Origin: Candidatus Aenigmatarchaeota archaeon | GTDB lineage: Archaea > Aenigmatarchaeota > Aenigmatarchaeia > GW2011-AR5 > JACRAC01 | Direction of reading: 5' to 3' | Assembly (NCBI GenBank): GCA_016187395.1 | Contig: JACPJV010000014.1 | Location: 891 to 64,890 of the forward strand | Length of the DNA: 64,000 nucleotides | Shown here: positions 1 through 64,000 of the stretch, piece after piece | How the letters are laid out: every line of letters begins with the position of its first letter | Numbering within the stretch: position 1 is the stretch's first letter | Notes under the pieces: model-generated | Database searches by the model: none | Told to the model about the DNA's origin: nothing | Seen by the model: the letters and a program-made list of their open reading frames with translations, nothing else | Position numbers and translations under genes: made by a program

Positions 1-80
1 ACATCGCGCTCCGATTCTTCTTCCAGAATGCGCTTCTTCCTTCTTCTTTTGCGCAGCTGCTCAAGAACATCTTCGCTCAT
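1..80 (-). CDS. partial ORF, N-terminus only (continues beyond window start)
   Basis: ATG at 80-78 on minus strand, open to window edge; visible peptide MSEDVLEQLRKRRRKKRILEEESERD; no family assignable. Confidence 0.25.
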   Translation of the reverse strand, partial: MSEDVLEQLRKRRRKKRILEEESERD

Positions 81-128
81 AGAAATCAAACCTCATGTTT
101 TCTGGCAGGAAACATGAATACGCCTTCG

Positions 129-317
129 CTACGCAGCCATGCCTTCCTCGTTTATCTGGGATACGGCAAACAAAGGCTTTTCTGTGAGCAGCTGGAGAAT
201 GTCGCCGCCAGTTTCGTTATGATTGCAATCTGCGCAATAGAAGTTCGTCATTGCCATTCCTAAAAGAAAGCCTGCGTTCATAAGTTGCATATCATTCTTG
301 CACCTCGGGCATCTCAT
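129..317 (-). CDS. small zinc-ribbon protein (two CxxC pairs)
   Basis: ORF track 129..326 starts at TTG; first ATG at 317 gives MRCPRCKN...YCADCNH with CxxC...CxxC. Confidence 0.4.
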   Translation of the reverse strand: MRCPRCKNDMQLMNAGFLLGMAMTNFYCADCNHNETGGDILQLLTEKPLFAVSQINEEGMAA

Positions 318-352
318 AGAATGCAAGAAGCGCGAAAGCTTTTAAGCGTTTT

Positions 353-1102
353 TTACAATCGGAAAAGCTTCCTAAGCCAGGATGGTTCCTGATATTCAAC
401 TCCAAGAAGGTACGCAGCAAGCCGCTTTATTTCCCTGGCAGCCGGCGATCGCGGCCTGTAATGCACGACAGGCATCCGCGCTGCTATGGATTCCGGCACT
501 GCCGGATCTTCCGGTATTTCTGCCACTATCTGCGAATCAAGCATTGTCATTATCTGCTCGTATGACATCTCGTGCTTTCTTCCTGTAATGCGGTTTACAA
601 CCGTACCAAGCGTTTTCGTGCCAAGCTGCTCCCCGATCTTTGCTGCCTTTAAAGAATCAGTCACAGACGGCATGTCCGGCGTTGTTACAAGCAAGGTTTC
701 ATCAGCGCTTTCCTGTGCTGCCAGTGCCTCGCGGCCAAGGCCTGCGCTTGCATCAAGCAGAATATAATCCACTATTCCAACGAGATCCAGAAGATGCGTA
801 GAAAGTTCTTTCGGGTCTACTCCACGCAGATCATCAAGCGAAATTCCGGCCGGTATTACGCGCAGCCCGGATGGATGGCGGTATATCGCGTCGGTAATAG
901 AAACACGCCCTTTGAGCACATCGTGCATGGTTTTCGGGTATAGAGGGATGCCTAAGTGTATCCCCAGGTTTGGTGTTGTAAGGTTTGCGTCTACGGCCAC
1001 CACATTAGCGCCAAAGTCCGCCATAGCTGTGCCTAGATTAGCTGTTAAGGTACTCTTGCCTACACCTCCTTTGCCTCCGAGGAGGGCTATAATCCGCGTC
1101 AT
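353..1102 (-). CDS. minD: MinD/ParA-family P-loop ATPase
   Basis: Deviant Walker A GGKGGVGKST at N-terminus, 249 aa, typical MinD/Mrp length and layout. Confidence 0.85.
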   Translation of the reverse strand: MTRIIALLGGKGGVGKSTLTANLGTAMADFGANVVAVDANLTTPNLGIHLGIPLYPKTMHDVLKGRVSITDAIYRHPSGLRVIPAGISLDDLRGVDPKELSTHLLDLVGIVDYILLDASAGLGREALAAQESADETLLVTTPDMPSVTDSLKAAKIGEQLGTKTLGTVVNRITGRKHEMSYEQIMTMLDSQIVAEIPEDPAVPESIAARMPVVHYRPRSPAAREIKRLAAYLLGVEYQEPSWLRKLFRL

Positions 1103-1164
1103 CAGATGAATTATGCAAGAAGCGATATTTAATAATTGCGGGGGTAGGGAAAAGCCGTGTAAAG

Positions 1165-2292
1165 TTATGCGACAGCCTGCCTGGCAAAATAATCCATCAC
1201 TTCTTCCAAAGGAGGCGCTTCAAAAAGCCTTCTCCTCCTTCCAAGAATTTCGTTTGCCACAGACTGGTACATGAGTCCTATCATGTCCCTGAACTCTGCG
1301 GGCAGGGGCACGGGCTCTATTCCAACATGGTCGCGCCAGTCTCCTGGATGCTCTTTTTTTGCTCTCTCTGTTGCAGCGACCCACTCCGGCTGCTCTCTCC
1401 TGTAAAATCGGCGGGCAACCTCCTTGCTGACCGGAATCGTGGTTCCATCTCTCTTATAGGTGAATCTGCACTCGTCCAACGTGCCCAAGGCATCGACGAG
1501 CATTATGCTTCTTGTTCCATCCTGAGCAAAATCTCCGAACCCGAACTCGAATTTTCCATCCTCGTTGGCAAGGCCTAGTGGTGCTGTGGCTTCTGATATG
1601 AGCCTGTTTGCCATCGACATGTAATCTCTTATTTTTTCGCTTTCTCCGGGATGGAGCCCTGCAAGCCTTTCAGCCTCTTTCCAGGACATGTATCTGTCAG
1701 ATTGCTCGAACTTGCTGCTTAAATCGAGGAAAGGCTTTGGAAGCTGGTCTCCTTCTCTTGGCATGGCATCTAGTCCCATTTCAGCAGGGGTTAGCTGCCC
1801 TGACCCCAGGCGTTTGAAGACAGAGCTTCCCAGAGGCAGGCTGTTTCTGTATATGAATTCCATCGGGACAAGCGTTATTCTTGGTAGTAGCTGGAATGCA
1901 GAATAGTCGTAGACGGCTCTGTTTTCTCCATCACCTACAGTCGCTGAATGGGCATCCTTTTCTTCATCCGCGTCGCATGGTTTTCTCTTGACAGGCTTCA
2001 AAACGTTCAGAAGCCACACCCCCATCTGATTGCACGGCCTGTCCAGATCGGCTAAATTTGCATATTCCCCGTCTACTGCCAGGCCGTTGTAATGAGTTTG
2101 CCATCCTGCCCTTGCCAGTGGCTCAAAGTAATATGCAGACATCATGCAGAGGGCTGCTCCCTTTCCCGGTATCTGGTCGGGCATGCGCCCCCAGTCGAAG
2201 ACGGAGTAGCTGTCTGAGAATGTGAATATGCCGCTCCCGAGGTTTTCGTGGGTGGGCTGGCGCAATACCGAGATATCCTTCACGCTGCCCAT
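1165..2292 (-). CDS. purC: phosphoribosylaminoimidazole-succinocarboxamide (SAICAR) synthase, long form
   Basis: PurC-like blocks (FSDSYSVFDW, VPMEFIYRN, GKFEFGF...LVDALGTLDECRF); 375 aa. Confidence 0.7.
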   Translation of the reverse strand: MGSVKDISVLRQPTHENLGSGIFTFSDSYSVFDWGRMPDQIPGKGAALCMMSAYYFEPLARAGWQTHYNGLAVDGEYANLADLDRPCNQMGVWLLNVLKPVKRKPCDADEEKDAHSATVGDGENRAVYDYSAFQLLPRITLVPMEFIYRNSLPLGSSVFKRLGSGQLTPAEMGLDAMPREGDQLPKPFLDLSSKFEQSDRYMSWKEAERLAGLHPGESEKIRDYMSMANRLISEATAPLGLANEDGKFEFGFGDFAQDGTRSIMLVDALGTLDECRFTYKRDGTTIPVSKEVARRFYRREQPEWVAATERAKKEHPGDWRDHVGIEPVPLPAEFRDMIGLMYQSVANEILGRRRRLFEAPPLEEVMDYFARQAVA

Positions 2293-2431
2293 GCGTATTT
2301 CTGGGAAATGAAGTTTTAAATTCGTGCGGTGAGTTAATCCTGACTCGCCTGAATCTTCTTTCCCTCAGAAGGGCTCTTTTTGAAGAAAAGGTAGAATTGT
2401 GATGCTTTCAAAACTATTTCTCAATGGGATA

Positions 2432-2439
2432 TTTAATAG
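2432..2439 (+). promoter_or_regulatory. candidate TATA box for tRNA-Arg
   Basis: TTTAATAG about 25-31 nt upstream of tRNA position 1. Confidence 0.3.
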
Positions 2440-2462
2440 CTATCATCAACAAGGTAGTTTAT

Positions 2463-2572
<110 letters not shown>

Positions 2573-2585
2573 TTTAGGTGAATTA

Positions 2586-3308
2586 ATGGAAAAGGAAATC
2601 AGGATAAAGACTGGGGACGGGCATGTGATTTATGGCACGCTGACGAAGGCGAAAGGAAAGTCAAAAAGGCTGATAATATTTGTGCATGGCCTCGCTGGTC
2701 ACAAGAATGAGCATATATTTTTTAACGCAGCAAGATTTTTCCCTAAGAGGGGTTATAGCACCTTCAGGTTCGATTTGTATAGCTGGCAAAAGGGCGCTAG
2801 GAAACTGAGAAATTGTACGATAACCTTACATGGAAAGGACGTGAAAAGAATTGTGAATTTTTTCAAGGGAAAGGGTTATCAACAAATATTTCTTGTTGGC
2901 CATAGCCTTGGAGGTCCGATAACATTACTTTCTGACACATCTAAACTGAATGCTATTGTTCTTTGGGACCCTACATATAACCTGAAAAGGTTATTTTCGT
3001 CGGAAGTTTACAAAAAAATTGATTATGGGGTTGTATTTGATTGGGGGATAGATATTGTTATAGGAAAAAAGATGTATAGAGAAGCTATGAAATTCGACTC
3101 CAGAAAACTGATTAAGAACATTAAAGTCCCTATTAAGATAGGGGTCGCCGGCAAAGGAATTCTTGTAGAAGGCGCTAGGAAATATTTCCATGATGCGAAT
3201 CCTCCAAAAGATTTGACTATAATCAAAGGTGCAACCCACGGTTTCGACGAAGAAGGAGCCGAAGAAATTTTGTTCAAAGAAACACTGAAGTGGCTTGATA
3301 AATTTTAA
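2586..3308 (+). CDS. alpha/beta-fold hydrolase
   Basis: Nucleophile elbow GHSLGG, HG-type oxyanion region FVHGLAGH; start moved to ATG 2586 because the track start 2529 overlaps the tRNA. Confidence 0.7.
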   Translation: MEKEIRIKTGDGHVIYGTLTKAKGKSKRLIIFVHGLAGHKNEHIFFNAARFFPKRGYSTFRFDLYSWQKGARKLRNCTITLHGKDVKRIVNFFKGKGYQQIFLVGHSLGGPITLLSDTSKLNAIVLWDPTYNLKRLFSSEVYKKIDYGVVFDWGIDIVIGKKMYREAMKFDSRKLIKNIKVPIKIGVAGKGILVEGARKYFHDANPPKDLTIIKGATHGFDEEGAEEILFKETLKWLDKF

Positions 3309-6026
3309 GTGATTTCCATGGACTTCAAAGAAATCGAGAAAAAGTGGCAGTTCAGGTGGGGAGATAAATTCTACGAGCCAAAGGGCAAGGGCAGGAAATT
3401 CTTCGTCACATTTCCCTATCCTTACGTAAACGGCGCGCCTCATATAGGACATATTTATACTCTTTTTCGGGTGGATGTTTTTGCCAGGTTCAAACGAATG
3501 CGGGGCTTTGACGTGCTTTTCCCACAAAGCTTTCACGCAACAGGCGAACCACTTGTTGGGGCGATAGAAAGGCTAAGGAAAGGTGATGCTGTCCAGCTAA
3601 ACACGTTCAAGGCATCCGGCGCAACCGACGAGGATATAGAAAAATTCAAGGAAGATCCTATATACGCCGCGAAGTTCTGGAAAAGAAGATGGATGTCTGA
3701 CCTCAAGGCAGCTGCGGCGTCTATAGACTGGTCGCGAACTTTCATGACAGCTACGCCGCACTACAACAAATTCATAGAGTGGCAATATTTGACGTTGAGA
3801 AGGAAAAAACTTGTGGTAAAGGGAACTCACCCGGTTATATGGTGCCCACATGACCAGAGCCCTACCGGCGACCATGACAGGCTGGAAGGCGAGGGAGAAT
3901 ACCCGGTTGAGCATGTGCTCCTGAAATTTGAGGTAAGTTCGTTATCAGAACAGATGGATAATTTCTCTGTTTTTCTGGTTGTTTCTACGCTAAGACCTGA
4001 AACTGTCTACGGAGTCACGAACATCTGGGTTGATGAAAATACGGAATATGTAATGGCTGTTATGAGCAATGAGGTTTGGATAGTTTCTGAGAAGGCCTTC
4101 GAAAAGCTAAGAGATCAAAACAAAGACCCCAGAGAGATAGGAAGAATCAGCGGCTCTGGGCTTCTTGGAAAGAGGGCTGTTAATCCGGTCACAAACAGGG
4201 AAATTCCGATTTTACCAGGAAAGTTTATAGAAACCGACGTGGGCACCGGAATTGTTATGAGCGTACCGAGCCACGCACCATACGACTGGATGGCTGTCAA
4301 AGGGCTTTTATCAAAGCCTGAGGAGATGGAACGCTTCGGAGTGACAGAAAGAGAGCTGCAGCCGATAAAGGTTGTGAATACAGAAGGCTACGGGGAGAAC
4401 CCTGCCGCGGATTTGTGCGAAAAACTGGGTGTAAAATCGCTTGAACAAAGGGATCTTCTGGAGAAGGCAACAAAAGAATTGTATACGAAGGAGTTTTATC
4501 AAGGAACCATAATGCTGGATTATGGCAAATACGGCGGAAAGAGCGTGGAAAAAAGCAAAGACACCCTTGTCAAGGATTTTCTGAAGGCAAAGATCGCTGA
4601 CATACTCTTCGAAACCAGCAATAAAGTCGTGTGCAGATGCGGAACTCGATGCCACGTAAAGGTCCTCAAGAACCAGTGGTTCCTTAAGTATTCGGACAGG
4701 ACCTGGAAAAAGGATGCAAAAAATCACATAAAACTTATGCAAATTCTGCCAGAAGAGGCGAGGACAAACCTGCTCGCAACCATAGACTGGCTTGACGACA
4801 AGGCGTGCGCGCGCAAAAGTGGTCTGGGTACAAAGCTGCCGTGGGACAAGGAATGGATTGTTGAAACATTAAGCGACAGCACGATATACATGGCGTTCTA
4901 TACAATATACGGAATTATAGAGAGGGAAAGGATTGCAGCGGAAAACTTGAATGTGGAAGTATTTGATTATGTTTTCCTTGGCAAGAATCTGGCAAAGGCA
5001 AGGAAATCTGTGGGCATTCAAACACTCAAAAAAATGCGCTCCGAATTCCTGAGATGGTATCCTGTTGACATGAGGGTAAGCGGCAAGGACCTGATCCAGA
5101 ATCACTTTGCCTTCTTTATTCTGCATCACATCGCGCTGTTTTCAAAAAACCACTGGCCTAGAGGCATAGGAATCAACGGGCATGTAACAATAGAAGGCGA
5201 GAAGATGAGCAAAAGCAAGGGCAATGTGCTTTTGCTAAAGGATATGATTGATAATTACAGTTCTGACCTGGTTAGAATTACTGTTGTCGGCTCAGGCGAA
5301 GGTCTCGATGATGCGAACTGGTCTGTCCGGGATATAGATGCATACCGTTCCAGGATAGAATTTATCCTCGAAACAGCAAATAACCTGAAGAACCTGAAAC
5401 CGGTGAAAGAAAGAAATAGTGACAAATGGCTTCTGTCGGAATTACAGCGTATCTTAAAGGAGACGAAAGAGTGTTATGAAAAATTGCTCATAAGAACTGC
5501 CTGCAATTCTGCTGTATTCCGCTCTCACAATGCGCTAAAGTGGTATCTGCGAAGATGCGGTTCTTTTGAGAATTCAAACAAAGCTGCGCTAGAGAAATTT
5601 CTATCAGCCATCATCAGAATAATCTCGCCGCTTGCACCACATACAATGGAAGAGGCATGGCATATGCTGGGAAAAACTACGTCCGTGTCTCACGAGGAAT
5701 GGCCCGAGGAGGATGAAAACCTGTACGACATATATGCAGAGGCTTGCGAAAATTTGCTTAAAAAAATAATCCAGGATGTCGAAAATGTAAAAAGGATGAT
5801 ATCAAAGAAAACTCCTGACCCAAAGAAGGCAACTATATTTGTTGCGAGAAAACCTGCTTTTAAAGATGCCAAAGAGAAAGCAGTTCAATTATCTGTTCTT
5901 AATGAAGCAAAAGACTTTCTGTCTAAAGAGTTACGTCTTGAGGTAAAAATAATCGATGGCGACAAAAGCATAGACGTAAAGGCGGAAAAAGCTACGCCAG
6001 AGAAGCCGGGTATATTCATAGAATGA
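3309..6026 (+). CDS. leuS: leucyl-tRNA synthetase (archaeal type)
   Basis: HIGH motif (APHIGH), KMSKS motif, 905 aa; GTG at 3309 or ATG at 3318. Confidence 0.95.
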   Translation: MISMDFKEIEKKWQFRWGDKFYEPKGKGRKFFVTFPYPYVNGAPHIGHIYTLFRVDVFARFKRMRGFDVLFPQSFHATGEPLVGAIERLRKGDAVQLNTFKASGATDEDIEKFKEDPIYAAKFWKRRWMSDLKAAAASIDWSRTFMTATPHYNKFIEWQYLTLRRKKLVVKGTHPVIWCPHDQSPTGDHDRLEGEGEYPVEHVLLKFEVSSLSEQMDNFSVFLVVSTLRPETVYGVTNIWVDENTEYVMAVMSNEVWIVSEKAFEKLRDQNKDPREIGRISGSGLLGKRAVNPVTNREIPILPGKFIETDVGTGIVMSVPSHAPYDWMAVKGLLSKPEEMERFGVTERELQPIKVVNTEGYGENPAADLCEKLGVKSLEQRDLLEKATKELYTKEFYQGTIMLDYGKYGGKSVEKSKDTLVKDFLKAKIADILFETSNKVVCRCGTRCHVKVLKNQWFLKYSDRTWKKDAKNHIKLMQILPEEARTNLLATIDWLDDKACARKSGLGTKLPWDKEWIVETLSDSTIYMAFYTIYGIIERERIAAENLNVEVFDYVFLGKNLAKARKSVGIQTLKKMRSEFLRWYPVDMRVSGKDLIQNHFAFFILHHIALFSKNHWPRGIGINGHVTIEGEKMSKSKGNVLLLKDMIDNYSSDLVRITVVGSGEGLDDANWSVRDIDAYRSRIEFILETANNLKNLKPVKERNSDKWLLSELQRILKETKECYEKLLIRTACNSAVFRSHNALKWYLRRCGSFENSNKAALEKFLSAIIRIISPLAPHTMEEAWHMLGKTTSVSHEEWPEEDENLYDIYAEACENLLKKIIQDVENVKRMISKKTPDPKKATIFVARKPAFKDAKEKAVQLSVLNEAKDFLSKELRLEVKIIDGDKSIDVKAEKATPEKPGIFIE

Positions 6027-6030
6027 ATAT

Positions 6031-6256
6031 GGTGAAGCAACAAAATAAACCCGATAAGATTTTGTTGCTTCCCATCCAGTGAACCAAACTCAAGCCGGTA
6101 TTATTAATTTGGTTCACTATAAACATAGTTACTCCTACTACTATTATTTATATGTATATAGTGAAACCACAAAATAAACAGGATATCATACTTGTGGTTT
6201 CACATATAGTGAGCAAGGAAGTATTATATCCTGATTTATTCCTTGCATCACTATAA
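6031..6256 (+). repeat. four tandem hairpins of the GTGA...TCACTATA family (two 2-hairpin modules)
   Basis: Stems 6034-6046/6059-6071, 6078-6088/6108-6118, 6161-6172/6192-6203, 6206-6220/6239-6254; paralog at 10229-10319. Confidence 0.75.
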
Positions 6257-6262
6257 GAAAAA

Positions 6263-6556
6263 TTAAAACTTCTCCAGGCTTTCTGTAAGAGGCTCTTTAC
6301 ATTCCTCTGCCCGAAGCCTTCTGTACCTTGACAGGAAACCTTCAAGGAGGAATTCCATTCGCTTAAGCCTTTCCTCTATTCTATCTGAGCGCTTTTCACT
6401 TTCAAGCAGGGCACACCATAACTGTGCGATCTTCACTTCATCTGCGTTGAAGTATGCGCCTCTATGCTGCGCTACATTCTCCAGATAGGCATTAAGCCTC
6501 GCTTCATCTTCTGGCTTCAGAAAACCTTTCCAATTCTTCTCTGTCTTTGTCAACAT
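6263..6556 (-). CDS. hypothetical protein
   Basis: 97-aa ORF, helical charged sequence, no recognisable motif. Confidence 0.45.
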   Translation of the reverse strand: MLTKTEKNWKGFLKPEDEARLNAYLENVAQHRGAYFNADEVKIAQLWCALLESEKRSDRIEERLKRMEFLLEGFLSRYRRLRAEECKEPLTESLEKF

Positions 6557-6626
6557 CTCTGCACCGTACCACTACTTGACGACTAAAATCTTATATACTT
6601 ATTTGACGGGAGAAAAATACAAAGGT

Positions 6627-7277
6627 TTAAGTCTGTTTGGATTCCGGTTTCTTTTCATATCTTTCTACAAATTCTACAGATTCCAGACCAATCCATTTTA
6701 TTATGATGTCTGCTATGCGATCTTTAATCTGCTTTGGTGCTGGAGCAAATATTTTCGCTGCTTTTCCTTCTACCTCTATTTTATCTGCGTTAATGCCAAA
6801 AAACTCCAGGACTGCATTGATTTTCTCCTTTTCACCTTCTATTTTTCCGGTTATTTTTATTTTGTAATGAAGCCTTTTTCCTGCAAGGGGGTGGTTGAAA
6901 TCTACGCGCACACGGCCTCCGCTCACAGCCTGAACTCTTCCCAGGGCTTCGCCAAAGTCCACCACTGTTCCTGGTTTTGGTGTTTCTTTGAAGGATTTTA
7001 AAGGAAGGGTCTTTATCATTTCCGGCATTCTTTTGCCAAAGGCGTCTTGCGGCTCTATGACCACCTCTTTCTCCTCGTTTACATCCATCTTTTCCAGCTC
7101 ACCGTCGAGACCCGGCAGAATAAAGTTTGCACCTACTATTACAGGAACTGGGCTGTATCTGGCTTTCGGGTTGAATATTTTTTCTTTCTTGGCCAAATCT
7201 TCATTCGTCAGATCGAAAATCTCCCCTGAGTCCAGCCTTCCCACGTATTCTATTTTAACTACGTCTCCTTTCTTCAT
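6627..7277 (-). CDS. FKBP-type peptidyl-prolyl cis-trans isomerase (long archaeal type)
   Basis: MKKGDVVKIEYVGRL...DFNHPLAGK typical of archaeal FKBP/SlyD; start set at ATG 7277; the track extension to 7439 is low-complexity. Confidence 0.85.
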   Translation of the reverse strand: MKKGDVVKIEYVGRLDSGEIFDLTNEDLAKKEKIFNPKARYSPVPVIVGANFILPGLDGELEKMDVNEEKEVVIEPQDAFGKRMPEMIKTLPLKSFKETPKPGTVVDFGEALGRVQAVSGGRVRVDFNHPLAGKRLHYKIKITGKIEGEKEKINAVLEFFGINADKIEVEGKAAKIFAPAPKQIKDRIADIIIKWIGLESVEFVERYEKKPESKQT

Positions 7278-7340
7278 GTTATTAGATGTGAGGAATAACT
7301 TTAAATATATATAACGATAGTAGTAGTAATAGGAGATACG

Positions 7341-7463
7341 ATGAAGCTCAGATGCAGCAAGTGCGGCCACGTATGGCCGACGAGGAAGGACTCCATACCT
7401 GTCCTTTGCCCGAGATGCAAATACTCGACCTATTACCACAAACCGATAGTTCTCAGGAAATGA
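7341..7463 (+). CDS. 40-aa zinc-ribbon protein
   Basis: MKLRCSKCGHVW...LCPRCKY (CxxC x2); AGGAGA 8 nt upstream; below track cutoff. Confidence 0.4.
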   Translation: MKLRCSKCGHVWPTRKDSIPVLCPRCKYSTYYHKPIVLRK

Positions 7464-7531
7464 TGAAATAAGAAACGAGTATAAATAGTTTCATTACAAT
7501 AACTATAAAATCCTTTTGATAGGGTGTTAAG

Positions 7532-8596
7532 ATGGGTGTTCTTACTGTTGAAAAGACCGGAAAGCGCACAGAGGACGAGGAGCTGAAAAAGATTCTTGAA
7601 TCTCAGAAAGCTGTTATCAAAATTATTGGCGCCGGCGGATGCGGGAACAACACTATTTCTAGATTGATGCAGTCGGGTATAGCGGGCGCTGAGACTATTG
7701 CTGTGAACACAGATGCGCAGGATTTGCTGTATACCGACGCCGATGTCAAGCTCCTGATAGGAAGGGGGCTCACAGGAGGGCTTGGCGCTGGCGCTGATCC
7801 CAAGGTTGGTGAAGAATCCGCCAAGGAAAGCAGGAACGAGATAAAGAAGGTTGTGGAAGGATCTGACCTTATTTTTGTAACGTGCGGGCTTGGCGGCGGA
7901 ACAGGCACAGGCTCTATCTATGTTATAGCGGAAACTGCAAAAAAATGCGGTGCGCTAACAGTAGGAGTAGTAACAATTCCCTTTGACATGGAGGGAAGGG
8001 AACGGATGAAGAACGCGATAAAGGGGCTGGAGAGATTACGTGATGCTGTAGATACTCTTATAGTTATCCCAAATCAGCGGCTTTTGGACATTGTGCCTGA
8101 CGTAAGCCTGCCTGCGGCATTCAAGATTGCCGACGAAGTCCTTGTAAACTCTGTTAAAGGAATCATAGACCTTATAACAAGGCCCGGTCTTGTCAACAGG
8201 GACTTTGCAGACGTGCGCGCTATACTGAAAAACGGAGGAATGGCAATGATAGGAATAGGCGAAAGCGATGGCGACAAGAGGGCGGCTGAGGCTATAGAGC
8301 GCGCACTAAATAACCCGCTGTTGAATGTAGAGCTGGATGGGGCAAGAGGCGCTCTGATTAATATTAGCGGAGGAACCGACATAACAACAAGCGAGATAAA
8401 AGAAATTGTTGAATCTGTAAGCTCAAGGATGAGCCCTGACGCGAAAATACTCTGGGGAGTCCAGATAATGAAGGAGCTAGGAGAAACTGTAAGAGCTCTT
8501 GTTGTAATAAGCGGCGTTAGCTCCCCAATTATGCATGCCGTATCATCGCCAAAGAGCGACGTGGAATCAATCCTTGGGATAGATTTTGTGAAGTGA
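7532..8596 (+). CDS. ftsZ: cell division GTPase FtsZ
   Basis: Tubulin signature [17 protein letters not shown]-terminal GTP-binding block. Confidence 0.95.
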
Positions 8597-8760
8597 ATTA
8601 TGGAGAAAATGTATAAAAAGTCTCCTGTGATATTTTTCTTCAGTTCAAGAATTAGAATGGCAAGAGCGGGAAAGAATGAGAAATGCTTTGGGAAAATGCA
8701 GAACCTATTGCCGCTCTTGCCTGACGAGGCATTTAAATCTTTGTTTTCGAAAAGCATTGT

Positions 8761-8949
8761 ATGGTTCTTCTAAAATTGAGAGAATTCATCCAGAAGAGCA
8801 GGCGCGTTATGCTCGTGGCTAGCAAGCCAGACCCCGAAGAGTTCAAGCTCTCGGCAAAAATAACAGGAATAGGCATTGTGATAATCGGCGTGATCGGCTT
8901 TGCGCTGTTTTTGCTTTTCACGCTCACTCCTGTTTCGGTGATTGCATGA
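8761..8949 (+). CDS. secE: protein translocase subunit SecE/Sec61-gamma
   Basis: 62 aa, single C-terminal TM, position immediately upstream of spt5 as in archaeal secE-nusG clusters. Confidence 0.8.
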
Positions 8950-9383
8950 TAGTGACTATAAGGACAACTATGGGAAGGGAAAACATGGTTTTGGAAGCTT
9001 TGTCTGTGAAGATTGACAAGAGGAAATCTCCCATAAAATCTCTCTTTCGCACAGAAGATTTGCGAGGCTATATATTCGTAGAAGGAGACCCTGACGAAGT
9101 TGACGGGCTTATCAAGAATGTTCAGCATGTAAGAGGCATAGTTGCGAGGGATGTTTCATTGGAAGAGCTGGAAAAATTTCTCGTGCCAGAAAAGCAGCAT
9201 ATTCAGCTGGAGATAGGCGATGTAGTGGAAATCATAGGCAGCCCGTTTAAGGGTGAGAAAGCCAAGATAACGCGTGTAGACGAGATGAAAAATGACATCA
9301 CCGTGGAACTCTTGGAAGTTGCCATACCGATACCTGTCACGATTCCTGCTGCATCAGTGCGGCTGCATAAGAAGAAGGAATGA
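8946..9383 (+). CDS. spt5: transcription elongation factor Spt5 (NusG)
   Basis: NGN domain ([11 protein letters not shown]...GYIFVEG) plus KOW (GDVVEIIGSPFKGEKAKI); ATGA overlap with secE. Confidence 0.9.
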   Translation: MIVTIRTTMGRENMVLEALSVKIDKRKSPIKSLFRTEDLRGYIFVEGDPDEVDGLIKNVQHVRGIVARDVSLEELEKFLVPEKQHIQLEIGDVVEIIGSPFKGEKAKITRVDEMKNDITVELLEVAIPIPVTIPAASVRLHKKKE

Positions 9384-9393
9384 TATGAAAAAG

Positions 9394-9411
9394 TTGGTTC
9401 ATATGAACCAA
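9394..9411. repeat. 18-nt perfect palindrome TTGGTTCATATGAACCAA
   Basis: Self-complementary; shares the TGAACCAA/TTGGTTCA arms of the hairpin family; 11 nt after spt5 stop. Confidence 0.7.
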
Positions 9412-9419
9412 GCTGCAGA

Positions 9420-9929
9420 TTATGGAGTTGGAGTATAAGGATCCTGCCTTCTTCGTTTTTCTTCACGTCTTTTCAATGCGCGATTTGTTCCTACTCCTGC
9501 TGTAATACCTAACCCAACCGATAAAATCGCGGTAGGTAAGAATACCATTTTTTCCCTGAAATTAACTTTATCCCAATTTTCCTGCACAACCTGGTTTAGT
9601 TCTTCCCTTCTTTGGAGCGATACTCTTAATTCTGGAGTTGTCATTCTTTCCAGCTCCTCCTGCGCCCTGGCAACAGCGCTCCATTTATACCCAACAGGGT
9701 CGTTTGCACCTTCTAAAACCAGTGACCGAATGCTTTCCGCGCTCTCCCTGTATTCTGCATAATCTACCCTTGATTCTATCTGGCGCACTTCAGCTGCTGC
9801 ACTTTCATATAATCTTCTCGGTGCGCTGCCAATGTATCCGGATAACAGGACTCCTCCAAGCATTACTGCAGTGAATGCTGCAGTTCCTACCAAACTTGAT
9901 AATATCTCGCGCCTAGTGTCCGAACTCAT
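9420..9929 (-). CDS. hypothetical membrane protein
   Basis: 169 aa, N- and C-terminal hydrophobic segments; sits where the 5' half of rpl11 would be expected. Confidence 0.5.
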   Translation of the reverse strand: MSSDTRREILSSLVGTAAFTAVMLGGVLLSGYIGSAPRRLYESAAAEVRQIESRVDYAEYRESAESIRSLVLEGANDPVGYKWSAVARAQEELERMTTPELRVSLQRREELNQVVQENWDKVNFREKMVFLPTAILSVGLGITAGVGTNRALKRREEKRRRQDPYTPTP

Positions 9930-9989
9930 TCAATCACTTAATCAAAATAGGCAGAAACCCTTAAATTCTCTTCCTGCTCTTTATGCTGC

Positions 9990-10232
9990 ATGACTACGGT
10001 CCCAGAGCTGCTGAAGAAGAAACTGAATGTGCAAAAGCTAGGCACGTCAAAAGAGGGCGGCACGCAGGAGATTTGCGGCGACCTGAAGCTTTCTGACATC
10101 AAATCTATAGCAAAGGAAAAGTTCGGAGACGACTCTGCGCCTAACGTGAAAATGGTTATTGGCACGTGCAGGAGCTGCGGGGTGACTGTGGACGGTAAAA
10201 ATGCGAAAGAATTTATACAGGAAATAAAGTGA
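9990..10232 (+). CDS. rpl11: ribosomal protein L11 (uL11), C-terminal rRNA-binding domain only
   Basis: 80 aa; ...GDLKLSDIKSIAKEK...VIGTCRSCGVTVDGKNAKEFIQEI matches the archaeal L11 C-terminal half; no N-terminal domain (PPxGPxLG block) upstream. Confidence 0.7.
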   Translation: MTTVPELLKKKLNVQKLGTSKEGGTQEICGDLKLSDIKSIAKEKFGDDSAPNVKMVIGTCRSCGVTVDGKNAKEFIQEIK

Positions 10233-10319
10233 AACAACAAAATAAACCAGATTGCATTTTGTTGTTTCCCGTCTAGTGAACCAAGTTTCTAGTCGGTATT
10301 TTTAACTTGTTTCACTATA
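10229..10319 (+). repeat. 2-hairpin module, paralog of 6032-6121
   Basis: About 80 percent identical over about 90 nt with compensatory stem changes; overlaps the rpl11 stop codon. Confidence 0.75.
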
Positions 10320-10425
10320 AAGTGAAAGCAAATATTTCTGGACCAGAATTCTTAGTCTGGTTGTTTTAGGTGACTGAAATATGGTACTATAATTCTCAGG
10401 ATGGGTTTATTACTTTCTTTCATTT

Positions 10426-11916
10426 TTACCTTGCTGCTTCAAGCGTCTTCTTTCCGTGGAATGATTCATAAGCCCTATGGATTATTTCACGGCTCCTGCC
10501 TGTGTATGTAAGAGGGTCTGCCATTCTCCTGATTTCCTCTTCGGAAATCCTGCTGCGGATTTCAGGGTCCTCTAACAGCACGTCTGCAAATGACCTTTTT
10601 TCATCATAGGCCCTCGTTGCGAGAGCTCCTACAATATCGTGTGCCTCGCTTCGCGGCATGGCATTTCCCCTGCGCGTATCTGTGAGATATGCAAGAAAGC
10701 GCGGTGAGGTGACGACGCCATGAGAGCGCAAAACGCGCTCTGCGCAACGCTCTTCGTTTGGCTGTATTTTGCAAACAACTTCTGCCATGCCTCTCACTGC
10801 ATAGTCCAGGCATTTGAATCCAATGCTTAGAAATACCCTGTCAAATGCGGATCCGGAAAGATCACGTGCATAATCCATCCTGCATACTTTCTCCGCAGCA
10901 GAGGCGGCTGCTGCAAGGATTGCTTCCATAGATTCCGTGTTTTCTTCTGTTGTCGGATTCCCGCCTTTCCTGTCCTTGTGTGGCATTGCTGAGGATCCTT
11001 TCTTGCCGCGCGGGAATCTGAATATATCGGTGTCGTCGCCTCTTCCTGAACGGATGAAGTTTGCCAGATTCCCTGCTGTGGCTGCTATTCTTGCGAGTGC
11101 GTAATAAATGTCATAAAGGTATTCTCTTCCAGGAACTTGGGCAGGAGCAATCATGTGCCTTAATCCAAGTCTCCGGCAATATTCTTCCTCGATGCGCATG
11201 CCATCCATGCCTAAATCCAAAGCAGAATGATGGTTTCCGGTCGCGTCTGCCCACTTGCCTCTCAAAGAATAGTGATAGAAAAAAGACAGGACATCTATTC
11301 CTGACTGTAGCATTTCTGCATAAAAGGCAAAAGGCCTTCCAAGAAAGGTGGGGAGGGCGTCGTAAAGGTGTGTCTGGTCCATATGCGGAATGCTGTCCCA
11401 TTCCAGTGCCCTTTCCAGAACCACGTCCCGCAAATTCTCTGTAGAATCAGCAATCACTTCCATACCTCTTTTAAGTTGCAGTGCCTTGGCAGGTTCCGTG
11501 GAATCAGCGCTTGTTCTTGCCTTGTTTATGTGCGCAGCTGCTCTTGGATTTACTGACCTCACCGCCTCTTCCAATGCGGTGTTGATTGCTATCACATCAT
11601 GGCCAGTCTTCTGTTCCAGTTCCCTGATTAGCTGTGATTCTACCATCCTCAGGTTTGCATTCTCAGCGATAACCTGGGCGTCTTCTGGAGGCACAACATC
11701 GGGGTAGAGATCACTAAGAACCAAAGAGGATTTTGCCTGAACCTCGAGAATATATTCAAACATTTTTTCTTGGCCAAATATGCTTATCATGTCGTCCGTT
11801 CCATACCTTCCTTCAACAAGAAGCGCTGGGTTTGTTTCCGCGCTAATGCCTCGTGGTTTCGGCTTTGTGCGCTCTTCAGGCGGGGGCAGAACTGCCATTC
11901 GATAAAATGCAAACAA
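10426..11916 (-). CDS. purB: adenylosuccinate lyase
   Basis: Fumarate-lyase family signature GSSAMPHK...NP, 496 aa; start may be M7. Confidence 0.8.
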   Translation of the reverse strand: MFAFYRMAVLPPPEERTKPKPRGISAETNPALLVEGRYGTDDMISIFGQEKMFEYILEVQAKSSLVLSDLYPDVVPPEDAQVIAENANLRMVESQLIRELEQKTGHDVIAINTALEEAVRSVNPRAAAHINKARTSADSTEPAKALQLKRGMEVIADSTENLRDVVLERALEWDSIPHMDQTHLYDALPTFLGRPFAFYAEMLQSGIDVLSFFYHYSLRGKWADATGNHHSALDLGMDGMRIEEEYCRRLGLRHMIAPAQVPGREYLYDIYYALARIAATAGNLANFIRSGRGDDTDIFRFPRGKKGSSAMPHKDRKGGNPTTEENTESMEAILAAAASAAEKVCRMDYARDLSGSAFDRVFLSIGFKCLDYAVRGMAEVVCKIQPNEERCAERVLRSHGVVTSPRFLAYLTDTRRGNAMPRSEAHDIVGALATRAYDEKRSFADVLLEDPEIRSRISEEEIRRMADPLTYTGRSREIIHRAYESFHGKKTLEAAR

Positions 11917-11935
11917 AGAAATAAGAAACGATATT

Positions 11936-12577
11936 TCAAATCTTGATTGCCTCGTAAGCTACAAATATCGGGCCGATATATTTCTTGGTAAATATTCCGT
12001 ATTTCCTTATCTCCCTTTCGCAATCAGTTTCTTTATAGAAATAAACCTCAGTCTTTATCTTTAAGCCAGAAGGAAAAATAAAATTTCCCTTGACGTGGTT
12101 TTTCTTTTTTATATCAAAGGAATCAAACCGTTTCTTTATCATCTGGTGTGAATGGTCGTTTAGTTCAACAATAATAACCTTCGCGGATGTTTTTGCCTTT
12201 GAGAACAGGGCTTCTATTGAAGCTTTAATATCACCAATGTTATGAAGCACCAATGAGCATATAACCAAATCGTAGCTCTCATTGTCCACTTTTGCATCAC
12301 TAGGCAATGACCCCTCTATGAGCTTTATTTGGCCTTTAAATTTTGACCGTATGTAATCGAAAAATGCTGTGTTTGGGTCAATCCCGCAATATTCCTGCCC
12401 TTTTCTCAGAAACTTGGCAGCGGTTCCCCACCCGCAGCCGACGTCAAGTATCTTGGCATTCTTCGGTGCTTTATTCATTATTCTTTTCAGGTATGGTTCA
12501 AGGTATTTTACCCTGAATATGTCTTTGCGGGATTCATAATTCTTTATCCATATGTCTGCCGTAGATTTATCGTACAT
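11936..12577 (-). CDS. class I SAM-dependent methyltransferase
   Basis: Motif I ILDVGCGWG; acidic motif II; 213 aa. Confidence 0.75.
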   Translation of the reverse strand: MYDKSTADIWIKNYESRKDIFRVKYLEPYLKRIMNKAPKNAKILDVGCGWGTAAKFLRKGQEYCGIDPNTAFFDYIRSKFKGQIKLIEGSLPSDAKVDNESYDLVICSLVLHNIGDIKASIEALFSKAKTSAKVIIVELNDHSHQMIKKRFDSFDIKKKNHVKGNFIFPSGLKIKTEVYFYKETDCEREIRKYGIFTKKYIGPIFVAYEAIKI

Positions 12578-12605
12578 AATCAGGAATTAGACATACGATA
12601 AAATA

Positions 12606-13298
12606 TTAAACCCCGTTGATAATGCCTTTCACTTCTGACAAATCAGCTACGGTATAATCGGCGGCTGTTGATTCCATATGCTCATTAGAAATGTGCTCAG
12701 AATGATAATGAGTTAGATTTTGCCCAAAATCACAGTAGATCGTTCTTAGACCTAATCTCTTGGCAGATAGAATGTCCTGAACAGGATTATCGCCTATTGA
12801 GAATGATGACTCAGGATCGCCATTCAAGTTTTTTAAACCGTACTCAAAATGCTTCCCCTCGGATTTCAAAGCTTTCACGTCGTCGCTCGTTACTATAGCG
12901 TCGAATAAATCCAGCAGGCCGGCATGGCCAGCTCGCAGCAATATAACAGCTCTAACAGCGTTTGTTGCCAAGACGTTTTTGCAGCCGCTTTCTCTAGCGT
13001 ATTTTAAAATTTCTTTTGCATATGGAAGCAAAATCAATTCTTTAAGATGCTTTTCTTGATGATTCCTCCAATCTACACCTAGAATTCTGCCATGAAGAAC
13101 ATAGTCATGCCATTCCCATGTATTTTCTAATTTTTTCAAGTGATTCCTAAATCGTTTTTCAGCGTCTTTAAAGGATATGTTGTTTTTCTTCGCAACTTCT
13201 TCTTCCATACTTTTGCAAACAGCTTCATCTAATCTGGACTCGTCGATCAAAGTTCCTGTCCAATCCCAAAAAACTAATTTTTGCTTCATGGCAATCAT
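12606..13298 (-). CDS. HAD-superfamily hydrolase
   Basis: Motif I variant FWDWTGTL, later GDN..D block. Confidence 0.65.
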   Translation of the reverse strand: MIAMKQKLVFWDWTGTLIDESRLDEAVCKSMEEEVAKKNNISFKDAEKRFRNHLKKLENTWEWHDYVLHGRILGVDWRNHQEKHLKELILLPYAKEILKYARESGCKNVLATNAVRAVILLRAGHAGLLDLFDAIVTSDDVKALKSEGKHFEYGLKNLNGDPESSFSIGDNPVQDILSAKRLGLRTIYCDFGQNLTHYHSEHISNEHMESTAADYTVADLSEVKGIINGV

Positions 13299-13349
13299 TG
13301 AAAAATAACCCTATTCCTAACTTTTATATCCTTTTCATTTCATAGAAAT

Positions 13350-13417
13350 CTACTGCAAAGCGGCGAATGCGAAATGCCGTTGCTTCGCAACGGCCATACG
13401 CTTCCGTGTAGCAGTAG
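13350..13417 (+). promoter_or_regulatory. structured 5' leader of the L1-P0-P1 operon
   Basis: Outer stem CTACTGC/GCAGTAG (13350-13356/13411-13417) enclosing hairpin GCCGTTGC-TTC-GCAACGGC (13376-13394); GGTGA Shine-Dalgarno follows. Confidence 0.3.
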
Positions 13418-13425
13418 GTGATTTA

Positions 13426-14037
13426 ATGCAAATAGCCGAGGCTGTGAAAGCGGCTAGGGAGAGTGAAAAGCGCGAATTCAAGCAGAGCTTTGACCTTTCT
13501 ATTAATATCAGTGGTCTTGATCTGAAAAAGCCTGAGAACCGCATATCCAAGGAAATTCTTCTTCCGCATGGGAGGGGCAAGCTTGCGAAAGTATGCCTTA
13601 TTTCTGATTCCGGGGATTACGAAGAAAAAATAGGGAAAGGTGAGTTAGAGTCTCTGGGCAACAACAAAAAGGAGGCGAAAAATCTTGCCAGAAGCTATGA
13701 TTTCTTCATGAGCGAGCCGCAGCTTATGGTAGCTGTAGGAAAATCGATAGGAAAATATCTGGGCCCTGTTGGGAAGATGCCCAAAGTTGTCCCTCCTGGC
13801 ACTGATGTGAATAAAACCGCGCAGCAGCTTTCGAAGTCTGTAAGGCTGCGGATAAAGGACAGCCCTGTTATTCATTGCACAGTCGGCACTGAGGATATGA
13901 GTGATTCGCAGATAAGTGAAAACGTAAACGCAGTCTTGGGTGAGATGAAAAAGATGCTGCCTGGAAAGGGCAAGATCAGGAATGCATACCTGAAATTAAC
14001 CATGGGCAAGTCTGCCAAGATCGATGTGACTCAATAG
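13426..14037 (+). CDS. rpl1: ribosomal protein L1 (uL1)
   Basis: 203 aa, L1-like sequence (FDLSINISGLD..., GKYLGPVGKMP), first gene of L1-P0-P1 cluster. Confidence 0.9.
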   Translation: MQIAEAVKAARESEKREFKQSFDLSINISGLDLKKPENRISKEILLPHGRGKLAKVCLISDSGDYEEKIGKGELESLGNNKKEAKNLARSYDFFMSEPQLMVAVGKSIGKYLGPVGKMPKVVPPGTDVNKTAQQLSKSVRLRIKDSPVIHCTVGTEDMSDSQISENVNAVLGEMKKMLPGKGKIRNAYLKLTMGKSAKIDVTQ

Positions 14038-14916
14038 GTGACCATGATGAAGAAAAACGAAAAAATTGTTTTTGTTGCACAGTTAAAGGAGCTTGCGAAT
14101 AGCCACAGGTCTCTCGGGATAATTAACATGAAGAATGTTCCTGCCGCATTATTCCAGAAAGCAAAGAAAGACCTTGCAGGAAAGGCAACCGTAAAGATGA
14201 GCAGGAAAAAACTGATTTCCAGGGCCTTGAACGAATCCGGAAAGAACGGCATGGATAAACTTGAAAAAACTATACAAGGGTCTGTTTCTCTGGTTTTCAG
14301 CAATGACAATGCCTTTGAGCTGTTCAAAAAATTGAAAACAGCCAGGGTGAAGGCGCCTGCAAAAGAAGGCGACGTTGTCAAGAATGACATAATAATCCAG
14401 AAAGGTCTCACCCAGATATCACCTGGCCCGGCTATAAGCACGCTACAGAAGGTTGGAATAAAAACCCAGGTCCAGGGCGGAAAACTTGCCGTGATGAATG
14501 ATATTGTTGTACTCAAAACAGGCGGCGTCGTAACTGCTGATATAGTAACTGCATTGAATCTTCTTGGCATCATGCCAAACGAAAAACGTCTTAATTTAAG
14601 TGCTGTATGGGAGGATGGCATAATCTATGGCATGGATGTTCTTGACATTGATATTGAAAGGTTCATAAAGGAACTGCAGGCTTGCGTGCATTTTTCGATA
14701 AATTTCTCGCTAAACACAGGCTTTATCACAAAAGAAAGCGCCCCCCTCGCTGTACAAAAGGCGTTCTTGGAGGCACAAACTCTTGCGCTGGAAGCAAATA
14801 TACTTACAAAGGATACTGCAGTTCTGCTCATAAGCAGGGCTGCCAGAACTGCAACAAACATAGAAAAAATGATGCCGAAACCGGCGGAGGAACAGAAGCA
14901 GGAAACCGTGTCATAG
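14038..14916 (+). CDS. rplP0: ribosomal stalk protein P0 (uL10)
   Basis: 292 aa, position between L1 and P1; GTG 14038 or ATG 14044. Confidence 0.85.
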   Translation: MTMMKKNEKIVFVAQLKELANSHRSLGIINMKNVPAALFQKAKKDLAGKATVKMSRKKLISRALNESGKNGMDKLEKTIQGSVSLVFSNDNAFELFKKLKTARVKAPAKEGDVVKNDIIIQKGLTQISPGPAISTLQKVGIKTQVQGGKLAVMNDIVVLKTGGVVTADIVTALNLLGIMPNEKRLNLSAVWEDGIIYGMDVLDIDIERFIKELQACVHFSINFSLNTGFITKESAPLAVQKAFLEAQTLALEANILTKDTAVLLISRAARTATNIEKMMPKPAEEQKQETVS

Positions 14917-14965
14917 CTTTAAAAAGATTAATAGTTGCTTGATGTAAGGAAAATTGCGTGGTTAT

Positions 14966-15265
14966 ATGACAAATTTGATTTATGCCGGATTGCTCCTGCA
15001 TTCAGCAGGAAAGCCTGTTGACGAGGAGCATGTAAAGAAGATTGCGAATGCAGTTGGCGGTGTGGATGAAGCGCAAATAAAGGCGTTTGTTACTGCTATA
15101 AAGGACGTTAACATAGACGACGCAATAAGCAAGGCAGCGATGCCTGTTGCTGCTGCTCCTGTCGCTGCCGCGCCTGTTGCTGCAGAGGAAAAAAAGGAGG
15201 GCAAGGAAGATGTTGAGAAGAAAGCCGAAGAGGCTGCGGAAGGGCTTGGGGCGCTGTTTGGGTAA
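14966..15265 (+). CDS. rpl12: ribosomal stalk protein P1 (aL12)
   Basis: YAGLLLHSAGK N-terminus, Ala/Pro hinge, acidic tail ending EGLGALFG; ATG 14966 preferred over TTG 14954. Confidence 0.9.
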   Translation: MTNLIYAGLLLHSAGKPVDEEHVKKIANAVGGVDEAQIKAFVTAIKDVNIDDAISKAAMPVAAAPVAAAPVAAEEKKEGKEDVEKKAEEAAEGLGALFG

Positions 15266-15294
15266 AGATTTATGCTCAAAGAAGTTCTAAACCA

Positions 15295-15428
15295 TCTGCT
15301 TTTAAGCAGAGTATAAGATACCATCAAGAGCGAAGCTCTTGATGTACAGCATGAACTTCGTTCATGCTTGTATCGAACTTCTTTGGCATGCCATGCTTCA
15401 AGAAACCACGCATTTTAGTGCGTGGTTC
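15295..15428 (+). repeat. array of short hairpins, including two 26-nt AC..GT units
   Basis: ATCAAGAGC-GAA-GCTCTTGAT (15323-15343), AGCATGAAC-TTC-GTTCATGCT (15348-15368), AACCACGCA-TTTTAG-TGCGTGGTT (15404-15427); convergent gene junction. Confidence 0.65.
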
Positions 15429-15442
15429 ATATAGGAAGCATG

Positions 15443-15868
15443 TCATTTTGCCAGTTTCTCTTTTAGGATTTTCAGAAGCTTTGACATGACGATTTTTATT
15501 CTCTTTTCATTCCTCTCCAAAAAATCCGGGTTTACGAAGAATCCTTTATAGACGATTTTGTTTCTTAGCTTTCTCAAATGGTCCATGAGATTTATTTCTG
15601 CATCTGAAAATCGCGGGTAAAATTCCTTCAGGTATCCTATCAGGACTTCATGGCTCAACGTCTTGTACCCGTCCATAGCCATGAGGGCTGTTATGGTTTC
15701 TTTGATGATTTCATAGTAATCTTCTACTACGAGGGAGGCGAATTCCCTTTTATTTTTCAATTCAGCCTCCTTAATCCTCATCTCGATCATCTTCAGCATC
15801 GACCTTGCCATTTCCCCGTCCGGATATATCTTCCTGACTTCTTCCTGCGATTCCTGCCATGTTTTCAT
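15443..15868 (-). CDS. HEPN-domain protein (toxin-like partner of MNT)
   Basis: 141 aa all-helical, adjacent and overlapping the nucleotidyltransferase gene; RxxxH-like region RKLRNKIVY is degenerate. Confidence 0.65.
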   Translation of the reverse strand: MKTWQESQEEVRKIYPDGEMARSMLKMIEMRIKEAELKNKREFASLVVEDYYEIIKETITALMAMDGYKTLSHEVLIGYLKEFYPRFSDAEINLMDHLRKLRNKIVYKGFFVNPDFLERNEKRIKIVMSKLLKILKEKLAK

Positions 15869-16389
15869 CAGAACACCTTCAGATAGCCGTATACAACTAT
15901 TCCGTTTATGATGTTGTTTAACAATTCCTTTGGAATGTCTGAAATTTTTTCTTCGAAATGAAGCGAGATTTTCCTGTGCAATTTTTTCTCAAAGTTTTTG
16001 AGTTCTACGTCCTTTTCCTTTGCCACCAGAAAAAGGTCTATATCGCTTGCCTCTATATCCTCGCCCCGCGACGCAGAACCGAACAGTATTATGGCATCTG
16101 GAACAAAGGCATCGGCAATAAACTCCACCAACCCCGAGGCGTGAAGCCTTATTAACAGGTCATTTCTTTTGTAGATTTTGTACACATCGCTTCCAGAAGA
16201 GGCATAACTATAGTAAACCCCTCTCTTCTCTTTTTTAAGAAGACCTTCCTTTTCAAGCTGCCTTACATGATTTCTTACAGACGGCAATCCTAATTTTAAT
16301 ATCCTGCTTATTTCCCTGAGCTGGAAATGCCTCGCGGGATAGTCAAAGAACAGAGTGACTATCCTGTAGGTGATATAATTTTGTATCAT
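15868..16389 (-). CDS. minimal nucleotidyltransferase (MNT) with N-terminal wHTH
   Basis: GSASRGEDIEASDIDLFL matches GSxxRGx(n)SDxDL of the pol-beta NTase fold; 1-nt overlap with HEPN gene. Confidence 0.8.
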   Translation of the reverse strand: MIQNYITYRIVTLFFDYPARHFQLREISRILKLGLPSVRNHVRQLEKEGLLKKEKRGVYYSYASSGSDVYKIYKRNDLLIRLHASGLVEFIADAFVPDAIILFGSASRGEDIEASDIDLFLVAKEKDVELKNFEKKLHRKISLHFEEKISDIPKELLNNIINGIVVYGYLKVF

Positions 16390-16464
16390 GTGATATATTT
16401 TTATATCATCTGATATTTAAAGTTATCGCATGCCGCCTGCTGGATAATAGAAGGATCCGAAAAG

Positions 16465-16932
16465 ATGGGCTTGGCGCGTTGTTTGGATGGGATTTTTATA
16501 GTTTCGCTTCTTTTTTTTGTTATGACGTACGCTTCTAACCATAAAAGGGATGGCATTCCGATTTATGCTAAAATTTCTCTCTTTTTTATTGCTTCCGGTT
16601 TATCATATGCATTATTTATTGAGCCTTCTCTTAGGCTTGGTACATGGAATCCTGCTGAACAACGTAGGCGCGCAACGATGAATGTAGAGTACAGAGAAAA
16701 ATTGCGCGACTGTTTATTCAGATCGGCCGATGTCGAACCTGGTTCTATTGGATATCTGAGCTTCAGTGAGCAGATTGGTTTGTGGGGAAGGATGGGGCAT
16801 AGCAGAAGGCCATTTGTAGAGTCAGAAGGTCGAAGGCAGTTCCCGGAGCCGACCACAAAAGAGCTGGAAAGGGCTGCTATAACTTATCCAGAATGCACGC
16901 CTCTTCTGAAAAGCCGCCCTGAGCACCTATAA
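16465..16932 (+). CDS. hypothetical protein (two predicted TM segments)
   Basis: Only ORF in a 570-nt gap; weak coding signal. Confidence 0.3.
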   Translation: MGLARCLDGIFIVSLLFFVMTYASNHKRDGIPIYAKISLFFIASGLSYALFIEPSLRLGTWNPAEQRRRATMNVEYREKLRDCLFRSADVEPGSIGYLSFSEQIGLWGRMGHSRRPFVESEGRRQFPEPTTKELERAAITYPECTPLLKSRPEHL

Positions 16933-16958
16933 AAATTCTCTTTCTCGTAATCTATAGC

Positions 16959-19643
16959 ATGGACCCAAAAGAACAACTGCGCCAGAAGTTCTCTGTCGAT
17001 TCAGATAAATACTATAAAGTAAAATTGTTCGAACAGGAAGGCTTCAAGCGACGCAAATGCAATAACTGCGGGAAATTCTTCTGGACCCTTACTGATTCAA
17101 AAAAATGTCCCGACCCTCCCTGCACGACATACGGATTTATCGGAAACAGCCCTGTGCACGGGCGGAAGAAGGATTATATAGAAACGTGGAAGGCTGTTGA
17201 AAGATTTTTTGTCAAAAATGGGCATACTTCTGTGCCTTCGTATCCCACGGTATGCAGGTGGTTTCCGGGACTGTACTTCACGATCGCCAGCATCGTTGCG
17301 TTCCAGCGCGCTGCCGGCGCTACTACGGTCTTTGAATTTCCTGCAAACCCTCTTATCATTCCGCAGGTTTCTTTGAGATTTTCAGACATACCAAACGTCG
17401 GCGTGAGCGGACGCCACCACACAAGCTTCATCATGATAGGACAGCATTCTGAGTATGATCCTGCTGCAAAAAAGGGTTATTGGAAAGACCGCTGTATAGA
17501 GCTGGACTGGCTTTTGCTCACAAAAATATTCAAGATTCCACGTGAGGAAATATCCTTTGTAGAAGACGTCTGGGTTGGCCCTGCTGCATTTGGTTATTCG
17601 CTGGAATATTATGTGCGCGGACTGGAGTTAGGGAATGCAGTTTTTACAGAATTCATCGGCACGCCAGACAACTACAGGCAGATGGATAAAAAAATAATTG
17701 ACATGGGTGCAGGACATGAACGTTTTCTGTGGCTGCTGCACGGAACTCCCACAAGCTACGATTCTGCTTTTGGTCCTGTAATAGAAAAATTAAAAAAGAA
17801 GATTGAATATGATCCTGCTGTATTCAAGAAATACGCCTCTGCCTCTGCGGTGTTAGACCTTACCGATACCGATGATATAGACAAGGCAAGAGTGCAGATA
17901 GCAAAATCGATAGGAGTTGATTATGCAAAATTAAAGTCATCTACTGAACAATTGGAAGCCGCTTATGCCATAGCAGACCATACAAAGACATTATTGTATG
18001 CTATCGTGGATGGGCAGCTGCCTTCCAATATCGGAGGCGGGTACAACCTGCGGGTTGTCCTGAGGAGGGCCCTGGCTGCGAAGAATGAGTTTAATCTTGA
18101 TCTGGATTTGTTTGAAGTCTGCAGCGATCATGCAAACTACCTCAGAAAACTTGCGCCTCACCTGAAGAAAAATCTTTCTCATGTAAAGGAAATTCTTAAG
18201 GTAGAGGAAGACCGGTACGAGAAAAGCAAGGAGAGGGCAAGCCAAAAAGTAACGCAGATCATTGTGAAAAATCCGCAAATAAGCAGTGACGAAATGGGCG
18301 TTCTCTATGAATCGCATGGCATAACACCAGAACTGATAAAGGAGATAGCAAAGGCGCAAAAAATAGAAGTCAATATCCCGCAAAATTTTTATCAAAAGAT
18401 TGCGGAAAGACATGCACAGGAAAAGATCGTGGCGAAGGCAGATATAGATGCCAGTGGCGTTCCTGCTACAAGGCTTCTGTTCTATGAAAACCAGGACATG
18501 CAAAAATTTGACGCTAAGGTATTGAGAATCATAGGAGGCAAGTATGTAATTCTTGATAAAACCGCATTTTATGCGCGCGCAGGCGGACAGGAACCGGATT
18601 TTGGCGTGATAAACGGCTGCAGGGTTTACGATGTAGAGAAACACGGGGATGTTGTGATTCATTCTGTTGAAGATCCGAATTTCAAGGAAAATGAAATCGT
18701 AAAAGGTGAAATAGAATGGGACAGGCGTGTGCAGCTTATGCTCCATCACACAGCAACGCATGTCATCAATGGCGCAAGCCGCAAGGTTCTTGGAAATCAT
18801 GTCTGGCAACACGGTGCATTCAAGGATGTCGAGAAGGCAAGGCTGGACATTACTCATTATGAGGCTTTGGATGCCAAAACTATAGCGAGGATTGAAAAAA
18901 CAGCAAATGACCTGATAAGGAAGGGAATAATCGCGAAAAAACACGTCATTCCCAGGACAGAAGCGGAAAAGAAATATGGATTCACAATATATCAGGGAGG
19001 TGCAGTGCCCCAGGCACAGTTGCGGATAATGGAAATCCCTGGCTTTGACGTAGAGGCTTGCGGTGGCACGCACGAATTAGACCTGAAAAAGCTGTGGGGA
19101 ATTATCATCACATCAAGCGAAAGGATCCAGGATGGCATAGTGAGATTAAATTATGTTGCCGGAACTGCCGCTCAAAAAGTGGCAGAGGAGTATCATAATA
19201 CATTGAAGGACTCTGCCCAGATTCTTGGAACAAAGGAGGAAAACGTTTTGACTGCTGTGAAATCGCTGATAAAAGAATGGAAGAAACTGCGCAAGAAAAG
19301 GGAAAAGGAATTGATAATCAAATCGTCAAAGATTGCAAACGATATCATAAGGAAAAACAAAGGTCTTATTGCAATAGAGGCAGTGGACGGTGACATGAAT
19401 AAACTAAAAGAAATATCACGGCTTGCATCTGAGAAGTATAAACTTTTCATACTGCTTGGCAGAACAGAGGGAAAAACCTCGGTCTGGGTGGCTTCGAAAG
19501 AACAAAATGCCGGGAAAATCGCCAATGATATATGCGATATGATTGGTGGCAGAGGAGGTGGTTCGCATGTGCTTGGCCGGGGATTTGGAAGAGCTTTGAT
19601 AGAAAAAGATATGGAAAAGATAAGGGAGAAATATGAAAAATAA
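16959..19643 (+). CDS. alaS: alanyl-tRNA synthetase (archaeal type)
   Basis: 894 aa; editing-domain HxxxH (HHTATH) and CGGTH motifs; C-terminal DHHA1-like GGRGGG. Confidence 0.95.
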   Translation: MDPKEQLRQKFSVDSDKYYKVKLFEQEGFKRRKCNNCGKFFWTLTDSKKCPDPPCTTYGFIGNSPVHGRKKDYIETWKAVERFFVKNGHTSVPSYPTVCRWFPGLYFTIASIVAFQRAAGATTVFEFPANPLIIPQVSLRFSDIPNVGVSGRHHTSFIMIGQHSEYDPAAKKGYWKDRCIELDWLLLTKIFKIPREEISFVEDVWVGPAAFGYSLEYYVRGLELGNAVFTEFIGTPDNYRQMDKKIIDMGAGHERFLWLLHGTPTSYDSAFGPVIEKLKKKIEYDPAVFKKYASASAVLDLTDTDDIDKARVQIAKSIGVDYAKLKSSTEQLEAAYAIADHTKTLLYAIVDGQLPSNIGGGYNLRVVLRRALAAKNEFNLDLDLFEVCSDHANYLRKLAPHLKKNLSHVKEILKVEEDRYEKSKERASQKVTQIIVKNPQISSDEMGVLYESHGITPELIKEIAKAQKIEVNIPQNFYQKIAERHAQEKIVAKADIDASGVPATRLLFYENQDMQKFDAKVLRIIGGKYVILDKTAFYARAGGQEPDFGVINGCRVYDVEKHGDVVIHSVEDPNFKENEIVKGEIEWDRRVQLMLHHTATHVINGASRKVLGNHVWQHGAFKDVEKARLDITHYEALDAKTIARIEKTANDLIRKGIIAKKHVIPRTEAEKKYGFTIYQGGAVPQAQLRIMEIPGFDVEACGGTHELDLKKLWGIIITSSERIQDGIVRLNYVAGTAAQKVAEEYHNTLKDSAQILGTKEENVLTAVKSLIKEWKKLRKKREKELIIKSSKIANDIIRKNKGLIAIEAVDGDMNKLKEISRLASEKYKLFILLGRTEGKTSVWVASKEQNAGKIANDICDMIGGRGGGSHVLGRGFGRALIEKDMEKIREKYEK

Positions 19644-19756
19644 ATTTATGAGTTTGGAAGGCGAGGGAAAAATTGAGATATTAAGAAAGATTGCAGAACT
19701 TCTCAATACAAGACCTGAGAATGTCTCTCATGTCCTGAAAAAGATGAAGGAAGATA

Positions 19757-20287
19757 TCACGTAGAATTTGATCCTCCTATGAGTATTATTCCGCAGTCTG
19801 GCGGCGCATCCAAAATAGCCAGGCATACTGTCTCTAAAATTTCATTCTTGTTTTCTACCCCTCCTTTGAATGTTCCGCGAAGACTGGATGCTTGCAATTC
19901 ATTTTTATCTCCTTCCAATATCTCAACAGCAACCTGATTCTGAAAGATTTGAGGCAGGGACTCTAAAAACGTTATGCTGTCTTGACAGCATCCTGTCTTG
20001 TGATTCATTGTTACAACTGTCAGGCCGTTTTGAATTATCTGGGATTTCCGGAAATTGCTCAGCGCCTCGTAGAATACGTATTGATCCAAAGAAAATTGCT
20101 GCTGCTGTTGCTCTTGCTGTTGCTGTTGCGGATTAATGAAAGATCCCAGAGAAAACACTATGTAGGTAATAGAAGACATTCCAAAAATCAGGATGATTGC
20201 TAAGGCTCCTAGCACTATCTTGGTTCTTTTTTTCATCTCTATCAACTCTTTCGCGCTCAGCGGGTGCAAACTGCTGATGCGAAGCAT
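19757..20287 (-). CDS. hypothetical membrane-anchored protein with poly-Gln tract
   Basis: N-terminal TM, PQQQQQEQQQQQ tract, 176 aa. Confidence 0.45.
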   Translation of the reverse strand: MLRISSLHPLSAKELIEMKKRTKIVLGALAIILIFGMSSITYIVFSLGSFINPQQQQQEQQQQQFSLDQYVFYEALSNFRKSQIIQNGLTVVTMNHKTGCCQDSITFLESLPQIFQNQVAVEILEGDKNELQASSLRGTFKGGVENKNEILETVCLAILDAPPDCGIILIGGSNST

Positions 20288-20359
20288 CAGCCATTCACCT
20301 TTTCGCTGCGTTTTTGCAAAAACTTGCTCGCCTAGTTCGCTTGAATAGCCCCGCCAGGA

Positions 20360-20397
20360 TGTTCTGCATACCAGCTTTTGCGAAAGCTGGATACGCC
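20360..20397 (-). other. tRNA-Gln T-loop (59/60) intron, paralog of the tRNA-Arg intron
   Basis: GGCGTAT-CCAGCTTT-CGCA-AAAGCTGG-TATGCAGAACA; same flanks and same bulge-helix-bulge geometry as 2524-2558. Confidence 0.7.
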
Positions 20398-20418
20398 TTC
20401 GAACCTGGGTCCGCAGGT

Positions 20419-20773
20419 ATCTCGCTAAGCGTGGAGCTTTCTATGGCAGTTGGCACATAAGACAATACATTTCTTTATTTCGGAGAGAAATCTTGATTTT
20501 GAATATCCATTTCTTTCTATTGAATCGGATATTCCAAATTCTTTTTTGTTTTTATTCAAGTGGTGGAATTCTAGACATGCTGGGTGTTTCTCTCCGCATT
20601 TCAGGCATCCTAACCTCTCTTTGTATTCCCTAATCCATTTCCTGAGTTCATATTTTCTCCTTTTCGTTCTTTCTATTTCTTGCTTCTTGTGTTTCTTGTA
20701 GTACTGTTTATTCCACCGTGTTTTGTATTCTCTCCTTTCTTCCCTGTCTTTATGTGACATTCTCCACCTCAGT
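20419..20773 (-). other. 355-nt bulge-helix-bulge intron at tRNA position 37/38 carrying an HNH ORF
   Basis: 13-nt leader + 336-nt ORF + 6 nt; leader 20772-20762 pairs with 20425-20436; 3-nt bulges at both exon-intron junctions. Confidence 0.7.
20425..20760 (-). CDS. HNH (His-Me finger) endonuclease, intron-encoded
   Basis: CLKCG...LEFHHLN...LCANCHRKLHA; Lys/Arg-rich N-terminal half; GAGGTGGAGA directly upstream of ATG 20760; the track extension to 20799 is tRNA exon sequence. Confidence 0.75.
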   Translation of the reverse strand: MSHKDREERREYKTRWNKQYYKKHKKQEIERTKRRKYELRKWIREYKERLGCLKCGEKHPACLEFHHLNKNKKEFGISDSIERNGYSKSRFLSEIKKCIVLCANCHRKLHA

Positions 20774-20853
20774 CCAGAGCCTGCTATCCATAGCCACATT
20801 TGTTTTGGCCGCTAGACGACGGGGCTTTGCTTTGCTACCATAAATACTTAGCA

Positions 20854-20866
20854 TTAAAATATAAAA
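20854..20866 (-). promoter_or_regulatory. candidate TATA box for tRNA-Gln
   Basis: TTTTATATTTTAA 28-40 nt upstream of tRNA position 1 on the minus strand. Confidence 0.3.
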
Positions 20867-20949
20867 CTGCTCTTTCTCATTTTTGCAATCATTTGATTGT
20901 GAATTAAAGACGCTAAAACGCTTAAATGTCTTAATGTTATGATAATCTC

Positions 20950-21096
20950 ATGGAAAAAAGGAAGGTGACCGTATACATAAACGAAATGGTTTGGAGGCGT
21001 TTCCTTCAAAAAGTTCTCGCAAAGCACGGAAGGGCTGCAGGCGGCGCTATTTCCGAGGAAGTGGAGCGCTCCATAAAAACACAGATGAAGAAATAA
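20950..21096 (+). CDS. 48-aa ribbon-helix-helix-like protein
   Basis: MEKRKVTVYINEMVWRRFLQKV... (beta strand then helices, CopG-like pattern); below track cutoff. Confidence 0.4.
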   Translation: MEKRKVTVYINEMVWRRFLQKVLAKHGRAAGGAISEEVERSIKTQMKK

Positions 21097-21148
21097 TTAT
21101 ATCAGTATATGGTCTAATGTAAGCATGCGGTGTATTTGTTTATGAATC

Positions 21149-21198
21149 ATAGTCATGCAAGGAAAGAATTAGGTATGGTATTTCCTTGCTTCACTATA
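21149..21198 (+). repeat. hairpin of the ATAGT...TCACTATA family
   Basis: GCAAGGAAA-15 nt-TTTCCTTGC; close paralog at 55035-55082. Confidence 0.6.
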
Positions 21199-21251
21199 TT
21201 TAATACCTCTCTGTGATCCCTTTATAAGTTTTTCCAAATCAGTTATGCGAT

Positions 21252-21689
21252 ATGATCGTTGGATTTACGATAAACGGGATAACGGCAAAGAGGAACGATG
21301 GGGTTTCTGTCAGAGGAAAGGAGATTAATGTAACAACAAACCCCACAATAACAGAAATAAAATTGATTGATGTCCTTGGTAAGAAGGATGCACTACGCGC
21401 TAAATATGTATTCAAGTGTGAATACGAACCAAGGATAGGCGAAATCTCGTTTGAGGGAGATGTTCTTTGGAAGGGTAATAGTGAAAAGGAAACGCACCAT
21501 GTAGCTGAACTGTGGGATAAGGAAACTAAATTTGAGCCTGCTGCTGCCACGGAAACAATGAATACAATCCTGCGCAGATGCCTTACGCGGGCAATAGGGC
21601 TGGCGGATGAGCTTAGATTGCCGCCCCCGCTCCAGTTTCCTATCGTGACGACAAAGGAAGAAAAGACTGAACAGCAGGATATTGGATAA
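21252..21689 (+). CDS. hypothetical protein
   Basis: 145-aa ORF, no motif recognised. Confidence 0.5.
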   Translation: MIVGFTINGITAKRNDGVSVRGKEINVTTNPTITEIKLIDVLGKKDALRAKYVFKCEYEPRIGEISFEGDVLWKGNSEKETHHVAELWDKETKFEPAAATETMNTILRRCLTRAIGLADELRLPPPLQFPIVTTKEEKTEQQDIG

Positions 21690-21724
21690 TTTTCATTTGA
21701 TACCTGTATTGTGATTATTGAGGT

Positions 21725-22264
21725 TCATTCTTCTCGCGTTTCTTCGTTCTTTTCCTCTCTCACTTCGCTTTCCTTTGTTTCTTCTTTCATCTCCTTGCCC
21801 TGCCTTGCCGTCCCCAGCATGACTATATCATCGAAATCTTTCGCAATGCGGCGCGTCTTTCTCAGAAATGCTTTCATGGATGCTTCCACTTTGTCGAGAA
21901 GACGGTTCATCGTGGGCGCAGGAAGCATGTAGCCTTTGATAAAGCCGCTCTCGCCTGCCGGAAGCTTGACGAATTCTATCAATCCTAAGGATTTCCATTT
22001 TCTGATTTCCTCATAAGCCTGTGACTGGGAAACCTGCAGAAGCTCTGCCATCTTCGATATGTCTACAGGCAGGTTGTCACGGCGATATTTAAACAAGGCC
22101 AGAAGCAGGGCAGCGTGGTCTGCACGGCTCTCTTTCCTTTTCAGGCCAAGGCGTCTTACAATGACCTTTGCAAGATCCTGCGCGCTCAGGCTAGCGGCGT
22201 CGTCAGGCGGCGATACGCGATGAAAGACCATATCGGAGAGCTTCTTTGGGGGCATGCCAGGCAC
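21725..22264 (-). CDS. winged-helix DNA-binding protein with acidic tail
   Basis: ISKMAELLQVSQSQAYEEIRKWKSLGLIEF helix-turn-helix-like segment. Confidence 0.5.
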   Translation of the reverse strand: MPGMPPKKLSDMVFHRVSPPDDAASLSAQDLAKVIVRRLGLKRKESRADHAALLLALFKYRRDNLPVDISKMAELLQVSQSQAYEEIRKWKSLGLIEFVKLPAGESGFIKGYMLPAPTMNRLLDKVEASMKAFLRKTRRIAKDFDDIVMLGTARQGKEMKEETKESEVREEKNEETREE

Positions 22265-22265
22265 C

Positions 22266-22586
22266 TCATAATCCTTTGAGTTGTCTGAATTTTGTTATGT
22301 GAGTTTGCGCTAATATAAGGTGGATTGCGTCTTTGCCTATTACCATGAAACACTGCCCCTTTGCCAATCTTGTCCAATCAAAGGAATCGTAAATCCCCGG
22401 AAGTTTTTTCTTCAGTTGCCTCATTTCTCGTTTGGCAGGCGCTTTGTCTTTGCTGCCAAGTTTGTCGAGAAATTTGTTTATCGAATCGATGGATTTGGGT
22501 TTCTTTTCAATTTTCACGTAAACAAACCCCTTTCCAAGTATGACATCACGCACTTTTGTTGCCACCTTTTTCTCCAAATACCTCAC
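22266..22586 (-). CDS. hypothetical protein
   Basis: 106-aa ORF abutting the wHTH gene (1-nt gap). Confidence 0.45.
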   Translation of the reverse strand: MRYLEKKVATKVRDVILGKGFVYVKIEKKPKSIDSINKFLDKLGSKDKAPAKREMRQLKKKLPGIYDSFDWTRLAKGQCFMVIGKDAIHLILAQTHITKFRQLKGL

Positions 22587-22796
22587 CTGAAACCTTCATA
22601 ATCTATTTGTAAAGGGGGTTATAAGTATCCTGTTTCGCACTTCTTTGGCACCTGGGCTTGCCCATAACCACCTTGTCCAGAGAATATTTAATTTTTTCGA
22701 TGTTTGGCTGGAATTACGGGATTGGGCTGGAAAAGGGAGGGTTTCTACGATGCGGGGTTGGGAAGACCTCGGAAAATGTAAGAATTGGGGCGGAAA

Positions 22797-23087
22797 CTAA
22801 TCCACTAGATAAATTTGGTGTACAATCCCATTCCTTAACCTATAAACACCCCCTTCACCAGAAATTCTTCTTACTCTTTCCATAACCCTCTCTTCCGCCG
22901 CTGGGATAAAGTGCATCATGGGTCCTCCAAATCTTTCTGTCATTACTTCTATAATTAGATCTAAAGGAACTCTGCCACGATATGTTTCCATGAGTCTATC
23001 CCACCTGTATTTGACCGAGTGATCAAATTTGCCATTGTGGCATATACTAGGAACTATAAACCCATCTCCTGAAATCTCGATCGCCAT
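22797..23087 (-). CDS. hypothetical protein
   Basis: 96-aa ORF. Confidence 0.4.
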   Translation of the reverse strand: MAIEISGDGFIVPSICHNGKFDHSVKYRWDRLMETYRGRVPLDLIIEVMTERFGGPMMHFIPAAEERVMERVRRISGEGGVYRLRNGIVHQIYLVD

Positions 23088-23144
23088 TTAACCCCCTTAA
23101 AACAAGGAAACCGAAAACCTCTTAAAGCTTCTATTAAGCTAGAA

Positions 23145-23468
23145 CTAAACTGCGGTTGCTTCGCTCTCATCTTCTCTAAGAGATCTGGTTGTCCTTCTAC
23201 TTCCATATGCCATTGCTCCTGCTATTCCAAGAGCAAGTAATCCTGATGCCTCCAGAACTGTTGCGTATTTCTGCGGCTCTGATGTTATTGCGTAACTTAA
23301 GACAGAACTTGTATCTATTGCTGGCGGTTGTTTTCTTGCAGTATAATCAACGAGTACCCCTGTTGCCAGGTGAAAAACGCCAAAAAATGTTAATCCTGTT
23401 GCTATTGCTCTTAGGCTCCTTCTATCGCATTCGAGATGTCTTCTTGTGCTTGCTTCCATAAACATCAT
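23145..23468 (-). CDS. small membrane protein downstream of SPFH gene
   Basis: Start moved to M44 (23468) so it does not overlap the SPFH gene; two hydrophobic segments. Confidence 0.4.
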   Translation of the reverse strand: MMFMEASTRRHLECDRRSLRAIATGLTFFGVFHLATGVLVDYTARKQPPAIDTSSVLSYAITSEPQKYATVLEASGLLALGIAGAMAYGSRRTTRSLREDESEATAV

Positions 23469-23509
23469 CTTATATAGAAACGCCGAAACTTTCTTAAAGG
23501 GATTTTGAA

Positions 23510-24358
23510 TTAAGGCGTTGGAATCTGGATGAACGGGGTGACGCCGTCTCCTGTGACCAGCGGAAGCTGACCATTCCATTTGTTTGTCGCTAGCCATTCC
23601 AGATACCTGGGGCTTTGCTCGAGCTCCTCGTTTATAATCTGTATGGATTCAGCTTCTCCTCTTGCGCTTGCGACTTTCTGCTGCGCCTCTATCTCTATTC
23701 TTTTCAGGTCGTTCTGCGCCTTCAATGCCCTCTGCTCTGCGACCTGCTTTTCTTCGATTGCCACGGTGAATTCAGGGCTGAACGTGAATTCCGTGATGCT
23801 TACGATCTCAAGAATAATTCCGAATTGTTCAAGCCTGTCTCTCAGCACGTCTTCTATTTCCTGTTTTATCAAGGGCCTCTGGGTTATCAGCTCTTCTGCG
23901 TTGAATTTGGCTGTGCTTGCCTTTACAGATTCCTGTATGGCTGGAGCGATAATCCTGTCCTCAAACTCCAGTCCCAGGCGCTGGTATATTTCATTTACCC
24001 TGCTGACGTCAAGGTGGTAGTTCAAGGCTACTTCTGCTGAAACGTCCTGCAAATCCTTGCTTGCGCTTGTGGCTAAGGCTGAATACTTCTTTGTTCTGAC
24101 CTCCATTTTTTCCACGTTTTGGACTACCGGGATTTTGAAGTGCAGTCCTTCCCCGAATATTTTTACGGTGTCAACTGCGCCCCACGTTAATATAACTCCT
24201 CTGTGACCGGCAGGCACTATAACAAATGCTCCGAAGATAAGCATCAGCAGGATTATAACTACGGGCACGAAAAGCCATTTTCTGGTTGTGCGGTTCTTTC
24301 TCGTATCTTCAATTACTATCCTCTGGGGTTTTGCAGTGTCTTTCCTCTCTGGCATCAT
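23510..24358 (-). CDS. SPFH/band-7 (prohibitin/HflC-like) membrane protein
   Basis: N-terminal TM then SPFH core and coiled-coil (AEQRALKAQNDLKRIEIEAQQ). Confidence 0.9.
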   Translation of the reverse strand: MMPERKDTAKPQRIVIEDTRKNRTTRKWLFVPVVIILLMLIFGAFVIVPAGHRGVILTWGAVDTVKIFGEGLHFKIPVVQNVEKMEVRTKKYSALATSASKDLQDVSAEVALNYHLDVSRVNEIYQRLGLEFEDRIIAPAIQESVKASTAKFNAEELITQRPLIKQEIEDVLRDRLEQFGIILEIVSITEFTFSPEFTVAIEEKQVAEQRALKAQNDLKRIEIEAQQKVASARGEAESIQIINEELEQSPRYLEWLATNKWNGQLPLVTGDGVTPFIQIPTP

Positions 24359-24385
24359 ATTTCATATTCAGAAAATCTCTTAAAT

Positions 24386-24799
24386 TCAATTTCCCGGCAT
24401 AAAATTGCTCCTTTCGCCGTCTTCGATGGGCTCTATTTTCAGGTACCTCAAGCCTCTTGTTTCTTCCTGCACGGGCAGGCCGTTGCCTGAGAGAAGGGAA
24501 TGCGCCAGTTCTTCATCGCTATATTCTCTTTCCAGCCCCAGATCATACACCATTCTGCCGTCTCTTTGCAGCCTTTTGGAAGCTACTGCGTAAATACCAA
24601 GCCCCCGCGCCCACCTATAATGGCCGTCGCCTATTCCCCACGCGTTTAATACGAGCCTTTCCCATTCCCGGAGTTCCGGTATCCGGCACTCTATCCTTCC
24701 TTTTCCAACACGTCCGTTTCTCTCGAGACATTCGAATACGACTACGGATGGTTTCATTCCTTCCTGAGGCTGGGAATCCATGATTTTATTTTGAATCAA
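24386..24799 (-). CDS. hypothetical protein
   Basis: 137-aa ORF. Confidence 0.45.
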   Translation of the reverse strand: MIQNKIMDSQPQEGMKPSVVVFECLERNGRVGKGRIECRIPELREWERLVLNAWGIGDGHYRWARGLGIYAVASKRLQRDGRMVYDLGLEREYSDEELAHSLLSGNGLPVQEETRGLRYLKIEPIEDGERSNFMPGN

Positions 24800-24829
24800 A
24801 TTATAAAAAGAGCTTTTCTTGTTTGTTTA

Positions 24830-25111
24830 TCACTTCATTCTGGAGAATTTTCTCAGGATAACCTCAAAGTTGTTGGCGAGTTCGCGGCCGTCGTTGGTTA
24901 GTGTGATGTATTTTACACGGCCTTCTTTCTCGAAGTTTACCAGCCCCATTTCCCTGAATTCATCGAGAAGCTTTACGGTGTGAGAATACGTACAGTCGGT
25001 CTCTTTTGATAGGGTGGAAATGTATTTTGCCCTTCCCAGCTTCAGCGCCATTATGAGGCGCACGGGCTTGTTTCTCAAAAACAATTCCTCCAGTTCCGTT
25101 TTTCTTGTCAT
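24830..25111 (-). CDS. winged-helix transcriptional regulator
   Basis: ISTLSKETDCTYSHTVKLLDEFREMGLVNFEKEGR wHTH pattern; start at M17. Confidence 0.6.
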   Translation of the reverse strand: MTRKTELEELFLRNKPVRLIMALKLGRAKYISTLSKETDCTYSHTVKLLDEFREMGLVNFEKEGRVKYITLTNDGRELANNFEVILRKFSRMK

Positions 25112-25194
25112 CGAATAACTAAGGATTCGGGTGGTATAAATATTTGACTTGTTTTGCAATAAACGAATTTAAGCCTCCTATGCATTTTTATCGC

Positions 25195-25404
25195 ATGGCA
25201 TTTACAAAGGCGCCGCTAAAACGCATCATAAAAAGCCACGGCATACGCCGCGTGAGCGCCGATGCGCTTGATTATCTTGCTGCTATTCTGGAGGAGAGGT
25301 TGTCACAATTAGCATTAGAATCAGATAAAATAAGCAAGCACTCTGGAAGGAAGACTATCCTTAGAAGGGATGTAAAATTAGCGAGAAAAGTTGTCGGGCT
25401 ATAG
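25195..25404 (+). CDS. archaeal histone-fold protein
   Basis: APLKRIIKSHGIRRVSADALDYL...SKHSGRKTILRRDVKLA matches the HMf-type histone fold. Confidence 0.8.
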   Translation: MAFTKAPLKRIIKSHGIRRVSADALDYLAAILEERLSQLALESDKISKHSGRKTILRRDVKLARKVVGL

Positions 25405-25413
25405 GCGGTAGAT

Positions 25414-26181
25414 ATGCAGACGATAAAGATATGCAACGTGATTCCTGGAATGATGAACGCAGAAATTATCGGGATTATTGGCAAGATTATTACCAAGGAA
25501 TATTCCGGCAAGAAGGGTTCTGGAAAGCTTTGCTCGCTTATGCTTACAGACGAAACGGGAAGTGTGAGAGTGGTTCTGTGGAATGACGAGATAAGCAGGG
25601 TTGAAGGCGCAAAGGAGGGAGATGCCCTGCGCGTTCGTGGATTTGTAAAACAGGGCATGTTCGGGCCTGAAATCATGCTTGGAAAAGAAGGTTTTGCAGA
25701 AGTTACTGAAAGAGGGCCTGATAAAATACGTATAGCTGACCTGAGAGAAGGGCATAAACCTGATGTCCGGGCGGCTTTAGTATGGCTTTTTGAATCGAGC
25801 CCTTTTTACGATATTTGTCCTAAATGCGGCGTAAGTCTGAAAGGAGGAGAGTACAAATGCGTGGCACACGGGGAGGTTCAGCCTGGCTATGCGCTGAGGG
25901 TAAGCGGTGTTATTGACGACGGGACTGGAAGCATGAGGTGCGTGTTCTTCAAGGAAAACGCAGAAAGGATTCTTGGAGCAGACGCTGAAAAGGCGAAGGA
26001 TATTGTTTTGCGGAAAGGAGTGACCGAGCTGTTCAAGAACGCACAGCTTCGTGAGTATATATTCTCCGGTCGTGTCAGAAAAAATGCGATTTTTGACAGG
26101 ATAGAATTTGTTGTTGATAAAATAAATGAAGTGGATCCCGTAAAGGAGGCGAAGCAAATGCTATCCCGCTTTTCTTCTTAA
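25414..26181 (+). CDS. replication protein A-like ssDNA-binding protein (OB fold + zinc ribbon)
   Basis: OB-fold block (LMLTDETGSVRVVLWND), CPKCG...CVAHG zinc motif. Confidence 0.7.
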   Translation: MQTIKICNVIPGMMNAEIIGIIGKIITKEYSGKKGSGKLCSLMLTDETGSVRVVLWNDEISRVEGAKEGDALRVRGFVKQGMFGPEIMLGKEGFAEVTERGPDKIRIADLREGHKPDVRAALVWLFESSPFYDICPKCGVSLKGGEYKCVAHGEVQPGYALRVSGVIDDGTGSMRCVFFKENAERILGADAEKAKDIVLRKGVTELFKNAQLREYIFSGRVRKNAIFDRIEFVVDKINEVDPVKEAKQMLSRFSS

Positions 26182-26185
26182 TTTT

Positions 26186-26210
26186 ATAGTCATTTATTTG
26201 GTTCACTATA
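26186..26210 (+). repeat. 3' half-copy of the TTGGTTCACTATA hairpin family
   Basis: ATAGTCATTTATTTGGTTCACTATA between convergent RPA and radA stops. Confidence 0.5.
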
Positions 26211-26214
26211 TTTA

Positions 26215-27216
26215 CTAATCTTCTATTCCACTCTCTCCAACAGTGAATATAGCCTCTCCCTCGGGCAGATTTGGACTGTCTATCAACCGTGCTATGCGCT
26301 TGGTCTGCTTGCTTTTCCTGAGATACATTCTATAAGTCGAGCCGTGCCCGAGTATGTGCCCGCCTGTCGCTGTCGTGGGGTCGCCGAAAAGTAGGCCGGG
26401 GTTTGCCATCACCTGGTTTGTCACGAATACTGAAAGGTTGTATATGTCTGCAAGCTTCTGCAACGCATGGATATGCCTGTTCAGCTTTTGCTGGCGCGGC
26501 GCCAGTTCCCCGCGGCCTGAGAATTCTGACCTGAACAAAGATGTTATAGAATCAACAATTACAAGCTTGATGTTTTCTTTCTGGATGACTTCCTTCGCCT
26601 TTTCCACAAGGACGGACTGGTGATCGCTGTTAAATGCCCGTGCCACGAAAATATTTTTCAAAACTTTCTGCGTGTCCAGGCCGCGCTTCTCGGCAATCTG
26701 CTGGATTCTTTCCGGCCGGAATGTTCCCTCCGTGTCGATGAAAAGACATTTTCCATTAAGGCCGCCTTTTTCAGCAGGCAGCTGCACATTCACAGCCAGC
26801 TGGAAGCCGAGCTGTGATTTTCCTGAGCCAAAGGCCCCGTAAGCCTCCGTTATTGCCTGCGTCTCAACGCCGCCTCCTAAAAGCGCGTTAAGATTTGAAC
26901 TGCCTGTCGATATCCTCCCTATGTTCTTCCGCCTTTCCATCAGGTCGACGGCTGTCTTGAATCCCAGGTCAAGGTGTTCCCTTGCTGCCTGAATAACCTT
27001 TTCAGCCGTGCCCTGCCCTAATTCTGCGATGGCAGAAAGCTCGCCCGGGCTGGCTGCGGCAATAGCCATGAGATCTGTAAATCCTGCATCGCGCAGCTTT
27101 TGCGCGCCTTTAGGACCGATTCCCGGAAGGTCTTCAATAGTTATTTCTTTTTTATCGCTCTTAATTTCTTCGCTTGCTGGAACGTCTTCTTCCTCCGATT
27201 CCTTCTTCTTTGGCAT
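26215..27216 (-). CDS. radA: DNA repair and recombination protein RadA
   Basis: N-terminal HhH ([12 protein letters not shown]), Walker [10 protein letters not shown], Walker B LVIVDS. Confidence 0.95.
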
Positions 27217-27342
27217 AAAAAAACCTGATGACAGAAAATGGCAAGAAAACGATAAATAGGCGTGTGATGGTTGCTGTTACAAAAAGGGGCGGTTTTTCAG
27301 GAAATTCTAAATTGATCTGTTACTCCTAATTGCATTCTTATG

Positions 27343-27403
27343 TTAGCAGAAACAAGGCTTCTGCTGCATCGAAGAACTCCTGCCGGAGTTCTTCTTATGT
27401 TAG
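27343..27403 (-). repeat. 61-nt direct repeat copy 1 (two hairpins)
   Basis: 60/61 identical to 27756-27816; immediately 3' of the PRC-barrel gene stop. Confidence 0.85.
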
Positions 27404-27407
27404 AGAT

Positions 27408-27689
27408 CTACAAAATATCTTTCTCCGATATTATGACGTAATCACCGACGGATTTCACGCTGGAGAAAGGTATCAAAATCCTGCTGTTCTCATCCCTATT
27501 CAGGTCCATGTTGACCACGTGTTTTGACGGCTCTGCTATGATGAGATTCAGAAGTTCTCCGGATTCTGAAACAAAAATCACGTCTCCGACAATTCCGAAA
27601 TTGCGCCCGGTTTCTTCTGATATAACCGTCTTCCCCAGAATATCTCTTCCTCTGTGCGGCATATCTATCCCTATTACTTTCATTCCCAT
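27408..27689 (-). CDS. PRC-barrel domain protein
   Basis: 93 aa, ILGKTVISEETGRNFGIVGDVIF...IPFSSVKSVGDYVII pattern. Confidence 0.65.
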   Translation of the reverse strand: MGMKVIGIDMPHRGRDILGKTVISEETGRNFGIVGDVIFVSESGELLNLIIAEPSKHVVNMDLNRDENSRILIPFSSVKSVGDYVIISEKDIL

Positions 27690-27755
27690 GCTTAAATAAT
27701 TATGGTGATTTTTTCAACGCCGCAAAGTATTTTTACCCCATCCTGTCTTCTTATT

Positions 27756-27816
27756 TTAGCAGAAGCAAGGCTTCTGCTGCATCGAAGAACTCCTGCCGGA
27801 GTTCTTCTTATGTTAG
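27756..27816 (-). repeat. 61-nt direct repeat copy 2
   Basis: Immediately 3' of the Orc1/Cdc6-like gene stop (27822-27824). Confidence 0.85.
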
Positions 27817-27821
27817 CGATG

Positions 27822-28961
27822 CTATCTTGTAACAAAGGCTGTTTTTGCCCTGGAAGAAAGCTTATAGACGTATGATTTTTCAAAGGGGTTTCTCTCCACG
27901 AGTCCTGCTTTCATAAGCCTGTGCAAAATATTATTTATCGCCCGCAAAGCGTGCTGCTTTGATTTGTACCTGCCTGCAAAAAGATCTGCAAGATGCGATA
28001 TGGGAGCCGGGTTAACCAATGCTTCCAATATATGACGCTGCTTTTCTGGAACAGAGCTTGCATTTATCATAGGCTGCATCGCCCCGGGTTCTTCTATGAT
28101 ACTTCTGCTTATTGCTGCTGCCCCTGATTCATGGGCTTTGCGCATTGCAGAATCACAAAGCCGCAATATTTCCCTTGGAAAGCCCGTTGACTGTTCATAT
28201 ATGTAATCAATTGCATCCTGCGTGAAAATGTTTTTACCGCCTGCATGCGCCATTCTTCTGTCTATAAGCTGGAGAGTTTCTTCTTTTGTTAGGGATAAAA
28301 CCCCTATTTTTACCGATATCCGCTTTCTCAAAGTTTCCAAGCGCTCTCCCAAATCACGCTCAAAGCGCGGCAAGGCGGCGAGAATCAAAACCATTCCATC
28401 AACGTTATCGCCTAAGACGCGCATCCACTTGAGAACTTCGTCTGATGCTTCGTGTGCCTCGTCGCATATTATCAGAAGATATTTCATTTTCCTTCTTTTC
28501 TGTTGTTCTGCAATAAATTCAGGCAGCTGGTATATACTCTTGGCTCTTTTCTTTCTGAAAAATCCTGACTCGAAATACGGATTTAATATATCTATAAAAT
28601 TATCCGGATTGAGAGGAGGCTTGGGGAGATAAATTACGTGCCTTGTGCCAGCAAGACGCTTTGACAGCCATTTAAGGACGGTGGTTTTTCCGGATCCGGT
28701 TGGGCCTAAAAGCAGAATTATTTTATTCCCTGATAAGACAGCATCTTCCAATTCTGCTGTTTGCTGCTTATAACCGACAAGGGCCTCCGGAAGAATTTCA
28801 AACGAGAACGGGTTGCGTGAAAATCCAAGCGAACTCATCCAACTCTGATAGGATCCTTTATTTTTGGCCAATACTTCAGAATTTTGGCTACCAGGAGGGT
28901 CTTCTATATCAGCATTTTTTGCCATATTGGGTAGCCCACGAGGGCGAAACCTGTCCAGCAT
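27822..28961 (-). CDS. Orc1/Cdc6-like AAA+ ATPase with C-terminal winged helix
   Basis: Walker A GPTGSGKT, Walker B LIICDEAHE, GFPREILRLCDSA lid region, C-terminal wHTH (ILHRLMKAGLVER). Confidence 0.6.
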   Translation of the reverse strand: MLDRFRPRGLPNMAKNADIEDPPGSQNSEVLAKNKGSYQSWMSSLGFSRNPFSFEILPEALVGYKQQTAELEDAVLSGNKIILLLGPTGSGKTTVLKWLSKRLAGTRHVIYLPKPPLNPDNFIDILNPYFESGFFRKKRAKSIYQLPEFIAEQQKRRKMKYLLIICDEAHEASDEVLKWMRVLGDNVDGMVLILAALPRFERDLGERLETLRKRISVKIGVLSLTKEETLQLIDRRMAHAGGKNIFTQDAIDYIYEQSTGFPREILRLCDSAMRKAHESGAAAISRSIIEEPGAMQPMINASSVPEKQRHILEALVNPAPISHLADLFAGRYKSKQHALRAINNILHRLMKAGLVERNPFEKSYVYKLSSRAKTAFVTR

Positions 28962-28990
28962 AACAACTCCTTTCAGATGCTGTTATATAT

Positions 28991-29227
28991 GTTCACGTTG
29001 ATTTAAAGATTATGCGTGAAGTTCACGTGTAGTGCGTGATGTTCACATGAAGTTCACGTGAATGGGGTGAACTTGCCGTGAAGTACGCGTGAATATCGCA
29101 AAACAGACGTTATTTTCCAGTATTTCTCCATAATTTCCATGTTATTTCTTATACTTAGTTCACGTTTAGTTCACGTCTAATAATTAAGTTCACGTGAAGT
29201 TCACGGTATTAAAAAGTGAAGTTCACT
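28991..29227. repeat. iteron field: nine direct GTTCAC hexamers in two clusters around an AT-rich spacer (candidate replication origin)
   Basis: GTTCAC at 28991, 29021, 29041, 29052, 29158, 29169, 29188, 29199, 29221; inverted GTGAAC at 29067. Four copies are embedded in GTGAAGTTCAC. Confidence 0.55.
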
Positions 29228-29337
29228 CTAATCTAATTCTTATAATGGTCTACGTGAGATGTTCTGTGAGGGATGTGTTGGAAAGATAAGACTAAATATC
29301 AGCTTTTAATAAGAGAAACGCTATATTTGATCGTTTC

Positions 29338-29646
29338 TTACTGTTTTCTCACCTTCTCTAAAAGACCTGCCAGGCGTATCACTTGCTTGACAGTATCACC
29401 TTGTCTTAGTCTGTCTAAAACATCTGGTTTAAGCCTCACAATCCTCATAAGCGGTTTTCTGTCGGGACTTCCCAGCGTACTTTCCTCTACAAGGAACATC
29501 AGGGGACCTGATAAGTAATGAGAAACCGTAGTCGGATGCAGCTTTGCATCTCTGGCAATGCTTCTAATCCATGTACCATCTGGATATCTGGCTAGTACCT
29601 GCACTATCGCCACTATTTTCTTTGGGTCGTTTTTTGGCCTTGCCAT
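29338..29646 (-). CDS. winged-helix DNA-binding protein
   Basis: 102 aa, IVQVLARYPDGTWIRSIARDAKLHPTTVSHYL HTH-like. Confidence 0.5.
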   Translation of the reverse strand: MARPKNDPKKIVAIVQVLARYPDGTWIRSIARDAKLHPTTVSHYLSGPLMFLVEESTLGSPDRKPLMRIVRLKPDVLDRLRQGDTVKQVIRLAGLLEKVRKQ

Positions 29647-29814
29647 GGTCTATGATTAGACAGCTGTGCATATAAACCTTTTTGCGGGCTTTAGGGCTTA
29701 AAAGCGCGGAATTTTGAGGGTCATGTGCTCATTATTCATTTATCCCTCACATTGTTTGCGAGGGATTTTGGAGGCGTATGTTAAGAATTAATAGCTAGCA
29801 AGCCAATTCTTGAT

Positions 29815-30351
29815 ATGCGGCTGTTCATGGCTATAGACCTGGACCCTAACATAAGAAGGGCTGTTGAGAAGATTCAGAGGCAGATAGAGGAGCCTGGGTT
29901 GAACGTGGTCAGGCCTGAAAACCTGCACCTTACCCTGAAGTTCCTGGGCGAGATGGAGGATGTCAAAGTTGAGGGCATTATCAAGCAGCTGGAAGAGGTG
30001 AAAATGCAGCCTTTTGAGGTGGAATATTCTGGCATAGGGGCATTTCCTTCATTGGACTATATCCGCGTGATCTGGATAGGCATTAATGGAGAAGGGTTGC
30101 AGGAGCTGGCTGGGAAGGTGCGCAATGCGCTTAGCGAGTACCCGGACGACCATCCGTTTTCTGCGCACCTGACGATAGCGCGGGTGAAGCACAGGCCGCA
30201 GAGGCTTGGGGATAACCTACAGAAACTTGCCGATGTAAAGATAGGGAAGCAGCTTGTAAGCGAATTCAAGCTGAAGAAATCCACGCTTACGCCGCAGGGG
30301 CCGGTTTATGAGGATGTTAAGGTTTTCAAGCTGGGCGCTGATGAAAGTTGA
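29815..30351 (+). CDS. thpR: 2H phosphoesterase (RNA 2',3'-cyclic phosphodiesterase ThpR/LigT family)
   Basis: Two HxT motifs: HLTLKF and HLTIAR. Confidence 0.85.
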   Translation: MRLFMAIDLDPNIRRAVEKIQRQIEEPGLNVVRPENLHLTLKFLGEMEDVKVEGIIKQLEEVKMQPFEVEYSGIGAFPSLDYIRVIWIGINGEGLQELAGKVRNALSEYPDDHPFSAHLTIARVKHRPQRLGDNLQKLADVKIGKQLVSEFKLKKSTLTPQGPVYEDVKVFKLGADES

Positions 30352-30446
30352 CCCTTCCGTGGGTTCTTCTTGTCTGTTTCTACTGCTGCAGTAAATTCCT
30401 CCTCGGAGGGGCAATCGGAAAGGTGCTGCGGCAAAATCGCAGAAAT

Positions 30447-30761
30447 CTACACAAGCAGCGGTTTTACCTCTTCCACCTCAAAAATAGTTTCTTTCTTAGG
30501 GCTGATGACAACTTCAAACATCTTCATCACGTTGTTGGGGACGTTTATCTCGGCAATTTCTTTCCTGGAACTTTGCTTTCTCTGAACATACTGATGCGCA
30601 AAGGAGCGACTTATTGAAGAAACCCCTTTGAAATCTATTACTATCTCCTTCACATCAAGCGCTTCGATGAAATTGAGAAAATTGTCCGCAATTATTCGCA
30701 AGGCTAAATCTGATGAAAGAGCATTTCTTATTGATACTGCAACTTTATTCGACATAGCCAT
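30447..30761 (-). CDS. STAS-like DUF4325-type protein
   Basis: IVIDFKGVSSISRSFAHQYV resembles the DUF4325 core; 104 aa. Confidence 0.45.
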   Translation of the reverse strand: MAMSNKVAVSIRNALSSDLALRIIADNFLNFIEALDVKEIVIDFKGVSSISRSFAHQYVQRKQSSRKEIAEINVPNNVMKMFEVVISPKKETIFEVEEVKPLLV

Positions 30762-31213
30762 ATACGCTCACCTTTTCAGAGGTTCATCGAGCTGTACGCA
30801 TTCATCGTCTTTCGGTATATTTTTCCGATAAATTTTTTCCTGTGGCCAGAAGCGCGCTGATAGCTTGAAAGCAGGCACTGGGCTATCAGAAGCAGTTCTC
30901 TCCGCAGAGAATTTTTTCCTGTGAATGGTTGCTTAAGCGATCTGCCCTTTACTGCCTCATGCCGCATTATATTCCATTCTTTTTCGGCAATTAGCTTTGA
31001 CATCAAAAGAAGAAGCAAGAAAACTTCTTAAATTCTATCAGAGCTAAAAATTGATAGTGTGGTGGCGTGAATTTATTTCTTTGCATTTTCAAATAACTTC
31101 AATACACCTTCACTAATCTGAAACGGCCTGGGAGCGTAGAACTTAGATTCCTGAAACACTGGGCACTTCCAGCAATGTCTCAGATTTAAGAATTCGTTCT
31201 CCATAAATTGCTA

Positions 31214-31957
31214 ATGAACATTCCAGAGATAGATATCAAGAGTAAGTTGAAAGAGATTTCCGAGATGGGTTTTATAAAGGCTCTACGAAAAAGTGACACT
31301 GGTATAGGATTCACTCTTGAAACTGAAATGGGAATAAAAGAAAACAATCTGAAGAATGAAGATTTTACTTACAAAGGAGAGAAAGTAGAATTAAAGACGC
31401 AAAGGAAAGGGACGACTTCTAACATAACGTTGTTTACAAAAGAGCCCGTGAAAGGGGAGCTGAACGACAAGAAACTCATAGACAAATATGGTTACAAGAA
31501 CGGGCATGGCAGAAGAGCGTTAAAAATAACACTCACTACCAGATACTATACACCACAAGGACTAAAATTGGAAATAGATGAAAATAGCAAGAATATATTT
31601 GTAACACACAAGACTGATGGTAAGCTCTGGTATTGGACAGTTTCTGATATAAAATTCAAGTTGGGCAACCTTCTTCTTGTATTTGCAGCTAAAAAGAGGA
31701 AAGGCGAAAGCGAATATTTCCATTACAATGAAGCATACTATTTCACGAATTTTGACGAAGAGACTTTCTTTAAGCTCATCCAGACGGCAAGAATAGTAGT
31801 CGACCTAAGAATGCATCTTAGGCCGACAGGCACAGTAAGAAACCACGGAACAGCCTTTAGGATAATAAATCTTGAGAATTTGACATCTTGCTATAAGAAA
31901 AAAGAAACAATAGTTTCAGAAAATAAGAGCTTTAGATTTTCTGAAGGACCACAATAG
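31214..31957 (+). CDS. type II restriction endonuclease, MvaI/BcnI family
   Basis: Recalled BcnI blocks align: GIGFTLETEMGIKENN, GEKVELKTQRKGTTSNITLFTKEPV, LLLVFAAKK...FHYNEAYYF, VVDLRM...NHGTAFRI. Confidence 0.7.
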   Translation: MNIPEIDIKSKLKEISEMGFIKALRKSDTGIGFTLETEMGIKENNLKNEDFTYKGEKVELKTQRKGTTSNITLFTKEPVKGELNDKKLIDKYGYKNGHGRRALKITLTTRYYTPQGLKLEIDENSKNIFVTHKTDGKLWYWTVSDIKFKLGNLLLVFAAKKRKGESEYFHYNEAYYFTNFDEETFFKLIQTARIVVDLRMHLRPTGTVRNHGTAFRIINLENLTSCYKKKETIVSENKSFRFSEGPQ

Positions 31958-33209
31958 CTTCTTGCGTCATTGTATTAGATATGTCACCTTTCTTGTTAGA
32001 CGGAGAGTTTCTCGAGGGTATTCTTTTGCTCGGTATATTTCTGAATATAGTATTAATGTGGTTCATGTCGTGGTCTTCACCAAGTTCTTGTATTATTTTG
32101 TGAGTAGGGATCTGGTAGCCCTTCACTGTTCTATTGCCTACAACCATACAGATTCTAGCGCCCTTTCTAGTAACACGGTTAAGTTCTACGAAACATTTGT
32201 CTAAATCTACATAGAAGCTTAGTACGTCGTTTGCACGTTGCACATCTTTTTGTTCGATTTTTGTAACATATTCGTTAAGTGTAGGTGTTATTACTTTCCA
32301 CAAATTATCAGCTTTCGTGCCGCCCAACAACATTTTATCTATGATATTAACAACTTTCTCATCAAAGCCTAGCCATTTCAAAGACAATCTTGAAAATTGG
32401 CCGTAAGCAACGGTTGTTCTAGAATCTCCATAAGGCGGGGAAGTGACTATTAAGTCTACGCAGTCATCGGGAACAGACGTCTTCTTTCGTGTGTCTTCCA
32501 GCAGAACAATAGGTTTCGGCGGATTATCTAAGACATTATGAAACTCCGCAATTTTAGGCATGCATTTCTCAATATGTTTTTTGAATATCGCAAGAGGTTC
32601 TGGATTATAACCTTTAAAATCGTCTTCGCTTATCCTATGCAGTTTAAAGCCTCCTTGCCTGACGTTGCTAGATTTTCTTACGGTTTCTGAAAAACAAGTT
32701 AAAAAGAATGCTTTGAATTTGTTAGGAATATTATTTATAGCGTCTCTTATTTTTGCCAAGTCTTCTATCGCTTTGGGCTTAAACCAGAAATCTATATTGA
32801 AGAATTTGGGCGGCTTCACAGGCTCAGAAGTTTCTATTCTTTGAAGTAATTTTGAATAAGTTTTGTTCAATTCGTCTATATCATATAGTGTTGTCTTGCT
32901 TTCTGCGATTAGTTTAGTTAGAGGGTTTATATCAATCCCAAAGCTTTCTTTACCGGTCAGCATAGATTCTACCAAAACAGTTCCGCTGCCACAGAATGGG
33001 TCTAAAATAACATCACCGTTTTTCAAATTTTCTTTAATTAATCTAGCTGCGATCTGGGGTATCATCATTGCCGGATAAGAATGTAAGCCGTGAGTATAAT
33101 ATTTTGTATCAGCTCCCTTAAAATCCCAAGGTGTTTCTAAATATAGATTTTGTTGTAAAGGCATCATGCTTCTTTTATTGTTGATTTTTAACATATAACC
33201 ACCTCTCAC
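31932..33209 (-). CDS. DNA methyltransferase (SPPY type; probably N4-cytosine or N6-adenine)
   Basis: Motif I DPFCGSGT, motif IV TSPPYG; 26-bp convergent overlap with the endonuclease gene. Confidence 0.85.
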   Translation of the reverse strand: MRGGYMLKINNKRSMMPLQQNLYLETPWDFKGADTKYYTHGLHSYPAMMIPQIAARLIKENLKNGDVILDPFCGSGTVLVESMLTGKESFGIDINPLTKLIAESKTTLYDIDELNKTYSKLLQRIETSEPVKPPKFFNIDFWFKPKAIEDLAKIRDAINNIPNKFKAFFLTCFSETVRKSSNVRQGGFKLHRISEDDFKGYNPEPLAIFKKHIEKCMPKIAEFHNVLDNPPKPIVLLEDTRKKTSVPDDCVDLIVTSPPYGDSRTTVAYGQFSRLSLKWLGFDEKVVNIIDKMLLGGTKADNLWKVITPTLNEYVTKIEQKDVQRANDVLSFYVDLDKCFVELNRVTRKGARICMVVGNRTVKGYQIPTHKIIQELGEDHDMNHINTIFRNIPSKRIPSRNSPSNKKGDISNTMTQEAIVVLQKI

Positions 33210-33799
33210 ACCCTAGCAATCCTCCCAGCATCGGTCAATGCGAACTTCCCGTTCTCCTTTGCCAGCAAACCCTCGGATTCCAAATCTTTTATATAGCGGT
33301 ATACCTGCGCCCTGCTTATCTTGAGCTTCTTTATCAGCTGGGTTATGTTAGCTGTTCTGTCCACCTCATTCAGCAGCTTCTTGTAATTGCCGTTTATCGT
33401 GAAGGCAAGCTTTGGCATGAACACGGCCTCATTATTCCCTCCCCAATATACTATCTTCTTTATCCTGTCAGAGCGCGCATAGCATGCGAGAAGCACGCCA
33501 AAGGCCTGAGGCTTTCTTCCCTGGGATATGTCAACGTAAATCTCCGTTCCGGCCGGTATGGAATCTATCAGCTTCATCACGCCTTCAGAAACTGCCGGGA
33601 TATCATAAACATCGACGTTTCTCTCGACTATCTTCAGCGTGTTGTTGAAGGCTTTTTTGATGAACTTTATTGAATTCAGCTGCGCGGCCTTCGCCTTATT
33701 GTCAACAAGCAGAATAAGCCTCTTCGGGTTGAACTCCTTGATAGAAAGAACCGTAGAGTCGCTCTTCTCGTATACGGTAGAAATCAGCACCCCTGACAT
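33206..33799 (-). CDS. Csa3-like regulator (CARF-like Rossmann domain + C-terminal wHTH)
   Basis: N-terminal beta-alpha pattern with VDISQGRKPQAFGVLLA; C-terminal ITQLIKKLKISRAQVYRYIKDLESEGLL; GTGA overlap with the methyltransferase gene. Confidence 0.5.
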   Translation of the reverse strand: MSGVLISTVYEKSDSTVLSIKEFNPKRLILLVDNKAKAAQLNSIKFIKKAFNNTLKIVERNVDVYDIPAVSEGVMKLIDSIPAGTEIYVDISQGRKPQAFGVLLACYARSDRIKKIVYWGGNNEAVFMPKLAFTINGNYKKLLNEVDRTANITQLIKKLKISRAQVYRYIKDLESEGLLAKENGKFALTDAGRIARV

Positions 33800-33943
33800 G
33801 ACAGAATTGTGGTTTCATGCCGTATATATAGATTTGTGTTTTGTGAGATATGTATCGGATTTGTGAGAATTATGATACTGGGTTGTTGAAGCGCTGCGGG
33901 GTTGTTTTTGAGGTCTAACGGATTTAAGCGCTCGCTTTAGAAT

Positions 33944-35011
33944 ATGCGAATGGAAGATCCTCTTAAGGTTGTGTACCTGTTTGGGGCCGGGGCTACACAG
34001 GCAGAAGTTGTTAGATTCGACCCTGATGTAGACTTAACTATGCCTGCAGTTACCGAAAGAATATTCGATAGAAAAATACCAACCGTATCCGATCTGAATG
34101 CTTTGCGTGTTTATTTCTCAGGGACTGTTTCGTCAGCTCTAAATGTCGAGCACATTATTAGCTTACTTGAATCCCTAGAAATAGAGAAATATCGAACGAT
34201 GGCGAGTGTACTAAGAAAGTTGTTCCAAGAAGACATACTAGAAAACTTGATTAAGAAAGACAATTACGTTAGTCCAGATCTGACAAAGGCGTTGTTAAAA
34301 TTTCATACCCTCGACGAAGTTAAAATACACGAAACTCTAAATGGGGTAATAAGCTTGAACTATGATAGTCTTTTGGATATAGCATTTCAATACGTATTCG
34401 GAGAAGTTAATTATGGAATCAACTGTATATCTGAAACTTATAAGACTTCGCAATCTGAAAATTCGACCCCTCTTCTACTGAAAATTCACGGCTCCTTCAA
34501 TTGGAAGCAAGGAATTCCTATCGTAATTTCTGAGGGTATGGATTTTCTTAAAACCTACTCTTCGGTTTGGATACCGCCCTCTATTAACAAAAGTATACAA
34601 AATTTCCCTTTTAACCACATTTGGGGCGAAGCCTTTGAATTACTAAACTGTGATTTACTCAGAGTAATAGGCTGTTCATTGAACCAAAATGATTGGGGGT
34701 TATTAGATTTGTTGTTCAAAACACAGTTTCTTTCTCCCAAACCTTATAAAATTGAATTGGTAGTTTCGCCCAAAAAGTGTAATGAGATAAAGGAAAAGTT
34801 CGCGTTTCTTAAGAATGTGGTTGCGATTGAAGACTTGGACATTCCTTTATTTTCTGATATGGAATTTAACGAAAAAGGCAACTACGTTGGAGAAGATTCC
34901 AATTTCTATGAAAGGTGGTTAAAAACCAAAATAAAATCCTTTGCAAAGTTTATACAGAATAAGGACGTTAAAGAGGAAATAAATAGGCTTGTTGCTGAGG
35001 AGATACTATGA
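33944..35011 (+). CDS. SIR2-like (SIR2_2 family) protein, putative NADase effector
   Basis: LFGAGAT, SLNYDSLLD (catalytic Asn), LKIHGSFNW (catalytic His), VIGCSLNQNDW. Confidence 0.8.
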   Translation: MRMEDPLKVVYLFGAGATQAEVVRFDPDVDLTMPAVTERIFDRKIPTVSDLNALRVYFSGTVSSALNVEHIISLLESLEIEKYRTMASVLRKLFQEDILENLIKKDNYVSPDLTKALLKFHTLDEVKIHETLNGVISLNYDSLLDIAFQYVFGEVNYGINCISETYKTSQSENSTPLLLKIHGSFNWKQGIPIVISEGMDFLKTYSSVWIPPSINKSIQNFPFNHIWGEAFELLNCDLLRVIGCSLNQNDWGLLDLLFKTQFLSPKPYKIELVVSPKKCNEIKEKFAFLKNVVAIEDLDIPLFSDMEFNEKGNYVGEDSNFYERWLKTKIKSFAKFIQNKDVKEEINRLVAEEIL

Positions 35012-36018
35012 AACATCGAATTGAAAAATGGAAAGTTATTGACTTATATAAAGATAGGGATAAAATTCAATATCCATACTACCAGAGATCTCCTAACATA
35101 TGGAATGAAGAAAAAAGGGCTAAATTGATTGATTCTATTGTTAATGGTATACCAATACCTCTAATCTTTCTTTATGAACAAAACGGAGGCGACTCCTATG
35201 ATTGTGTAGATGGTCAGCAAAGAATACAAAGCATTATGGAATTTTTAGACGGACATTTGACTACAGAATACGGAAATATAGATAGGATTACTGAAAGAGT
35301 AAGAGTCAAAATAGAAAACTACGAATTAAGTATAGTTATTATCGAAGATGCAGATGAGGACGACTTACGAAAACTCTTTATAAGATTACAGCTAGGAGCT
35401 CCACTCAATGCTGGCGAAAAACTTAATGCAACTACTGGAGAGATGAGAGACCTTATTTTCAAAAGGTTGAAAGAACATCCCTTTATACAAAAAGTTAACA
35501 TCCCATCGAGAAGGTTTTCTAAAGAACAGGTTCTAGCACAAATTTGTATCAACTCGTTCAGTCTTGCCTTAAAGGGAACATTTCAAAGTGCAAGATTTGA
35601 AAAACTGTTGTCATTCTTCGAACAGTATGAAAAATTAGACCGATACCATCAAGAAGTTGGTACAATAGAAAGGACGCTCAATATACTAGATAAATATTTT
35701 GGTGATGATGCTAGGAGGCTTACTAACAGAGCTTTGGTTTTGACTGCATACCTCTTTATTGAGAATTTAATAAAAAATGATCCGGAGGAAAACGTACCAA
35801 TATTTGTACAGTTTTACTTACGCTTTATTGAAAAGTTAAAAGAACAGGCTAGTTTAGGACTAGATTATGACAAAAGATATAGAAAGATAGTCGACTTCTA
35901 TACCTACGTTACACAGGCTGCGTTCGAACCTTATTCCATCAGCAGGAGAGCCAAAATTATAGAAGACTTCTTTTCGTACTTTAAGCAGACGGGACGAATA
36001 ATGGAAGATGTTGCCTAG
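35008..36018 (+). CDS. DUF262 (ParB-like/GmrS-type NTPase domain) protein without DUF1524 nuclease
   Basis: YQRSPNIW and VDGQQRIQSI motifs; ATGA overlap with the SIR2 gene; no His-Me/HNH motif in the C-terminal 200 aa. Confidence 0.8.
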   Translation: MKHRIEKWKVIDLYKDRDKIQYPYYQRSPNIWNEEKRAKLIDSIVNGIPIPLIFLYEQNGGDSYDCVDGQQRIQSIMEFLDGHLTTEYGNIDRITERVRVKIENYELSIVIIEDADEDDLRKLFIRLQLGAPLNAGEKLNATTGEMRDLIFKRLKEHPFIQKVNIPSRRFSKEQVLAQICINSFSLALKGTFQSARFEKLLSFFEQYEKLDRYHQEVGTIERTLNILDKYFGDDARRLTNRALVLTAYLFIENLIKNDPEENVPIFVQFYLRFIEKLKEQASLGLDYDKRYRKIVDFYTYVTQAAFEPYSISRRAKIIEDFFSYFKQTGRIMEDVA

Positions 36019-37250
36019 TGTCCACAGTTTTTCCAAACAACCAAACTTTCCCTTGCAGGGTCTTTATTGTATTTCACGGTTTGTTGATAGCTGTTGCCTC
36101 TGTATCTTAGAACCAAGATGCTCTCTGGTTTAAGCCCTGCAAGTTCTCCTATTTGTGACAACAGCGTGTCTGTCGGTACACCAACGCCGGCGTATCTTGC
36201 GTTGCTTATAACGAATGCGATTCTGCCGCCGCGCTTTACAATTTTCTTCAGGGCTTTTAGAGTTATGAACATGTCTTCGAAAAAGCCCTCAAGCATTTCA
36301 ATTATCTTGCTATTGTTTAATTCCTTTTTTGCCATTTTTTCTAGAATTTCCTGCAGTTCCTTCGGTTTGGTGTAACCTTCCGCTTCAAATTGTTTCTTTG
36401 CTTCTACGTGAGACCTCAGAGTCTTGTATCTGACCTGTTTAATCTCTCGGTCGTTTCTATCGAACCCTATTGCCTCCTCTAGCAAATACACGCGTGTGTA
36501 GTCATGCCTGTTGGGATAAGGTGGAGAGCTGATAACTGCATCAAAGATTTCATCTGGTTGTATGTTTCGGCTGTCTCCTACAAATGCTCGTGCATTTCCT
36601 CGAAATGTAATTTCGTTGCTTCTTATATCATCCTTTACCTCAGCCAAATACTTTTTGAATATTCTAAGCACATCTCTCTTTCTGAGATTTTCTTTTTCCA
36701 CTATTCTAAGAAACCCACCGCTTTTCTTAGAATTACTGACAGGCTCAAGTGTTTTTAGGAGGCAAAGAAGGAATATAGCTCTTACCCCTGGATCGTCTAT
36801 TCTTCTTATTTTTTCTCTGAACCGTACTAGAAAATTTAGTGTTTTTTTATCAAAGACTTTATTAATTGTGCTTATGTCAAATTTTATCTTTGTTTTAATT
36901 GCATCTATTGTTTTAACACTAAAAAATCTTTCGTATTTCTTTATAGCAGCAATACGCGGTCTAAGCAATTTCGTATTTGATACGAAGACTGGAAACCTCA
37001 TTACATCGTATCCAACTGCTTCTATGCCCGACTCCGCTGCTACCAACAGGGTGGTTCCACTACCACAGAATGGATCTAGTATTCTATCACCTTCTCTTAC
37101 ACCAAGGAGGGAAATTATTTCGTTCACAAGGCTGCGAGAATATCCGTGCTTATACAAGTACCATCTGTAGAATGGCGTTTTTTTATCAACTGCGGGGGAA
37201 ACGAATTTCGAAAGGTGTTGCCTCTCCTCAATTCTGATGGCCTGCTGCAT
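36015..37250 (-). CDS. DNA methyltransferase (SPPY type), no cognate nuclease recognisable
   Basis: Motif I DPFCGSGTT, motif IV SSPPYPNRHDY; stop codon shares the CTAG at 36015-36018 with the DUF262 stop. Confidence 0.85.
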   Translation of the reverse strand: MQQAIRIEERQHLSKFVSPAVDKKTPFYRWYLYKHGYSRSLVNEIISLLGVREGDRILDPFCGSGTTLLVAAESGIEAVGYDVMRFPVFVSNTKLLRPRIAAIKKYERFFSVKTIDAIKTKIKFDISTINKVFDKKTLNFLVRFREKIRRIDDPGVRAIFLLCLLKTLEPVSNSKKSGGFLRIVEKENLRKRDVLRIFKKYLAEVKDDIRSNEITFRGNARAFVGDSRNIQPDEIFDAVISSPPYPNRHDYTRVYLLEEAIGFDRNDREIKQVRYKTLRSHVEAKKQFEAEGYTKPKELQEILEKMAKKELNNSKIIEMLEGFFEDMFITLKALKKIVKRGGRIAFVISNARYAGVGVPTDTLLSQIGELAGLKPESILVLRYRGNSYQQTVKYNKDPARESLVVWKNCGH

Positions 37251-37411
37251 AATAATCTATGGATGGCTCTACATATATTAATCCTCAGCGATTACGTTAA
37301 CTAAGGGTATGATTAAGATGGTGAAAACTTGTAACTTCTCCTCGTTGTACACAAAAATATGGTGGCTATGAAATTTCCCGCAGATTCCGAGAGCGATGCC
37401 CCTGACAGAGA

Positions 37412-38653
37412 TCACCTCCCATAAACCGCCGGGCTGCTGAATGCAAAACTGCCTGCGCAGCTTTCACTTTGCTTTTCGATTTTCAGCTCTGTCTCGCCGG
37501 TTAGCTGGACTATTATCCTGCCGCTCTGGCCCTGAGCTTCGTAGCAGTATACCTTGCCGTCTGGTTTCACTTGGTCGAAGGCGCGGTTGACTGTGCCTGC
37601 GCTACCTGCTGAAAATTCCCACTTCCCTGCGTCTGCGAACGTACCGCCTACTGAGATTACTGAGGTTGCAGGATCTTCGTTGTCCTGCACAAAGGCGAGG
37701 TGCTTGTCCCAGTCCGTGCCGATATCGGCGCGGCTGTTGCCAAAAAACCAGTTGCCTTTCAGCGTGCCTGGAACGTCCTGCATGACAACGCCGCACTGCT
37801 GGGCGTCATTGCGTTCTATAAGGTCGAAAAACTGCTTTTGCATGGCTTCGTCGTAATAATCAAAAGGGCACTGGATGTGCAATGACCTCATTCCATAGCG
37901 CGAGGGGTTTGCGAAATTGTTTGTCTTTCTGAGGTCCAGGACGCCGAAATCAAAGTTTCCCTGCAATCTTCCTACCTTTCCCATGGGCGAATTGGCTTCG
38001 ATGGGCTCCAGAGTCTGGACATTGCATCTGGTTGACTTGCTTTCGCCCTGGAACATGCATTCGTTTTCATCGATAATTTTCTGGAGGTCGGCGGAAATCT
38101 CCTTGACGTGATTGAAATAACCTACGACGTCCTTGCAGAGGGCAAAGTAGATTGTGTAATCGACGGGGTCCTGTGTTATGCCGTGGCTGAAGGATATGAG
38201 TGTTATGTGCATGTCAGCAGGTGAGTTTAGGGATATTGTCTGCGTTGTGGCACCTCCGGCAGAGATGTGGAAGAATGTGTGCTCTGTGGGGAAGGTATGG
38301 CCTGGCGGGCCAAGGTTGCCTAACGGCGTTATTTCAACTATCCTGCCAAGGTCTACGGGCGCTGCTGTGAATTGCTTTCCGTTACAATCAGAAATCTGTT
38401 CCATCTCCAGTTCTGAAGGGATTTCTGGGCTCTGCCTGAAGGAGCTTGCCGGCCTTAGAGGTTCTTCGCGGACTTCCGGCTCTGGATGCATTTCTTCTGG
38501 AGGCATTTGCTGAATTTCTTCGGCTGGTGATTGCTGCTGTTCTTCCTGTATTCCTGTATCTATTTTCACCGGATATTCTGTTACGCCCTGCGAGACGCAG
38601 CCGCTTACAAATATCACGATGGCGACAGAAAAAACCAGCGGCGCGAATTTCAT
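37412..38653 (-). CDS. secreted lipoprotein-like protein, unknown function
   Basis: Signal peptide with lipobox-like FVSGC, Glu/Pro/Gln-rich linker, Cys-rich globular part. Confidence 0.6.
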   Translation of the reverse strand: MKFAPLVFSVAIVIFVSGCVSQGVTEYPVKIDTGIQEEQQQSPAEEIQQMPPEEMHPEPEVREEPLRPASSFRQSPEIPSELEMEQISDCNGKQFTAAPVDLGRIVEITPLGNLGPPGHTFPTEHTFFHISAGGATTQTISLNSPADMHITLISFSHGITQDPVDYTIYFALCKDVVGYFNHVKEISADLQKIIDENECMFQGESKSTRCNVQTLEPIEANSPMGKVGRLQGNFDFGVLDLRKTNNFANPSRYGMRSLHIQCPFDYYDEAMQKQFFDLIERNDAQQCGVVMQDVPGTLKGNWFFGNSRADIGTDWDKHLAFVQDNEDPATSVISVGGTFADAGKWEFSAGSAGTVNRAFDQVKPDGKVYCYEAQGQSGRIIVQLTGETELKIEKQSESCAGSFAFSSPAVYGR

Positions 38654-38663
38654 GATTAAAGAT
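38641..38663. repeat. 23-nt direct repeat copy 1 (covers start codon and upstream 10 nt of the lipoprotein gene)
   Basis: GCGCGAATTTCATGATTAAAGAT identical at 41329-41351. Confidence 0.85.
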
Positions 38664-38711
38664 GTTTCTGCTGCAGATAAATGTTTTTCAGCTCATCAAC
38701 AACCCTATCGT

Positions 38712-39170
38712 CTAAGAATCGAACTTTGGTATTGAATTCCGCTTCCAATTTTCCTTCCTGCCGCCATTAATGAATCCTCTCTTATCTCTGGTTATAAAAA
38801 AGTCAGCTTTGCTTAGCACATGCTGCGCAAATATCTCAGCATCCGGGTATCTTTTTTCTATTGATTTTAACATAGACTCCTCAAAACTCAACCCTCTTCT
38901 ATCCGGATCTGAATGAATCTTCAGTACCTTTAGGACTATACTTTCAAACTCGTCTGAATTATCGGGTTCGGGCAGCATTTCTATCAAATTAAGGTCTTCC
39001 ACAATTTTCATTATCTTCTTTGTTTTCTTGCTTCCAAAGAGCCTGTTGAATTCTATTATGGTCGGATATGCTATTTGCAAAACTATTTTGTTTTGCTTTC
39101 TCAATTCTATAAGCTCACGTAAACATTCCGATTGTGGCTCGAAGCAGGAGGAATCTAAGGTAAGTAACAT
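38712..39170 (-). CDS. PIN-like domain protein (tentative)
   Basis: N-terminal LDSS and C-terminal FITRD acidic positions resemble PIN; 152 aa. Confidence 0.35.
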   Translation of the reverse strand: MLLTLDSSCFEPQSECLRELIELRKQNKIVLQIAYPTIIEFNRLFGSKKTKKIMKIVEDLNLIEMLPEPDNSDEFESIVLKVLKIHSDPDRRGLSFEESMLKSIEKRYPDAEIFAQHVLSKADFFITRDKRGFINGGRKENWKRNSIPKFDS

Positions 39171-39221
39171 ATGCTCGTAATTATTACTACGATTTAAGAA
39201 ACTTCTTAATTCATTTATCCC

Positions 39222-41303
39222 ATGGACATCTCATTCAACCCCGACGGGAGCCTGAAGCTGCCTAGAGGCGCGGCCTGGCGGAGGCAGCGCTACGGGCAGT
39301 CCAGCGGTTCCGTGGAGAAGCCCGAAAGATGCATTTCGTGCCAGAGGCCTATCAGGCACCGTGGGTACTGCCTTCAGTGCAACATCAAGAAGAAAGAGCT
39401 GCTGTCCGGAAAGGAAGAGTATGGGGAAGTTGCAGCAAAGCCAAAATCCATAGCAACATTTCCCCACCCGTCTGTGCGCCCATCCCAGCAGGAAATGATT
39501 GAAGACATCAGGAGCGCGCTGGCGAAGCGCGGGCACCTCGTTGCAGACGCGCCTACCGGGCTGGGCAAAACAATAGCCGCGCTCTATCCTGCGCTTGAAT
39601 ATGCAATCAAAAACCAGAAAACAATATTCTTCCTCACGTCGCGGCTGAGCCAGCACCGCGCTGCAATTGACACGCTGAAGCTGATGAAGCGCTTCGGCAA
39701 CAGCTTCAGCACGGTTGACATGGTAGGAAAAATGCATTTGTGCTCGCAGGATGTTGAAGGCATGCCTGGCTCCATGTTCTACAACTTCTGCGGCGCCATG
39801 GTGCAGGACAAGAAATGCGATTACTACAACAACTACAAGTCAGAAGCTCTGGCAAATGAAAGGAATTCGCTTCACGCCATAATGCGGCAGAAGGGCCCGC
39901 TGAGCTCTCAGGAAACCATGTCTATTGCGTCTGCGCGCTTCTGCACGTATGAGATGCTAATGGACGCCGCAGGCAGCGCGGACGTCATCATCGGCGATTA
40001 CTTCCACCTTTTCGGCAGGGGCGGGGCGTTCCTGAAGAGGCTGGGCAAAGAACCCGGTGACTGCATAATTATAATCGACGAGGCGCATAACCTTGCCGCG
40101 CGGCTCAGGGAATACCTGTCTTCCCGGATTTCTACATACTGGTGCGAGGCTGCTGTAAAGGAAGCCCGGGATTTCGAGGAGGATGAGGCCGCGGGATGGC
40201 TGGAGGCCGTAATAGACGCCATCCACAATCTTGCAACAAAAAGCCTGCTTGAAAAGAAGGAAATGTTCGTAGAGAAAAAATCTTTCGTGGAAGGCGTGGA
40301 GGAGGCAGGCGGCTACGATGAAATAGTAAGCGGCCTCATTTCCATAGGCAAAGTGGTTCTGGAGGAAAAGAAAGCCTCCTCCATAGACAGGGTGGCGGCT
40401 TTCCTTAACTCGTGGACAGGCGACGACCACGGCTACGCGCGCATCCTGTCCAAAGAAAGGATACGAGACAAAGACACCCTTGTTCTTCAGTATAACTGCC
40501 TTGACCCTTCGCTGATATCGGCGGAGATAATAAAGGGGTCTCACTCGACTATACTTATGTCCGGAACGCTGTCGCCGACAGAGATGCACCGCGACCTGCT
40601 GGGAATGGAAGCGGAGCGCACGACAATGAAATCCTACCCGTCCCCGTTCCCTGAAAACAACAGGAAGAATATCATCGTAACAGGCATCACGACACAGTAC
40701 AAGCAGCGCACGCCGGAAACATTTGCGCGCATCGGGGATGTCGTGGCAAAATCTGCCGGCGCAATCAGGGGAAACGCCGCGGTGTTCTTCCCAAGCTACG
40801 AGGTACTTAATCGCGTGTATGCGACTGCCAAAGATTTGATAAATAAGCACGTCATTCTTGAAAGAAGCGAAATGTCAAAAGAACAAAGAGACAAGGTCAA
40901 GGACGATATGAGGCTGCATGCAGGCAGTGGCGCCGTGCTCTTCGGCGTGATCGGCGGCAGCTTCAGCGAAGGCATCGACCTTCCGGGCGAGCTTCTGAAC
41001 GGCGTTGTGATTGTCGGGCTGCCTCTTGAAAGGCCCAGCCTTTCTGTGCAGGCGCTTGTTGACTATTACGAGCAGCGATTCCATAGGGGAAGAAACTACG
41101 GCTATGTCTATCCTGCGCTGATAAAGGCGATGCAGGCGGCTGGCCGCTGCATACGAAGCGAAAGTGACCGCGGCGTCATAGTGTTCGCTGACGAGCGCTT
41201 TCTCTGGAAGAATTACAATTCCGTTTTCCCGAAGAGCTGGAAGTTTGCGGTGGCTGAGGATCCTGAGAAAGAGATACGGGCGTTTTTTGATGCTGGGGGA
41301 TGA
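39222..41303 (+). CDS. xpd: XPD/Rad3-family 5'-3' DNA helicase with N-terminal zinc-ribbon extension
   Basis: DAPTGLGKT, DEAHNL, four Cys of the FeS domain region, C-terminal QAAGRCIRS; about 90-aa N-terminal extension with CxxC...CxxC. Confidence 0.9.
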   Translation: MDISFNPDGSLKLPRGAAWRRQRYGQSSGSVEKPERCISCQRPIRHRGYCLQCNIKKKELLSGKEEYGEVAAKPKSIATFPHPSVRPSQQEMIEDIRSALAKRGHLVADAPTGLGKTIAALYPALEYAIKNQKTIFFLTSRLSQHRAAIDTLKLMKRFGNSFSTVDMVGKMHLCSQDVEGMPGSMFYNFCGAMVQDKKCDYYNNYKSEALANERNSLHAIMRQKGPLSSQETMSIASARFCTYEMLMDAAGSADVIIGDYFHLFGRGGAFLKRLGKEPGDCIIIIDEAHNLAARLREYLSSRISTYWCEAAVKEARDFEEDEAAGWLEAVIDAIHNLATKSLLEKKEMFVEKKSFVEGVEEAGGYDEIVSGLISIGKVVLEEKKASSIDRVAAFLNSWTGDDHGYARILSKERIRDKDTLVLQYNCLDPSLISAEIIKGSHSTILMSGTLSPTEMHRDLLGMEAERTTMKSYPSPFPENNRKNIIVTGITTQYKQRTPETFARIGDVVAKSAGAIRGNAAVFFPSYEVLNRVYATAKDLINKHVILERSEMSKEQRDKVKDDMRLHAGSGAVLFGVIGGSFSEGIDLPGELLNGVVIVGLPLERPSLSVQALVDYYEQRFHRGRNYGYVYPALIKAMQAAGRCIRSESDRGVIVFADERFLWKNYNSVFPKSWKFAVAEDPEKEIRAFFDAGG

Positions 41304-41328
41304 GGAATATAAGATAAAATGTGGGGCA

Positions 41329-41351
41329 GCGCGAATTTCATGATTAAAGAT
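41329..41351. repeat. 23-nt direct repeat copy 2
   Basis: Identical to 38641-38663; degenerate similarity continues about 40 nt. Confidence 0.85.
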
Positions 41352-41453
41352 ACCTTACCGTCAGATAAAGATGTTTCGTGAATGAGCAGCTAGTTTTTAA
41401 ATTAAACACCCTATTTATGAATAAATAATCATCTTCGTTATATTGGATTTGTT

Positions 41454-42113
41454 ATGACAGTCTATGGCATTTCTGTGATTGCTTGGGATCTGGATGGAAC
41501 ACTTTATCCCTTGGACGAAACTACTAGAAAATGTGTCAATGAAAGAATTTATCAAAAAATTCATAAAGAAAAAGGTTGGTCGTTGGAAAGGTGCATAGAA
41601 GAGTTTCACTCTAGGGCAGACAGATTGCATACAGCCACTGGCGCCTTGGTGGATCTGGGATTCAGTAGAGAAACGATGCAGAAATGTATGGAAGAATCAA
41701 ATCTACCTGATGTTTTGCATTACGATGAAAAATTGGTGGAAATGTTTCGCAAATTGGAGAGTTACAGACATATTCTGGTAACTGGGAATACAAGAAGATT
41801 ATCAGTAGAAATAATAAAGCGCTTGGGTATAGAAGGAAGATTCGAACGTATGATCACTTCAGATGATGTTAGAAATGGGAAGCCGCATCCAGAATCATAT
41901 GAAAGGTTGATAGAATGTACGAGTATCCCTGCTGCCAATCATGTTTGGGTGGATGACAGACTGGATCACGTACTGGTTGCAAAGGGTTTCGGAATTAAGA
42001 CTGTTCTAGTCGGCGGAGTGCCAACTGATAAAACAGATATCTGGGTTCCGAAAGTTTATGATGTTCCTCAGAAGTTGGATGAACTTGCATCAGCTCTTGC
42101 AGCCAACGAGTAA
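41454..42113 (+). CDS. HAD-superfamily hydrolase
   Basis: Motif I WDLDGTLY, later VTGNT and VDDR blocks. Confidence 0.75.
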   Translation: MTVYGISVIAWDLDGTLYPLDETTRKCVNERIYQKIHKEKGWSLERCIEEFHSRADRLHTATGALVDLGFSRETMQKCMEESNLPDVLHYDEKLVEMFRKLESYRHILVTGNTRRLSVEIIKRLGIEGRFERMITSDDVRNGKPHPESYERLIECTSIPAANHVWVDDRLDHVLVAKGFGIKTVLVGGVPTDKTDIWVPKVYDVPQKLDELASALAANE

Positions 42114-42221
42114 TGCACCTTCCCAATTGCTTTGATAAGAATTTGCCTTTGGAGTAATTAATTACCTTTGCCTGAAGGCGATAGGTTTGTTCTCCTTATA
42201 TCAATGTTTGTGTTTCATTTT

Positions 42222-43097
42222 TCATCCCCCAGTCCTCAGCACCGCTATCCTGCCGCAGAGCTGGTTCTCAGGCTCCTGCTGGCAGATCTGGCTGCATGTG
42301 CCATAGCGGTTCTGGCAATATTGATTGCACTCTTCCAAGCCGTAGCAGAGGCCGCGGAGGGTGGGCTGATTGGCATGAGAATCATTAATCTCAAGCTGCT
42401 GGGGAAGGGCGACTGCCAGTGATATGATAACTATAACGGCTGCTCCGAGAAGTATTTTCTTTAGAGGTGTGTTGAACTGGACCTTGTATAGCATTATTGA
42501 AATAGCAGCCACGAGGGCGTAAGCAAGGCCGATGGTAAGCCTTTGAATGATCCCTACTGGAATGGGCGGCGGCCATACTGCCAGATAGTTATAGCCGAGG
42601 ATGAGTGTGATGGCGCCAACTGCAAGTATGACTGGCGCTAAAATCCTTAGTTTCTTGTTTTGCCAGGCGTCAAAGGCGAACAGAAGAAGGGCGATGGTCA
42701 AGACAGGAAACTGCCATATGACCGCCAGCTGGTGCAGGTCGTCCGGCGCGTAAATGCCGATGTCCGTATAGGTCGGCGAGATTGCGACAAGAATCATCAG
42801 GATGCCTGTTATGAAGAAGAAAATTGAGCTGAATTTACCTGCTATATGCAATTCAGGTGAGCGATAAACACCAAGGGCAAACAATGCAGTCAGAACCCCT
42901 AACAGACCGAAGCCGAAGATGTTCATTATGAGATGCACAGGGCTGTCCGATGCGCCAAGCTCGCTGATAACCATGCTTACATGATTATAGCCGGGATAGA
43001 GGGCGCCACTGACGGCTATTGCAAGGAGAAATGTGAGCGCTCCGATAAAGCCTGATAATATTATGAATCTGTCGGTTTTTTCTCTGGACTTCTTCAT
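42222..43097 (-). CDS. DUF998-like polytopic membrane protein with Cys-rich C-terminal tail
   Basis: 6-7 TM segments, ISELGA motif, C-terminal CYGLEECNQYCQNRYGTCSQIC. Confidence 0.55.
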   Translation of the reverse strand: MKKSREKTDRFIILSGFIGALTFLLAIAVSGALYPGYNHVSMVISELGASDSPVHLIMNIFGFGLLGVLTALFALGVYRSPELHIAGKFSSIFFFITGILMILVAISPTYTDIGIYAPDDLHQLAVIWQFPVLTIALLLFAFDAWQNKKLRILAPVILAVGAITLILGYNYLAVWPPPIPVGIIQRLTIGLAYALVAAISIMLYKVQFNTPLKKILLGAAVIVIISLAVALPQQLEINDSHANQPTLRGLCYGLEECNQYCQNRYGTCSQICQQEPENQLCGRIAVLRTGG

Positions 43098-43131
43098 AAG
43101 AATTTTTACATTAAGGATAAATAAAGAAAAT

Positions 43132-43278
43132 TCACTTCTTCGCCCACGCCATGGCGCCCCAGATTATCGCCAGTATTGCCCAGAGATAATTCAGCTCACC
43201 GGCTAAATTCAACGCCTGGGTTGCGGCAATCAGGATGCCTACGATGATCGCGCCAAGGCCCATGGTTTTTGAATTCAT
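43132..43278 (-). CDS. 48-aa small membrane protein
   Basis: MNSKTMGLGAIIVGILIAA...; two hydrophobic helices; below track cutoff. Confidence 0.35.
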   Translation of the reverse strand: MNSKTMGLGAIIVGILIAATQALNLAGELNYLWAILAIIWGAMAWAKK

Positions 43279-43368
43279 AAACTATCCGATGAATTACGTC
43301 CCTTAAAGATTTTTTGGCGAGGTGCGGCCAGAAAGCCAGTTAAATATAGAATTTAAATATTCAGCCTG

Positions 43369-44058
43369 ATGTTTATTTCCATGAAACATGTCATCGTGGC
43401 TCCGGTTGTGGAAAATGCAGAGGCGCTGTTCGAGGGGGTACGCGAGTTTCCGACAGAGAAGGTAGTGATGCTTGTTCCGCAGAAGAGGATGAAAAAGGCT
43501 CTGGAGGTGAAGGACGACCTTGCGAGATTCAGAATTCCATCCTCCATCATAGAGATGAAGGGGGATATATGGGAATTTACGTTCAATGCGATAGGCGAAA
43601 TAAAATCAGATGCCGGAAAGGAGGTTATGGTGAATGTGGGTGCGGGCGATTCGATTACGCGGTGCGCGGCAATCAGCGCTGCGTTTGTGAACGGGCTGAA
43701 GGCTTTTGACGTGACTAAGGACGGCATAATGATGCTGCCTGTGCTGAAGTTTTCGTACTACAGGCTGATTCCTGAGAGAAAAATGAAAATTTTGCAGATA
43801 TTGTGCAGGGAGCCTGATAATGAAAGTGACCTTGAAACTCTGAGAAAGAAAATGAATATTTCGCTGCCGCTTCTCTCCTATCATATAAACGGCAATGCCA
43901 AGAGCGAGGGACTAGTTGAGATGGGGCTTGCCGAGGTGAGCGAGAAAGGGAGGCGCGTGAGGGTTGCGCTGACGTCGATGGGACGGCTGATTATACGGGG
44001 CAAAGTACCGGTAGAAGAGCCGCCAAAGAAAAGGCGGTTTGATTTTGCTTTACATTAA
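43369..44058 (+). CDS. second Csa3-like protein (Rossmann-like N-domain + wHTH)
   Basis: VNVGAGDSITRCAAISAAFV loop and C-terminal ILCREPDNESDLETLRKKMNISLPLLSYHINGN...wHTH; same layout as 33206..33799. Confidence 0.45.
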   Translation: MFISMKHVIVAPVVENAEALFEGVREFPTEKVVMLVPQKRMKKALEVKDDLARFRIPSSIIEMKGDIWEFTFNAIGEIKSDAGKEVMVNVGAGDSITRCAAISAAFVNGLKAFDVTKDGIMMLPVLKFSYYRLIPERKMKILQILCREPDNESDLETLRKKMNISLPLLSYHINGNAKSEGLVEMGLAEVSEKGRRVRVALTSMGRLIIRGKVPVEEPPKKRRFDFALH

Positions 44059-44107
44059 GGATGAGATACTTATTCTAAACCTCTCTGTTGATATTGGGGT
44101 GAGAAAT

Positions 44108-44167
44108 ATGAAAAAGCAAAAGTGCAGTTGCGGTTCGGGCAGGGAGGCTGATAAGTGCTGCGAGTAG
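44108..44167 (+). CDS. 19-aa SEC-C-motif micropeptide
   Basis: MKKQKCSCGSGREADKCCE matches CxCGSGxKxKxCC; GGGGTGA 6 nt upstream. Confidence 0.3.
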   Translation: MKKQKCSCGSGREADKCCE

Positions 44168-44237
44168 TTTAGTTTTTGTTTTGCTTAATATTGATGTAAT
44201 GTTGCGAAGGTGTATCTCGCAGAGGAAAGCAAAGTAG

Positions 44238-44408
44238 ATGTGGGAAGATATTTGGGGTGCTAATATGTCATGCATAATCTGTGGCAGGTCAACGAGGGAA
44301 AGAATTCTGGGCACAAAGCGCGGCATGACGGTGACCTATTGCAGCGGTCATGCGATAGACTGCTTGGCTGGCGGAGCAACCTGCAGGATGGAAATTCTGC
44401 CTTTTTAA
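44238..44408 (+). CDS. small Cys-rich (zinc-binding) protein
   Basis: CIICG...YCSGH...C...C; 56 aa, or 47 aa from M10. Confidence 0.35.
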   Translation: MWEDIWGANMSCIICGRSTRERILGTKRGMTVTYCSGHAIDCLAGGATCRMEILPF

Positions 44409-44409
44409 T

Positions 44410-44427
44410 TTGTAGCTAGCTACAAAT
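44410..44427. terminator. 18-nt perfect palindrome at a convergent junction
   Basis: TTTGTAGCTAGCTACAAA. Confidence 0.4.
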
Positions 44428-44436
44428 TTTACTGTT

Positions 44437-44886
44437 TTACTTTTGCCTGAACCCTCCCATCCTGTAGATGGAAAATAACATAAGAGCCACGGCTATCAGC
44501 ATGAAAACCGCGCTGTACTGGGTGAGGGCTATGGAGGCGCTCAAAGGCAGGAAAATCGCGGCTATGCCGAGGCATGCAGGGCATACGCCTATGAAAAATC
44601 CTGCGAATGCGCCGAGAGCGCCTGTGCCGAGCTTTTTCTTATCACAGTCTATGCACAGCCTGCGATTGTAGGAATAAAGCGCGATGAAAAGCCCGAATGC
44701 GATGGAAAAGGCTATGTAGAGCGCTATGTTTAGCGGGTATTGCGCTACGGTCAAAAACCAGAGGTCTAAATTTCCTATGCCCTGCCGAAGGCTCTGCAAA
44801 AATGGCAGGAACAGAGCCATGATTATTGCAGCAGCTATAGCCAGAGCCAGATATTTTTTCTGCCTTAATACTGCGGACAGCCTCAT
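44437..44886 (-). CDS. membrane protein with two CxxC motifs (candidate thiol/metal handling component)
   Basis: 4 TM segments; CIDC and CPAC; last gene of the arsR-merA-trx cluster. Confidence 0.5.
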   Translation of the reverse strand: MRLSAVLRQKKYLALAIAAAIIMALFLPFLQSLRQGIGNLDLWFLTVAQYPLNIALYIAFSIAFGLFIALYSYNRRLCIDCDKKKLGTGALGAFAGFFIGVCPACLGIAAIFLPLSASIALTQYSAVFMLIAVALMLFSIYRMGGFRQK

Positions 44887-44896
44887 AGCATCACCC

Positions 44897-45451
44897 TCAG
44901 ATTAATGGGTTTAGCACCTCCTTCGCTCTTTCGTATGCCAGTATCTCCAGATTTTTCCATTTTATAATGCCTTCCTTGTCCAGCACGTATTTCGTGTCAA
45001 GATACTGCACAGCATAATTTTCTGCCATGCCGTTGTCCGGCGCGATATACCAGTCATCGCGGCCAAAGCTCAGCTTCCACTGCCTGAATTTCTCTTCGCC
45101 CTCGCCCGGGTCGACGAAGACGATGAGGACATTAAACGCATTGTCGCCTGTCTCTGCGTCGTATCGTGCAAGGTTTTTTGCCCCAAGCTGGCAGGGAGTG
45201 CACCATGTTGTTGTGAAGAATATGAAAAGAGGCCTGCCTCTCAGGGAATCGCCTGTAAAATCGCCTTGCTCTACATCTTCAAGCTGAAAGGGGGGCGCTG
45301 AAAATCCCCTTTCAAGCCCTGTTTCCCTGCTTACATCTTCTGTCGCGTAACCTGTACTTCCAGTCTGCGACTGGCCGATGCAGCCGGCGACAAAGACGAG
45401 GGAAAGCAATAAAATAACAGGACCTTTTTTCATAGCGGTTTTCCCTTTCAT
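44897..45451 (-). CDS. thioredoxin-fold lipoprotein (TlpA/ResA-like)
   Basis: Lipobox-like VAGC, redox motif WCTPC. Confidence 0.75.
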   Translation of the reverse strand: MKGKTAMKKGPVILLLSLVFVAGCIGQSQTGSTGYATEDVSRETGLERGFSAPPFQLEDVEQGDFTGDSLRGRPLFIFFTTTWCTPCQLGAKNLARYDAETGDNAFNVLIVFVDPGEGEEKFRQWKLSFGRDDWYIAPDNGMAENYAVQYLDTKYVLDKEGIIKWKNLEILAYERAKEVLNPLI

Positions 45452-45505
45452 TTATCCACCAAGCATTACACTATTTGTAAGGGTTATATTTAAATTCCTC
45501 ATAAT

Positions 45506-46948
45506 TCACTCCGTGCAGCAGCTCATTTTGCTCACGTCTTTATAAAATGACTGTGCAGCGAGCTTGACTGATTCCGACAGGGTTGGAAACACATGCACTG
45601 TGTCGATGATGTCATCTATAGCTAATTTGAATTTTACGGCAAGCGTGCCTTCATGAATAATGTCCGCTGCATGGGGGGCGAGTATGTGCACTCCAACTAT
45701 GCGCTTTGTCTGATTATCAGTTACTATTTTCACAAGTCCTCTTGTGTCGCCGATAATATGAGCCTTCGGGACAAAGGACAGCGGAAGCGTTCTGCAGCTG
45801 CATCTGATGCCTTTGCTTATTGCCTGTGCATCGGTAAGGCCGACGCTTGCGACCTCGGGATAAGTGAATACCGCGCGAGGCACTTCGCTGAAGTTGATTT
45901 TCTTCCGTGCTTTGCCAAAGGCGTTCTCGACAGCAACAGCCCCCTCCTTTGCAGCAATCGTCTCGAGCATGGGCTCGCCTATGACGTCGCCTGCAGCAAA
46001 AACATGAGAGGCAGAAGTCTGCATCTCGCTGTTGACTTTAACAAAGCCTTTCTCGTCGAGCTTCACGTCGGCTTTGTCTAAATGTAATCCGTCTGTATTC
46101 GGTTTCCTGCCTGTTGCAAAAAGTATATGGTCGGCTTCTATTTCCTTTGCACTGCCTTTGACAGAGAAATTTACTGTTTTTTTGCTTCCGGATTTTTTTA
46201 CAAAATTGATGTTCATGCCTGTATAGATTTTGATGCCTTCTTCCTCCAGATACTGCCTGAGCGCGTCGGATATTTCAGGCTCCTCCTCTGGTATGACTCT
46301 TTCGCTTCTCTGCAGCACTGTGACCTTTGTGCCGAAATGGGAGAACATCTGGGCGAATTCCAGGCCAAGCGCTCGGCCGCCGACCACGCACAGCGATTCA
46401 GGAAGCTCCTTTAAGTCCAGCGCTTCCTCGTTTGTCAGATAATTAATTTCATCAAGCCCTTTCACAGGTATGATATTAGATCTTGCACCAACCGCAACTA
46501 TAAATTTACCGCCCTCTATTTTCTTTCCATCAACTTCAACTGAATTTTTAGAAACAAATCTTCCCCTGCCTTCTATATACGTCACGTTCTCAAGGTTTTC
46601 AATAAGGTCAGCATACTTCTCTTTCCTGAACTTCGCGACAAGCCTGTCCTTCTGCTCAATGGCTTTTCTGAAGTTAAGAGCGCCTTTCTCGTACTTTATC
46701 CCCTCAAAAGAGTTGTTCGCAGCATAGTGGAAAACATTTGCCACTGTGATGAGATTCTTGCTCGGCAGGCAGCCGACATTCACGCAGGTGCCGCCGATGA
46801 CAGTTCCGGGCGTTGCGTTGCCGCCTATCATCGCGGTCTTTATGCCCAGCTCATTTGCCTTTATCGCTGCGGCGAATGCAGCAGCGCCCTGGCCAAGGAT
46901 TATCAGGTCGTATTTTGTCTCCATATCCTCACCGTCTTTATATTTCAT
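45506..46948 (-). CDS. merA: mercuric reductase-like pyridine nucleotide-disulfide oxidoreductase
   Basis: GGTCVNVGCLPSK redox disulfide, FAD and NAD GxGxxG folds, C-terminal Cys pair (SCCTE); ATGA overlap with arsR when started at 46948. Confidence 0.75.
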   Translation of the reverse strand: MKYKDGEDMETKYDLIILGQGAAAFAAAIKANELGIKTAMIGGNATPGTVIGGTCVNVGCLPSKNLITVANVFHYAANNSFEGIKYEKGALNFRKAIEQKDRLVAKFRKEKYADLIENLENVTYIEGRGRFVSKNSVEVDGKKIEGGKFIVAVGARSNIIPVKGLDEINYLTNEEALDLKELPESLCVVGGRALGLEFAQMFSHFGTKVTVLQRSERVIPEEEPEISDALRQYLEEEGIKIYTGMNINFVKKSGSKKTVNFSVKGSAKEIEADHILFATGRKPNTDGLHLDKADVKLDEKGFVKVNSEMQTSASHVFAAGDVIGEPMLETIAAKEGAVAVENAFGKARKKINFSEVPRAVFTYPEVASVGLTDAQAISKGIRCSCRTLPLSFVPKAHIIGDTRGLVKIVTDNQTKRIVGVHILAPHAADIIHEGTLAVKFKLAIDDIIDTVHVFPTLSESVKLAAQSFYKDVSKMSCCTE

Positions 46949-47253
46949 TTCAACACACCGCATTCCTTCAGATGCTTATGGTATTTTTTTATGTGCCTGT
47001 CCATGAGCCTTAGCATGGGCAGGATGGTTTTTCTGTTAAGCGAATATATGCGCTGCTTGCCTTTCCTGTTAACTTCCACGAAACCGCATTCTGCAAGGCA
47101 GGCAAGATTATGCGACACGCGCGACTGCTCGAAGCCGAGGCTGTTGCTAATATCGGAAACGCTTGCACCTTTTTTGCTGAGATGCTTTATTATATCGAGC
47201 CTGGTTTTACTGGAAAAGGCCCTTATGAACAATTTATATGATATATCTGACAT
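46945..47253 (-). CDS. ArsR/SmtB-family transcriptional regulator
   Basis: VSDISNSLGFEQSRVSHNLACLAECGFV wHTH. Confidence 0.85.
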   Translation of the reverse strand: MSDISYKLFIRAFSSKTRLDIIKHLSKKGASVSDISNSLGFEQSRVSHNLACLAECGFVEVNRKGKQRIYSLNRKTILPMLRLMDRHIKKYHKHLKECGVLK

Positions 47254-47368
47254 ATGATAACATGGTCATATGTATTTAAATAGTTATCTGCTCGGGTTGT
47301 TAAACGTAACGCTTAAATATATGATAGTTCTATCATATGATTATGTCATCATTTAATGGGATGGTTTT

Positions 47369-47602
47369 ATGGTTGAGGTAAATGTATATTCCACGACATG
47401 GTGCCCGTGGTGCAAAAAGGCGAAGGAATATCTAAAGGAAAATGAAATTCCTTTCAAGGATATTAATGTCGAGAATGACTCTGCGGCAGCAGAGGAGATG
47501 GTAAAGAAGAGCGGCCAGAGCGGCGTGCCTGTTATAGACATAGACGGAAAAATTATTATCGGTTTCGACAAGGAAGCTATCAGGAAAGCATTGAAGTTAT
47601 AA
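47369..47602 (+). CDS. glutaredoxin/NrdH-like small redoxin
   Basis: 77 aa, CPWC active site. Confidence 0.85.
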   Translation: MVEVNVYSTTWCPWCKKAKEYLKENEIPFKDINVENDSAAAEEMVKKSGQSGVPVIDIDGKIIIGFDKEAIRKALKL

Positions 47603-47614
47603 TCGGGGGTTAGC

Positions 47615-48223
47615 ATGAGCGACAGAATGTCTTTGTTTTGCCTGAACAGGGAGGATTACATAAAAACAGTGAGCAGAATCGTGAGGGAACAGATTGAGGC
47701 GGTAGGCGAGGACCCTGACAGGGAGGGTCTGAGGGATACTCCGGAGAGGGTTGCAAAGCTTCTCAGGGAATCCCTGAGAGGTTACTGCGCCGAAGAGGAG
47801 CCAAAGGTCACGATGTTCGAGAACAGGGAAAATTATGACGAGATGATTTTCGACGAGGGATATTTTTATTCGTATTGCGAGCATCATATGGTTCCGTTTT
47901 TCGGCAAGGCGTTTGTCGCGTATATCCCTGACAGGAAGATAATAGGCATATCGAAATTGTCGCGCATCGTGGACCATTTTGCGGCACGGCTGCAAATACA
48001 GGAAAGGCTGACCAAGCAGATAGCGGAATTTCTGCAGGAAAAACTTGAGCCGAAAGGGGTTGCTGTAACGCTTCACGCAAGGCATTTGTGCAGGGAGATG
48101 CGCGGGGTAAAGAAATACAATTCAAAGATGACTACCACAGAGGTTCTGAGCGCGTTCAGGACAAACCCGCTGACAAGGCAGGAATTCATGAATCTTGTCC
48201 AGAACAGGCTGAACGGTGATTAA
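47615..48223 (+). CDS. folE: GTP cyclohydrolase I
   Basis: CEHHMVPF zinc/active-site block, QIQERLT. Confidence 0.9.
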   Translation: MSDRMSLFCLNREDYIKTVSRIVREQIEAVGEDPDREGLRDTPERVAKLLRESLRGYCAEEEPKVTMFENRENYDEMIFDEGYFYSYCEHHMVPFFGKAFVAYIPDRKIIGISKLSRIVDHFAARLQIQERLTKQIAEFLQEKLEPKGVAVTLHARHLCREMRGVKKYNSKMTTTEVLSAFRTNPLTRQEFMNLVQNRLNGD

Positions 48224-49157
48224 GATGAAAGATAAAATTGTTTTGAAGGGGTTCACAGAACCAAACGTTCCAATAGAAGAAATGGAAAGGTTCTGCAAAA
48301 TAGAACCGGAAATGATTCCCTTTAACAGGCCATATGTCTGGTACATGTTTGTAGATACGATGGACGGCAGGGGGAGCTTCCTGCAGAAGGGAAAGGCAGG
48401 GGGCTATCACGTGGCGCTGGGGCATTTCAGGGAGGACACGGGGCTTGCCGCCAGATATCCTGATATCGCTGCAGGCGCGCTTGCAGACTGGCGCCTGCTG
48501 CAATATGGCTGGGTTGTGGCTGACGCAATCATGGCAGCTTCGGGCATCCTGAACAACGAGCCTGGCAACGAATGGAGGGTTGTTGACAGGGACCTTATAG
48601 ATTACAGGCAGAGTCTTGGCAAAAAGCCTGCAATCCGCGTGCTTGTCACAGGAAGCGGAAGCCTTGATGTTGGCGAGAAGGTTTTTTCGCCGCAGAAGGA
48701 ATATGAAACAATTGTTTTCACTGCCAGCGAAGGCGAAAATGTTCTCAAAAGAAAGGCTGAGGAGGCGACGGGCAGGCTGGGTTATAATCCGCTGGACAGC
48801 AATGTGAGGATCTATAGCCTTGGCGAGGGAAGGGATATAACAGATTTTGCGAGGATGATGGAAATACTCAGGAAAACCCATGGCGTGCAGTTGCTGGACC
48901 TGCAGGGCGGTCCGACCCTGGCAGGGCTTCTTGCCGCGCAAAAGCTCATAGACGAGTACAGGCTGACAAAGGCGCCGCACATCATAGGCGACAGATATTA
49001 TAACGGCGGGAAGGCAAGGGAGAGGCCTACAGCATTCACATTTTCTGAAGGCGTCTCGTTCGGTCCTGACAATTCTATCCTCACTCCATCTCTGGCAGAA
49101 GACAGGCAGGTGGGCGGTCATACCTTTATAAGAAGAAAGATGGTTTACAGGCACTGA
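48216..49157 (+). CDS. RibD C-terminal-domain / DHFR-like reductase
   Basis: VDTMDGRGS and LLDLQGGPTLAGLL...DEYRLTKAPHIIG blocks; 8-nt overlap with folE. Confidence 0.5.
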   Translation: MIKMKDKIVLKGFTEPNVPIEEMERFCKIEPEMIPFNRPYVWYMFVDTMDGRGSFLQKGKAGGYHVALGHFREDTGLAARYPDIAAGALADWRLLQYGWVVADAIMAASGILNNEPGNEWRVVDRDLIDYRQSLGKKPAIRVLVTGSGSLDVGEKVFSPQKEYETIVFTASEGENVLKRKAEEATGRLGYNPLDSNVRIYSLGEGRDITDFARMMEILRKTHGVQLLDLQGGPTLAGLLAAQKLIDEYRLTKAPHIIGDRYYNGGKARERPTAFTFSEGVSFGPDNSILTPSLAEDRQVGGHTFIRRKMVYRH

Positions 49158-49175
49158 CGATAATGGGGTGGTTCT

Positions 49176-49529
49176 ATGCCTGAATTATTCGTGAGCAAGG
49201 AATTCGACTTTTCAGCAACGGCAACGCTGAGAATAGCAGGGGAAGAAGGCATTCTGCAGGGGCACAACTATGAGCTGAGAGTCACTGTGAAGGGCGCTCC
49301 TGATGAAAGCGGGCTCGTTGTTCATACCTCGGATCTTGGAGAAATAGTGCAGGACAGCGTAATCAGGGAACTGGACAAGAAAACCCTCAATGACATTGTC
49401 CCAAATCCGACCATGGAGAATATAGCGATATGGATATGGGAACATCTCAAGCACAGGGTCAAAGGGCTGCACGAGGTCAGGGTGTGGGAAAACCGGAAGA
49501 AAGGCAATTGCGCTATATACAGGGGTTAG
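49176..49529 (+). CDS. queD: 6-carboxytetrahydropterin / 6-pyruvoyl-tetrahydropterin synthase family
   Basis: GHNYELRVTV, 117 aa. Confidence 0.85.
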   Translation: MPELFVSKEFDFSATATLRIAGEEGILQGHNYELRVTVKGAPDESGLVVHTSDLGEIVQDSVIRELDKKTLNDIVPNPTMENIAIWIWEHLKHRVKGLHEVRVWENRKKGNCAIYRG

Positions 49530-49530
49530 C

Positions 49531-49968
49531 ATGAAAAATCATTTTGTTGCGAACTGCTACGGTATTCGGAGGGGCAAGGTGCTTCTCGGATTTCACAAAA
49601 AAGAGGGAAAATGGCTGCCGCTCGGAGGGCATATAAAATCCGGCGAGACTCCTGAAGAAGCTGTGCGAAGGGAGTTCAGGGAAGAAAGCGGTCTGCAGGT
49701 TGAATTTCTAACAGGGAAAGAATATTCCTCGGGAAAAATAAAATCCCTCCACCAGCCGCAGAAAATGAATCTTGTGTGCATGGGCGACCATCCTTTGCAT
49801 ATAAACCTTATTTATTTTTGCAGGGTGAAAAAAGGCGGGGAGAAAATCTCGGAAAGGGAGCACAGAAAACTGAGGTGGTTTTCCAAGGGCGATATAGAAA
49901 AAGAGAGACTAGATGCGGATGTAAGGCTTTATGCGAAAGAAGCCATTGGTTTTGTCAGCAAGGCATGA
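49531..49968 (+). CDS. Nudix hydrolase
   Basis: Nudix box GGHIKSGETPEEAVRREFREESGL. Confidence 0.85.
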   Translation: MKNHFVANCYGIRRGKVLLGFHKKEGKWLPLGGHIKSGETPEEAVRREFREESGLQVEFLTGKEYSSGKIKSLHQPQKMNLVCMGDHPLHINLIYFCRVKKGGEKISEREHRKLRWFSKGDIEKERLDADVRLYAKEAIGFVSKA

Positions 49969-50036
49969 TGCCATTGTCAAAGAACTCAGCAAGAACAGCA
50001 GGAAACCATACAAATGCAAATCCTGCAGCTTTGGAA

Positions 50037-51176
50037 TCACGCATACAATTCTGTATCCGGATGGAAATTAAGCCAGGCGAACCACATGGAGCTTTCATGG
50101 GAGATTTGCTCGAGCTGCGTGCCGCTTTCCAAATTAATGCCGTCAAAGGACCATTCCTCTCCGTGGTTGTCAAGCAGTTTTCCGCTGGTGTAAGAGAACT
50201 CGAGGGTTTCGCCTGCTATGCTGCGGCTGAATATGCGGACAGGGTTAAGCTCGAAGCCTTCGCCTACGTCTATGGCAGGGTTGACGACAATCAGGAGAGG
50301 TGTCTCTTCAAAAATATCGTTAACTGCAACTGCATTCGCAACTGCTTTCACAGAATAGGCTTTTGCTTTGCCATTTATCACTATTCCCGCTACCATTGCC
50401 TTTGGATGCAGGCGTGTGTCGCTAAAGGAAACGCCGAAGCCAACGTTTTCGCTTGTATAATAATCACCATAGGGGTCTGTGCCATAGGAGCGGGAAAATC
50501 CTGTGTCGCGCGAAAGGACTTTGGTTTCCGGATGGAGCTTTTTCCAGTCTGCAAAGGTCATGGTTTCAATAGGCAATATTTTCAGTTTTGTGCCTGTTAG
50601 TTCTCCGACAATGGCGCGGCCGCCGACCTGTGTCCAGTAGCTGTCTGTTTTTTCATCATACATGACAAGGTTGCTGCTGTATAATTTTCCTGACGTGCCG
50701 AATCTTACTGCCTCTCCATTAATTGTGCGGTCAAAGGCGATGCCTGTGCCGCAGAGCGGGCAGTACGTGACTAAGACAGGCATGTCGCCGAAGAAATCAT
50801 TGACAATCTCGTGCCAGACCAGAATCTGCTTGGGGTAGGCGCGCGCCTCGCTGTTCAGGGACATGCCAAAGATGATATCGTCGTCGGCGAGCCATGTTGC
50901 CTCTTCGACCGAAATGAACTCTGGCTCTGCGATGGCTGGTATACCTCTGTCTATACCTATGCCGCCTTTTGGCGGACCTCCTGAAAGAAGTTCATCGGGG
51001 TGCACGAGGTATTTTGTGCCGTCCGGCAGGGTTTTGATTTCTGCATTTGCAAAGCTGCTTTCTCTGAAAGTGCTGGACTGGAAGTAAAGGGCGGCGCCTG
51101 CTATTAGCAATACAAATACCACGATTACAACGGCTCCTATGACGAGCTGATTCTGTTGTTTTTTCTTGAGTGCCAT
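50037..51176 (-). CDS. DUF3179-family membrane-anchored protein
   Basis: N-terminal TM; VTYCPLCGTG block. Confidence 0.65.
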   Translation of the reverse strand: MALKKKQQNQLVIGAVVIVVFVLLIAGAALYFQSSTFRESSFANAEIKTLPDGTKYLVHPDELLSGGPPKGGIGIDRGIPAIAEPEFISVEEATWLADDDIIFGMSLNSEARAYPKQILVWHEIVNDFFGDMPVLVTYCPLCGTGIAFDRTINGEAVRFGTSGKLYSSNLVMYDEKTDSYWTQVGGRAIVGELTGTKLKILPIETMTFADWKKLHPETKVLSRDTGFSRSYGTDPYGDYYTSENVGFGVSFSDTRLHPKAMVAGIVINGKAKAYSVKAVANAVAVNDIFEETPLLIVVNPAIDVGEGFELNPVRIFSRSIAGETLEFSYTSGKLLDNHGEEWSFDGINLESGTQLEQISHESSMWFAWLNFHPDTELYA

Positions 51177-51225
51177 GAAAAGAATTTGTCCTGGGATAAT
51201 TAAAGATGATATTTAAATCGGTGGA

Positions 51226-51777
51226 ATGCAATCCATAAGCATGAGGCTGTATCTTCTGGTGGTTTTGTCTTTTGCTGTCTTTACAGCAGGGTGTATAGGG
51301 CAATCGCAGCAGGCGTCTAGTGAAGGTGCAACTGCAAGCGACTGGCATGACCTTCCTCTGAAGGATGTGCGGACTGGCGAGACTTTTAAAATAAGTGATT
51401 TCCGCGACAAGCCTGTGTTATTAGAAAGCTTTGCGGTGTGGTGCCCTGTGTGTCTTGAACAACAAAGACAAATAGCTGAGATGCGTGCGCTGGAGGAAAA
51501 TGGCAACATAGTGCATGTTTCTTTAGACACTGACCAGAACGAGGATGAGGCACGGGTGAGAGAGCATCTACAAAGGTACGGATTTGACTGGTATTTTGCA
51601 GTGCCGCCACAGGAATTTACAGATGCACTGAGAGCGCAATATGGTCTGACGATTGTGCATGCGCCGAGCGCACCGATGGTGCTTGTGTGCGAGGATGGCT
51701 CTACCAGATTTTTGCGTACGGGCGTCAAGCCGCCTGAAGAATTGTTCAGCGAGGTGGAGAAGGGGTGCAATCTATGA
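51226..51777 (+). CDS. thioredoxin-fold lipoprotein
   Basis: Lipobox-like TAGC; WCPVC redox motif. Confidence 0.7.
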   Translation: MQSISMRLYLLVVLSFAVFTAGCIGQSQQASSEGATASDWHDLPLKDVRTGETFKISDFRDKPVLLESFAVWCPVCLEQQRQIAEMRALEENGNIVHVSLDTDQNEDEARVREHLQRYGFDWYFAVPPQEFTDALRAQYGLTIVHAPSAPMVLVCEDGSTRFLRTGVKPPEELFSEVEKGCNL

Positions 51778-51861
51778 AATAGCTGATGGGATGAAATCTG
51801 AATTTATCCGATACTTTGACTTTAACCATCATTTTAATCCCTTCCCATCCCTGATTTCAGC

Positions 51862-52548
51862 ATGGTACTGAATATTCTGGCTGACATCTCGACGGCATTT
51901 ATTTTAGGGCTACTCACGCCGCTCACGGCGGCGTGCGTGCTGCCGCTGTACCCGGGATTTTTGTCGTATCTGGCGTCGCTGGGGGCAGACAGGGGACAAA
52001 AGCATAGCATAGCTTTTTTCGGCATTATGATTACGGCTGGCGTTATTATCTTCATGTTCCTGCTCGGACTGCTGTTCACGACTATATTCCAAGTTTCCTT
52101 AACGAATGTGATAGGAATAATTTCGCCGATTGCGTTTGGCATACTTGCAGTAATCAGCCTGCTGCTGATTTTTGACATCGATATGGGTAGGTTTTTTCCA
52201 AAGGCGCATGCGCCTCTTTCGAAAAGCCCTGTGCGGAGCTCGCTGCTCTACGGCTTCTTCTTCGGCGCGATAGTGGTGCCGTGCAACCCGCTGTTTATAG
52301 CTGCGCTGTTTGTGAGGGCTGCCTCAACAATGGGCTTTATTGGAAATATTTTTGCATTTTTGTTCTTCGGGATAGGTATTGCATTTCCCCTTCTTGCGTT
52401 TTCTCTAATCTCTACGACAAAAAGCGGCGCTGTTATTTCGTTTCTGCTGAGGCACAAGAGGAAGATAAATGGCGGTGCGGGAATAATTATGCTTGTTGTT
52501 TCAATCTATTATCTGGTGTTTGTGTTCAGGGTATTGGGCATTGTTTGA
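51862..52548 (+). CDS. ccdA: cytochrome c biogenesis/thiol-disulfide transporter CcdA (DsbD core)
   Basis: 6 TM; CVLPLYPG and VPCNP motifs. Confidence 0.8.
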   Translation: MVLNILADISTAFILGLLTPLTAACVLPLYPGFLSYLASLGADRGQKHSIAFFGIMITAGVIIFMFLLGLLFTTIFQVSLTNVIGIISPIAFGILAVISLLLIFDIDMGRFFPKAHAPLSKSPVRSSLLYGFFFGAIVVPCNPLFIAALFVRAASTMGFIGNIFAFLFFGIGIAFPLLAFSLISTTKSGAVISFLLRHKRKINGGAGIIMLVVSIYYLVFVFRVLGIV

Positions 52549-52551
52549 TTA

Positions 52552-52851
52552 TTAGTTATGACTGTGCGGGTTTTCAAGATCTACGACGTGAGTACTGATT
52601 TCTACTTCTTTGTACATTCTCAGACTTCTTAATTTATTTGCAAGAGCCCTGCAAAATTCCGGAGAGTCAGAGGCGTATTCAAAAATTCCATCGCCGGGCA
52701 AACTTCTAAGATCGTATCCAACTACGTTAGCTCCCATTTCTTCGGCAAGCTTCCTCACAACCCTATCTGCGGCTCTGTAGTATTCTTCATTTCCTTCTTC
52801 CGGAGGTATGTCTCCGCGAACAATCACGACGTTCCTCTTATGGTGTTTCAT
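52552..52851 (-). CDS. hypothetical protein
   Basis: Start moved to M28 (52851); the upstream 81 nt of the track ORF overlap a structured repeat. Confidence 0.45.
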   Translation of the reverse strand: MKHHKRNVVIVRGDIPPEEGNEEYYRAADRVVRKLAEEMGANVVGYDLRSLPGDGIFEYASDSPEFCRALANKLRSLRMYKEVEISTHVVDLENPHSHN

Positions 52852-52857
52852 AGATGA

Positions 52858-52973
52858 TGAAGACCGATACTCCGCCGCCTGAAGGCGGTGGTTTCGCAAG
52901 GTCTTCAGCATCGCGGAAACCTCCTGTATCATATCCTCTGCCTGAAGGCAGAGGTTTTATGGGGAGGTTTCCG
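52858..52973 (+). ncRNA. two-hairpin structured element, copy 1
   Basis: GAAGACC...GGTCTTC enclosing CCGCCGCC-TGAA-GGCGGTGG, then CGGAAACCTCC...GGAGGTTTCCG enclosing CCTCTGCC-TGAA-GGCAGAGG. G.U pairs favour the plus strand. Confidence 0.5.
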
Positions 52974-53018
52974 ACGATAAAGAAAATGAAGGGACTTTAA
53001 AAGACTTATTTTCCTATT

Positions 53019-53219
53019 GTGAACATGACTGTTTCCAAAAAGGATGGGGAAGAGCTGATAAAATTGATTGAAAGGAAAATTCCTCCGTTTGCAAAATCTT
53101 TTCTGCCTGCCCCGCCAGAGCTGCTGAAAAAGCTGCCTGAGTCCTCGCGAAAATATACTATACAGGAACTCATCGATTTTCTTGAGAAAGCATGGAAAGA
53201 CGGGAAGATTAAGTGGTAG
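53019..53219 (+). CDS. hypothetical protein
   Basis: 66-aa ORF (GTG 53019 or ATG 53025). Confidence 0.4.
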   Translation: MNMTVSKKDGEELIKLIERKIPPFAKSFLPAPPELLKKLPESSRKYTIQELIDFLEKAWKDGKIKW

Positions 53220-53257
53220 AAACTTACTTTATAAGATTTTCGGAGGTAATAATTGCT

Positions 53258-53512
53258 ATGAATTTGAATGCTGGTTACCCTGTGGATGATATGACTACTG
53301 TCAGTGTTTTAGTCAGATGCGTCGAGAATCCTTATGTTGACCCTATTACAGGGCGGAATAACCGAGAGGGTGTTGTGAGAATTGCGCGTGAAAGGCTTGC
53401 TGGAATACAAAGCCCTGAAGCCAGATGGCTGCTTGACTATGCTATAAAGAATTCAGAGGGGCGAACTGGTGTAAGGATGGGTGACATCTTTGACAAGCTG
53501 CCGAGAATTTAG
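53258..53512 (+). CDS. hypothetical protein
   Basis: ATG at 53258 within track ORF 53213..53512. Confidence 0.4.
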   Translation: MNLNAGYPVDDMTTVSVLVRCVENPYVDPITGRNNREGVVRIARERLAGIQSPEARWLLDYAIKNSEGRTGVRMGDIFDKLPRI

Positions 53513-53859
53513 TTCTCAATAACTTCATCTGCTATAATTTCTATTTCTCCCCTGTACAATGCGATTTTTCCGATTACTTTCACGTTGCTGCTAATCTCGA
53601 CGGCGCTCAGGTTTGCGCTTCTCTTCCATGCCACCACTTTTAATGAACTGTCCTCGCTTTCCAGGGAAAGAAAAAATGCATCAGAGCTTTCTGCTTTTTC
53701 TGCAACGTATCCTTCAACAGCCACGTACTTGCCTATGTCTTCTTCTGATATTTCACTTATCTGCATGGCGAGAGGTTCCGCTATTGCAGAAACAATCCAT
53801 ATTCCGATTATTCCTATTATTGCAATAGCGAGAGATAGCCACTTTATCTTGTTTTGCAT
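53509..53859 (-). CDS. membrane-anchored OB-fold protein
   Basis: N-terminal TM; KYVAVEGYV...LKVVAW...VKVIGKIALYRGEIEI OB-fold pattern. Confidence 0.5.
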   Translation of the reverse strand: MQNKIKWLSLAIAIIGIIGIWIVSAIAEPLAMQISEISEEDIGKYVAVEGYVAEKAESSDAFFLSLESEDSSLKVVAWKRSANLSAVEISSNVKVIGKIALYRGEIEIIADEVIEN

Positions 53860-53964
53860 TTATTGAAGTGGTGAGAATGCTTAAATTACTGGCTGCGTTT
53901 ACTTGAAGATGGCTGGCAGAAGCCTTCAGAGTTTTTCGTGCACCAACAGAGCTTAATTTACTTG

Positions 53965-54393
53965 CTACGGCATTGTTCCTTTCACTATTTCCTGGAATTC
54001 CAGGAAGGCCTTTTTTGCTATAACTCCGGCGTTTTTCTTTACATTGCCGTATATTCTATCCCGATATTGCTGGTGAAACAGGCCGGAAACAAGGCCGCGG
54101 GCTTCCGGTATATCGCTGGTTATTGTTGCGCTGAATGTTACGTTCAGCGACTCTGACAGAGAATCGCCCTCTGCATAGATGTCTATGAACAGCACAGAGA
54201 ACTTGTCCATCTGCTTCTTAATTGAAAATTGCACTTTTGACGAAGTCCTTGGGCCTGATGATTCCAGTGAATTTTCTTTTTCTATTACGTGCCCGAACTT
54301 CTGGGCGGCGTGGATCAGCGCATGGGAAAGCTGATACGGGTCCTTTGTGCTTGCTGAAATATACTCTGTCAGCAGGTATTCGCGTACTTGCAT
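53965..54393 (-). CDS. hypothetical protein
   Basis: 142-aa ORF. Confidence 0.45.
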   Translation of the reverse strand: MQVREYLLTEYISASTKDPYQLSHALIHAAQKFGHVIEKENSLESSGPRTSSKVQFSIKKQMDKFSVLFIDIYAEGDSLSESLNVTFSATITSDIPEARGLVSGLFHQQYRDRIYGNVKKNAGVIAKKAFLEFQEIVKGTMP

Positions 54394-54467
54394 AAAATAA
54401 TAGTTTAGACGAGGTATAATAAAATGTCTTTGTAAGGTTTATATCGTTTCTTTTGCAATAAAGGTGC

Positions 54468-55001
54468 ATGAAATTTCAGGCAACAGTTGAGGAAGTCATG
54501 AACACTGACGTGAAAACCGTTGACATGGACGACGACATAAAAAAGGCCGCGGAAATTATGGCAAAGCACAGGGTTGGGTCTGTTCTTGTAATGGGCCAGA
54601 AACACCTGAAAGGCATATTGACCGCGGAAGACATAGTCCATAAGCATGTGGCCAAAGGACTGGGTGAAAAGGTAAGCGACATAATGACGAAAAACCCTTA
54701 CACAATAACACCAGACAAGACGATTGAGGAGGCCTCTGAAATCATGGCAAGAGAGAGGATAAAAAAGCTGCCTGTTTTGAAAGGAGACACAATTGTTGGA
54801 ATAGTAACTGCGTCTGACATCATACGAGTAGAACCGGCATTGTACGAGATTCTTCTTGAACAGTTGCGGATTCACCGTCCTGAGATGCTTAAGGTCAAAG
54901 ATGCTGTTTCTGAAATGGACCAGTGCGAATCCTGCGGCAACTATTCAGACGACCTGAAGGAGGTCGGCGGGATCTGGATGTGCTCAGAATGCAGGGAATG
55001 A
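54468..55001 (+). CDS. CBS-domain pair protein with C-terminal zinc ribbon
   Basis: Two CBS repeats (VMNTDVKTV..., IMTKNPYTITPD...), CESCG...CSEC. Confidence 0.85.
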   Translation: MKFQATVEEVMNTDVKTVDMDDDIKKAAEIMAKHRVGSVLVMGQKHLKGILTAEDIVHKHVAKGLGEKVSDIMTKNPYTITPDKTIEEASEIMARERIKKLPVLKGDTIVGIVTASDIIRVEPALYEILLEQLRIHRPEMLKVKDAVSEMDQCESCGNYSDDLKEVGGIWMCSECRE

Positions 55002-55034
55002 TGAATCTCAACTTTCTTGAATATAGAGAGCGTT

Positions 55035-55082
55035 ATAGTCATGCAAGAAAGAAATTAGCATTATATTTTCTTGCTGATTATA
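55035..55082 (+). repeat. hairpin, paralog of 21149-21198
   Basis: ATAGTCATGCAAGAAA-16 nt-TTTCTTGCTGATTATA. Confidence 0.6.
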
Positions 55083-55185
55083 CAAGCAGAAGCGAAGCTT
55101 CTGCTGTACATGGAAAACTGAAAGTTTTCCAGTACTGATGAACCGAAGGTTCATCATGTACAACAGGAACCCCGTTCCTGTTTGT
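55082..55185 (+). repeat. four tandem 26-nt palindromic hairpin units
   Basis: Units 55082-55107, 55108-55133, 55134-55159, 55160-55185. Each is AC + 8-9-bp stem + triloop (GAA x3, CCC x1) + GT; stems are all different. Confidence 0.8.
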
Positions 55186-55234
55186 ATGTGAACCAAACAG
55201 TATAATATCCTGATTATTTATTTGGTTCACTATG
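55186..55234 (+). repeat. GTGAACCAAA...TTTGGTTCACTAT hairpin
   Basis: 10-bp perfect stem 55188-55197/55221-55230; loop shares ATATCCTGA with 6226-6234. Confidence 0.75.
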
Positions 55235-55236
55235 AT

Positions 55237-55349
55237 TTGCTCCATATACTCCCACGCCTAAAGGCGTGGGTTTCTTTGAGCAAAGCATGTCGGAAGCCTT
55301 CTGTATCATATCCTCCGCTTAAAAGCGGAGGTTTATGTGGAGGCTTCCG
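55237..55349 (+). ncRNA. two-hairpin structured element, copy 2
   Basis: Paralog of 52858-52973 with compensatory changes in both stems of the second hairpin. Confidence 0.5.
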
Positions 55350-55633
55350 CCTATAATTGGAACCCTTTGTTTTCGTTTTATGCGGGTTTTAAGCCAAAAC
55401 AAAGAGTTTAAATAGTTTCCGAATATCTATCCGTAAGGATATTACCAACAACGCGAGAGAAGAGCTGGTGTATTATCATGTTCACAATCCAGTGCCGGAC
55501 TGAACCGGCACTATTCACGGAATTTGAAAATGAATAAGGTATAGCATTAGCTCTGTTTCTTGCCTGAATATCCGACAAAAGGTGTGTGAGATGAATGCAC
55601 GTTTTCCTTCAGGAAAACGTGAGGTGTGTTCAA

Positions 55634-56821
55634 ATGGGAAAACTGGCACAGAATTTCGCCAAGTATATGATACATGCGAAAATGGAGGCTACGGGCACTG
55701 TAGAAAAGCCTGATGTTATCGGGGCTATTTTCGGGCAAACCGAGGGGCTTTTAGGACAGGACTTGGACTTGAGGGAACTGCAGAGGACCGGCAGAATTGG
55801 AAGGATAGAGGTAAGGCTGAAAACTCTCAAGGGCAACACAACTGCTGAAATTGAAATTCCGTCTTCATTGGATTCAAGCGAAACTGCGCTTATAGCAGCT
55901 GCGCTGGAAACAATAGAAAAGGTTGGCCCGTGCACTGCAAAGACCGCCATAGAGAAGGTTGAAGACGTGCGTACGCAAAAGAGGCACTTTGTTATAGACA
56001 GGGCCAAGGATATTCTGCGCGATATGACTTCAGAGCTTAGCGAAAGCCAGAACATCGCAGAACATATCAGAGAATCTGTAAGGAGCTTTGAAATAAGCTC
56101 CTGGGAAGGACTTTCTTCCGGCCCGGATGTTCTGACATCAGATGAAATAATCATAGTAGAGGGCAGGGGAGACGTCATAAACCTGGTCAAAAATGGAATA
56201 AGAAACTGCATAGCGATAGAGGGCAGCAAGGTGCCTGAGCCTATAGAAAGATTGTGCAAAGAAAAGGTCGTTACGGCATTATTGGACGGGGACCGGGGCG
56301 GCGATCTTATACTAAGAAAGCTTCTGTCCACTGTAGAAATAGACTTTGTTGCGAGGGCAGAGGAGGGCAAGGAAGTGGAAGAGCTAACAAAAAAACAACT
56401 GTTCAAATCACTGAGATCAAAGGTCACCGTGAACAGAGTGATCGAGGATATTGGTAAGATTGCTCCTTCGACTATAAAGGATTTTGAAGAGCAGGAAGTG
56501 GAAAAGGAACACCTAACAGCAGAAAAGCGCAAACAGCTGCTGAAGCACGTGGAAGATCTGGTAGGAACCCGAGCGGCATTCCTCCTGGACAGCGATGGGC
56601 ATTTGCTTTCAAAGATGCCGATAGGTGAATTGAGCCTGCTTATACAGGATTATCCAGAGACTGACATTGTTGTCATTGACAGCAAGATAAACCAGGATCT
56701 CGTGGACCTTGCCATACAGAGAAGGATAAAATATCTAATAGGCACCGGCATGAAAGATGAAGTCAAGTCTCCGAAAACACTAATTGTCATAACTCCCGAA
56801 GAACTGAAAAGCATGGCCTAA
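55634..56821 (+). CDS. dnaG: archaeal DnaG-type primase (TOPRIM)
   Basis: KYMIHAKMEATGTVEKPDVIGAIFGQTEGLLG N-terminus, TOPRIM IIVEGRGD and LLDGDRGGDLI; start at M14. Confidence 0.9.
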   Translation: MGKLAQNFAKYMIHAKMEATGTVEKPDVIGAIFGQTEGLLGQDLDLRELQRTGRIGRIEVRLKTLKGNTTAEIEIPSSLDSSETALIAAALETIEKVGPCTAKTAIEKVEDVRTQKRHFVIDRAKDILRDMTSELSESQNIAEHIRESVRSFEISSWEGLSSGPDVLTSDEIIIVEGRGDVINLVKNGIRNCIAIEGSKVPEPIERLCKEKVVTALLDGDRGGDLILRKLLSTVEIDFVARAEEGKEVEELTKKQLFKSLRSKVTVNRVIEDIGKIAPSTIKDFEEQEVEKEHLTAEKRKQLLKHVEDLVGTRAAFLLDSDGHLLSKMPIGELSLLIQDYPETDIVVIDSKINQDLVDLAIQRRIKYLIGTGMKDEVKSPKTLIVITPEELKSMA

Positions 56822-56857
56822 CTGCTACTTTTATTATCCTTCTTGCAATACTGAAAT

Positions 56858-57844
56858 ATGACAGAAAAATCGAGACGCCTATGGCTGCTTAAAGACGAGT
56901 GCAAGAAAGCCGGCGCAAACTGCGTTGTGATAACAAACGCGATAATGAACGAGGGCAAAAATCCGAACTTTTTCTGGCTGACAAACTGCAACTATGGAAG
57001 TGTCTTTTACTGGGAATTTCGTGATAACCCCCGCATAATAGCCAATTCCATAGAGGCGCCTCTGTGCAGGAAAGCATGGGTGAAGTGTGAGATCGGCAAT
57101 GTTGAAGATATTCTGAAATCAATGCACGGTATGGCCGCATTCGATGCATCTCATACCAACGTTAATTTTTACAATAAAATTAACGCCAAACCTTTTGATG
57201 TATCGGATAAATTCAGAAATTTCCGGAGAACAAAAAGCGGTTACGAGATAAAATGTATAAAAAGAGCGTGCGATATTACTGGCAGTATTTTTTCAGAGGT
57301 TTTCAGGATGCAGAAGGGCAAGACTGAAAGACGCATATTTTCTTTTGCCAGAATGAAAATCGCGGAAATGGGTCTAGAGGAGGCTTTTGACCCTATAGTT
57401 GCGTCAGGCTCTAATATCAGAAGTCCTCATCACATACCGACAGATAAGCGGCATAAAGGGGCTCTGCTGGTGGATTTGGGGGTTCGGTTTGGCGGATACT
57501 GCAGCGATGTTACGAGAACTTACGGCAGCAGCTATACGAGAATAGGAGAGAAAATCCATGAAAAGCTAAAAGAAGTTATAAGAGAGGGCGTTTCATGCGC
57601 AGAAGCTGACAAAGTTTCGCGACAAGCGATGGGAACTCTTGCAAAAACATTCGTAACAAGCCTTGGACACGGAATTGGAATTTCTGTTCATGAAGATCCC
57701 CGCGTATCATCAAAAAGCAACGATATACTGAAGAAAGGCGATGTTATAACTATAGAACCCGGGATTTATTTAAAAAACGGGATGCGTCTGGAAAACGTTT
57801 ATCTGGTTGGAAAAAACAAATGCGACAATCTTACAGACTGGTAA
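56858..57844 (+). CDS. M24-family Xaa-Pro aminopeptidase
   Basis: Pita-bread metal ligands (DLGVRFGGYCSDVTRT, HGIGISVHEDP, ITIEPG). Confidence 0.8.
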   Translation: MTEKSRRLWLLKDECKKAGANCVVITNAIMNEGKNPNFFWLTNCNYGSVFYWEFRDNPRIIANSIEAPLCRKAWVKCEIGNVEDILKSMHGMAAFDASHTNVNFYNKINAKPFDVSDKFRNFRRTKSGYEIKCIKRACDITGSIFSEVFRMQKGKTERRIFSFARMKIAEMGLEEAFDPIVASGSNIRSPHHIPTDKRHKGALLVDLGVRFGGYCSDVTRTYGSSYTRIGEKIHEKLKEVIREGVSCAEADKVSRQAMGTLAKTFVTSLGHGIGISVHEDPRVSSKSNDILKKGDVITIEPGIYLKNGMRLENVYLVGKNKCDNLTDW

Positions 57845-58096
57845 ATGACCTTAACAATTAAATAAAGAGAAAAATTAGAAAGAAAATTCCGTTTATCTTC
57901 TCCTTCTTCTGGATGCTCTTTTTGCCGTTCTTCTTCTTCGTGCTGCCATTTAAAACACCTCACCTTGCTTTTGCAAGGTGATTTCATTTTCACCGATAAA
58001 TACATGCATTCAGGTAGTATTAAAAATTAGCGGAAGTGTTTTGTTTCACTTATTTTCGCCTTTTTTATAACGCTTTGACGTTGAAGAGTTATGACG

Positions 58097-59557
58097 TCAT
58101 TTCCAATCCGATAAAAGCCTGTGCAGAAGGCGGATCCCCCAGCCAGTGCTCCCTCTGGGCATATAGTACTTATTTCTCTCGTATAATGTCACTCCTGCTA
58201 TATCCAGGTGTGCCCATGGTGTTTTATTTACAAATGCTTCAAGAAACGCTGCTCCTGTTATAGGACCTGCTGCTCCCCTTTCCTTTCCTGTATTCCTGAC
58301 TTCAGCTACATCACTTTTTACAAGCTCCCTGTAATCGTCCCATAGTGGCAGCTGCCACACTCTCTCGTCTGTTGATGATGAAGCGGCGCTTATTTTTTCC
58401 ATCAGTTTTTCATTATTGCCCATAAGTCCTGCTGCCTCGTGACCCAGCGCTATTACGCATGCACCGGTAAGGGTTGCAATATCTATTATTGCCTCCGGCT
58501 TATATTTCTTTTCTGCATAAGCCAGCGCATCTGCAAGTACAACGCGGCCTTCTGCATCCGTGTTTATAACCTCTATTGTTTTTCCGTTGTATGCCCTGAT
58601 TATGTCACCAGGCTTGTACGATGATCCGGAAGGCATGTTTTCACATAACGGCATTATGCCGATTATATGCAGAGGCAGTTTTGACCTGGCAGCCGCCGTC
58701 ATTGTCCCTAAAACTACGGCAGCTCCTTCCACGTCTCCGTGCATTCCAAGCATGGAGTCGGCGGGCTTGATGTCAAGACCGCCGCTATCAAAGGTTATGC
58801 CTTTGCCTACCAGCGCTATTTTCCTTTTTGCCCGGGGGTTCCACTCTAAAATCAGGAAGAAAGGGTCGTGCGAGCTTCCCCTTGCTACTGCCAGGAATGC
58901 ATTCAGCCCTGTTTTTCCGGCTTCGTTTTTCCCGATTGCGCGAAATCTTAAATTATATTTTTTGCATTCTTTTCTGGCAACATCAGCAAATATCTTCGGC
59001 GTCCTGTCTGATGCCGGCGTATTTACCAGATCACGGGCGAAGCTTACTGACTCTGATAAGATGATTGAAGATTCTATGCTTTTCTGCAGTCCTTCTCCGC
59101 AAATGGTTATTTTATCCAATAAAAATTCCCTTTTCTTCTTGTACTTGTCAAAAGAATAAAGAGACAGGAAGAATCCTTCTGCGACCGGCTGTGTGTATTT
59201 TTCCGGCAGTCCATGGAGGTTTATTGCAACCTTGGGGTATTTTGCTTCCACTGTTCGCTTAGCTGCTATTGCCGCTGCCCGGCGCATGGTTTCCGTTGTT
59301 ATTTTATCCTTCTTTCCAAGTCCTATCATCATAACGTACCTGGATCTGAGTTTTCCAGCGGACGGCAAAATTATGCTTTTGTCAAAGCTTCCATTGAACT
59401 CTTCTTTTTTCAGGTCAGCTCCTATATTTTTCGCCAATGAATTAATCCTCTTTGAATCTTCCTCCAGAAAGAATATTGATGCGTCCGCTGAAACTTCTTC
59501 TGCGCTGCTCTTGCTGCATTCAATCGTGACTTTTTTCTGGTTGATTGTAATTTGCAT
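58097..59557 (-). CDS. pepA: leucyl aminopeptidase (M17)
   Basis: NTDAEGRVVLADAL signature, GKGITFDSGG. Confidence 0.9.
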   Translation of the reverse strand: MQITINQKKVTIECSKSSAEEVSADASIFFLEEDSKRINSLAKNIGADLKKEEFNGSFDKSIILPSAGKLRSRYVMMIGLGKKDKITTETMRRAAAIAAKRTVEAKYPKVAINLHGLPEKYTQPVAEGFFLSLYSFDKYKKKREFLLDKITICGEGLQKSIESSIILSESVSFARDLVNTPASDRTPKIFADVARKECKKYNLRFRAIGKNEAGKTGLNAFLAVARGSSHDPFFLILEWNPRAKRKIALVGKGITFDSGGLDIKPADSMLGMHGDVEGAAVVLGTMTAAARSKLPLHIIGIMPLCENMPSGSSYKPGDIIRAYNGKTIEVINTDAEGRVVLADALAYAEKKYKPEAIIDIATLTGACVIALGHEAAGLMGNNEKLMEKISAASSSTDERVWQLPLWDDYRELVKSDVAEVRNTGKERGAAGPITGAAFLEAFVNKTPWAHLDIAGVTLYERNKYYMPRGSTGWGIRLLHRLLSDWK

Positions 59558-59617
59558 GGATATCTTTTGTATTCCACCATTTTAAACTCTTTTTATCGTC
59601 AAAGTCCAATAAATACC

Positions 59618-59989
59618 ATGCATTTGTATTCGAAGGGTTACAGGAGCGAGAGGGAACTGCTGCACCTGCTTTACAAGCAAGGCTGGGCAGTCATCCGCGC
59701 TCCAAGGTCAGGCCGCGTCGGCATACCAACGCCTGATATAGTTGCAGCCAAAGCCGGCAGGCTTGTCGTAATAGAATGCAAATCACGCGCAGAGGCATTT
59801 GCCGTTGAAAAAGAGCAGCTTTTGCAATTAGCAGAGTGGGAGCAGCGCGCAGGCGCAAAGGCATACATAGGCTGGAAGCAGTCAAGGAAAGGATGGTCTT
59901 TTTTGCGCCTCAATGACGTGCAAAAAAACAACGGAAATGTAGGCAAAGCCTTCGCAGAAGAAAAGGGGATCAAAATGGAAAGTATCTGA
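59618..59989 (+). CDS. hjc: Holliday junction resolvase Hjc
   Basis: KGYRSERELLHLL...RAPRSG...PDIVAAK...IECKS; start at ATG 59618. Confidence 0.85.
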   Translation: MHLYSKGYRSERELLHLLYKQGWAVIRAPRSGRVGIPTPDIVAAKAGRLVVIECKSRAEAFAVEKEQLLQLAEWEQRAGAKAYIGWKQSRKGWSFLRLNDVQKNNGNVGKAFAEEKGIKMESI

Positions 59990-60034
59990 AAAGAAGATTA
60001 CAGAGAATCAAGTTAAAAATACAGAATATGAAAA

Positions 60035-61360
60035 TCATTTGCTTTCAACCCTGCCTATCTCCTTCTCCACAGCAGCGCCGAATTCCTCAATAAGCTTCTG
60101 GGCCTTTACCTTTGTTTTTGCTTCAGCATGCATTCTTACCGTTGGTTCGGTGTTCGAAGCCCGTATAAGCACCCACGAATCCCCAAGATTCACCCTCACC
60201 CCATCCATCGTATCCACGTCTTTATGCACCTTTTTCAGATTTTTCTTTAGGTTTTCTATCACCGCGAATTTTTTGTCATCAGGACATTCGAAGTATTTCC
60301 TGAGAATATGCAGCGCAGGTATTTTGTTTACAATCTCAGACAGCTTCTTGTTCTGCTTTGACAGTGCGTAACCAAAATAAAGCGCCATAGCCACGCTGTC
60401 GTTGAATGGCGCTAAATGAGGAATGGCGCCGTGCCCGTTTATCTCGGTACCATAGGCGACCTTGTGCCTCTGCACCGTCTGCGACAGGAACGTGTGCCCG
60501 ACAGGAAACCTTATCACGTTTCTTCCGAATTTCTTCGCAGCCATATCTATCAGCATGCTGCATTCGACATTGGCAGCCACGTCGCCTTTTCTCTCGTTGA
60601 GCAGTTCATGCAGCGAGATATACCCCATCTGCTCGCACGTGAGTTTGCGGCCTTTGTCATCCACAACCATCACCCGGTCTCCGTCGCCGTCAAATGCAAG
60701 ACCAAAATCATAATCATATACCTTCGATTTCAGGGCTGCCAGCTCGTCTGTCAGAGGGTCAGACGGCCTGTTCGGAAAGTTGCCGTCCGGAACATCAAAC
60801 ATTGCATCCACAGAAAATCCGGCTTTCTCAAACACATTTTTTACACCAACCGATGTCGCGCCGTTGCCGCAATCGATGAGCACGCGCAAAGGCCGCTCAG
60901 CATTTATTTTCGAAGAAAGAAATTCAGCATAGTCCTCATCCACATTGCTTACAATGCTCTTGTCGCACCTGCTGCCGCTTGTGTTCTTCTGACAAAGCTT
61001 TCCTATCTCCTGAACCTCTTCAGCTGAGAAGCCAAGCATGCTGGAATGATAAAATTTGATTCCATTCCATTCCTTGGGAAGGTGCGAGGCAGTTACATAT
61101 GCCAATGCAGCATTATTCTTCCATGCAGCGAAAAGCGCAGCAGATATAGGCAATATACCTGCATCTATCAATTTTTTGCCAGACATGCCGGATACAAACG
61201 CATTTTTCAATGAGAGGCTGGAAAGCCTTGTGTCCTGTGAAATCACAACCTTTTTGTCTTTCGCGACCCTGGAAAAGCCAGTGCCAATTTTTCGCATTAT
61301 ACCCTCGTCCAGATCCTTCTTGTATACCCCCCTTATGTCGTATCTTCTGAAAATACCCAT
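60035..61360 (-). CDS. phosphoglucomutase/phosphomannomutase family
   Basis: Phosphoserine loop TASHLP, metal loop FDGDGDR. Confidence 0.9.
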   Translation of the reverse strand: MGIFRRYDIRGVYKKDLDEGIMRKIGTGFSRVAKDKKVVISQDTRLSSLSLKNAFVSGMSGKKLIDAGILPISAALFAAWKNNAALAYVTASHLPKEWNGIKFYHSSMLGFSAEEVQEIGKLCQKNTSGSRCDKSIVSNVDEDYAEFLSSKINAERPLRVLIDCGNGATSVGVKNVFEKAGFSVDAMFDVPDGNFPNRPSDPLTDELAALKSKVYDYDFGLAFDGDGDRVMVVDDKGRKLTCEQMGYISLHELLNERKGDVAANVECSMLIDMAAKKFGRNVIRFPVGHTFLSQTVQRHKVAYGTEINGHGAIPHLAPFNDSVAMALYFGYALSKQNKKLSEIVNKIPALHILRKYFECPDDKKFAVIENLKKNLKKVHKDVDTMDGVRVNLGDSWVLIRASNTEPTVRMHAEAKTKVKAQKLIEEFGAAVEKEIGRVESK

Positions 61361-61410
61361 AGCTTTTCTACTCTACTACAAGTTCTTAAGTCTTTTTGGT
61401 AAATTTCCGT

Positions 61411-62664
61411 ATGGACTGGAAGAAGTTCAGGGATTTGCCTATAGAGGAAAGGCTAAGATACGTACAAGAGAAATGCGGACTGAGTGATGAAGAAGTGCGC
61501 ATGCTGAGGGGCGGGTTTCTGGACGAAGATACTGCGAACCATATGATTGAGAACGTTATCGGAAGCATAAAGCTGCCGATAGGCATAGCCACAAATTTTG
61601 TCGTTAACGGCAAAGAATACTTGATTCCGATGGCTATTGAAGAAAGCTCTGTTGTCGCGGCTGCTAGCAATGCGGCAAAACTGTGCAGGGGTTCCGGAGG
61701 GTTTGCCGCAGAGGCGGATGATTCTATAATGATCGGGCAGATTTTCATACGAGATTTTGATTCACGCGCAACAGACCGCATAATTGCAGAAAAGGACAGG
61801 ATAAGGCGTGAAGCTAATCCGGCGGATTCGACGCTTGTAGCTTCGGGAGGCGGCATGGAGGATCTGGAAGTCAGGGAGGTTGGGGACAGGTTATGCGTTC
61901 ATCTGCTAATAGACGTTAAGGATGCCATGGGCGCGAATTTTGTCAACAGCACTGTTGAACGGGTTGCCCCGCTGCTTGAGGAGATAACCGGTGGCAAGGT
62001 TGTTTTGAAGATTCTCTCCAACCTGGCCGTCTATAGAAAGGTTCGTGCAAAGGCTGTCTGGGATAAGGGTTTCCTGGAAGAGTCGTTTAAAGAAAGCGGT
62101 GATTATAAGGCAGAGGATATAGTCAACGGCATAATTGAACTGTGGAATATTGCCAAGGAAGATCCGTACAGGCGTGCGACACATAACAAGGGCATGATGA
62201 ACGGAATAGATGCGCTGATGATCGCGACCGGCAATGACTGGAGGGCTATTGAAAGCGGTGTTCATGCATATTCGATGCTTACCGGAGGCCTCCTCACCAG
62301 GTTTAGCGCGACTGCTGAAGGCAACCTGGAAGGTTTCATAGAAATTCCACTAGCTGCCGGGATTGTTGGAGGGGCTACAAAAATAAACCCTGTTGCACAG
62401 GTTTGCCTCAAGATACTGGGGGTGAAGAGCGCAAAGGAGCTTGCATGCGTGGCTGCAAGCGTAGGGCTTGCCAATAATTTTGCGGCCTTGCGCGTATTGT
62501 CCACAGAAGGGGTGCAGCGAGGGCACATGAAGCTTCATGCAACGAATATTGCCCACATGGCCGGGGCGAATGGAAGGAATATAGAGAGGGTTGCGCAGAT
62601 AATGATACAAGAGAAAAAAATAAGCGTTGCAAGAGCCAAGGAGATATTGGAAGAGATTATTTGA
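61411..62664 (+). CDS. hmgA: HMG-CoA reductase (class II-like)
   Basis: ENVIGSIKLPIGIA, EESSVVAAAS, DAMGAN, GTEGVQRGHMKLH blocks; ATG 61411 preferred to TTG 61396. Confidence 0.9.
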   Translation: MDWKKFRDLPIEERLRYVQEKCGLSDEEVRMLRGGFLDEDTANHMIENVIGSIKLPIGIATNFVVNGKEYLIPMAIEESSVVAAASNAAKLCRGSGGFAAEADDSIMIGQIFIRDFDSRATDRIIAEKDRIRREANPADSTLVASGGGMEDLEVREVGDRLCVHLLIDVKDAMGANFVNSTVERVAPLLEEITGGKVVLKILSNLAVYRKVRAKAVWDKGFLEESFKESGDYKAEDIVNGIIELWNIAKEDPYRRATHNKGMMNGIDALMIATGNDWRAIESGVHAYSMLTGGLLTRFSATAEGNLEGFIEIPLAAGIVGGATKINPVAQVCLKILGVKSAKELACVAASVGLANNFAALRVLSTEGVQRGHMKLHATNIAHMAGANGRNIERVAQIMIQEKKISVARAKEILEEII

Positions 62665-62673
62665 GGTGAAGGC

Positions 62674-62997
62674 ATGTATCATCCTGGAAAGGTTGTCAAG
62701 GTTTTGGCTGGAAAAGAAAGTAATGACCCAACGCAAGCTGTTCTTGAGATGTGGGATGATAACCTTCTCACTTTTCTCGTTGATTCTCGCATAGCTTCTG
62801 AGGTAAAGGAGGGTGACATTGTTCTTGTAGACTATAGATCCGTAACCCCTGCTAATCCGAATTCACATGTCATAGTAAAAATACTTCATGGAGGAGATGC
62901 GAGTGGTATATGGAGAAAATACAAGGAAAGTTATGAAAAGAAAGGACGTAATCAGCGTATGCATGATGTTTTGGATAACGACGAATATCTAGGCTAG
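62674..62997 (+). CDS. hypothetical protein
   Basis: 107-aa ORF, 9 nt after hmgA. Confidence 0.45.
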   Translation: MYHPGKVVKVLAGKESNDPTQAVLEMWDDNLLTFLVDSRIASEVKEGDIVLVDYRSVTPANPNSHVIVKILHGGDASGIWRKYKESYEKKGRNQRMHDVLDNDEYLG

Positions 62998-63812
62998 AAT
63001 ATTGCCAGGGCCTCCAGTGCTGCCCCTAAAACTATAAGCATTTCTGCGGCAAGTATCCAGACAAGGGAATCCTTTACAACTTCGTTGAATTCCGGGGTTC
63101 CCGGGGTCTCGCGGATTAACGCTGTTGACAATATACCGCCGGCAACGCCTGCGAAAAAGTATCCTGCTATTTCCGGTATTCCGTGCAGCGCGATCGAGGC
63201 TAGGCCTGCTGACACACCGTAAAGATATGCTGTCGGCTGCCCAAGGCTTGGAACCAATTTTTCGGCAAATATTCCCAGGTATACAGCTATTACAGATGCG
63301 TTCCACGTCAATATGAATATGGCTCCTGCCCCGAATATGACTGACAGAATAAAGAAGATCATCATAACCTGCGTATTGTTCATGAGATAGACCTGGAAAT
63401 GCGCCGGGTCTACTACCGCCCCTGCCAGAAAATTGTTTGACTTGAACCAGTCTAATTGCAAGGAGAAAACGTTGCTGTAATCCTGGACAAACATGAATAC
63501 AAAACTGAACGTTATTATTGTGCCCAAGAAGAATGCGGAATATGATACTATAAGGGGTTTGTGTCTGGTCAGGAATCCGTGAATGTGTTGGTGAGATTCT
63601 TTTCTGTCAACTTCTTCTTCCAATGAAAGCATTTTGTGAAAGTATGGCACAAAGAACATTGCCATCAGGGCTACTGCAAAGGCAGAAGCCTGTGCAGGAA
63701 AGACCATGTTTGCCAGCCATATTGCCAAAAACGAGAAAACTGCCGATAGCGCAACAAGATAATATGGCTTTTTCTTTGCAGTCTCGGGGCTAAGCAACGA
63801 CTCCAATACCAT
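62994..63812 (-). CDS. SpoIIM/DUF95-like membrane protein
   Basis: 6 TM; HGIPEIAGYFFAG motif. Confidence 0.55.
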   Translation of the reverse strand: MVLESLLSPETAKKKPYYLVALSAVFSFLAIWLANMVFPAQASAFAVALMAMFFVPYFHKMLSLEEEVDRKESHQHIHGFLTRHKPLIVSYSAFFLGTIITFSFVFMFVQDYSNVFSLQLDWFKSNNFLAGAVVDPAHFQVYLMNNTQVMMIFFILSVIFGAGAIFILTWNASVIAVYLGIFAEKLVPSLGQPTAYLYGVSAGLASIALHGIPEIAGYFFAGVAGGILSTALIRETPGTPEFNEVVKDSLVWILAAEMLIVLGAALEALAIF

Positions 63813-64000
63813 ATATCTGGTAACCTACACTTCTCATATAAAGATTTCTGTAATTTGTTACCTCACTTTACGAGCGGTGTGCCAAATTCTCTATACATTC
63901 AGTAGCAGACTATATAAAAAGCCTTCAACTCCTATTTAGAAACGATGTCAAATGCGTTTGTCAGCCATATCAATATTTGACAAACAAGCAGAAGGCTTCG

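Follow-up and report, generated by a model that had tools for sequence, protein, structure and literature searches.

Two groups of described elements come close to the array analysed here. One comprises the REP, BIME and REPIN elements, which are extragenic palindromes of 20-40 nt with complementary changes in their stems (Bertels and Rainey 2011, PMC3116915; Di Nocera et al. 2013, PMC3733652). REP elements occur mostly as inverted dimers, including heterodimers whose stems differ, and in some families the partners lie only 1-5 bp apart; they also cluster and insert within longer ‘target’ palindromes (PMC3733652). The main text of that paper contains no archaeal REP family, and the word ‘archaea’ appears in its reference list only. 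The other group is formed by MITEs derived from IS630/Tc1-mariner elements, such as Correia/CREE of Neisseria, RUP of Streptococcus pneumoniae and the Stowaway-type elements of eukaryotes. Furthermore, the small dispersed repeats (SDRs) of heterocyst-forming cyanobacteria are said to be ~21-27 nt long and have reportedly been inferred to be mobile; some of them reportedly form hairpins, and nesting, be it of one SDR within another or within a carrier repeat, is said to be frequent. In the literature searched, such repeats had not been described from Aenigmarchaeota or from any other DPANN archaea. We believe that the array at 55082-55185 is very probably a nested pair of non-autonomous palindromic mini-transposons whose place is between MITE and REPIN.

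The window, by which we mean the whole stretch of 64,000 nucleotides that was analysed, corresponds to C3:891-64890 of a 982-kb, 42-contig MAG that is 80% complete (G000, the source genome). The relatives of this MAG by DnaG are all Candidatus Aenigmatarchaeota MAGs. Four abutting units of 26 nt make up the array (55082-55107, 55108-55133, 55134-55159 and 55160-55185), as stated in a preliminary description made from the sequence, and GTAC is indeed present at all internal junctions. In order, the units read ACAAGCAGAAGC-GAA-GCTTCTGCTGT, ACATGGAAAACT-GAA-AGTTTTCCAGT, ACTGATGAACC-GAA-GGTTCATCATGT and ACAACAGGAAC-CCC-GTTCCTGTTTGT, so that the loops of units 1 to 4 are GAA, GAA, GAA and CCC. In each unit, a 3-nt loop caps a perfect 9-bp stem, below which a single bulged A or T precedes a 2-bp AC/GT foot.

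The head-to-tail order first proposed does not hold, as the bulge is 5' in units 1 and 2 and 3' in units 3 and 4. The order is forward, forward, reverse, reverse (FFRR), and the symmetry centre is the GTAC at 55132-55135. Nor are the stems unrelated, as had been thought. They are variants of one family with the consensus AGNAGGANC; the stem AGCAGAAGC of unit 1 was counted in 10 units genome-wide, and the inner stems TGGAAAACT and TGATGAACC recur exactly in 4-5 other copies in the genome. The statement that this is not a CRISPR pattern proved correct, given that the variable parts are self-complementary stems and the constant parts are only the 4-5-nt junctions. When folded as single-stranded DNA, the 112-nt array stretch reaches -35.2 kcal/mol on the plus strand and -35.1 on the minus strand, compared with -9.3 +/- 2.4 kcal/mol for its shuffles (z ~ -10.9 and -10.6, respectively). 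A fold so far below the shuffles excludes chance. In two respects the array is atypical: unit 3 is the sole reverse unit with a GAA loop in the genome, and unit 4 is the only one among the family units with a CCC loop. The coordinates of the array and of its surroundings are collected in the table.

Features of the array, of the CBS-dnaG gap and of a second doublet in the window (positions of the whole stretch)
Feature	Position	Strand	Basis
Second family doublet in the window, (T)ACC-ATCAAGAGC-GAA-GCTCTTGAT-GTAC-AGCATGAAC-TTC-GTTCATGCT-TGT(A)	15320..15371	.	
CBS-domain gene, upstream of the array	54468..55001	+	
Left host hairpin repeat (TATAGTCATGCAAGAAAG...CTTTCTTGCTGATTATA), ~50-nt TATAGTG/CACTATA hairpin family	55034..55082	.	
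Left TA of the duplicated target	55081..55082	.	same-flank sites elsewhere with a single TA
Inserted element proper, 102 nt, CA...TG: outer doublet with inner doublet at its centre	55083..55184	.	sequence; C31 unoccupied paralog
Unit 1 (forward), left half of the outer doublet, ACA-AGCAGAAGC-GAA-GCTTCTGCT-GT	55082..55107	+	
TA of the outer doublet's central GTAC; left duplicate from the inner insertion	55107..55108	.	C22 versus C35 comparison
Inner doublet, 50 nt, CA...TG: unit 2 TGGAAAACT GAA, GTAC 55132-55135, unit 3 TGATGAACC GAA	55109..55158	.	
Right TA duplicate from the inner insertion	55159..55160	.	sequence; C22 versus C35 comparison
Unit 4 (reverse), right half of the outer doublet, AC-AACAGGAAC-CCC-GTTCCTGTT-TGT	55160..55185	-	
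Right TA of the duplicated target	55185..55186	.	same-flank sites; doublet flank parse
Right host hairpin repeat (TATGTGAACCAAA...TTTGGTTCACTAT), also ~50-nt TATAGTG/CACTATA family	55185..55233	.	
Distinct repeat of two nested hairpins	55237..55349	+	folding
10-bp hairpin, other dispersed family, GAATG-CACGTTTTCC-nnnn-GGAAAACGTG-AGGTG	55598..55621	+	many copies genome-wide
Archaeal DnaG (Toprim) gene, downstream of the array	55634..56821	+	

The array starts 80 nt past the stop codon of the CBS-domain gene. The gap between this gene and dnaG is as rich in hairpins as had been reported, with more than 11 helices predicted in 632 nt and z-scores of -19.3 (plus) and -12.9 (minus) when it is folded as RNA. 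It is not the exception that it was taken to be, as hairpins are just as dense in at least three further regions of the genome. The array lies between two host hairpin repeats, and the near-identical C31 paralog of the left one abuts the right-hand host hairpin with only TA between them. The right host repeat has ends similar to TATAGCTAACCCA, the terminal inverted repeat of an IS630-like element in the genome of a relative (G005). Farther downstream, the repeat of two nested hairpins contains G+C-rich inner hairpins at 55251-55270 and 55312-55331, each followed by a T run, and these look terminator-like. The last hairpin of the gap ends in a Shine-Dalgarno-like GAGGTG ahead of the dnaG start at 55634. 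In our view, the hairpin-saturated gaps in this and related DPANN genomes represent layers of tiny palindromic mobile DNA rather than RNA genes.

Three further sites in the window had been linked with the array. The one at 15320-15371 is indeed a doublet of the array family, in which ACC replaces ACA. The recurrence of the first stem, which falls at 27345-27365 and 27758-27778, is real in so far as the stem AGCAGAAGC is shared, but the flanks differ and the sites belong to a different 50-nt repeat. Likewise, the intron hairpin of tRNA-Arg(TCT) (gene start 2463), GAAGCCC-GAA-GGGCTTC, is GAA-capped as described but falls outside the array family. ARAGORN reported no tRNAs in the window at default settings and only noise at relaxed settings.

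The array is one copy of a family that is dispersed over the genome. A hairpin scan returned 475 perfect hairpins of at least 8 bp, 219 of them with triloops, among which 88 have GAA or TTC. Units of the family, recognised by ACA...GT or AC...TGT flanks, number 51 in forward (F) and 52 in reverse (R) orientation, and their arrangement is strikingly regular: FR doublets occur 28 times and FFRR arrays five times, and RF and RR never occur. The layout of a doublet is CA-stem-GAA-stem-G-TA-C-stem-TTC-stem-TG with TA on either side, and its imperfect terminal inverted repeats of ~11 nt read CAAGNNNGANC on both sides. GAA is the loop of 26 of the 51 forward units and TTC that of 22 of the 52 reverse ones; loops are specific to subfamilies, and copies within one subfamily are near-identical. 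Family copies measure either 50 nt (doublet) or 102 nt (four hairpins) and are spread over many contigs. The preliminary description had allowed for an array found nowhere else in the genome, but the scan for further arrays beyond the one in the window found others.

All convincing copies are intergenic, and those that crude ORF calling sets inside ORFs of 70-150 aa are artefacts of the palindromes. The neighbouring genes are oriented >> in 12 cases, >< in seven, <> in four and << in three. The inner doublet of the array, whose ends are CATGG... and CATGA..., deserves particular mention. The pair TGGAAAACT/TGATGAACC is also found at C13:26544, C31:39236, C35:2451 and C24:5257, each time in a different outer doublet, so that it is seen only nested, within five different outer doublets. 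In three of these four other listed copies the loop of the unit 3 counterpart is TTC or TTT, and in the C24 copy it is TAT.

Insertion of the family can be followed by comparing filled with empty sites, all of which are paralogous repeat copies rather than orthologous loci. Specifically, 12 nt were taken from each side of every doublet, and the same pair of flanks was sought genome-wide. In 119 matches the gap between the two flanks was 2 nt (TA in 104 of these), in 32 it was 54 nt, and in one it was 106 nt. The 28-nt gap that would be expected for one single unit never separates the same flank pair anywhere in the genome, and no site among the matches listed has the flanks joined by nothing, TATA, TACA or TGTA. 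The host site of the window array (...TTTCTTGCTGATTA-TA-TGTGAACCAAA...) has a near-identical twin at ~C31:34630-34740 that is free of the 102-nt insert. Furthermore, the doublet at C22:5133 and the four-hairpin copy at C35:2423 share flanks and outer stems, and the inner 52 nt are the sole difference between them. Taken together, the unoccupied C31 twin and the C22/C35 pair indicate that, in the array, one 50-nt doublet has entered the central TA of another, and that the latter in turn occupies the TA between the two ~50-nt host hairpin repeats. Because the sites are paralogous, some filled sites may have spread inside larger composites, and a few were clearly copied in this manner (e.g. C29:36389 and C31:7517).

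The flanking dinucleotides are equally informative. When 35 doublets were parsed without regard to their dinucleotides, the left, central and right ones were TA,TA,TA in 30 doublets, CA,TG,CA or TG,CA,TG in four, and TG,TA,TA in the remaining one. Hence both flanking dinucleotides are identical in 34 of the 35 doublets, including the four with targets other than TA. A doublet with a TG target has a matching empty site, GGCA-TG-CC, at C35:16699. Such identity of the flanks, combined with matching empty sites, is the signature of a 2-bp target duplication.

These observations can be accommodated by a simple scheme in two insertions. The mobile unit would be the 50-nt doublet, CA-[9-bp hairpin, GAA loop]-G-TA-C-[9-bp hairpin, TTC loop]-TG, which would insert at TA and duplicate it. 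An outer doublet with the stems AGCAGAAGC and AACAGGAAC would have entered the TA at the junction of two ~50-nt hairpin repeats located downstream of CBS. A second doublet, with the stems TGGAAAACT and TGATGAACC, would then have entered the sole TA inside the first, at the centre of its GTAC. The expected outcome would be the FFRR order, GTAC at every junction and the exact period of 26 nt, made up of 24 nt and a shared TA. Any effect of the array on the expression of CBS or dnaG would, in this scheme of nested mini-transposons, be secondary.

A further characteristic of the family is the manner in which its stems evolve. The 79 units of 9-3-9 geometry fall into 20 stem types, and eight of the nine stem positions are variable. 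In these units 709 of the 711 stem pairs are Watson-Crick, none is G-T, and the mismatches are not wobble pairs; this count is biased since the units were picked as hairpins, and as a counter-check we offer sites chosen by their flanks alone, in which 461 of 468 stem positions are paired. When reduced to 37 distinct sequences, 99.5% of the cells are paired, the covariation score is 0.619 versus 0.153 in shuffles, and 92 cells changed on both sides versus 25 in shuffles. Given that the subfamily copies are near-identical, so few mismatches fit young copies of ~10-20 diverging master sequences. That wobble pairs are missing, and that the two strands share one form and fold with equal energy, suggests palindromy at the level of DNA and not a selected RNA. 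We infer that what is preserved is hairpin formation in DNA, either single-stranded or as a cruciform. The full compensation of the stems could stem from the re-mobilisation of only those copies that can fold, or alternatively from template switching in the palindrome, by which one arm is copied onto the other.

Judged by sequence matches, the family appears restricted to one archaeal order. The pattern ACA-N21-GTAC-N21-TGT has 26 matches in the source genome and none for a reversed control. Such doublets are plentiful in two genomes of the same family (G002 and G005) and in G014, G036, G046, G047, G058 and G060, which represent another family of the order, and most genomes have only 0-2 matches. 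Related doublets span several genera of the order. A stricter doublet pattern has matches in five of 301 genomes, all of the source order, and in none of the ~245 genomes from other orders of the class. The doublets of relatives keep the geometry of the family, their stems being different purine-rich ones (AGGTGAAGC, AGGAGAATC and AGGTTAAGC), carry T...A flanks and are set between the same kinds of hairpins as in the source genome. Exact doublet arms gave no match in 2.9 million viral contigs.

The preliminary description had also allowed for the region to be absent from close relatives, and this is the case at the dnaG locus. In the loci of 19 relatives, one of which encodes a protein with 78% identity, the stretch upstream of dnaG is free of dense hairpin runs. 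In four of these 19 loci one unrelated 8-bp hairpin is located within 1.2 kb, and the other 15 have none. The CBS-dnaG synteny is lost even in the closest metagenome relative (L029, 78% DnaG identity), and so the comparison supports only a lack of comparable hairpins upstream of dnaG. Such absence argues for mobility and against a conserved RNA.

Given the persistence of the family across an order in which DnaG is only 55-59% identical, it seems appropriate to consider whether it might be a domesticated, BIME-type DNA structure whose mobility is ancient and inactive. In that case the palindromes would bind a host protein (of the nucleoid, topoisomerase or Holliday-junction type) or would extrude cruciforms that organise the chromosome. 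Several carrier genomes without a detectable transposase and the two-fold symmetric architecture are in keeping with this idea. C-GAA-G loop closure is a motif of very stable DNA mini-hairpins, which also counts in its favour. However, the family is spread unevenly, as most genomes of the order, including some of the same taxonomic family, have 0-2 copies; the near-identical copies within each subfamily imply recent spread; and the position at dnaG is not conserved. We consider a domesticated structure improbable. It would fit a mobile origin, and it competes only with the view of the elements as lacking a host function.

An RNA element selected by the host is slightly less probable still. The array would then be part of the CBS transcript or give rise to a separate precursor, and its units would serve as 3'-end protectors against exonucleases, as processing sites or as a source of small hairpin RNAs. 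Its position between the CBS stop, 80 nt upstream, and the terminator-like hairpin with T run at 55251-55277 probably places it in a 3' UTR, its fold is far better than that of shuffles, and its stems covary. Bacterial REPs are known to stabilise upstream mRNA. In contrast, the 711 stem pairs without G-U and the mismatches that are not wobble pairs are not what such an element would be expected to leave, and both strands are identical in form and equal in folding energy. Copies occur in divergent and convergent gaps alike, the inner doublet is found in both orientations relative to the upstream gene, and none of the units carries a T run. There is no counterpart upstream of dnaG in the 19 relatives, and presence or absence together with a duplicated TA is a signature of DNA insertion. 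Rfam 15 gave no match in the array region at the gathering threshold, and a permissive scan of 54900-55700 returned only a chance Phe_leader match outside the array (21.5 bits versus a cut-off of 55, E = 0.57).

Thus, of the three explanations originally offered, the polycistronic precursor of small hairpin RNAs is unsupported by the pairing, by the strand-symmetric form, by occurrence in all gene orientations, by the relatives' dnaG loci and by the Rfam searches. The REP/BIME-like array comes closest, in that the elements are dispersed extragenic palindromes that are clustered and nested. The nested insertion, the flanking TA duplication and the single stem family were absent from that earlier account.

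It is very improbable that the four-unit array is an assembly artefact created by paths joined through repeated hairpin k-mers, since about five further contigs carry the same four-hairpin design, each with outer stems and flanks unlike those here, the unique GAA loop of unit 3 and CCC loop of unit 4 provide unique k-mers that tie units 3-4 to the right flank, and an independent Logan assembly (run SRR12113424) matches the left flank and unit 1 base for base, even though its break right after unit 1 (...GCTTCTGCTGTA), with resumption at ~55327, indicates an ambiguous assembly graph there and the sequence from unit 1 to the end of the first arm of unit 3 is identical to the C35 copy in reverse complement.

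Two other readings were rejected. The ACA between hairpins might bring H/ACA RNAs to mind, but by reasoning only, these are 21-nt perfect hairpins without a pseudouridylation pocket or K-turn. GTAC as a target of restriction-modification was likewise set aside, as its observed/expected ratio of 0.83 genome-wide is only mildly low, compared with 0.51-0.59 for CTAG, GGCC and GATC.

If the array is indeed a nested pair of mini-transposons, the critical problem is the enzyme that mobilises them. Transposase profiles PF13358, PF01797, PF01609 and PF07282 (DDE_3/IS630, Y1_Tnp, DDE_Tnp_1 and TnpB) were run on the source genome and its relatives. None of the four was detected in the source genome, where absence is weak evidence because the MAG is 80% complete. 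All four were also undetected in G014, which is 97% complete and has 13 doublets; in G036 three of the four (PF01797 among them) were undetected, and two DDE_Tnp_1 genes are present. IS630-like DDE_3 transposases were found in G002, G005 and G058. The terminal repeat of the IS630-like element in G005, the same TATAGCTAACCCA that the right host repeat resembles, is unlike the ends of the doublets and resembles the neighbouring ~50-nt TATAGTGAACC/TATAGCAAACC hairpins. When the inverted repeats around the transposase genes of relatives were examined, none belonged to an insertion sequence with doublet-like ends. Full-length Y1 genes are present in six of 10 doublet-rich and one of 10 doublet-poor genomes, and two further doublet-poor genomes (G007 and G009) have fragmentary Y1 matches only. 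The Y1 genes of G001, G005, G046, G047, G058 and G060 have no family doublets beside them, and the hairpins that flank them are of the CCGCAGGC type.

The doublets are presumably moved in trans, and the candidate enzymes are a DDE transposase of the IS630/Tc1 type or a Y1/HUH enzyme that reads hairpins in a RAYT-like manner. The TA duplication and the CA...TG ends favour the former; arguments for the latter are that a hairpin is strictly required, that the bulge is conserved and that the design is an inverted dimer. Each candidate also has a point that counts against it, as a DDE enzyme reading double-stranded ends does not need strict end palindromy and HUH enzymes do not make a 2-bp duplication. 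We favour the IS630/Tc1-type candidate only slightly.

A more speculative possibility, which we regard as unlikely, is that the doublets are moved by an enzyme that reads the shape of DNA rather than its sequence, namely the foot of the folded hairpin plus a dinucleotide. The duplicated target base would then pair with a base inside the element as the outermost pair of the foot. In all four cases in which the target is TG or CA instead of TA, the central dinucleotide of the element carries the complementary change. If true, 50-nt palindromic DNA would transpose in a new way, in which REP-like recognition of hairpins is combined with a 2-bp duplication. Candidates for such an enzyme would be an as yet unrecognised protein of archaea and a host enzyme that processes junctions or hairpins. 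Shape reading would also explain both the self-nesting at the centre of the element and the persistence of the family without known transposases.

The family is an ordinary kind of selfish repeat and not a new cellular system. Its main interest lies in the question of which enzyme mobilises it and in the structure-preserving evolution of its stems. There is also practical relevance for annotation, as gaps filled with such hairpins lead to spurious ORFs and interrupt assemblies, as in the Logan contigs that end inside the array, and for how gene boundaries are read in reduced genomes.

How, then, does the family compare with known systems? Its likeness to small hairpin inserts of another type, the bulge-helix-bulge mini-introns of archaea, extends to a size of ~26-35 nt and, for some, a GAA cap, as in the tRNA-Arg intron. 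Such an intron was rejected as a reading of the units, which have a single 1-nt bulge 2 bp from the foot and not two 3-nt bulges on opposite strands 4 bp apart. Unlike these introns, the family is intergenic and strand-symmetric and has a duplicated flanking dinucleotide. The cyanobacterial SDRs, as reportedly described, are alike in size, inferred mobility, hairpins and nesting, and differ in lineage and sequences.

Like REP, BIME and REPIN elements, the family consists of heterodimeric inverted palindromes with compensatory stem changes, which cluster and insert into longer palindromes. The compensated palindromes arranged as inverted dimers that typify REP/REPIN-RAYT systems are thus present, but the tag and the RAYT gene that would complete the comparison are not. 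There is no GTAG or CGTC tag, with family units beginning (T)ACA and ending GT(AC) instead; no RAYT (Y1_Tnp) was found in the source genome, and the Y1 genes of relatives have no family units alongside. In addition, the family has a 2-bp flank duplication, and its two halves do not pair into one long hairpin.

The MITEs derived from IS630/Tc1-mariner elements are, like the family, non-coding, dispersed and intergenic, with terminal inverted repeats that have CA...TG tips, insertion at TA with its duplication, and insertion into other repeats; the IS630-like transposases in the three sister genomes add to the likeness. Dispersed non-coding copies, target duplication and terminal inverted repeats, as expected of MITEs, are therefore all seen, but an autonomous partner with matching ends was not found, and the host is an archaeon. 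The doublet also measures only 50 nt versus roughly 100-160 nt for MITEs, each of its ends is a perfect hairpin that drifts with full compensation, and four doublet copies duplicated TG or CA. With the compensated heterodimeric hairpins of REP elements on one side, and the 2-bp duplication and CA...TG ends of MITEs on the other, the family stands between these two known classes.

At four copies of the ACA/GTAC family elsewhere in the genome, every junction dinucleotide alternates between TG and CA instead of TA. Because the flanks remain identical and the feet remain Watson-Crick paired in these copies, the duplicated target base covaries with a base internal to the element. Within the array itself, the loop of unit 3 reads GAA despite the reverse orientation of this unit (other copies carry TTC or TTT), as expected if recombination or template switching between the arms flipped the loop.

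The TA sites of the ACA/GTAC doublets are also filled by a further doublet family, composed of CCTTCAAAGAAC-TTT-GTTCTTTGAGG and TCGAAGAACC-ATA-GGTTCTTCGA, which gave a gap of 56 nt when the genome was searched for the paired 12-nt flanks of doublets. A two-hairpin repeat of 50-60 nt is distinct from the array, with which it has one stem sequence in common but not the flanks. It reads AGCAGAAGC-aag-GCTTCTGCT followed by GAAGAACTCC-tgcc-GGAGTTCTTC, and its two direct copies lie 413 nt apart with a short segment between them.

The hairpin immediately upstream of the dnaG ATG, CACGTTTTCC-TTCA-GGAAAACGTG followed by AGGTG, belongs to the GAATG...AGGTG/CATTC family, whose dozens of copies often adjoin start codons. 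The tRNA-Arg(TCT) gene, which was not detected by ARAGORN and whose Rfam alignment is limited to 2463-2527, has an intron of ~35 nt in the T-arm region that holds the GAA-capped hairpin GAAGCCC-GAA-GGGCTTC.

Short-read assemblies of these genomes are broken up by such hairpin repeats. Specifically, when this population was assembled independently, the Logan contigs (L068 and L069; SRR12113424) stopped exactly within the array and resumed within the next hairpin element.

The ~50-nt hairpin repeats hosting the array terminate in TATAGTSANC or TATAGCAAACC, and these ends are similar to the terminal inverted repeat, TTTATAGCTAACCCA, of an IS630-like (DDE_3) element of 355 aa in a genome of the same family (G005). 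The host repeats may be ends-only MITEs of this insertion sequence. Another dispersed hairpin, AACCGCAGGC-TTTA-GCCTGCGGTT, is nested within an outer stem, TGCTTC...GAAGCA. No Y1 gene was detected in this 80% complete genome; the stem of the dispersed hairpin is approximately the same as that of the hairpin adjoining the Y1 (IS200/RAYT-type) transposase genes of three relatives (G001, G046 and G047).

Table. Locations of hairpin elements and related features (C, contigs of this genome; L, stretches of relatives' DNA)
Feature	Location
TG/CA family copies	C24:5229-5334; C14:14321; C5:3536; C4:30077
Unit 3 loop	window 55148-55150
Further doublet family	C13:39-86; C13:36757-36814; C14:14512-14557
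Distinct two-hairpin repeat	window 27342-27400; 27755-27813
Hairpin before dnaG	window 55598-55633
tRNA-Arg(TCT) gene with intron	window 2463 to ~2571
Host hairpin repeats	window 55034-55082; 55185-55233
IS630-like element	L017:683-1814
Dispersed TTTA-loop hairpin	C4:17939; C15:10003; C35:24138; others
Hairpins beside Y1 genes	L023:1398-1417; L026:839-858; L027:1436-1455
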